From IMG/VR virus record IMGVR_UViG_3300044630_002233, positions 71,787 through 105,573 of that record: a stretch of DNA of 33,787 bases. One strand, 5' to 3'. Under the pieces are notes generated by a model. It had not been told where the DNA came from, did no database searches, and saw nothing but the letters and a program-made list of their open reading frames with translations. Made by a program: the position numbers and the translations under genes. The DNA is from a virus (lineage: Duplodnaviria > Heunggongvirae > Uroviricota > Caudoviricetes). Of this stretch, positions 1-33,787 are shown piece by piece; within the stretch, counting starts at the first letter, position 1; each line of letters opens with the position of its first letter.

Positions 1-228
1 TATTAGATAAACATTTCCTGCTGGCGCAGACGCAAACTGAATAGATCTGCCACCATTAGTAATGGTGAACGCAACTCCTGGCTCAAGAATTGCGCCATCA
101 TCTATTACTAATAATGAACTTGCAGATCCAACAAGGTAATCCAGATTGAAGGAGGTAAGGACTCCGTTGGGAGCCAATACCTGCTTCTCGAATACCCCAT
201 ATAAAGGATCTCTTCCGATGTATGCCAT
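1..228 (-). CDS. Partial ORF (runs off the window start): MAYIG-family fibre/virion structural protein, paralogous to 6689-8119
   Basis: Read by hand; absent from the ORF track. ATG at 228 follows TAAGGAG (SD, 8-nt spacer). Translates as MAYIGRDPLYGVFEKQVLAPNGVLTSFNLDYLVGSASSLLVIDDGAILEPGVAFTITNGGRSIQFASAPAGNVYLI with no stop. Same N-terminal module as the 476-aa protein. Confidence 0.85.
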   Translation of the reverse strand, partial: MAYIGRDPLYGVFEKQVLAPNGVLTSFNLDYLVGSASSLLVIDDGAILEPGVAFTITNGGRSIQFASAPAGNVYLI

Positions 229-240
229 CTTCGAGGCTCC

Positions 241-3200
241 TTACGCTTGTGACTCAGACCAAGAAAGTTTTCCTGATACAATAAGTGGTGAAGCTGCAGA
301 AATACCTGTTGTATTACTTGGTTGAACTAGCAACGTCAATAAGTCAGGTCCTGAAGGGAAAACACCGTCTCCACCAAGAATAGCGTTACCCAAGTCAATC
401 AAACCACTAAGGTCAAAGTTACCTGTTGTACCACCAGTTAATTTACCCACATACAAGGTAACACCACCCTGTACAGTATCGCCAGTGTCATGGTCAATAA
501 ATTGTGACAGCGAAGGTGTTCCTACGTTAGTAAATGTCAACTTAGAAGGAGCACCATTCAACACTAGGAACAAGTCAACTTCTTTAGAAGAAGTAACTGA
601 CACTGAGTCAAGAATAACTTGCATGCGGTTAATAATTTCACGCTCACCAAGGAATCCAGTTAGAGAAGAGTCAACTGATGGCGCCAAACGAATTGACATC
701 AATGGTTGAGGTCTTGTCAAGTCAGTAGCAGTAAGTTCACCATATGTTAGCGTTACTGCGCTTGAAATGTCAAGGTACTGTCCTGGATCTGGAATAACCG
801 CAGTAGCTGGGTAGCTTGCATAAATCTTAGAACCTGTACCAAGAACCTTAACCTGAGTAATATATGTACTTGTCGGTAAGATACCACTAGGATCGCGGAT
901 TAGCTGTCCTTGAGTAACTTTCGATGCATCAGTTTGAGAAACAGGGATAGCATAAACCCAAACACGCTTACCTCTTAGTGTAACTTGTTCAAAACCAGAA
1001 ACACCAGTTGTAACTACAGTTCCTGTTGTACCGTTAGCATATACGTATGGTTTAGAGATAGCGGAGAACTTATACGCACCGTCATCAGAGAACAAACCAT
1101 CCATAATAACGGAAGTACCGAAGTGGAATAGTGTTGGAGCTGATGTTGGGTCGTCTCCATTTTCAATCTCATAACGTCCAGGTAAGTTACCTGAGCGGAA
1201 GTAAGATTCGTTCAATCTGTTGTTATGGATAAATTCATGGAAGTAGAACACATGTCCATAACGATCTTTGAAGCCGAAACGGATTTTACCTGCACCGTAC
1301 CATGAGTAGTCAGCATACGCCATCTGAATCTTATGAGGATCAAAGATATAGCCTGATGGACCCTCACCGTCACCACGGTCAATATTCCATTCTGTTCTTG
1401 GAACACGAACGTCAACAGTCTTAGTCAATTTAACCTGTTCTGCTGTAACACCACGATATGGTGGTTGAACAACTAAACGTGTATCAGATTGAATTGAAAC
1501 AACTTTATAAGATTGACCACGAATAGCAACTTTATCGCCAACAACTAGCTGACCAGTAAAGCTGGTATTAGTTCCATCAACAACTTGTGAACCTTTTGTT
1601 ACCGTAATAACACCAGAAAGTTGTAGTGTTGAAGAACGACGTACGCAATAGATTTCTTGTCCGTCATATTCAAAGAAGAAACCGTTTTGATCATCAAACA
1701 TACCTGCACGGATGAATGAATCACGCCATTCGTTTCTGTAGTATTCAGGGAAACCAGAAGCAATAGATTGCAACATAGCGCCACCAGAAACTACAGTAAA
1801 CGTAAACGGATCAATAATACTGTTTACAAGGAATGTAGAGTTATAGAAGTTGGTTCCTGATGTAACAACCGCATCCTGAATAGTAATCTTATCGTTTACT
1901 TGCAAGTTATGAACTTCTTGAGTAAACGCAGTAATCAAGTTAGTTGATGCGCTATAAGTCAACTTCGCTAGTGTCTTAGCAGGAGAGAAGTTAATAGCGA
2001 ATGAGTTTTGAATACCCTTACCTGATTGATAACGGAAGTACTTACGGGATTGACGAACAATCTTACTGTTAGGTGAAGTACCTGCAGTAATATCAACACC
2101 ACCGTCAAATGACTTGTGTAAGTTGTATCCGTCAGGACGTAGGTTAACAGTAGTCTTCAAGAAGTATTTCTGCGCTACTACTGCAGCAGGAATTGTTTCA
2201 AGAACTGTCATTTCAGTATCTGTTAGAACCAAATCAACAGTAAACTTACGCATACGTCCACCAACGAACGTATACATTGGATCACCCTTCTTAAAGTCTG
2301 TTAAGAATTTAGTAGATGTTCCCGCAAAATGTTTAGTGTTAACTGTTGCGTCAACCGTACCAGTAGCAGCCAAACCTTTAATTAAGTTTGCTGTTCTGAT
2401 AGTATGAGTTCCTGTTGGAGCAGTAATTTGAACATAGTTTCCATCAACTGCGTCTGATGGTGAGTTTGCCAAACGGAATGTTGTAGATGTAATTGGAATT
2501 ACGTATCTAGCGTCATCATTGATAATAGATGCATTACCGTTATTTGCGTACTCGATTTGTTCGCCCAATAACAAGTTATGATCTAATGATCCTGAAACAG
2601 TAATAATATCGTTAGCAGTATCTATGTTTGCAGTAGCAATTGAAAATTCACGCTTAGGAACTTCGAATGGGGCTTGAATTGTAAATGTCTTACCACCACC
2701 AGCACCAGGAACGTCAATGATTGGATATGCTCCATCATATGCACCTTGTTGGCTAAGCAATCTTACGTTTTGTGCGCCACTACCTTGTGTTGTAAGAATA
2801 ATATCTTCTGAAGAAGCAGTGATGGTGAAACGCAATTCCCACCAGTTAGTCATACCTGCTGGAGCTTGGTTAACAGCAGATGTTGGGTCTACGTTAACAC
2901 GAATACCTTTAGTTCCATCTGTTCTTAGAAGAGAAGAAACGTCTTTTGGTGTCCAGTTTGTAGCAGTCAACCAAGAAGCAGTAAATTGTTTTGGAGCTAC
3001 GTTACCGATGTTAAACGTACTGTTGACAGTTGTTCCATCAGCATTATAGAATTTCAAAACAACATATTCAGTAGAACGAGCAAAGTCACCACGATATTCA
3101 ATCTTAGTGATTGTTGCTTGAGATGGGTTAATTCCAAGTGGCGTTTGGAAACTTACGTTAAAGTCTGTAGCGTTAGCTGTTGTGTTACCGATTGGCGCAG

Positions 3201-5769
3201 TAACCGCTGTTGCGCCAGCACCAGATGAATTCTTAAAGAATATACGGTTATCGTTCAAACGTGCAATCTTATAAGTAGTTCCGCTTACTAGAGGGCTTGG
3301 TGATGTTCCACTTGTTGTAAAGATACCCTCTGTTGTAGTTGTAATCTTGTGGTTAGCAATATACACAGAGTTGTATGTTGGGTTAATCTTCTGAACAATA
3401 ATATCAAAGTTTAGAGGATAGTCAGTCATGTCGTCCGTATTAGGAGCAACTGTTGGCTGAATTCTAAACAAGTCTTCAGTAATAACTGTAATTCTACATG
3501 TAAAGGTAGCAGAAGCGATAGGAACTGCAGCACCAGTATTATCAACGAACGAGAATCTGTTTGTTGTTGAGTAGCTGTTTACTGTTACTTCAGCAAGGTC
3601 ATTGTTTGCGTATCCGTGCGCTGCCTTAAAGATAGAGTTACGGAAGTTAGCAGGAATATCATCAGCCATCAAGTAGTAAACGTGAGTGCTGTTTCCTGAG
3701 AATACTTGAGTACCTGCGTCAGTGTAGTTTGTATTAATTACACCGAAGGTAGTTGTTCCAGTTACAGTGTTGGTATACTTATGAGAACCAGTACCATAAC
3801 GTCCGTTTAATCTTTGGTTTGGTAGAGCAGAGTAACCATCAAGAGACGTTGTATATGCGGAATCAGGTGTTCTGCTCTGGAAAGCGATCAAACGCTGTGG
3901 AGCACGACCACCCAAACCATAAGTTAGAGCTGCTAAGTCACTACCTGAATGATTCAAGTTTAATGAAGCAGGACGGTATTGACCAGACCAGTAAAGTGTA
4001 ACACCCCAGTTAGAAGTTGGGTTACCGAACTTGTCTCTTGAAACTAGACCACCGTCTGGCAATAAACTGAAACCAGAATAGTAACGACCAGCTGTTGTGC
4101 CAACACCGTTATAAGATGTTCCGTTACCTTGGAAAATAGATGTAGAAATGTCTAGGTTAGGGAATTGTGTTCCTGAACCAGCACCAGCAGCACCAACACG
4201 GTATTGCGCAACACGTCCTGGAGGAGTACCATCACCATAGTATGTCCACAATCCGTTACCAGCAAACAAACCAGTATTAGATGTATAATCAATACGTGAT
4301 ACAGACAACTGCCATGGAATTTGTCCTGTTCCATATGTAGCAGTTAAGTCGTTTAAGAAGTTTTGCTGTGATCCACTGAATGTTTGGCCAGAGAATCCTC
4401 TAGTAACACCGTTAGTGTTTACTGTATTATTTCGGTTGAAGAATGCAGTAAAACGCTGAGTATCTGTCTTTTGTTCAACTTTATAGCATAGACCAAGACG
4501 TGGATGACCTTTTGTAGTATCTAATGATGTTAGAGTAACTACGCTTGCTAGTGTACCGTAATCAGTACATAGTTGGAATGAGTTTGCGTTAACCACTTTA
4601 ACATAGTAAACAGTACCGTCTGTTAACCCACCAGTAGTTTGGCCACGAACTTGTGCTTGGAATACTAAGCAATAATTATCTAAGAATCCATGAGCAGTCC
4701 AAGCGATTGAGTTACCAACAGTATCAATATCAGAACCTGCAAGATACTTGTTATAGGTTGACTGCCAGTCCCATGTAACAACAGGGAACTCTAGGAATCC
4801 ACCACGTGTTGTAATAAGAGTTGCGTCAATATTCTGTGTAGTAGTTAATGCTGGTGAAATATCAACATATGGACGACCATCTGGAGCTGTTGCAGTTGTG
4901 CTAGCAATCGTCAATAATTTTGGACCAATTGTGTTACGGATGTAAATTTTTGTTCTTGGATTTAATCCATGAACTTCTGGTGTGCTAACAAGTAAGTTAG
5001 AGTTTCCTACCGCAGCATCGGTAACAATACCCAAACCATCAGATTCATCTAGCGAAAGAGCAGAACCTTCAAAGAATTTGGCTTGAACAACTGTAGTATA
5101 TGAACCAGAGATTGTTTCTGAACGTGGCGCTTGCTGGTCAATTTCATAGTAGAATTCAGTTGAAGATGTTACACCAGTAATAAGGAAAGCACCTTCAGCT
5201 AATGATAACGTAACACCCTGTACAACAATAGGGTCGCCAAGTTTAATATCAGCACCTTGATTTAATAGAACACGAACAACCTTAGAACCAGCTGTTGTAG
5301 TAATAGATCTTAGACCCTCAAGTGGAACGTCGCCAGACGATGAATAGATTGTAGGAATGTTTTGAACAGTTTGCAGAGTTTCCCACTTAGTACCTTGTAG
5401 ACCATATTCAAAGTCCGTATCAATCAAGTTACCTGGAGTTGAAACACGGAGTTTGTTAACAGGGTCGATCATCGCTTCTTCGAAGCCAATCTTCGTATGA
5501 TCTTCTTCAATAAAGATCTGAAGAATGTCGTCATCTGTACATCCAAGAGCAGATAAGTTTGCCTTTAGATTGTAAACTGTAATTTCTTGACTATCAGAAT
5601 ATGTAAAATTACTATATCCTAATGTTGGATCAGCGAAATTATAGATGATTGCATTGTTGGTTACGTCGGTAATCAACAATAGTCTATTTGGTCTAATATT
5701 ACCAGGAAGCGTAAGAGTATTAGCTGATACGCTCAACTCATATGCTGTATAAATTAACTTTTTTGCCAT
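241..5769 (-). CDS. Large modular virion/tail-fibre-like protein (1842 aa)
   Basis: Long ORF rich in T/G/S/N and beta-strand character. N-terminus (LLLITDVTNNAIIYNFADP; RVSTPGNLIDTDFEYGLQ) resembles cyanophage-type T4-like fibre anchors. Has repeated H-G/N-x modules, two GTxTxF modules and a conserved-looking C-terminal domain (FFFEYDG...SWYGAGKIRFG). SD-like AAGGGA upstream. Confidence 0.7.
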   Translation of the reverse strand: MAKKLIYTAYELSVSANTLTLPGNIRPNRLLLITDVTNNAIIYNFADPTLGYSNFTYSDSQEITVYNLKANLSALGCTDDDILQIFIEEDHTKIGFEEAMIDPVNKLRVSTPGNLIDTDFEYGLQGTKWETLQTVQNIPTIYSSSGDVPLEGLRSITTTAGSKVVRVLLNQGADIKLGDPIVVQGVTLSLAEGAFLITGVTSSTEFYYEIDQQAPRSETISGSYTTVVQAKFFEGSALSLDESDGLGIVTDAAVGNSNLLVSTPEVHGLNPRTKIYIRNTIGPKLLTIASTTATAPDGRPYVDISPALTTTQNIDATLITTRGGFLEFPVVTWDWQSTYNKYLAGSDIDTVGNSIAWTAHGFLDNYCLVFQAQVRGQTTGGLTDGTVYYVKVVNANSFQLCTDYGTLASVVTLTSLDTTKGHPRLGLCYKVEQKTDTQRFTAFFNRNNTVNTNGVTRGFSGQTFSGSQQNFLNDLTATYGTGQIPWQLSVSRIDYTSNTGLFAGNGLWTYYGDGTPPGRVAQYRVGAAGAGSGTQFPNLDISTSIFQGNGTSYNGVGTTAGRYYSGFSLLPDGGLVSRDKFGNPTSNWGVTLYWSGQYRPASLNLNHSGSDLAALTYGLGGRAPQRLIAFQSRTPDSAYTTSLDGYSALPNQRLNGRYGTGSHKYTNTVTGTTTFGVINTNYTDAGTQVFSGNSTHVYYLMADDIPANFRNSIFKAAHGYANNDLAEVTVNSYSTTNRFSFVDNTGAAVPIASATFTCRITVITEDLFRIQPTVAPNTDDMTDYPLNFDIIVQKINPTYNSVYIANHKITTTTEGIFTTSGTSPSPLVSGTTYKIARLNDNRIFFKNSSGAGATAVTAPIGNTTANATDFNVSFQTPLGINPSQATITKIEYRGDFARSTEYVVLKFYNADGTTVNSTFNIGNVAPKQFTASWLTATNWTPKDVSSLLRTDGTKGIRVNVDPTSAVNQAPAGMTNWWELRFTITASSEDIILTTQGSGAQNVRLLSQQGAYDGAYPIIDVPGAGGGKTFTIQAPFEVPKREFSIATANIDTANDIITVSGSLDHNLLLGEQIEYANNGNASIINDDARYVIPITSTTFRLANSPSDAVDGNYVQITAPTGTHTIRTANLIKGLAATGTVDATVNTKHFAGTSTKFLTDFKKGDPMYTFVGGRMRKFTVDLVLTDTEMTVLETIPAAVVAQKYFLKTTVNLRPDGYNLHKSFDGGVDITAGTSPNSKIVRQSRKYFRYQSGKGIQNSFAINFSPAKTLAKLTYSASTNLITAFTQEVHNLQVNDKITIQDAVVTSGTNFYNSTFLVNSIIDPFTFTVVSGGAMLQSIASGFPEYYRNEWRDSFIRAGMFDDQNGFFFEYDGQEIYCVRRSSTLQLSGVITVTKGSQVVDGTNTSFTGQLVVGDKVAIRGQSYKVVSIQSDTRLVVQPPYRGVTAEQVKLTKTVDVRVPRTEWNIDRGDGEGPSGYIFDPHKIQMAYADYSWYGAGKIRFGFKDRYGHVFYFHEFIHNNRLNESYFRSGNLPGRYEIENGDDPTSAPTLFHFGTSVIMDGLFSDDGAYKFSAISKPYVYANGTTGTVVTTGVSGFEQVTLRGKRVWVYAIPVSQTDASKVTQGQLIRDPSGILPTSTYITQVKVLGTGSKIYASYPATAVIPDPGQYLDISSAVTLTYGELTATDLTRPQPLMSIRLAPSVDSSLTGFLGEREIINRMQVILDSVSVTSSKEVDLFLVLNGAPSKLTFTNVGTPSLSQFIDHDTGDTVQGGVTLYVGKLTGGTTGNFDLSGLIDLGNAILGGDGVFPSGPDLLTLLVQPSNTTGISAASPLIVSGKLSWSESQA

Positions 5770-5784
5770 TCTATCATTCCCTTA

Positions 5785-6423
5785 TTAATGACTCTGCGTT
5801 AGATGCTTAATGAACCCGACATGTTTAAAAACTATAAACTGGGATCCTTCAATTCCTGAAACTTTAAATGGTTTATCGAACACCTCAGTATAGATAACAC
5901 CATGAAGTTTAATCTCTTCATTATTTAGTGTTATTCCATTGTCAATTGGTATCAACCTCTTTAATTGTTCTGGGTTTATTTCATAGTACGGTGTCTCTTT
6001 GGTGATAGTAAAAATATCCCCATCCCAGACTCTTTCGCCATTTGGATCGCTAATACAATAAAAGTCTGTCTTAGAAAGACTGACTAATTTGATTTGCTTC
6101 TGAGCAGCTGCCTGTTCAACTTCTTCTTTAGTTGGGATATACCCATCTACTGCCTCAGCTTTTGCAGCATTTTTAAAGTCTACTTCTTTTTTATTCTCTA
6201 GATCTACTAGCGAATAGTGGAACCTTCCTGGACCAAGTTTACCCAAAACTTTCCCAGCTTCATTGACTACATGAACCTCACCTTCTTTGATAAAGGTAAC
6301 AGTACACAATTCTTTCCACGGAATGGTAATCATTCCATAATCATTTTTTTCGCCTGTCAATCTTTGAACTACATAACCTTGATGTCGCTTTACTGCAACC
6401 ACCTTATCATCCCAAACAGCCAT
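5785..6423 (-). CDS. Hypothetical protein (212 aa), possibly double-stranded beta-helix (cupin/cNMP-binding-like)
   Basis: GGAGG SD upstream. Charged composition, unlike the neighbouring fibre proteins. Segment TFIKEGEVHVVNEAGKVLGKLGPGRF resembles a cNMP/cupin barrel. Confidence 0.45.
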   Translation of the reverse strand: MAVWDDKVVAVKRHQGYVVQRLTGEKNDYGMITIPWKELCTVTFIKEGEVHVVNEAGKVLGKLGPGRFHYSLVDLENKKEVDFKNAAKAEAVDGYIPTKEEVEQAAAQKQIKLVSLSKTDFYCISDPNGERVWDGDIFTITKETPYYEINPEQLKRLIPIDNGITLNNEEIKLHGVIYTEVFDKPFKVSGIEGSQFIVFKHVGFIKHLTQSH

Positions 6424-6429
6424 TATAAA

Positions 6430-6669
6430 TTAACCTCCCAGAGCAATACCTAATGCGATAGATGTAGATTGAGTGTTGATAACGTCCCATGTTCTTCCGT
6501 TATGAAGTTCGGTTTTCTTTGCGTTATCGTTAAATCTTGTAATTCCTTTTAGATCGGCTTCGGTGCCAGTTGGACGCTGCGCTTGAGTACCAATAGGTAG
6601 TTTTACAGATTGCCCCTGTAGAACGATATCGTCTTGTAAAGAGTTTGATTTTATTTTACTGATTGCCAT
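6430..6669 (-). CDS. Small fibre-associated protein (79 aa) with LPxGTxAQRP...RFN...W motif and C-terminal SIALGIALGG
   Basis: AAGGA SD at 6676-6680. The LPIGTQAQRP-x8-GITRFN-x5-ELHNGRTW motif is typical of phage fibre segments. Confidence 0.65.
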   Translation of the reverse strand: MAISKIKSNSLQDDIVLQGQSVKLPIGTQAQRPTGTEADLKGITRFNDNAKKTELHNGRTWDVINTQSTSIALGIALGG

Positions 6670-6685
6670 ATGATTTCCTTGAGAC

Positions 6686-6692
6686 TATTTAG
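6686..6692 (-). promoter_or_regulatory. Putative T4-type late promoter box CTAAATA
   Basis: Minus strand reads CTAAATAG, overlapping the stop of the 476-aa gene and 16 nt upstream of the ATG at 6669. The same NTAAATA box recurs before six other genes. Confidence 0.5.
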
Positions 6693-8119
6693 TCGTTAGA
6701 TTGGTACGTAAAATTAAAGAAAAACTCAGTATTATTGTTTATGTTGGTGTTCGTGATATTCGCCAATGTACCAGTAGAAGTGTTGAACAAGGTAATAACA
6801 CCACTGTTCTGCGAGATTCTTCCCGCAATACTATTAGCATTCACACCAACATTATTTGGCAAGACATTTGCAATATGTTCTAGGTATGGCGCAAAAGGCA
6901 ATCCTTCAACAGTTACGTTTCCTGTTAGAGCACCTTTACTTGTTAGAACAATACGTCCTGTACAAATAACTCTGTTTCCAATTTTTGTATATGTACCATA
7001 TGTTACAGCATTACTATAAGTGATTCCAGTTGATGCTCCACCGATTGCTACGGTTGGGAACCACTCGCCTTCTTGATAGTCGTCTAAGGTATATGGATCA
7101 GTAGATGCGCTTGAGTTTGTTGGGAAAGTAATTCTTCCCTTACCAGCCCCAGCAGCAAGAATAATATTTGGGACAGTAATGTCGCCTGTTAATGTATCGC
7201 CAGCTTTATTGACTGGTGTAAATCCAAGGTTAGCAACCGTAGCACCAGTGGCAAGTTTTGGACCTGTTACTGCACCTGCTGCAAGTTTACTTGTAGTTAC
7301 AGCTAGATCTTCGAGAGCACGTGTAGTAACTGAACCATCAGTAAACGCATTTCTAGATACCGTACCAAACCCTAAGTGGAATACTGTTACTTTAACACCA
7401 GCTGACAAACCAACTGCTAATGTTAGTGTTGTTTCGTTTAATGTGAAGTCTACGTTATCTGTATAAACTGAACCGTTGGCTGTTACAATAATTGCTTGAC
7501 TTGATGCTGGCGCAGTTGATAAGTTAAATACCGTCTGTCCAGAAGTAGATGTGAATTTATCTACAGTAAATGCTTTTAGATTTGTTGCTAGAGAATCAAC
7601 CGTAACTGAACCTGCAGCTGGGATTAGTTGATATGTCAATCCACCTTGATGAACAGCGTAAATATTTTGACCAACTTCTGGTACACCTGTAAAATGTAAA
7701 CCAGTATCTTTCTGCAACTCAATCGCAGAAACTGTAGCAGTAGCAATACTAGTACCACCTGCTGTGTTAGAAACGATTGCAGATCCAGTTGAGAATCCTA
7801 GCGCAGATGTTACATACACTTTCACATAGGTAGATGTAGCTTCAACAATTATTCCCTCAGCAGTACCCACACGGATATACTTACTTTCAGAAATTGTTCC
7901 AACCACATTCGTTAATGATAGAAGAACCAAGTCTGAAATTAAATATGCTTCGACTGGCTCTTGAATTACGTTGTCTACAACAACCAATACATTAGATTCA
8001 AATCCTCCTGGGATTGGTTGGTCTAAAGGAAATATGTACTGAACCCCATTACCAAGAAATTCATCTCTTGGTCTTGCGCCAGTAGTTTGGTCTGCTGGTG
8101 TAGAACCGATGTAAGCCAT
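6689..8119 (-). CDS. Tail-fibre-like structural protein (476 aa), MAYIG N-terminus, LDDYxEGxWxP C-terminal domain
   Basis: Two D-x-F-x4-Q-x2-F-x-L modules, degenerate AVTxxKL repeats (DGSVTTRALEDLAVTTSKLAAGAVTGPKLA), and a C-terminal TLDDYQEGEWFPT domain common at phage fibre tips. Confidence 0.7.
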   Translation of the reverse strand: MAYIGSTPADQTTGARPRDEFLGNGVQYIFPLDQPIPGGFESNVLVVVDNVIQEPVEAYLISDLVLLSLTNVVGTISESKYIRVGTAEGIIVEATSTYVKVYVTSALGFSTGSAIVSNTAGGTSIATATVSAIELQKDTGLHFTGVPEVGQNIYAVHQGGLTYQLIPAAGSVTVDSLATNLKAFTVDKFTSTSGQTVFNLSTAPASSQAIIVTANGSVYTDNVDFTLNETTLTLAVGLSAGVKVTVFHLGFGTVSRNAFTDGSVTTRALEDLAVTTSKLAAGAVTGPKLATGATVANLGFTPVNKAGDTLTGDITVPNIILAAGAGKGRITFPTNSSASTDPYTLDDYQEGEWFPTVAIGGASTGITYSNAVTYGTYTKIGNRVICTGRIVLTSKGALTGNVTVEGLPFAPYLEHIANVLPNNVGVNANSIAGRISQNSGVITLFNTSTGTLANITNTNINNNTEFFFNFTYQSND

Positions 8120-8442
8120 TAAACGTCCTCTAGAATAGAACCAATAACATCAATAGATGATGCGGTACTTGAAACGATATTGATTGAATCAGTATTTGTT
8201 AATACAATTTTCTGTCCAGCGATAACCTGTAGAGAACCCCCAACAGGAACTGGAGCATTTTTTACAATATAATAGTCTTGCCCACCAGAAGTAATATAAA
8301 CGCTTGTAGTAACAGAACCTAATGTTGTATTACAAACATCAAGTTCAATAATAATTGCTTTTTTAGATGCTGGTGCTTCGTAAATCTCTACTGGCGTAGT
8401 ACCTACGTTTCTCGCTAATGCATTTTTAAAGTTGTTTGCCAT
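8119..8442 (-). CDS. Small beta-rich virion protein (107 aa, MANNFKN family)
   Basis: All-beta pattern. The MANxFKN start and SILE end match a small protein recurrent in fibre regions of aquatic phages. TAATG coupling to the next gene. Confidence 0.6.
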   Translation of the reverse strand: MANNFKNALARNVGTTPVEIYEAPASKKAIIIELDVCNTTLGSVTTSVYITSGGQDYYIVKNAPVPVGGSLQVIAGQKIVLTNTDSINIVSSTASSIDVIGSILEDV

Positions 8443-8445
8443 GTC

Positions 8446-8655
8446 TTATCCTAACGCAATTGTAATAGCAATTGAAAAATCAGTTCCATCATTAATGGCT
8501 TGAACCAGATTAGTTTGCCCACCACCAAGAGCAGCGATATCGCCAACGTCTTGAACAGTTTGATTAGACTGTGTAATAACTGAGTTTGTCTTTACACGCC
8601 ACTGATCAAAAGTATCAGTTTGCGGTACGGTAACGACTGGTGTTTGCAATGCCAT
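8446..8655 (-). CDS. Small fibre/collar-anchor-like protein (69 aa) with C-terminal SIAITIALG
   Basis: The N-terminal TDTFDQWRVKTN motif resembles fibre/collar N-termini of T4-like phages. TAATG-coupled to the upstream gene. Confidence 0.6.
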   Translation of the reverse strand: MALQTPVVTVPQTDTFDQWRVKTNSVITQSNQTVQDVGDIAALGGGQTNLVQAINDGTDFSIAITIALG

Positions 8656-8879
8656 TATTGTTTATCCAATAGAAGTTTTAACATAGTTTTGATATCTGAA
8701 ATTTCGCTTCTCATATTATTTATCTCTTCTTTCATAGCGTCTTTTTCAGTTATTTCTTTTAGAGCCTTCGCCCTACGTTCTTTATAATATTGAAATGAGT
8801 CTATGTTTGAGTTAACGACCCCACCATCAGCGAGGTCTTTTTTCAAATCAGGAAAATTGTTAACTCTTACTCTGCTCAT
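8655..8879 (-). CDS. Small coiled-coil protein (74 aa) downstream of the DUF4815-like gene
   Basis: Heptad C-terminus (EINNMRSEISDIKTMLKLLL). TAATG coupling on both sides. Size and position match the small ORF that follows this gene in cyanophage-type T4-likes. Confidence 0.65.
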   Translation of the reverse strand: MSRVRVNNFPDLKKDLADGGVVNSNIDSFQYYKERRAKALKEITEKDAMKEEINNMRSEISDIKTMLKLLLDKQ

Positions 8880-11800
8880 TATGAATATGCAATCAATCTT
8901 AGATTCTTAAGTTTTGGAACGTAAACTGGATGATTTGACTTCATCACAATCTTTATAGCAACATTTGAGAATGGCTTAATGTCTTCAACCGTAATAGTTC
9001 TTTCGGTAAACACATTTTGAGCATCAGATGTTGATTTCACAAATCCAGTATCAATATAATTCAAGGTATTTAGATCAGCTGCGTTTTCCCATGTTCTGTA
9101 GTAGACTTTCAAATTAGTACCCTCAGGTAAGTTTGCGTCAAACAGAATCTTGATTGAATCGGCTGGAACTTCTAAGTTCAATGTTCTTGTAACGTAGTTA
9201 GCGTTATTTGTAACACCAATCGCAGCATGGTCAGCAACATATTTATCTAATACAGAAATCTTGAATGTAGAGCCTTCGCTGGCTGTTGCCACAGTTCCAG
9301 TAGCAGGGAAGTTTCCTTCTAAAGTTACTGTTACTTTATCGCCTTCAGCGTCTCCAGAGTCAATAGTATCTGAAGAAACAACAACGCTCTTAACAAGATA
9401 TTTACCGTTTACGTTTGTAGCGCAATTTTCAATCTTCAGATATTTACCTGCTGTTAGTGTAGCCAATAAATTATCTGCAGCATCATCATCAGTAACGATA
9501 GTACATGATCCTGTACCATTAGCAAAAACTAATGAAGATGTAACTGAGTTGCTAATTAAAGTGCGCTTATCAATTTCTTCTACGTTGATGTCATATTCTT
9601 GAACATCATTCACCAAGTTTTTAACTATGTATGCTGACAACTTTTGCATATCAATTATTGGTGATACGTTTGGATTGTTTGAAGAAATTCTTGCTTGCAA
9701 TCTTAGAGAAGGACGGACAACCGATGTTACTGGGTTTACGTATTGGTTCTCTAGAGACTTAACAGTCTTTCTTGTATCAAAAATATAATCAGCGTTAGCA
9801 ACAATAGGAGCAAAGGTAGTCATTGTTCCAGCTGCATTTTCTGCGCTTACTTTATATGTTAGTGTTGTTTCTGGGAAAGACAAATCAGCAGTCTTCAAAT
9901 ATAGTTGGTCTGCTTTTAACTGTCTTGTAATAATTACACCACTTCCACCGTAGTTTCCTTTAACGAAATCTGCGGTAGTTGTTTGATAAGAAGTAGATGC
10001 CTTCTTAGCAAGCAACGGATTTGGTGGAGTAGAATTATCAGTAGTAGTAATTTCAAACACAAATGAGTCATCGTCTAAACCATCAGCAAGAACAGTCTGT
10101 GGACCATTCAATAAACTTGAAGGAATACCCAACTCTGAATCTGTTGTTCCATAATTGCCGAAAGCAACACCACTAATAACTACTTTATCGTTAGCATTAA
10201 AGCCATGATTCTTAGCAGTAACACGAATCTTAGTAGTTCCAGTTGAAACTTCAAATGGGTTAGTGCCAAGAGTAAATGCTTGAGGTGGAACTGCTTTAAA
10301 CGCAGCAGTAACCGTAGCTGAGGTATCAAATGCTGCTTTATATAAAGTAAACTTCATATCAAGCAATGGATTGATTTGGAACTCTTGTGTATTTTGTGAC
10401 AAGAATAGAGAACCAGTTAATGGTTGAGATGTAACAATGTTATTTGTAATAATATCGTTTTGACCCAACTCAGAAACAAACACTTGACATCCTGGCTCGT
10501 CAGTCTTAACAACTAGAGCATATGTCTCAGCGTCTTGTAAATAGACTGGCGCTTGGAATGTAAATCTTGTTGCGACAGATCCATCGTCAGAAACTTTTAA
10601 TTGTTGAGGTGTTAATGTTACTTCTGTTAGTGGAAGGATCTTAGAAGAAGGAACGCCATTGTTTGTTGTTCTAAGTTCAACTGTTACAGGTCTATTACCT
10701 GCTTCAGAGAAATACATATCGACACCAGTTACAAAAGCGCCACCAAGAGAACTTACTGTAAATGTTTGCGCTACTGGATCGTGACCTGTCCAGTATGAGT
10801 AGAGAACACGAGTTGATGTAGAAGTTCTGCGAACAGGAATTTCTTCATACAGTCTGTCTTGAACGAAACGAACATCTCTTGAGTTAACAACAGTTCTTTC
10901 TTTTGAAAGGGTTGTTCCTGAAGAAATATAAAGAGCAGAACCTTTTGAGTCAAAGGATGCATCGTTGTTTGAAATATTATCAATCAACTTAAATGAACGC
11001 TCTCCCGACTTGAAGGTATTAGCTGGCAGATTATAAACACCAACAGCAGATCCCCAGACATCAGTTCTAATTGGGTCTCCAAGTTTTTTCATTGTTGGAA
11101 GCAAACCAATACCAGTGTTGTTGATTAACTCTACGTCAACACGGTTCTTAAGACCAGTGCTAATGTCAGCTTGACCAGTTAACACATCTCCTGGAGCGAA
11201 ACCGTTCTTAATATTAACAACATGAATCTCCATGTCAGAAGGATACTGAACAGAAACACCACCTTCAGTTACGCTAGTGTATGATGTAACTGCTCCAGCG
11301 AATGCAACTACACCAGAAGCTGTTAGACGTTTTACTTTACCACCGTCGCCTGAGTTATAAGCTGATGTATTGTATGCGCTAAATGCTGGGATTGTTGCGC
11401 CATTAGGATCAGCAAGTGTTAGAGTTGTTCCGCTAACATTTGTTACTTTGAAAATTCTGTAGTTTAGCTCTGCGCTAGTGTTCAACGAATAGTTAATTAT
11501 TGTTGAAGTTGCTCTTATAATATCAGAGAATAAACTGTTGATTGTAGAAGGAACATTTCTTGACGCTGCTAAGTTATATAACTGTACATAGTGTCCAGGT
11601 CTAATTCCAGTTGATGATGCAACTGTCATATTGAAAGAAGTTGCTCCACTTACACTAGTAATATTTGTAATAGACTGGATTGTTGTTGCAGTATGTTCAT
11701 CATTTGTTACAACATCACCAACGCTGTATGCTGCCTCAACAACACCATTCTCAGTTCTGTAAATGCTATCTGTTAGGATTTGTTCTGTCAACTCAGATGG

Positions 11801-14800
11801 GTCAAACACCATCTTAGTAGCACCTGTTGCTAAGTTTACTTTGAATACATCAGCAGGTTTAATGAATTCGCTAATCGCTCTACCATCAAAGAAAGCATAG
11901 AATTTTGTTGTTGCTTTTAAGTTTTTAGCTACATAAACGATAGGACGTGCACGCATATATGGTGCATAAGAAATATCAACAATACGATCGCCATAGTCTA
12001 CAGCGTTCACTGTAGATGTTAGGGTTGTTTGGATACCTTCTCTAGATCTTGTTCCTGTTTCTGTAGTAACAGTTGTTTCAAATCCTGTAACTGTTTGGCG
12101 ACGACGATTAGGATCACCAGTCTGCCAAGTAGATGTAGAAGTTGAAATACCTGTCCAGTTAGTTTGCCATTCACCCCATTGAGTTCCTGTAACTCCAAGT
12201 TGCTCAGCCATGAATCGAATAGCATCATATCCGTTATCATCAACAACTGTTAAGTCTGGGCGACGTTCTGTGTCTTTCCAAACATCACTCTCTGGACTTA
12301 ATGTAATCTCACCTTTGAACGCACCAATCTTGTATGGGTTGACGTCAATAGTCCTTGTGCCATTAGGGTTGAAAATAAATACGTCTTCAGTATAAGGAAG
12401 AGAAATAAAATCTCCAGTTTTCTTATAACCGTTAGTAGTACGTTGTGCAGCAGATTCAAGATCTTCAACAATATCTACCGCAGATGTAAAGTGCATCGGG
12501 CGCAATTCACGATTCGCAGTATCAACTGATGCTTTATAATCTGCGTTTTTAACATCGCCAATACCGTGACCAGTAAATTGATCAACAATAAATCCATTCT
12601 TAAAGCGATCGATACCTGTCAATGCGTCTTTAATTTGCAACTGAGCAGTATCTGTTTCTAGTAGGTTTAGAGAAACATAATATTCAAGATTTGCAATTCT
12701 ACGCTCTAAGTCACCAATGTCACGCATTGTGTAGCGACGGTTATCACGTTGATAGAATTTAATATCTGATACGCTCTTAGTGTAAGCTGGAATCATAACG
12801 GAAGCAAGAACCATTCCGTCTTTTGGATCTAGTGGTTCTTGTGGGTTTACCGCAGGAACACCAACAACAATATTGAAACGACCAACTGAATCTAAAACAA
12901 TCTTATCGAAACGTGGTAAGTAGTAAGCGATGTCACTTAACATTTCGTTACCGATAACAGGAATTTCATTCAAGCTACTATTGCTTCCACCAATTACTGG
13001 ACGATAGTCAATAACATCATGTAGATTGACTGTTTCAATTTTACCATCAGAACTTCTTACAGAGTATGAAGGAATATCTTCATAGTCGAAATCTAAGTTT
13101 TGAGTGATAGAGTTTGTGTATGAATCAACTGAGAAATAGTCACCTGTTGTACCATGATTAAAATATTGATATACAACTCTTAGCGCACCAGAAGGAACAG
13201 ATGCTCCTGGCTTTAATATTAATGAACCATTAGTATAGTGTGTATCACGTTGTCCGTCGTCTAATATGAAACGATCGGTAACATCAATACCTGTAGTAAA
13301 ACTGTTGTTTGTAAAGTTACCTGGATTCATCAGGATTGAGTTAATTCTCAATACGTCTGATTTACCCAGAGCAACTGTTTTAGAAGTTACTGTTTTTTGA
13401 CCAGTGATATATTCTGTAACAGAGGCAAGAGTTTTTTCTTTTGCGCCACCTTCACTGTTTGCTTGATTGACAGTAGCAATCATCAAATAGTTTGTACCGT
13501 TTGCAATTTTGGATACGCTTTGAATTTCAACTTTGGTGTTACTTACAGAAAGTGTAACATCTTCTGATGTAATAGGAACGATTGCGTTTGTTGTTGTATT
13601 GATTAAGATAAAGTTAGAAATATCTTGATCAGATGCAAATGATTCTAAGTCGGTGTTAAGAGTATATTCAATCTTATTGTCGCCAGCTGTTTTAACACCA
13701 AATACACGTCTAACTTTTGTAGAAGTTTCACGTGCTGAGTATGCTGTACCATCCCAACCTAGTAAGGTCTTAATTGATTCGTATCCAACTTTAAATAGTA
13801 AGGACGTAAACTCTGGTTCATAGATTCTTGCTCTAAACAAAGAAACAACCCCATTAGTTTTAACAGCTGCAGCGTTAGCAACTAGATCTAATGTGGTATT
13901 ATTTGCTGGGCTTGATTGAACAGTTCCAACTTGTGTTCCGTCAATATAAACAACATCACCAATTCTTACATCATCAGTAAATTTAGTACCGTTACCAGTA
14001 ACAACATCAGAACTAGAAGTTGTTGATGCTGAACCTGAAAGTTGTTTAAATACTGGAACAATGTTACATGTGAAGTTTGTAGAACCACTCAATCCACCAA
14101 CGATAGACTTAACGTCTAATTCAAAAGTGAATCCTTCATTCATTACAATTTCAAATAAACTTAATTTGAAAACTGGCGCTGAGTAGTCGCCATTATGAAG
14201 TTGGAAAGATCTTACTTTAGCAGTACCGATAACATCACCACTTGATGGTGATGCGCCACCAACAGTGTTAAGTGTCTTAACAAGGTATACTGTTTGGAAT
14301 GTAGAAATATCAGGATATTTGTAAACGCTGTTTACAAGAGTATAGTTGCCGACTGGTGTAGCAATAGGTTGATTGTTTAATCTAGCTACGTGACCATCAG
14401 CTTCAGTTCTCGCTTTATTTAATGACAGATATTGTGTAGCAACCGATTCAATCTCATAACCCTGAACATATGCTTTACCTGCATCAACACCAATAACGAA
14501 TTTATCTTCGCTACCACCTTGTGTTGCCGTGTAAATACCAAGAGGTCTAGCATCATCTAATAGATGTTCAAAAGCAGATAACTTAAATTTGTTTACTTCA
14601 TAACTACCTGATTCATCAAAGGTACGTCTAGCAAATGTCTTTTCTAATTCAGCGTATGATGATTTGTCAATCTTTTGTTGAACACGACCATCTTTAACAC
14701 GCAATAATTCAATGAATCTATCTTCGTCTGCGGTTAATAGATCTTTCTTAATGAGTTCAAGTTCAATCTTATAACGATGTGCTCCTGGAGCAGCAAAGTT

Positions 14801-15592
14801 ATTTGAACCTTGTGCATTGTCGTTTAAGTTTCCATCGTCTTCTGGTGTAACAATAACTTCGTTAACACGGAAACCAACACGATTAGTTGGGTTAACACTA
14901 AATCTACCAATGTATAAGTGTAGCTCGTCGTTCTTTACAAAGAATCCGTCTACATAGTAAATACCTGCTTCTACTTCAACAACATATGAATAACCAAGAA
15001 CATCTTTGACAGGATCGTTTGTATATGAAGTACCAACCAAACCAGTATCACCGAAACTTCTAGTATTAACAACTAGATCGCCTGTTTGGTTTGTTGTTAC
15101 ACGATAGTTTGTTGTAGTTGAGTTGTCAGCTTCATAAGCAATTAGTTGCTCGCCTGGAACGAAACGCTTAGTCTCATCGTCGTCACCAGTACCCTCAATT
15201 TTATAGTAAAGAGTAGCAATTTCTTTTTCGTCAGCCAAAACGCATGCGCACTCAGACGTATCAATTACAACAGCCTTCAATCCAGAAGTAGTACCAGTAA
15301 TAACTTTATCTCTAAATTGTGTCAAGTATGACTTGACGGAAACACCTTGATACAGGTCTTCTAATTTTGCGAAGTGGACTTTGTTATCTACGTTAATATT
15401 TCCAGGGATAACCATCGATCCATTTTTAAAAATGTGATCACCCAAACGACTTACTTGTTTCTGTAAGATTGTTTGGGCTTGTGTTAATTCTCTGGCTTGT
15501 ACTGCATATCCTGGACGAAACAGAACACGAAGAAACTTATCGTCTTCTGTATAGTCGTCGTAATATGGATTTACGTTGAAGTTAATTGTCAT
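8879..15592 (-). CDS. Giant virion structural protein, DUF4815/VrlC-like (2237 aa)
   Basis: Diagnostic N-terminus NVNPYYDDY...VLFRPGYAVQARELTQAQTILQ, plus APGAHRYKIEL, RRTFDESGSY, RRYTMRDIG, DRFKNGFIVDQF and DPVAQTF. C-terminal P.LKNLR.IA. Lies directly after gp8. Confidence 0.85.
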   Translation of the reverse strand: MTINFNVNPYYDDYTEDDKFLRVLFRPGYAVQARELTQAQTILQKQVSRLGDHIFKNGSMVIPGNINVDNKVHFAKLEDLYQGVSVKSYLTQFRDKVITGTTSGLKAVVIDTSECACVLADEKEIATLYYKIEGTGDDDETKRFVPGEQLIAYEADNSTTTNYRVTTNQTGDLVVNTRSFGDTGLVGTSYTNDPVKDVLGYSYVVEVEAGIYYVDGFFVKNDELHLYIGRFSVNPTNRVGFRVNEVIVTPEDDGNLNDNAQGSNNFAAPGAHRYKIELELIKKDLLTADEDRFIELLRVKDGRVQQKIDKSSYAELEKTFARRTFDESGSYEVNKFKLSAFEHLLDDARPLGIYTATQGGSEDKFVIGVDAGKAYVQGYEIESVATQYLSLNKARTEADGHVARLNNQPIATPVGNYTLVNSVYKYPDISTFQTVYLVKTLNTVGGASPSSGDVIGTAKVRSFQLHNGDYSAPVFKLSLFEIVMNEGFTFELDVKSIVGGLSGSTNFTCNIVPVFKQLSGSASTTSSSDVVTGNGTKFTDDVRIGDVVYIDGTQVGTVQSSPANNTTLDLVANAAAVKTNGVVSLFRARIYEPEFTSLLFKVGYESIKTLLGWDGTAYSARETSTKVRRVFGVKTAGDNKIEYTLNTDLESFASDQDISNFILINTTTNAIVPITSEDVTLSVSNTKVEIQSVSKIANGTNYLMIATVNQANSEGGAKEKTLASVTEYITGQKTVTSKTVALGKSDVLRINSILMNPGNFTNNSFTTGIDVTDRFILDDGQRDTHYTNGSLILKPGASVPSGALRVVYQYFNHGTTGDYFSVDSYTNSITQNLDFDYEDIPSYSVRSSDGKIETVNLHDVIDYRPVIGGSNSSLNEIPVIGNEMLSDIAYYLPRFDKIVLDSVGRFNIVVGVPAVNPQEPLDPKDGMVLASVMIPAYTKSVSDIKFYQRDNRRYTMRDIGDLERRIANLEYYVSLNLLETDTAQLQIKDALTGIDRFKNGFIVDQFTGHGIGDVKNADYKASVDTANRELRPMHFTSAVDIVEDLESAAQRTTNGYKKTGDFISLPYTEDVFIFNPNGTRTIDVNPYKIGAFKGEITLSPESDVWKDTERRPDLTVVDDNGYDAIRFMAEQLGVTGTQWGEWQTNWTGISTSTSTWQTGDPNRRRQTVTGFETTVTTETGTRSREGIQTTLTSTVNAVDYGDRIVDISYAPYMRARPIVYVAKNLKATTKFYAFFDGRAISEFIKPADVFKVNLATGATKMVFDPSELTEQILTDSIYRTENGVVEAAYSVGDVVTNDEHTATTIQSITNITSVSGATSFNMTVASSTGIRPGHYVQLYNLAASRNVPSTINSLFSDIIRATSTIINYSLNTSAELNYRIFKVTNVSGTTLTLADPNGATIPAFSAYNTSAYNSGDGGKVKRLTASGVVAFAGAVTSYTSVTEGGVSVQYPSDMEIHVVNIKNGFAPGDVLTGQADISTGLKNRVDVELINNTGIGLLPTMKKLGDPIRTDVWGSAVGVYNLPANTFKSGERSFKLIDNISNNDASFDSKGSALYISSGTTLSKERTVVNSRDVRFVQDRLYEEIPVRRTSTSTRVLYSYWTGHDPVAQTFTVSSLGGAFVTGVDMYFSEAGNRPVTVELRTTNNGVPSSKILPLTEVTLTPQQLKVSDDGSVATRFTFQAPVYLQDAETYALVVKTDEPGCQVFVSELGQNDIITNNIVTSQPLTGSLFLSQNTQEFQINPLLDMKFTLYKAAFDTSATVTAAFKAVPPQAFTLGTNPFEVSTGTTKIRVTAKNHGFNANDKVVISGVAFGNYGTTDSELGIPSSLLNGPQTVLADGLDDDSFVFEITTTDNSTPPNPLLAKKASTSYQTTTADFVKGNYGGSGVIITRQLKADQLYLKTADLSFPETTLTYKVSAENAAGTMTTFAPIVANADYIFDTRKTVKSLENQYVNPVTSVVRPSLRLQARISSNNPNVSPIIDMQKLSAYIVKNLVNDVQEYDINVEEIDKRTLISNSVTSSLVFANGTGSCTIVTDDDAADNLLATLTAGKYLKIENCATNVNGKYLVKSVVVSSDTIDSGDAEGDKVTVTLEGNFPATGTVATASEGSTFKISVLDKYVADHAAIGVTNNANYVTRTLNLEVPADSIKILFDANLPEGTNLKVYYRTWENAADLNTLNYIDTGFVKSTSDAQNVFTERTITVEDIKPFSNVAIKIVMKSNHPVYVPKLKNLRLIAYS

Positions 15593-15624
15593 GCGTTTTT
15601 ACCTAACAAATTTATAATTAACAT

Positions 15625-15631
15625 TATTTAT
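15625..15631 (-). promoter_or_regulatory. Putative late promoter box ATAAATA
   Basis: CATAAATAA on the minus strand in the gp8/DUF4815 intergenic gap, 32 nt before the ATG at 15592, which has an AGGT SD. Confidence 0.6.
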
Positions 15632-15633
15632 GA

Positions 15634-17043
15634 TTACATTTCAACGATGATTTTAATATCTTCGATCTGGTCTAGTGCACGATTAATTGCACGACGGTTT
15701 TCTACATACAGAACATCACCACTATCGGCTTGTACTTCTGGGTTAGAAATGGCGCCAATTGTTGCAGTAGCAGTACTTGTTCCACCAACAATACCTTCTC
15801 CGTTTTGGAAAAGTTTGCCTTGTGTATTTTCAACACGAGTCTGAACATACGTAATATAATTTGTTCCACTTTCAGACCAAATTCGAACAACACGTCCAGC
15901 AGCTCCAGATGTTGCGCCAGTAATAATTTCATCTGGCTGGAATGTTCCAGAAACACCAGTCACTGTTAGTTGACGCATAGCTCTCATAGTTGTAGTAGTT
16001 GCAACTACGCTAGTGTTGAAGTTGAATGGATCACGAACTAACATAATGCGACGATAGTCGTTATCGACAGGGAAGTCGCCAGCACCGTCATCATACTCTA
16101 GACGGACGTTCATCATTACATAGAAACCACCTAGTTCTTCAACTGGATCTTTACCGTGACCACCTTTTGGTCCAATGATAGCTGAACCTGTTGCAGTAAC
16201 ACCAGTTGTACCACCAGTTAGTGTAACAGTAGCAAATGTGTAACCAGTACCCTTAGCAGTCATATTGATTGAGATAACTTTGCCAGTACCAGCATCGATG
16301 GTTGAGGTAGCAGTTGCGCCAGTACCATCACCAACGATTTGAACTGTTGGAGCAGATGTATATAAAGTTCCTTGATCATTTACAACGATATGGTCAATAG
16401 CACCATCAACAGCTGCATCTTGAGCCAACCATTGTGTATAGTAAGCATCAGTTGTTCCTGGGTTAGTAAGCAATGTTTTAACTGGAACGAAATCTGTTGA
16501 AACAAATTTCAATACGTCTGCAGGAGAAACTGTAAACATATATTTCCAAACATATCCATCAGCCAATGGACCGATTAGCGCATTAGCTGTTGTGCCAGTT
16601 GGTTTGCTTGTAGATTGAACAACAACACCATTTTTTCTGTTGTTAATGCATTTGTAAACATTGTACTCATCAGTAATGACGTAGTAGTTTGCGTCTGCTA
16701 ATGTTGCTGGTGTAGTTGCGCCACCATCATTAATGTTTACGCCAGCTGTTGTGCCATTATAGTCATGGCGATATGTATCGTAGTATTTACCTGTTGTCCA
16801 GTTGCGACGGACAATGGCAAGAGATACGTCTGAGGATTGAACACGCTTAAGAGCGATCATATCGTCCCAGTAGTATAACTCATCACTGACTGTATCTTTT
16901 GGTGTATCAGGTGAATTGTCGTTTGTCCATGATTGAGGTCTGCCGATTCCTAGATAAATGTTGGAAGCAGCAGCTTCATCAAACCCCTCTTTGAAAGATT
17001 GCGCATTATGAATGCGGAATTTTGTTGTAATAATTGCAGCCAT
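15634..17043 (-). CDS. gp8: Baseplate wedge protein gp8
   Basis: MAAIITTKFRIHNA, YLGIGRPQSW, VRRNWTTGKYYD, YNVYKCI, DGYVWKYMF, GGHGKDPVEELG and EDIKIIVEM are gp8 motifs of cyanophage type. Synteny after gp7. Confidence 0.9.
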   Translation of the reverse strand: MAAIITTKFRIHNAQSFKEGFDEAAASNIYLGIGRPQSWTNDNSPDTPKDTVSDELYYWDDMIALKRVQSSDVSLAIVRRNWTTGKYYDTYRHDYNGTTAGVNINDGGATTPATLADANYYVITDEYNVYKCINNRKNGVVVQSTSKPTGTTANALIGPLADGYVWKYMFTVSPADVLKFVSTDFVPVKTLLTNPGTTDAYYTQWLAQDAAVDGAIDHIVVNDQGTLYTSAPTVQIVGDGTGATATSTIDAGTGKVISINMTAKGTGYTFATVTLTGGTTGVTATGSAIIGPKGGHGKDPVEELGGFYVMMNVRLEYDDGAGDFPVDNDYRRIMLVRDPFNFNTSVVATTTTMRAMRQLTVTGVSGTFQPDEIITGATSGAAGRVVRIWSESGTNYITYVQTRVENTQGKLFQNGEGIVGGTSTATATIGAISNPEVQADSGDVLYVENRRAINRALDQIEDIKIIVEM

Positions 17044-17060
17044 TCTTGCTGTCTCCTAAT

Positions 17061-19595
17061 TTACGTTAGATTGTCGAAGCGAATTCGGTTGTTGTCCATT
17101 GAGTAAACTGTTGTATCCATCTCAACGGAATCAGCATCCATTCTGTAAGCCAAGTTGTTATCGAAAGTATGTCCACCAGCGGTAGAATCGAATGTAATAG
17201 CTCCTCTTGGTAGGGCTACTACATCTATGAAAGATTCAAATGCATAGTTTACTCTTCTATTAGGACTATTTATAACCTCAGCGATGGTAATAGACCCAAA
17301 ATCTTTAATTTGAGTGCTACCAATATTCCAGTAGTTATTATTGACTCCAGGATATGGTTGATTCCATTCTGGTGTATAAACGCCAATAGATCCCTTTGCG
17401 CCAGCTTGATATGGAGCAAAAGTAAACTTCCATTTTTCTAAAAAGTTTAATCTGTTACCTAATTTAATTGTAGCATCTGTTCTGTCTGGATTTACTTCGA
17501 TTTCTTTCTCGTAGTAACTCTTTCTATCAGTTGCTTTATTTAAAACTTTGTTTGCCCAGATAATAGTTTCTACTTGCTGAGCTGTTAGAGCACGTAGATC
17601 CAACAAATGAACTTCTTGTGGTGTTAGATTTGGGAAGTTGATTGTTGGTAAGAACTCTGTTTGAGAAACACGTATTGTAAGAATAGAAGCTACAAAGTCT
17701 TCTAACTTCAATGTAATTTCTTGCTTTTCTATGTCGGGGAAATTTTCTTTAGAAGGATTTCTATAATTACCGATGGCTACCATCTTAGCGTCAATAAATG
17801 CGCCAAGAACCCAAGCAAGTTTTTGTATTCTTGCGCCACCAATTAATGTAGGAGATCCATCAGCTACAGATTGAATCTGTACCTCACCGAACAGAGCAAG
17901 ACCAACTGGGTGTAATAATTTTCTAACAATGTTTCTATACTTGTCAATCGATTGACCAACTTTAATTACGTATGAGAAGTCCTGATAGAAGTAACTGTCT
18001 TGAATACGTTTTGATGCCTCTGAGATTTTACCATCAGCATTAATAAATGTTCCAAGTGTTTTACCAATAGTTCCTACAGCACCCTTCAATTCTGCTTGAT
18101 TGATCGAAGCAATTTTACCCTTAGAACCACTCTTAGCAACACCTGTTGTACCCCAACCCTCAACTGTCATATTAGGTAAGAACTCTGCTGAGTCTTCTGT
18201 AACGAAAGGATTGTTATCTTCAGATAGCAATGCTCCAGATGTTTCTAGAGCAAAACTAAATCTATCCGTAACTGGATACATCTTGTATAAGTTTCTATCA
18301 GTGTCAGCTTCAACTAGCAAACCTTCTGGTTCTTGTTGACCCTCGAGCAGAAATTTATCGCCAGACTCTAGCAATAATTCTTCTTCAGTTTCTGTAGAAA
18401 TTGATTGCGGTGCGCCTCTCAGAATTTCGCCAATAGAAAATTCTGGACTAACATTCTTCATTATCACATACGCTGGGGGGATACCATTTGGTGGGTTTTC
18501 ATAATCAAGACCAAATGATGGTATGTTTAATTTTGTAATTCTACCAATGTTATCTGATACTGCTAATAACACAGCTCCCCCTGTAGTTGCAGGTGGGATA
18601 ACAGGTGGCAATGTTGGACCAGAAACTAATGGAAGTTTGGTATAGAAGTTACCACCTGATAAAAGTTTTACGCCAGTAATTCCACCTTGAGCATCTACTG
18701 ATGAAATAACTGCTCGAGCAGAGACAAGTGAATTACCTGACGCACCACCTGTACCTGAATTATTAAAAATAAGTTCTTGACCAACTGAATAATTTTTTCC
18801 AGGCGTATCAATAACAATACCTGTAACACTACCGTTATTATAAATCTCAGAAACTTCTGCTAGTGCTCCTGCACCGATACCAGCAACAACAGAAACTGGA
18901 TCGCCTACTTGATAGTAAGAACCACCATTAACTGCACTGAACGATATAACACCTTGTCTTGCTCTACAAATAATTTTTGGTATTCCAGTTGTTTCAATGT
19001 TATACGTAGTTCCAAATGTTCCAATAACAGAATCTGCGTTTAGTGTTAATGAATAAACAAGGGTTGCGCCTTGCTGTTCTGCAATTACGTTTTCAACACG
19101 TGCTGAAGAAATAACTGCACCAAATTCATTATATTGAACAATCGTTTGAGCCAATAAGTCTAAGGGATCTCCTGAGATTGCGCTAACACGAAGAATTGAT
19201 TTTTGACTATACTTACCATCTGAGACACGAAGCATGTCCACTTTTGGAAAATACAGTTGAGGGGTTTCGTTAAATACAGCTCGAAATAAAAACTCGTAAG
19301 ATTTAGCTGTACCTTTTGAACGATAAACGTCTTGAACAACTTTTGCTAGATAACGCTTGTCATTTAAAACGTAGTCAGGAAGTTGATTTAAAATTTCATT
19401 TTTAAATTGACCAATAAAGTCATCAAGAGTTGCGTCAACATCTCGAATGTTTTCTAATTCACGAACCTGATATTGACTCTCCAACCATTCATAGTACGCT
19501 TGTAAAAACGCAATAAAAGTTTGATGGTCTTCTCTGACAAACTGGGGAGTTTGTCTAGGTACAACTGTAGAGACTTTAGTTTTTACAAGTGCCAT
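17061..19595 (-). CDS. gp7: Baseplate wedge initiator gp7
   Basis: PQFVREDHQTFIAFLQAYYEWLE, YRSKGTAKSYEFLFRAVF, IQDSYFYQDFSYVIK and HPVGLALFG. Lies between gp6 and gp8. Confidence 0.85.
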   Translation of the reverse strand: MALVKTKVSTVVPRQTPQFVREDHQTFIAFLQAYYEWLESQYQVRELENIRDVDATLDDFIGQFKNEILNQLPDYVLNDKRYLAKVVQDVYRSKGTAKSYEFLFRAVFNETPQLYFPKVDMLRVSDGKYSQKSILRVSAISGDPLDLLAQTIVQYNEFGAVISSARVENVIAEQQGATLVYSLTLNADSVIGTFGTTYNIETTGIPKIICRARQGVISFSAVNGGSYYQVGDPVSVVAGIGAGALAEVSEIYNNGSVTGIVIDTPGKNYSVGQELIFNNSGTGGASGNSLVSARAVISSVDAQGGITGVKLLSGGNFYTKLPLVSGPTLPPVIPPATTGGAVLLAVSDNIGRITKLNIPSFGLDYENPPNGIPPAYVIMKNVSPEFSIGEILRGAPQSISTETEEELLLESGDKFLLEGQQEPEGLLVEADTDRNLYKMYPVTDRFSFALETSGALLSEDNNPFVTEDSAEFLPNMTVEGWGTTGVAKSGSKGKIASINQAELKGAVGTIGKTLGTFINADGKISEASKRIQDSYFYQDFSYVIKVGQSIDKYRNIVRKLLHPVGLALFGEVQIQSVADGSPTLIGGARIQKLAWVLGAFIDAKMVAIGNYRNPSKENFPDIEKQEITLKLEDFVASILTIRVSQTEFLPTINFPNLTPQEVHLLDLRALTAQQVETIIWANKVLNKATDRKSYYEKEIEVNPDRTDATIKLGNRLNFLEKWKFTFAPYQAGAKGSIGVYTPEWNQPYPGVNNNYWNIGSTQIKDFGSITIAEVINSPNRRVNYAFESFIDVVALPRGAITFDSTAGGHTFDNNLAYRMDADSVEMDTTVYSMDNNRIRFDNLT

Positions 19596-19599
19596 TTAA

Positions 19600-21429
19600 T
19601 TATAGGGTATTTGGTGTAAACACATAGTTTCCAGCAGTAGTTTCACCAGAAGCAACCTTATCTTCAATCGCTTTTAGAACAATAGAATCTTCTTTAATGG
19701 TCGCTAATTGGTTTCTTACGGAAACTACGTCGTTTGATGCTGGTCTAATTGTAAAGGTTATTAAATTATCTTCTGCTGCATCGATGTTTATACTTTGTAA
19801 CAGAATCTTTCCTGTTTTATAGTTAACAGTTCCTACTGTTCCTGGACTGATAATTTTCTGCCCTGTTGAAGTAACAGAGAATCTTCTTAGAAATCCAAGT
19901 CCATTATCTTCAACGAAAAATGTAGTTGTTGAACCAGGAATGCTAAAACCACTACTTACAACATTACTAGTAATTCCTGCTTCACTGTAAATTGGGTTTC
20001 CGATATTGATTGCGTATGACTGAACACGATTATATACAGGAACGATTGATCTAGATAATCTAATAATTGTATTGCTGTTTACAATACCATCGGCAGCAGA
20101 ATCAATAACACTAGACAATCTACTATATCGCATTACACTGTCAAACTTGTTTAATTCTGTTCGATTAAAATTGACAATTGCTTGTCTAACCAAAGTCTCA
20201 ATACTAGTACCTGCTATGTTTGAAGTAATAGGATTGTAATAGATTGTTGAGGTTACTAAAATTCTTAGATATTCTGGATCAATAAGTTCTGGAATAATAG
20301 AAACAACATTTTTACTTTTCAATACTTCAGTCTTAATTTTCTCTTTAGTCTCTGGTGTTAATGTTTCGCCTGTTGTTGGTTTAACACAAATAAACACCTT
20401 ACCGTAAGTTGGAGGGTCGTTTTCTTCGCCACCCCAAACTGAAATGGTATCCACATTTGAATATAATTGCGGTAGAATTACTTTATAATCTTCTGCAGTT
20501 ACTGCTCTATTTTGGGCAGAGTAATTAACAGGCGCATTTGCTTTAATGCTTGCAATAGATTCAGGATCGGCTCCACCAACTGCTGGTGATGTAGTTGTAA
20601 TAGTTACAGTACCCAAATTAGCCGTACTTCCTTGCATATTAAATGTACTTGCGCCATTAGCTACTGCCTTTGAAGATTTAACATAGTTAATTAAAACGAT
20701 GTTACCTGATGATGGTTTATAGCCAATAATTCCATCACCAAAATAAATTTCGTACTTTCCATCCTCAACTTCTTTTAGGAAATACGCTCTTGTATCTTTT
20801 TCAACAGCTGTAATCTTATTAGAATAATTGTAGGTAGTAAATGCGCCAGTTGAACTTTCTTGGACACGAACAGATAATGTGTCGATATCAACATCATTGT
20901 TTGGAATTACAAAACGTAATGTATCCTCATAAACAAAACGATACTCTAAAGGTTTTCCCTCAGTAAGAACAACCCCATTGAACGTATATGCGCCAGCAAT
21001 CAAAGCAGAACTATATGATTCTCTGTTATAGAACAAGTATGTATTTTGATCGATTGTTGTAACAAAAGATGTACCAGCTGGGAGAGTAACAAATGGTGGT
21101 GGAGTTAAACCTGTCGCAACAATTCTAATATTTACAGTAGCCTTTGCGCATTTAGCTGAACGTGGTAGGTAACCAAGCATCTTAGCAATAGAAACTACAC
21201 TATCACGTTTACTTGCAGAATCTAAGAACATTTCATTCACTGCTAAGTTTGTATAAAGAGCATTGTAATGAGTGTTATATGCAAGTACGTCTAAGAGAAC
21301 AGAAAGACCTGAACCCTCAAAATTATAATCTTTAAATTGATCTTGAGTTTTTAAATACTCTTTTAGATTGTCTTTGATTCCATCAAAGTCAAGTTCACCA
21401 ACTCTAATTCTTTTGTTATTGTTAGCCAT
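19600..21429 (-). CDS. gp6: Baseplate wedge subunit gp6
   Basis: ELDFDGIKDNLKEYL, FKDYNFEGSGLSVLLDVLAYNTHY, EIYFGDGIIG, QNRAVTAEDY, VWGGEENDPPTYGKVFI. Confidence 0.95.
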   Translation of the reverse strand: MANNNKRIRVGELDFDGIKDNLKEYLKTQDQFKDYNFEGSGLSVLLDVLAYNTHYNALYTNLAVNEMFLDSASKRDSVVSIAKMLGYLPRSAKCAKATVNIRIVATGLTPPPFVTLPAGTSFVTTIDQNTYLFYNRESYSSALIAGAYTFNGVVLTEGKPLEYRFVYEDTLRFVIPNNDVDIDTLSVRVQESSTGAFTTYNYSNKITAVEKDTRAYFLKEVEDGKYEIYFGDGIIGYKPSSGNIVLINYVKSSKAVANGASTFNMQGSTANLGTVTITTTSPAVGGADPESIASIKANAPVNYSAQNRAVTAEDYKVILPQLYSNVDTISVWGGEENDPPTYGKVFICVKPTTGETLTPETKEKIKTEVLKSKNVVSIIPELIDPEYLRILVTSTIYYNPITSNIAGTSIETLVRQAIVNFNRTELNKFDSVMRYSRLSSVIDSAADGIVNSNTIIRLSRSIVPVYNRVQSYAINIGNPIYSEAGITSNVVSSGFSIPGSTTTFFVEDNGLGFLRRFSVTSTGQKIISPGTVGTVNYKTGKILLQSINIDAAEDNLITFTIRPASNDVVSVRNQLATIKEDSIVLKAIEDKVASGETTAGNYVFTPNTL

Positions 21430-21822
21430 TTATCGGGTTCTCTCTAGAACTAAATCCAATGTTATTGGAGTAAATGTGTTTAAAATCTTGAAATCTATTC
21501 TGACATTCACAGAGTTATTGCCCTCGTCATAAGTAACCTGAGCATCAAGTAATTCAACACGTGGCTCAAAGGTATTAATTACATCAATAATGTTCTGTCT
21601 AATAACTGATTCTGTAAACGGATCGGCAAGTTCGAACATTAGGGCAGAAACTTGTGAGCCAATTTCGCTATGAAATGGTCTTTCAAAGTTTTTAGTTAGA
21701 ATTAAATTTCTTATTGAACGCTTGATGGCATTCTCATCTAATCTAACAGAAACATCGCCTGTGACTGGATGTTTTGTAAAATTTAGATCTAAGTCTACGA
21801 AGGTTCTTGTATTATTTGCCAT
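21430..21822 (-). CDS. gp25: Baseplate wedge subunit gp25
   Basis: DLDLNFTKHPVTGDV, AIKRSIRNLILT.NFERPFH.EIGS, FEPRV. Immediately upstream of gp6. Confidence 0.95.
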   Translation of the reverse strand: MANNTRTFVDLDLNFTKHPVTGDVSVRLDENAIKRSIRNLILTKNFERPFHSEIGSQVSALMFELADPFTESVIRQNIIDVINTFEPRVELLDAQVTYDEGNNSVNVRIDFKILNTFTPITLDLVLERTR

Positions 21823-21827
21823 ATCTT

Positions 21828-21834
21828 TATTTAT
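21828..21834 (-). promoter_or_regulatory. Putative late promoter box ATAAATA, 5 nt upstream of the gp25 ATG
   Basis: Minus strand reads ATAAATA-AAGAT-ATG. Confidence 0.5.
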
Positions 21835-22142
21835 TATCCACCGATAAAGGTGTTTGGAGATCCTTGAGCAATAGCGTCGCCACAGGCAATGTTATCTCCG
21901 ATTCTTGCAGCAGCTTTTCCTTCGATAAAAGTATTACTCGATCCTGATGTATGCGCTCTTGCTGCTGGTTGAGCATGGGTAGTAATTCCACAAGAATGAG
22001 TAGCGTGATAGGAAGCATTATTGACTACCCCAACCTTTATACCATTGACAAAAGTCTTAGATACAGGTGTTGCGAGCATAGGGGTTGGTGGAAAACAACC
22101 ATGCCCTGTACTTTGATCGCCAATTCTAACTACTGCTGGCAT
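21834..22142 (-). CDS. gp5.4: PAAR-repeat spike-tip protein
   Basis: MPAVVRIGD..GHGCFPP, HSCG...H and KAAARIGDNIACG contain PAAR repeats with Cys/His metal ligands. Lies downstream of gp5. Confidence 0.93.
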   Translation of the reverse strand: MPAVVRIGDQSTGHGCFPPTPMLATPVSKTFVNGIKVGVVNNASYHATHSCGITTHAQPAARAHTSGSSNTFIEGKAAARIGDNIACGDAIAQGSPNTFIGG

Positions 22143-22636
22143 TATCTTGTATACCCCACATAAGTCTGGAGAGTGTTTTTACCATTAGTCCAGTCGTTTT
22201 GTACTTTTATTGTATAGATATTTATAGCCTTTACGGTAGTTCCGTCCATCGCTTTTGCAGTATAAGTATAATCTATTGTTCTTCTTTGGTCTGCCAAATA
22301 ATAGATCATTTCAGATAGTGCGTTCTGGTTAATCTCTTCAAACTTATTTACCGTAACAAAAGTATCTTGTGGTGTCCTATACTGCAAACTATTGTCAAAC
22401 GCATCATAATAATACCCAGATATTGAAGCTGGATCGCCATCCGTCTTTGTTACCGTATTAGGATTTTCCTCATTAAAGGTTATTGTTACGGGATAACGTG
22501 TAACGGTGGTAGTTGTTCCAGTACCACCAGAACCAACAGGTGTTCCGCTGGTAATTGATTCTTCATAATATATGGAAAAATTAAAGTTTTGATATTCCAA
22601 AACTGTTCCCAATAATGAGTCAGAAGGATAAAACAT
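22142..22636 (-). CDS. Hypothetical protein (164 aa), probable T4 gp5.1 counterpart
   Basis: Positioned between gp5 and the PAAR gene. Size and C-terminal pattern (YTY...YTIKVQNDW...LQTYV) recall gp5.1, from memory and unverified. Confidence 0.5.
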   Translation of the reverse strand: MFYPSDSLLGTVLEYQNFNFSIYYEESITSGTPVGSGGTGTTTTVTRYPVTITFNEENPNTVTKTDGDPASISGYYYDAFDNSLQYRTPQDTFVTVNKFEEINQNALSEMIYYLADQRRTIDYTYTAKAMDGTTVKAINIYTIKVQNDWTNGKNTLQTYVGYTR

Positions 22637-22639
22637 TAA

Positions 22640-25600
22640 TTATCCTTTCTTGGGAAATACGCCATTTACTGGTTCTAGTAAAACAAATCCTTTAGGGAAA
22701 CCCTTAGCATCTCTTTGATACGTAGCGTGTCTAGACATAGTAAACGCCATTTTTCTATTGCCACCCTTGTAGTTATAACCAATGTGGATCCATACTGAAG
22801 CAGGGTTATCATATTCAAGAATAATTTGGTCATATGGAATAGCACGTTCGATTAGCTGAACCATCTCATAGGTTCTTCTATAACGATCACCACCACGCAA
22901 GCCAATATCAAGAGCCTGTCCTTTACAGTGTGGTGATGTAGCTGATTCGATTGGTCCAATGACACCCTTCAAACGATAGCCAGAGTTAATACCCCATAGA
23001 CCTTTCCTATAACCAACCATACCTTGCGGAACAATTTCAGCAGCAACCAATGGTTCTAAACATGCATGGACATGGTTTGCCAAGTTACAAACAATTTCTT
23101 GTGGTGTGTATATACGTTCTTGTTTTGCGTTACCAAATTGTAAGAAATCTGTCAGAGATTGGTTTTGTAATCTATGACGACCACCAACACCACCATCAAT
23201 ACACATACCTAGTGTAAAGTTCTTCGTTAGTTTATAACTGTCAGTAAATCTTTCACTTGAGAAGATAACTGCGCAATCAACTTTAGATTTTGGATCTGGT
23301 GCGCCACCCGATGGGGCTGGAGCTTCAGCTGCTGGTGGCGCTGTATTGTCACGACCAGCAATTTCAGCTTCTTTATCGTTCTTAAGTTTTCTTCCCTCTG
23401 GTGAGTTTAGATCTTCTTCTGTTTCGCCAGCCTTCTCTTTATCTGATGTACGTTCTCTTCCTTCAAGTGGAGGAGCGCTGTTGCCTTGTGGGTTGCCAAC
23501 AGGTGGCGCTACAAGCGCTGTTGCGTCTGCTGGTGCTTTTGGCGTAGCCTCGTTAGCGCCATTACCAAAGTCACCTCTTGAATAATCAAGACGCATAGCT
23601 CCACCTGATTTTATCTCCATAGCAGAATCAGTACTAAATCTTACACTTCCTGTAGATTTAATGTCAGTCAATTCAGTAACTGCTATACCAAGATTACCTT
23701 TAACAGCAGCAGAGACACTTCCACCAACATCAATATCTAAGTTACCTCCAACTTTAAGTGAGAAGTCAGAACCAACTGCCATGTTCAAGTTTCTAGCAAC
23801 ACCAAAATCTAAGTTGCCACCAAATATGGCTTCAGCATTACCTTCTACTTTAATGTTTGCGTCTGATTGACATAGAATGTTTACTTGCCCACCGACTGTT
23901 AAATTGCAAGTACCCCAAACATAGAGATTACCATTTTTGGACATAACAGTATAACTGTCGCCATTAATATAGTCGACACGTGTACCATCAGCATCAATAT
24001 CTGAGTATGTTCCTGCACGGTGGAATGTGGTTATTCTCTCATTACCTGGAGTATCATCCCACTCTTGAACGTGTCCTGATTCTGTTTCAAAAACTTTGTT
24101 ATATGGATATTGTCCACCATATGGTGCTTCTGGTTGATCCCATGATGCTCCATTTGCTGTTGGTATCTGTAATGCCCTTAGACCATCTTTTACTTCAATG
24201 ACAGTGCCCTTAAAAACACCTCTTGCTAGTCTATTGGTGTCAGGTTCATTTAATAAATTTCCCAAAGGATATTTTCCATTAGGATCTCTAAAACCAAACT
24301 TACTTTCAGCTGCAGAAGGAGAAGGGATTACTGTACCAGCAGAATCGGTACCAGCTGATGCTTCTGATGCAGCTGGTCCATTAGTAACAGGATCGACTGT
24401 AGGTAATGCTTGTTTATCAGCTACACTTTGCGATTTTTCGCCGTAGAAATATTCAAAGAATTCTTTTTTTCTAGCGCCAATGTCTGGCGAGTTAATACCA
24501 ACTGCTCTTTTTGCAACTTCAAAATATCTTGCATCGTTAGGTGTTTTCTTAGGAACACGATCAACCAAATATAGCGCAGCAACGATAGCACAAACATTAA
24601 GGTCTGCATTAAGAGAATCTGGATTATTAACAATGTCAATATTCAAGCCAAATTTCTTAGCCAGATTATTGTATCTAATATAGTTAGACTTACCTGTTAA
24701 CTGAATGTAACCTCGTCCGTAGTATTTACCACCCTCTGCGTCATTAACGTGATCAAAGAATCCTTTACCACGTGTTGTTGGACCGTAAATATAACTGAAG
24801 AATCCTTCTCTTCCTTGCTTTTGAGAAGACCAGTTGATATACTTTTTCCATTCTTCTTCTGGACGTTTATTTGTAATTCCTGGGAAAATTTGTCTAAAAC
24901 GACTTTCGTCATAAAAAGTGTTCTCAAATAATGGTTGCCATGTCGATTCGCCACCAGCAATACCTAGTAAAGCGCACTTCTGTGCCTTTGATGTTAATCC
25001 AACTTTATCGCAAGCAGCGATCATTGCTTTAATAGAAGCTGTTTGTACTGCTAAGTTTTTCTGATATTTTTTCGGTGGTACTGTAGGAATAGCGTCATTA
25101 ACAGGAGATGAAACTGGCGCTTCTGCTGGTGTGGTAGATGGCGCAGTATTTGTTGCGGTAGTAGTATTTGCGCTTTGCGCTGGTGTTCTATTTACAGTAT
25201 TGTTGTTAGTGGTAATGTTAGTCGTAGACCCACTAGTATTAAGTGTTTCCTCTTGACCAGATCTACTTTCTTTTACTGCTTCTAAGTTTGTTGGTGCGAC
25301 TTTGATGGTAATAATGTTCTCGCCGTTACCACCATAAGTTTTATTGATTCTAATTGTATCACGAGAGACAATCTGTTCAATTAAAGTTTCTTGCTCAACA
25401 CCAGCGCCAAAGACTCTCATCTTTTCTGCTAGTTTTGATGTGAAGTCTGTTATTTGCCCATTTGGATCATAGAATGTTAATTGATTTGTTCCACCAATAG
25501 TTCTTGGAACTGTTCTTAATTCAGCTACTACTGATTCGTCTTTTGGTGTAAGATTGATATTACCATCATCAATATCAATCTGCCCGTATAAACTTTCTTG

Positions 25601-25885
25601 TGGTACTCCACCAATAGTACCCATCATAATAGGGAATTGTTTTGCTTCGTCTTGGAATGCAATAATTACCCAAGTGCCAGGAACTGGACCTACTGGTGAA
25701 TAACCAATACCATTCATCGCAGCAGAGTTGATCGGCTGCATAGGGAATGACCATGGTAAATCTTCTGTTGGAAGAAGAGCTGTATCTTCTGTATGTACGC
25801 CCACTACTCGAACTTTACAACGTCCAAGTCTTAATGGATCGTCACGACTCTCAACAACACCAGTATGAAACATTAAACTTTTCAT
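22640..25885 (-). CDS. gp5: Baseplate central spike gp5 with internal GH19 glycoside hydrolase and C-terminal M15-type peptidase (1081 aa)
   Basis: OB-fold N-terminus GVVESRDDPLRLGRCKVRVVGVH...LPW; GH19 motif YYGRGYIQLTGKSNY; beta-helix entry YPYNKVFETESGHVQEWDDTPGNERI; M15 motifs NSGYR, SPHCKGQALDI and WIHIGY. Confidence 0.93.
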   Translation of the reverse strand: MKSLMFHTGVVESRDDPLRLGRCKVRVVGVHTEDTALLPTEDLPWSFPMQPINSAAMNGIGYSPVGPVPGTWVIIAFQDEAKQFPIMMGTIGGVPQESLYGQIDIDDGNINLTPKDESVVAELRTVPRTIGGTNQLTFYDPNGQITDFTSKLAEKMRVFGAGVEQETLIEQIVSRDTIRINKTYGGNGENIITIKVAPTNLEAVKESRSGQEETLNTSGSTTNITTNNNTVNRTPAQSANTTTATNTAPSTTPAEAPVSSPVNDAIPTVPPKKYQKNLAVQTASIKAMIAACDKVGLTSKAQKCALLGIAGGESTWQPLFENTFYDESRFRQIFPGITNKRPEEEWKKYINWSSQKQGREGFFSYIYGPTTRGKGFFDHVNDAEGGKYYGRGYIQLTGKSNYIRYNNLAKKFGLNIDIVNNPDSLNADLNVCAIVAALYLVDRVPKKTPNDARYFEVAKRAVGINSPDIGARKKEFFEYFYGEKSQSVADKQALPTVDPVTNGPAASEASAGTDSAGTVIPSPSAAESKFGFRDPNGKYPLGNLLNEPDTNRLARGVFKGTVIEVKDGLRALQIPTANGASWDQPEAPYGGQYPYNKVFETESGHVQEWDDTPGNERITTFHRAGTYSDIDADGTRVDYINGDSYTVMSKNGNLYVWGTCNLTVGGQVNILCQSDANIKVEGNAEAIFGGNLDFGVARNLNMAVGSDFSLKVGGNLDIDVGGSVSAAVKGNLGIAVTELTDIKSTGSVRFSTDSAMEIKSGGAMRLDYSRGDFGNGANEATPKAPADATALVAPPVGNPQGNSAPPLEGRERTSDKEKAGETEEDLNSPEGRKLKNDKEAEIAGRDNTAPPAAEAPAPSGGAPDPKSKVDCAVIFSSERFTDSYKLTKNFTLGMCIDGGVGGRHRLQNQSLTDFLQFGNAKQERIYTPQEIVCNLANHVHACLEPLVAAEIVPQGMVGYRKGLWGINSGYRLKGVIGPIESATSPHCKGQALDIGLRGGDRYRRTYEMVQLIERAIPYDQIILEYDNPASVWIHIGYNYKGGNRKMAFTMSRHATYQRDAKGFPKGFVLLEPVNGVFPKKG

Positions 25886-27174
25886 TAAACCCCACCCTTA
25901 TCCAAATCAATAATCATAGAATCTTTAATCAACTCCATGTGACACGTATGCGACTCTTTATCTATAACATGATTAATCGCAGCAATCAAGTAATTACCTG
26001 AATGAACTTTATCTATCAAGTTATCTAGGTTCTCTTGAGCAGATGCTTGTTCTGTTTTATATGTAGTTAAATTCACTTTCATACCAACGGTATAGTCTGT
26101 TCTACCTGGAACTACAATCTGAACTTTAAAGGATTCAGCTTGTCCCATTAAAGATAATCTTTGCTGCGCAAATTTCGTGTTAGTAATATCATTATAATCT
26201 GTATATACGCCAAAGTGTTTTTGTTCGTGCATCTGCAAAGCATTCGGTGCTACAGGAACACGAGTTGATGCGATAGGAAATTTATTTAAGTGATTGTGAT
26301 TAGGAAAATCTTTTAATAGGTTGTAATTTCTAACCGAATATTTTTTACTAACAAAATCGTGAGTTATCATTTTAGAAGCATAGATACCTGATCTAGTTCT
26401 TTGCATATAATCAAAAGATTTTTCTACTCTAAACTCTGATACACGTTTATACGCTTCGTCTGGGTTTGGTCCGTTTGTACCTTGCGTTGTAAAATCTCGA
26501 GTTCTGTTGTCAAATATAAAATCCTGAAATTTTTCGCCATTATACAAATCACTCAGCGTTAAGAAGTTGAATCCGTACCTATTCTCAAAGAACAGATAAC
26601 TACTGTTAGATTTGTCGCTTACTGCAACTTTACTTAGATAGTTTAAGCATGCACTCGGTGGCCAAAAGTTAGCAACGAATCTTATTTTATTGCTTGCTTG
26701 TTCGAATCTACAAACTTTATCTGAGTTTAACCCTTCTGGTGTTCCAATTAATCTTCTAGCGATGTCGCTACAAACACCCTCAAACGATTTGCTAATCTTG
26801 AAATTTAAGTCAACGATGGCTTCTTTTGAAATGAAGTGAATAGCATATAATTGGTTTTTATCATTTACAAGTTGTCTTTGATCCATCTTAAATAGATAAA
26901 ATTCGCCTTGTATTATTCGTGCAGCTTCGGTAAAAGATGGTGTAGAAATTTTTAATAGTAAATATTCTTCGCCAATAAATGGAAAGAAGTTTACTAGATC
27001 CAACGCATCGGTAAGAACGATAGTTCCCGTAATAAATGGTGAGAACATATCCTCAAATACTTCTACTTGAGCAATCTGACCCTTTACATCTTGGGTATAT
27101 CCATTGGCAGATCTTACGATCGCCGTTTCAATATTTACTGAGCCAGCTGCTCGTAAACCAGTTAATCCAGACAT
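25885..27174 (-). CDS. Baseplate hub protein, gp27-like (429 aa)
   Basis: EVFEDMFSPFITGTIVLTD, YLFFENRYGFNF and VPGRTDYTVG...SGNYLIAAINH match the gp27/late-control-D hub pattern. Lies between gp53 and gp5. Confidence 0.75.
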   Translation of the reverse strand: MSGLTGLRAAGSVNIETAIVRSANGYTQDVKGQIAQVEVFEDMFSPFITGTIVLTDALDLVNFFPFIGEEYLLLKISTPSFTEAARIIQGEFYLFKMDQRQLVNDKNQLYAIHFISKEAIVDLNFKISKSFEGVCSDIARRLIGTPEGLNSDKVCRFEQASNKIRFVANFWPPSACLNYLSKVAVSDKSNSSYLFFENRYGFNFLTLSDLYNGEKFQDFIFDNRTRDFTTQGTNGPNPDEAYKRVSEFRVEKSFDYMQRTRSGIYASKMITHDFVSKKYSVRNYNLLKDFPNHNHLNKFPIASTRVPVAPNALQMHEQKHFGVYTDYNDITNTKFAQQRLSLMGQAESFKVQIVVPGRTDYTVGMKVNLTTYKTEQASAQENLDNLIDKVHSGNYLIAAINHVIDKESHTCHMELIKDSMIIDLDKGGV

Positions 27175-27665
27175 TACAACTTCCTATAAGTTTCAAGTAC
27201 GGTAAATAAAATTGCTGGCGCTAATATTTTAATTTTTCGTTTTGCTTCATTAACTCTATCTTCGTGTAAGGTGTTAGAAATAGTTGTAGTTCCTACGCCA
27301 GAGTTAACGATGTTGCCATCTACATCTTCATAATGATGTACAGCATTAATATTGCTGATTCCATATTTTTTAATTACGTGAGCATCTAATTGTGGTTGAG
27401 ACATTGGCATATCATTTATGTAATCATATCTTTCATTCAATATCATAAGCACCCAGTGATATAATGGAGAACCATATAATTTTTCCGAAACCATTTCAAA
27501 AGTTTCACCATCTTTCAAATAATAGTATTCCCATTGTACAATATTTTCTACTAGGGCTTTTCTAAAACGAACATTTTGTGTTACGTCCGTTACAACCATT
27601 AAATCGTTGTTCTTTTTTCCAGTATTAAAATCGTAGTAAATTTCTCTAAATTTATCGAAATACAT
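27174..27665 (-). CDS. gp53: Baseplate wedge protein gp53 (LysM-like)
   Basis: MYFDKF, YYLKDGETFEMVSEKLYGSPLYHWVLMILN, NEAKRKIKIL. Confidence 0.93.
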   Translation of the reverse strand: MYFDKFREIYYDFNTGKKNNDLMVVTDVTQNVRFRKALVENIVQWEYYYLKDGETFEMVSEKLYGSPLYHWVLMILNERYDYINDMPMSQPQLDAHVIKKYGISNINAVHHYEDVDGNIVNSGVGTTTISNTLHEDRVNEAKRKIKILAPAILFTVLETYRKL

Positions 27666-28765
27666 TATAGACCCATTTCAATTTTATCTTTAGTAAGAAT
27701 ACCCAACTCTTTGAACGTCATTTGTACGTTAATTTGTGTTGGAGTTCCATCTGGGAAAGTTGTATACTGTCCGTTTGGCGTATAGTTAATCGTCATGTCG
27801 CTCAATACACAAGATGTATGTTTATGTATTGCTTTGTTCAATCCCTTACCCTTGTAATAAAAAATATCAAACTCAGATGGATATAAAAACAAGAACGCAT
27901 CATCTTTATATTCAGGATGCATGTGATATTTAAATTGATAGATAATCGCTAAGACGTTCTTGGCTTCTTCAGGGCTACGAGGATAAAACTCATAGTTGAT
28001 GTTGAATGTTCTAAAATCAACACCTTTAAATAATTGTTCTTTCTTTGGGTTAGCAGCTACACCTGAGCCAGCTGAAAGTGCGTCTCCTCCAGGAAGATTT
28101 GCTAAAGCAATAGCACTTGTCATTCCTGGTTTACCAATTACGTTTGCTGCACCGTAGCCAACTGCTGCTCCCTTTGCTGGACTATTTCCCAGCGCTTTCG
28201 CCACACCACCACCAACAACAGCTCCTGCTACTGATCCCAGACTCATCGATTCGACTGCTGCAGTTTCAGTTAACAGATCTTTGTCTTGCCAATTCATACC
28301 ATAACGAACCTGTAACTGATTTGGCATATGTAAAGCAATAGCAGTTTTTAGTCGTTTTACTGGTCGTGTAAATTTTCCACTCTTTGGAGCAATATACTCA
28401 GCAGTACGAAAGCCAACAGCACCAGCCATTAAACCACCAAGTAATGGATCGCTGCTCGTTGCTGCAGCAGTTCCACCTGCGCCCATAAGTGCCGTAGCAG
28501 CAGTATTAGCTGCTATTACTCTTGTATTAGAATAATCTTGGGCAATAAACTCGCTACGGACACTTGGCGTATAATCTTTTACGAAATTGTCTGAATTAGA
28601 TTTACCAAGTTTAGATTCTTCAAGAACATTAATGTTAAAAAGAATCATACTTTCGCCATATTCACTGTAGTTACCGATCAGATCTCTTGGATAGGTTAGC
28701 TGGTCGATCTTGTACTTACTACCATCTTCAGCAGTAAATTCGTTAGGGTTGGTTTGAGTGGCCAT
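27665..28765 (-). CDS. gp48: Baseplate tail-tube cap gp48
   Basis: LHMPNQLQVRY and NPKKEQLFKGVDFRTFNINYEFYPRSPEEA...FKYHMHP...YPSEFDI...MTFKE are gp48 motifs. Confidence 0.9.
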   Translation of the reverse strand: MATQTNPNEFTAEDGSKYKIDQLTYPRDLIGNYSEYGESMILFNINVLEESKLGKSNSDNFVKDYTPSVRSEFIAQDYSNTRVIAANTAATALMGAGGTAAATSSDPLLGGLMAGAVGFRTAEYIAPKSGKFTRPVKRLKTAIALHMPNQLQVRYGMNWQDKDLLTETAAVESMSLGSVAGAVVGGGVAKALGNSPAKGAAVGYGAANVIGKPGMTSAIALANLPGGDALSAGSGVAANPKKEQLFKGVDFRTFNINYEFYPRSPEEAKNVLAIIYQFKYHMHPEYKDDAFLFLYPSEFDIFYYKGKGLNKAIHKHTSCVLSDMTINYTPNGQYTTFPDGTPTQINVQMTFKELGILTKDKIEMGL

Positions 28766-28776
28766 CTTTTAAGTCT

Positions 28777-28783
28777 CTAAATA
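28777..28783 (+). promoter_or_regulatory. Putative late promoter box CTAAATA driving the gp4-gp2 direction
   Basis: CTAAATAT in the divergent gp48/gp4 gap. Confidence 0.6.
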
Positions 28784-28808
28784 TGTATTGTTGGAGTACA
28801 CCTTCTAT

Positions 28809-28815
28809 TATTTAG
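28809..28815 (-). promoter_or_regulatory. Putative late promoter box CTAAATA driving the gp48-gp53-gp5 direction
   Basis: The plus strand has TATTTAG at 28809-28815, i.e. CTAAATA on the minus strand, 43 nt before the gp48 ATG. Confidence 0.6.
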
Positions 28816-28817
28816 TT

Positions 28818-29264
28818 ATGTTTCACAAGAGAAAATTTAAACCTTTACATCCCGAAAAATATGATGGCGACCCTACAAATGTTATTATGAGGTCCAGCTG
28901 GGAAACAAGATTCGCATCTTGGTGCGATAGGAACAGCGCAATCATAAAATGGTCGTCAGAAGAAACAGTTATCCCTTACAGATCCCCAATCGATGAAAAA
29001 ATACATCGTTATTTTGTCGATTTTAGAATACAAACAAGGGATAGTTCTGGGAAACTTGCTACGTATTTGGTAGAAATTAAACCCCATAAACAAACCCAAC
29101 CACCTGAATATCCTGGAAGAAGAACCCAAAGATATCTTACAGAATCTGCTACCTTTGTTGTTAATCAAGCAAAATGGAAAGCTGCCGATTCTTACGCTAA
29201 AGATAGGGGTTGGCATTTTAAGATAATTACTGAATATGAACTTGGTCTTGCACAAAGTAAATAA
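28818..29264 (+). CDS. gp4: Head completion nuclease gp4 (TnsA-like PD-(D/E)xK)
   Basis: KFKPLHPEKYDGD, RSSWE.RF, WSSE..VIPY.SP.D...HRYFVDF, EIKP, NQAKW.AA. Start placed at ATG 28818 (MFHKRKF) rather than the TTG at 28788 in the ORF track. Confidence 0.93.
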   Translation: MFHKRKFKPLHPEKYDGDPTNVIMRSSWETRFASWCDRNSAIIKWSSEETVIPYRSPIDEKIHRYFVDFRIQTRDSSGKLATYLVEIKPHKQTQPPEYPGRRTQRYLTESATFVVNQAKWKAADSYAKDRGWHFKIITEYELGLAQSK

Positions 29265-29267
29265 ATA
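29261..29267 (+). promoter_or_regulatory. Putative late promoter box ATAAATA, 5 nt upstream of the gp2 ATG
   Basis: ATAAATA-GGAAT-ATG. A second, overlapping TAAATA lies at 29258-29263. Confidence 0.5.
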
Positions 29268-29272
29268 GGAAT

Positions 29273-29872
29273 ATGGCCAAAAAAGAATCTTTTCAAGACC
29301 TGTTTGACCGATTTAGAGTAGATCCTGATATCTCTCGAAAATCTAAAACATGGTTCGAGCAACAAGCACTGCTTTTAAATAAACAGCAGAGATACCTCAC
29401 ACCAAATAAGGTGATGAATAACAACCCAGAAGTGTTAAAGGGTAGGATAATTCCTGGTAAACTCTACATGTTTTTTTACGATCCTAAAACAAAGGATACG
29501 TTACCATACTATGATATGTTCCCTATGGTTTTCCCGTACGCCAAAGTTCCAGGTGGTTTCATGGGATTAAATATGCACTACTTACCATATCAGTTGCGTA
29601 TTAGATTATTAGACAGACTTATGGTTTTCGCTTCAAACACAAAGATGGACGAAACAACAAAAATTAGATATTCTTGGGAGACAATTGCAGGTCTATCAAA
29701 ATTTAATTTGGCTAAACCGTGCATTAAGCACTATCTAGACAATCACGTAAGATCTCAATTCAAACTTGTCCCAGCTGGAGATTGGTCTACGGCAATGATG
29801 CTTCCTGTTGAAAGATTTGCAGGAGCAAATAAACAAGTTGTCTGGGCAGACTCAGTAAGGAAATCAAGATGA
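29273..29872 (+). CDS. gp2: DNA end protector protein gp2
   Basis: PGKLYMFFYDPKTKDTLPYYDMFP, GLNMHYLP, PCIKHYL..HV, W..AMMLP.ERF. Confidence 0.93.
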   Translation: MAKKESFQDLFDRFRVDPDISRKSKTWFEQQALLLNKQQRYLTPNKVMNNNPEVLKGRIIPGKLYMFFYDPKTKDTLPYYDMFPMVFPYAKVPGGFMGLNMHYLPYQLRIRLLDRLMVFASNTKMDETTKIRYSWETIAGLSKFNLAKPCIKHYLDNHVRSQFKLVPAGDWSTAMMLPVERFAGANKQVVWADSVRKSR

Positions 29873-30543
29873 GCACATTAAACGAGTTCATATCTCAAGT
29901 AAAAATGGGTGGTTTACAAAAACCGTCAAAGTATGAGGTTTACATTGGCAGACCAGCTGCTATCTCCAACGGAAAATATCAAAATAACAATGAGTGGAGA
30001 AAAATGTTGTTATTTTGCGAACAGGCAACTCTTCCTGGTATAACATATACTACAACTCAAGCAAGAACTTTTGGTGAGTTTAGAGAAATGCCGTATGAAA
30101 GAATTTTCGATCCACTACAACTAAGTTTCTATTGCGATAGTAAAATGTGGATCAAAGGATTCTTCGATGAATGGATGAATAACATTCAAGACGGAAAGAC
30201 ACGTGTTTTTAACTACTACAACAAATATACAACAGATATTCAAGTCGCTACACTTGACAATGCAGGTAACATTACATATGCAATAAATCTTTATGAGTGT
30301 TATCCGAAATCGATGTCAGCGATTCAGTTAGATTATGGTGCAAAAGATGTTATGAAACTTCAAGTAACAATGCAATATCGTTATTGGAAAAATATTGATT
30401 ACGCTAGATCTCCACAAGCGCAAGCAACGACGAAAATATCTAACCCACCCAGAGCAGCTCGTGTTGCTAATGTTATCGTTCCACAAGATAGACCAGTAAG
30501 AGCAATACCACCAGTTAACCTATCTGATTTTCCTGCTGCATAA
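29869..30543 (+). CDS. gp54: Tail-tube-family baseplate protein, tube initiator gp54
   Basis: GGLQKPSKYEV, CEQATLPG, REMPY, F..WMN.I, YECYPKSMSAIQLDY and VTMQYRYW fit the gp19/gp54 tube fold. The Pro-rich tail and position favour gp54. Confidence 0.8.
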   Translation: MSTLNEFISQVKMGGLQKPSKYEVYIGRPAAISNGKYQNNNEWRKMLLFCEQATLPGITYTTTQARTFGEFREMPYERIFDPLQLSFYCDSKMWIKGFFDEWMNNIQDGKTRVFNYYNKYTTDIQVATLDNAGNITYAINLYECYPKSMSAIQLDYGAKDVMKLQVTMQYRYWKNIDYARSPQAQATTKISNPPRAARVANVIVPQDRPVRAIPPVNLSDFPAA

Positions 30544-30554
30544 TGAGGATATAA

Positions 30555-30974
30555 ATGAAAAGTGATGAACAATTGAACAATGTTTTTGGAATTGATAATG
30601 TTATGACAAAAACAGAAATTATAACAAGAGATGGTGAAGTAATAAAACCAACAGACTCAAAAGTTGAAGACGATTATGAGTTGACGAGAGGTAATATACA
30701 AGCACTACTCAAACAAGGACACGAAGCATTAGCGAATGCCTTGGAGATAGCCAAACAATCTGAACACCCAAGAGCATTTGAAGTTGTTGGGAATTTAATG
30801 AAGCAACTGGTTGATGCCAACCAGCAACTGATGGATCTGCATAAGCAGAAACAAAAACTAGATGAACCTGCTCAAAGTGATAAGGCAAAACAGGTGACTA
30901 ACAACAACGCTATTTTTGTTGGAAGTACTAGTGAGTTGAATAAGTTAATCAAGAATATGACTAAAGGAGAGTAA
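30555..30974 (+). CDS. gp16: Terminase small subunit, gp16-like (139 aa)
   Basis: DDYELTRGNI, EHPRAFEVVGNLMK, NQQLMDLHK and VTNNNAIFVGSTSELNKLIK match the cyanophage-type small terminase pattern. GAGG SD upstream. Confidence 0.8.
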   Translation: MKSDEQLNNVFGIDNVMTKTEIITRDGEVIKPTDSKVEDDYELTRGNIQALLKQGHEALANALEIAKQSEHPRAFEVVGNLMKQLVDANQQLMDLHKQKQKLDEPAQSDKAKQVTNNNAIFVGSTSELNKLIKNMTKGE

Positions 30975-30978
30975 CACT

Positions 30979-31692
30979 ATGGCTTTACCAATTTTACAAA
31001 CACCAATCTACACGATTAAGATTCCATCAACGAATCGTGAAGTAAAGATTAGACCGTTTTTGGTCAGAGAAGAAAAGGCATTATTAATCGCACAACAAAG
31101 TGAGGATATAAATGTCATGGTCAATACACTGAAAGAAATTGTTTCTTCGTGTATTAAAGACAATGTTGATGTAGATAGTCTCTCAGTATTTGACTTAGAG
31201 TATGTCTTTACTCAATTACGTTCTCGTTCCGTTGGCGAATTTGTTGAACTACTATTTTTCTGTGATGAATGTGATGATGATAAAGCAAACACAAAACTGA
31301 CAATCGATATTTCTAAAGTTGGTGTTAAGGGTGTTGAAGATCATGTTAAAAAGATTGCTTTGTACGATGACGTTGGGATTATGATGAAGTATCCAAACAT
31401 AGAAACTCTGATTGCTTTGGAGAAAGTGAAAGAAGGAAATTTTGAAGCAATCTTTGATGTAGTCGCAGACTGTATTGATTATGTGTATACAAAGGACGAG
31501 ATCTTTCATGCGAAAGAACAAACCAAAGAAGAAATATCAGAGTTCTTGAATAGTTTAACGCAAGAACAATTTAAAAAGATTGAAAGATATTTTGAAACAA
31601 TGCCAAAACTTTCACATGATATTACATATGATTGCCCAGTTTGCAAAAAGCACCACGAAAAGGTGTTGGAGGGTGTTGAAAGTTTTTTTTAA
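30979..31692 (+). CDS. gp26: Baseplate hub assembly protein gp26 (short form)
   Basis: MALP...P.Y.IKIPST...KIRPFLVREEKALLIA, FDLEYVFTQLRSRSVGE, MKYP, MPKL.H, two CxxC pairs, C-terminal LEGVESFF. Confidence 0.92.
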   Translation: MALPILQTPIYTIKIPSTNREVKIRPFLVREEKALLIAQQSEDINVMVNTLKEIVSSCIKDNVDVDSLSVFDLEYVFTQLRSRSVGEFVELLFFCDECDDDKANTKLTIDISKVGVKGVEDHVKKIALYDDVGIMMKYPNIETLIALEKVKEGNFEAIFDVVADCIDYVYTKDEIFHAKEQTKEEISEFLNSLTQEQFKKIERYFETMPKLSHDITYDCPVCKKHHEKVLEGVESFF

Positions 31693-31717
31693 TTAATCTC
31701 AGCCATGAGAGTTTGGC
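31668..31717 (+). promoter_or_regulatory. Candidate -1 programmed ribosomal frameshift signal
   Basis: GGAGG at 31668-72; 10-nt spacer; T TTT TTT heptamer at 31683-89 in the gp26 frame, directly before the TAA; 7-nt spacer; stem TCTCA (31697-701)/TGAGA (31706-10) with loop GCCA complementary to TGGC (31714-17). Confidence 0.75.
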
Positions 31718-31868
31718 GAATTTTTACAAAATGAACTTTTCTCTAATGCAGTACCATAAGTATTCCTTGGCTGAGATTGAAAACATGATACCGTTTGAGA
31801 AAGAGATATATGTTGCGATGTTGATTCAATACTTAGAAGAAGAAAAACAAAGACTAGCGAGTAAATAA
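31689..31868 (+). CDS. gp51: gp51-like segment in the -1 frame of gp26 (59-aa extension; an internal ATG at 31731 would give only 45 aa)
   Basis: Read by hand: LINLSHESLANFYKMNFSLMQYHKYSLAEIENMIPFEKEIYVAMLIQYLEEEKQRLASK*. The QYHKYSL.EIENM.P.E..IY motif is that of the small 'gp51' ORFs of cyanophage-type T4-likes. No good SD precedes ATG 31731. Confidence 0.85.
   Translation, partial: LINLSHESLANFYKMNFSLMQYHKYSLAEIENMIPFEKEIYVAMLIQYLEEEKQRLASK
31861..31867 (+). promoter_or_regulatory. Putative late promoter box GTAAATA, 3 nt upstream of the tape-measure-like ATG
   Basis: GTAAATA-AAG-ATG, nearly identical to the gp25 leader TAAATAAAGAT. Confidence 0.4.
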
Positions 31869-31870
31869 AG

Positions 31871-33787
31871 ATGGCAAAATCTAATTTGGCTAAAATAATC
31901 CCATTAAGACCAGGAATGGATGGGTCAGCTGTATCCTCTGAAGAAGCAACAAAGAAGTATAAAGAAGTTGCGGAAAAGGCAGAGAAAAGTGATGACAAAA
32001 TTCTTAAGTCTAATGAAAGACTTTCTACTAATCTAGAAAAATTAGCCAAAGCAATTTCAGTTGGTACAATTAAACCAAACGAAGCGCCAAACTATAAAGA
32101 GGGTGGCACTTGGGATCAACGCACAGTAAAAGACCAAGGAAAAGATTATTTGATGGGTCGCAAAGGTGCTGATGGTAAACGTGATCCATTCGACAAAGAC
32201 TCATTAAAATATAAATTCGGTTCAATAAGAGGGTTGGCAAAGACAATGAATATTGTCGAAGACGACAGCTTTGTTGGCAACCTACTTGGTAGACGTGAAG
32301 ACAAATTAAAACGTGCCGATACTTTAATGAAGATGAATCCTCAAATGAAGAACTTAAAACAGTTCAAAGGGGATGATGAGAAAGTTAGACAGTATTACAT
32401 TAAACAACACGAAGAAGAGTTTGCTCCAGCTCAAGCCAAAGCGCAAGCAGAAAAATATAAGTTAGACTCGATGCTACAAAGTGGCATCAATCCAGATGAA
32501 TTGGCAAAGTCTGTTGGTGGTAAGAGACAAATAAAAGCAGTTGAGACTGCACAAGCCGACGAACTACTAAAAGATAAATTTAGAAAACAAGAAGTCAAGA
32601 GTACCCTTGATGGAATGGCTGCTTCTGTTCCAGGTTCAATGCCATCAAATGTTATACCATTCCCATCTCCATCATCAGGTGGTTCGGGTGGAGGTTTTGG
32701 TAGCGACAAAGAGTCTACTCTAGAAAATAATCGTTTAATGGCTCAACAGAATGAGATGTTGGGTGGTATGAGAGAAAATACTGCTGCCTTCCCGATATAT
32801 TTGGAAGAGTGGCGAGAAGAAACAAAAAGAAAGAAAGAAGCTGATGCTCAACTACTACAAGCTGTTCAAGAAGGTGGTACTGGTGGTGGAGGTGGTGGAC
32901 TTATGGACTTGGCTGGCGACATGCTCGGCAAAGGTAAGGGTAAGTTAGCTGGTGGATTGGCTAAAGCTGGCACTTTAGCAAAAGCTGCTGGTGGCGCACT
33001 CATGAGAAATGCTGGTCCATTGGCAGCTGGTGCTGCAGTGCTTAGTGGTGGTATTACTGCTTACCAAGGTTACAACGAAGCAAGCGATAAAGTAGCCAGA
33101 GGTGAAATAACAAAAGAAGAAGGTACAGTAGCAAAAGGTGGAGCCATCGGCGAAGGTGGTGGTCAAGCAGTTGGTGGCGCAGTAGGTGCGCTTAAAGGTG
33201 CTGCTGTTGGAGCAGCAGTTGGTTCCGTAGTTCCTGTTATTGGTACTGCTATCGGTGGTCTTGTTGGAGCAGCGATAGGTGGTATTGGTGGGTCATATCT
33301 TGGTGGTAAAGCAGGTAAGTTCCTTGGCGAAACTGGTGGTAAAATTAAGAACTGGTTCTCTAGTTCTAACCAAGATAAATCTGGTGCAGAAGCCAAAGTT
33401 CAATCTATGACTGCTACGCCACAAGCGCAGACAGAACCTAAAGTTACGCATGCAACAGCTGCAGGTAAGAAAATAGAAGAAGCGCAAGCAAGATTGGGAA
33501 GAAATGCTGACGGAAGTCAAGGAACTGCTGCTCAGCAACAAGGTGTAAGAGAATATGACAGAGTATATCAAGAAGCAAGATCTAATGGTAAATCTGTTAA
33601 GGAAGCGAGAGAATTAGCAGCGCAAGCCAGAAAGAAAGCTGAAACATCTGCAGCTGGTTCTGGTAACGCAGCTGGTACCCCACCTACAGCTGCAGCTGGC
33701 GCTTCAACTGGTAGTGGATCTGGTAAACCTCCAATTAGTAGCAGTAAAGAAACTAAAGGAATGAGAATTGCTGGTGAGCCATATATC
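31871..33787 (+). CDS. Partial ORF (>639 aa, runs off the window end): probable tape measure protein (gp29 analogue)
   Basis: Read by hand as stop-free from ATG 31871 to the window end. Helical, K/E/A-rich N-terminal half, Gly linkers and a long Gly-zipper hydrophobic tract (~33137-33330). Lies directly after gp26/gp51. Confidence 0.75.
   Translation, partial: MAKSNLAKIIPLRPGMDGSAVSSEEATKKYKEVAEKAEKSDDKILKSNERLSTNLEKLAKAISVGTIKPNEAPNYKEGGTWDQRTVKDQGKDYLMGRKGADGKRDPFDKDSLKYKFGSIRGLAKTMNIVEDDSFVGNLLGRREDKLKRADTLMKMNPQMKNLKQFKGDDEKVRQYYIKQHEEEFAPAQAKAQAEKYKLDSMLQSGINPDELAKSVGGKRQIKAVETAQADELLKDKFRKQEVKSTLDGMAASVPGSMPSNVIPFPSPSSGGSGGGFGSDKESTLENNRLMAQQNEMLGGMRENTAAFPIYLEEWREETKRKKEADAQLLQAVQEGGTGGGGGGLMDLAGDMLGKGKGKLAGGLAKAGTLAKAAGGALMRNAGPLAAGAAVLSGGITAYQGYNEASDKVARGEITKEEGTVAKGGAIGEGGGQAVGGAVGALKGAAVGAAVGSVVPVIGTAIGGLVGAAIGGIGGSYLGGKAGKFLGETGGKIKNWFSSSNQDKSGAEAKVQSMTATPQAQTEPKVTHATAAGKKIEEAQARLGRNADGSQGTAAQQQGVREYDRVYQEARSNGKSVKEARELAAQARKKAETSAAGSGNAAGTPPTAAAGASTGSGSGKPPISSSKETKGMRIAGEPYI

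Follow-up and report, generated by a model that had tools for sequence, protein, structure and literature searches.

A candidate programmed −1 frameshift joining gp26 to a gp51-like domain ahead of the tape-measure gene of an uncultured T4-like phage

Among the closest described systems is the G/GT pair of tail assembly chaperones. Levin, Hendrix and Casjens reportedly described the frameshift that generates gpG and gpGT of phage lambda in 1993, and Xu, Hendrix and Duda are said to have found in 2004 that a −1 frameshift in the tail assembly chaperone genes is conserved among long-tailed phages. A G/GT system is expected to have a short form whose domain binds the tape measure and an extension that binds the tube protein, with neither form being present in the virion.

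Phage T4 has gp26 (208 amino acids) and gp51 (249 amino acids), which are listed as chaperones of baseplate hub assembly (Leiman et al. 2010, PMC3004832, Table 2), and gp51 is not in the phage particle (PMC3004832). In T4 the two are encoded by adjacent, divergently transcribed genes, whereas in the DNA studied here there is one gene and a candidate frameshift. Among the efficient slippery heptamers of E. coli is U_UU.U_UU.Y, used by IS elements, including in the form U_UU.U_UU.C (PMC4066793).

We have analysed a stretch of 33,787 nucleotides (the window) that forms the right end of an IMG/VR record of 105.6 kb, about 65% complete. The source is an uncultured T4-like phage. It is a lake-water relative of the Kyanoviridae-type T4-like phages, and its DNA turns up repeatedly in metagenomes of lake water from many studies. 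An original prediction from this DNA placed a −1 frameshift at the end of gp26, fusing it to a gp51-like peptide. The core of that reading finds support in all of the comparative tests that we ran. Judging from the sequence comparisons set out below, we consider it very probable that ribosomes undergo a programmed −1 frameshift near the end of this gp26-like gene.

The junction and its surroundings

The plus strand carries, in order, gp4 (head closure), gp2, a gene of the tail-tube family, the small terminase gene, the gp26-like gene, the −1 open reading frame and a tape-measure-like gene. The minus strand of the window carries gp48, gp53, a gp27-like gene, gp5, gp25, gp6, gp7 and gp8. The features around the junction are collected in Table 1.

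Table 1. Positions of features at and around the gp26 junction, numbered from the first nucleotide of the window
Feature	Position	Strand	Evidence or remark
Tail-tube-family gene	29869..30543	+	Pfam Phage_TTP_2 and gp19; phrog_45
Small terminase gene	30555-30974	+	phrog_445, 1e-38; separates the tube-family gene from gp26
gp26-like gene, 0 frame, 237 aa (putative short product)	30979..31692	+	ORF list; PF12322 T4_baseplate 1.3e-60, residues 9-237 on profile positions 2-218 of 219 (full-length domain); phrog_150 2e-63
SD-like GGAGG, candidate upstream stimulator	31668..31672	+	Exactly 10 nt before the heptamer
−1 frame TGA stop	31676..31678	+	−1 frame translation; three codons ahead of the 0-frame stop
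T8 run	31683-31690	+	Sequence
Candidate slippery heptamer T_TTT_TTT, X_XXY_YYZ phase	31683..31689	+	Sequence; in-phase conservation
−1 extension, 59 codons + TAA, predicted three-helix domain	31689..31868	+	phrog_634 4.5e-25; hhalign to T4 gp51; AF2
0-frame stop TAA ('shifty stop'), directly 3′ of the heptamer; likely 3′ stimulator in the window's clade	31690..31692	+	
Hairpin TCTCA-GCCA-TGAGA plus TGGC	31697..31717 (hairpin 31697-31710, TGGC 31714-17)	+	Present; functional role unsupported
Tape-measure-like gene (gp29 position)	31871..33787, runs off window	+	ORF list; phrog_794 tail length tape measure 1.1e-7 and related families

The gp26-like gene ends GAA AGT TTT TTT TAA. The TGA of the −1 frame and the TAA of the 0 frame together limit the possible shift region to 31679-31689, and the heptamer lies inside this overlap of the two frames, in the phase of the 0 frame. 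Beyond the slip site the −1 frame is open for 59 codons, beginning LINLSHESLANFYKMNF and ending with TAA at 31866-68. The conceptual long product therefore has 237 + 59 = 296 amino acids, with the junction ...VESFF-LINLSH.... The heptamer, the spacing of GGAGG, the 59-codon −1 frame and the length of the fused product given in the original prediction are all correct to the base.

The tape-measure-like gene begins 2 nt after the stop codon of the extension. The gp26-like gene and its extension lie between the tube-family gene (from 29869) and the tape-measure-like gene (from 31871), which is the position of G/GT. In phiM19 and ValKK3 the order of tube, gp26, extension and tape measure runs without interruption.

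Some further features were observed. The small terminase gene comes between the tube-family gene and gp26 in the window, but these two are immediate neighbours in phiM19 and ValKK3. The sequence GTAAATAAAGATG (31862-31873), which resembles the T4 late-promoter box, spans the stop codon of the extension and the ATG of the tape-measure-like gene. Within gp26 there is a CxxC...CxxC pair, similar to a Zn ribbon, at residues 95-98 and 223-226 (31261-31272 and 31645-31656). It is common to the window's clade and T4 gp26, and most of the cysteines are lost in cyanophage-type relatives.

In the mechanism that we propose, most ribosomes would stop at the TAA at 31690-92 and release a 237-amino acid protein of gp26 type. 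A fraction would slip back by one base on U_UUU_UUU (31683-89), aided by pairing of GGAGG with 16S rRNA and by a stop codon in the A site that is slow to be decoded, and would then read 59 more codons in the −1 frame to give the 296-amino acid protein. One gene would thus provide short and long forms in a fixed ratio, as for lambda gpG and gpGT. The sequences show the signal and its conservation, a conserved coding −1 frame, homology of the extension to gp51 and one gene copy in genomes of the frameshift type; we infer the slippage itself, its efficiency, which stimulators are active and the binding partners of the two forms. The only RNA found, a metatranscriptome contig, covers 31372-31604 and ends upstream of the slip site.

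Conservation of the slippery site and of the −1 frame

Sequences of the form TTTTTTY are under-represented in the window, with 15 found against 40 +/- 7.7 expected from shuffles, and the gp26 site is its sole run of eight T. A single heptamer alone is not beyond chance, and so the case rests on its conservation. We compared the window with 91 related loci, comprising four GenBank phages and 87 IMG/VR contigs with gp26 identities of 35-99%, to give 92 junctions of which 90 are distinct. All 92 junctions have T_TTT_TTY (either T_TTT_TTT or T_TTT_TTC) over the codons of the C-terminal Phe-Phe, always in one and the same phase, which is the conservation at gp26 3′ ends that the original prediction called for. 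The 0-frame stop lies 0 or 1 codon past the heptamer in all but two of the 92, and the −1 extension has a length of 58-69 codons.

The pattern of codon use at the site is informative. The codon ahead of Phe-Phe ends in T in 90/90 distinct junctions. Six such codons are used (AGT, TCT, AAT, GCT, GAT and GGT), encoding the five amino acids Ser, Gly, Ala, Asn and Asp; the amino acid thus changes repeatedly while the T is kept, indicating that selection acts on the nucleotide. For the first Phe, TTT is used in 90/90, compared with a background of 74.5%. Naive probabilities of 1e-20 for the T-ending codon and 1e-11 for the TTT Phe are inflated because they ignore shared ancestry. In T4 gp26 the Phe-Phe is encoded TTC TTT, which is not slippery, and in the T4 relative SonariX it is TTC TTC. 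The U-run is thus not required by the protein.

The extension is conserved as a peptide in the −1 frame. Among the relatives its alignment is ungapped from the first codon onward, so the coding conservation upstream of the annotated ATG that the original prediction proposed to look for is present. No start position is conserved across the relatives. ATG, GTG and TTG are absent from the first eight extension codons in 35 of 88 distinct junctions, and in 18 the first ATG falls within the conserved NFxLMQ core. The −1 frame is therefore under purifying selection without a conserved start of its own.

The strongest of the alternatives is that two separate proteins are made. Translation of gp26 would stop, and the small 'gp51' would arise by termination and reinitiation or from a weak internal start, with the U-run being kept only to encode Phe-Phe. 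Many relatives do have an ATG soon after the slip site. It lies 1-6 codons into the extension in about half of them, often as TAATG or TGATG, and in 40/88 distinct junctions it is at codon index 3. ValKK3, RSP15 and D506 have ATGs that overlap the stop, and a small stand-alone gp51 is annotated in GenBank records. In relatives with such an ATG, coupled restart could also yield a free small protein. Against this as the general explanation stand the 35 junctions lacking any start ahead of the conserved part, together with the third-position T and the TTT Phe that are invariant beyond the need of the amino acids, while T4 encodes the same Phe-Phe in a non-slippery manner. In the window itself the first ATG of the −1 frame (31731) has no purine-rich SD within 20 nt, as had been predicted. 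GAGAG stands just 1 nt ahead of a TTG at 31713, and a start at this TTG would remove eight conserved residues. Moreover, T4 gp51 indicates that the domain functions when fused to a gp26-like body. We regard two separate proteins as unlikely.

The same fused protein (...SFF-LIN...) would result if RNA polymerase added one U on the T8 run. The window's clade has eight consecutive T. Transcriptional slippage is known to occur on runs of U or A, and genes avoid UUUUUUU (PMC4066793). The low count of TTTTTTY in the window would fit with this. However, 64/90 distinct relatives have just six T (NNT TTT TTC), yet strict codon phase is kept. Six T are too short for efficient slippage by the polymerase. 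Moreover, phase matters to ribosomes and not to polymerase, and so do an SD-like element some 10 nt away and, in sister clades, a hairpin at 5-10 nt. Slippage during transcription is marginally less probable than separate initiation.

An error of sequencing or assembly in the homopolymer, or a recently broken fused gene, would explain why T8 sits exactly where the frame changes, but the chance of this is negligible, because the run is spanned without difference or indel by contigs of three independent lake-metagenome studies, T8-TAA is also carried by two relatives 98-99% identical (L005 and L006), the best 120 homologue clusters are all of 236-239 amino acids with no in-frame gp26-gp51 fusion among them (the sole 'fused' forms being T4-type gp51 genes), and the same configuration occurs at 92/92 loci, cultured-phage genomes included; the three studies speak against the homopolymer error that the original prediction wished to exclude. 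All three alternatives together take up only a small share of the probability, and ribosomal frameshifting is the reading that we carry forward.

Elements that may stimulate frameshifting

The upstream GGAGG of the window has counterparts in its relatives. About 10 nt upstream of the heptamer there is a conserved Leu-Glu-Gly, whose Glu codon is GAG in 61/81 sequences compared with 27% elsewhere in the gene. Where this codon is GAA the next codon is mostly GGG. Taken together these preferences indicate that a GAGG or AGGG element is kept. An SD-like 4-mer is found within 20 nt in 84/90 distinct relatives.

Downstream of the heptamer the relatives fall into two groups. In the 67 junctions with at least one codon between the heptamer and the stop, the next 45 nt have a minimum free energy of -9.9 kcal/mol, compared with -4.9 kcal/mol for windows from their own genes (p = 2e-11). 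Two different hairpins occur in different subclades of these sister clades, both 5-10 nt past the heptamer and both with compensatory changes. One has a 5-bp stem with double changes in 4/5 pairs, giving a score that was reached by 0/500 shuffles. The other, in another subclade, has an 11-bp stem that is 94.7% paired.

The window belongs to the second group, in which the stop is adjacent to the heptamer (n = 23, with 19 distinct over a 52-nt stretch). The stop directly follows the heptamer in all 19 distinct sequences of the window's clade. This group has no downstream structure, folding at -4.25 compared with -5.09 for own-gene controls, and the 60 nt downstream in the window fold no better than shuffles (z = +0.21). 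The original prediction had drawn a hairpin here, with its loop matching a nearby TGGC to form a possible compact pseudoknot. The hairpin and the TGGC are indeed present, but the comparisons lend no support to a conserved or functional structure. For 19 members of the clade the share of cells that pair is 67%, a value equalled by 154/500 shuffles, and there is no covariation. A compact pseudoknot would also be sterically implausible, with the 4-nt loop fully paired and no connecting loops.

Because the window's clade has no conserved 3′ structure, its likely stimulators are the adjacent stop codon and, upstream of the heptamer, the SD-like element. The part played by the stop would correspond to the 'shifty stops' reportedly described by Weiss et al. 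in 1987. The lack of a conserved 3′ RNA structure also means that the efficiency of frameshifting may be low. E. coli dnaX and the IS911/IS3-type elements share with this family an X_XXY_YYZ heptamer preceded at about 10 nt by an SD-like element and, with the sister clades, a 3′ hairpin at 5-10 nt. The window's clade differs from these in having the stop directly after the heptamer in place of a conserved 3′ structure.

The two products and their place among T4-like phages

In addition to its match to phrog_634 ('baseplate hub assembly catalyst'), the extension has a match in the gp26 family phrog_150, over the final 40 positions. The T4-type gp51 of SonariX matches phrog_150 over its whole length (6e-86). 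Both T4 proteins give full-length matches to PF12322, through residues 1-206 of gp26 (8.8e-64) and residues 1-201 of gp51 (3.9e-52), and they match each other directly (BLASTP 2e-6). The PF12322 bodies of the window and T4 have only about 20% identity. T4 gp51 residues 206-243 align with the profile of the extension (hhalign, E 1.8e-4). When 81 conceptual fusions were made into a profile, its alignment with T4-type gp51 ran unbroken through the junction, whereas with T4 gp26 the alignment stopped there.

On these comparisons the 296-amino acid product would be collinear with T4 gp51, having a PF12322 body followed by the C-terminal helical domain, and the 237-amino acid product would correspond to T4 gp26. 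Only the frameshift product places the gp51-specific C-terminal domain after a PF12322 body. There is one PF12322 gene in each of the complete genomes of S-SM2, S-PM2, Melnitz and ValKK3, compared with two in T4, and the window's own record has one copy of each part. With a single PF12322 gene, phages of the frameshift type would obtain a gp51-type protein only as the trans-frame product. The collinearity with T4 gp51 and the 35 junctions lacking a start support the proposal that the small 'gp51' open reading frame is the second part of a longer protein and not a stand-alone gene. The prediction of a gp26/gp51 frameshift in T4-like phages is supported for the phage of the window and not for T4 itself, which has separate genes and lacks the slippery site in gene 26. 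In T4 there is an annotated internal in-frame product of gene 26, termed 26' (L104:2303-2590), and so gene 26 of T4 also yields several forms, though by another route.

The predicted fold may be consistent with the comparison to G/GT. A confident AF2 model of the window's gp26 (pLDDT 85.8, pTM 0.80) was compared with 48,161 PDB representatives. Each of the four top-scoring chains matches the first 90 or so residues, and this predicted N-terminal domain best matches tail assembly chaperones (HK97 and YqbN). A profile search of PDB sequences gave nothing relevant, with no sequence similarity to known tail assembly chaperones. The extension is modelled as three helices (pLDDT 80.9). The gene order and the candidate two-form gene, with a possibly chaperone-like predicted fold, favour the G/GT-like arrangement ahead of the tape measure that had been proposed, and the comparative evidence points to a conserved −1 frameshift giving a short form and a C-terminally extended form. 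There are also differences from lambda. Lambda G has about 100-140 amino acids, while the PF12322 protein of the window has about 237 with an extra C-terminal part of Zn-ribbon type, and the heptamer is G_GGA_AAG in lambda but U_UUU_UUY in the family of the window. Both forms may act as chaperones in assembling the baseplate hub and tape measure while being absent from the virion.

The family is broad. Searching with tblastn, relatives of gp26 were found in 977 phage records and the extension in at least 577. The heptamer with a −1 extension is present in phiM19 (Emdodecavirus), RSP15, Aeromonas phage CC2 and ValKK3. Assignment is less certain for the Ackermannviridae (20 loci) and Vibrio phage D506, where the extension is in the −1 frame and the only in-phase slippery sequence is the tetramer U_UUC. 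This is the second most shift-prone tetramer in E. coli (PMC4066793), and these phages may use either slippage of tetramer type or coupled restart. In these Ackermannviridae (L096, L097, L105-L124) and D506 (L099) the extension is unannotated and there is no X_XXY_YYZ heptamer. The in-phase T_TTC contexts are GAR ATT TTC ATY TAA and CTT TTC AAG TAA, with the −1 frame stop 1-2 codons upstream of T_TTC, and some have TAATG.

In the GenBank records inspected the extension is either a separate small 'gp51' gene or unannotated. About 180 nt from gp26 to the next gene are unannotated yet encode the conserved extension in CC2 (L094:1905-2073) and in S-CAM4, S-CAM1, metaG-MbCM1 and S-H9-1 (L100-L103). 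The original prediction was not aware of a previous description of such a frameshift for gp26/gp51 of T4-like phages. We found no paper reporting one in the full texts searched, leaving aside what Xu et al. 2004 say on T4, and no 'join' or other annotation of it in GenBank.

In a tree of PF12322 bodies T4 gp51, T4 gp26 and the frameshift-type genes form a three-way split with a very long gp51 branch, and so the direction of evolution is not fixed by the tree. We lean, with moderate confidence, toward the reading in which gp26 and gp26-51 make up the G/GT chaperone system throughout the T4-like superfamily. Ancestrally there would have been one gene with a −1 frameshift, which Tevenvirinae such as T4 would have duplicated, hard-wiring a short gp26 and a long gp51. 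The frameshift would have been kept in Kyanoviridae-type phages, Schizotequatrovirus, Emdodecavirus, Emmerichvirinae and RSP15-type phages, and possibly as the U_UUC tetramer in the Ackermannviridae.

The annotation of hundreds of genomes would be corrected, and a large and deeply conserved family would be added to the known cases of recoding, one that offers a natural contrast between clades having a 3′ hairpin and clades having an adjacent stop. Should gp26 and gp51 prove to be the short form and the long form in a G/GT-type pair, analogy with lambda would offer a direct way to test how hub and tape measure are assembled in T4-like phages. If the reading for the whole superfamily is true, T4 would be no exception to the rule that long-tailed phages serve the tape measure with a chaperone in two forms, and gp51, long an obscure 'catalytic' protein, would be of GT type.
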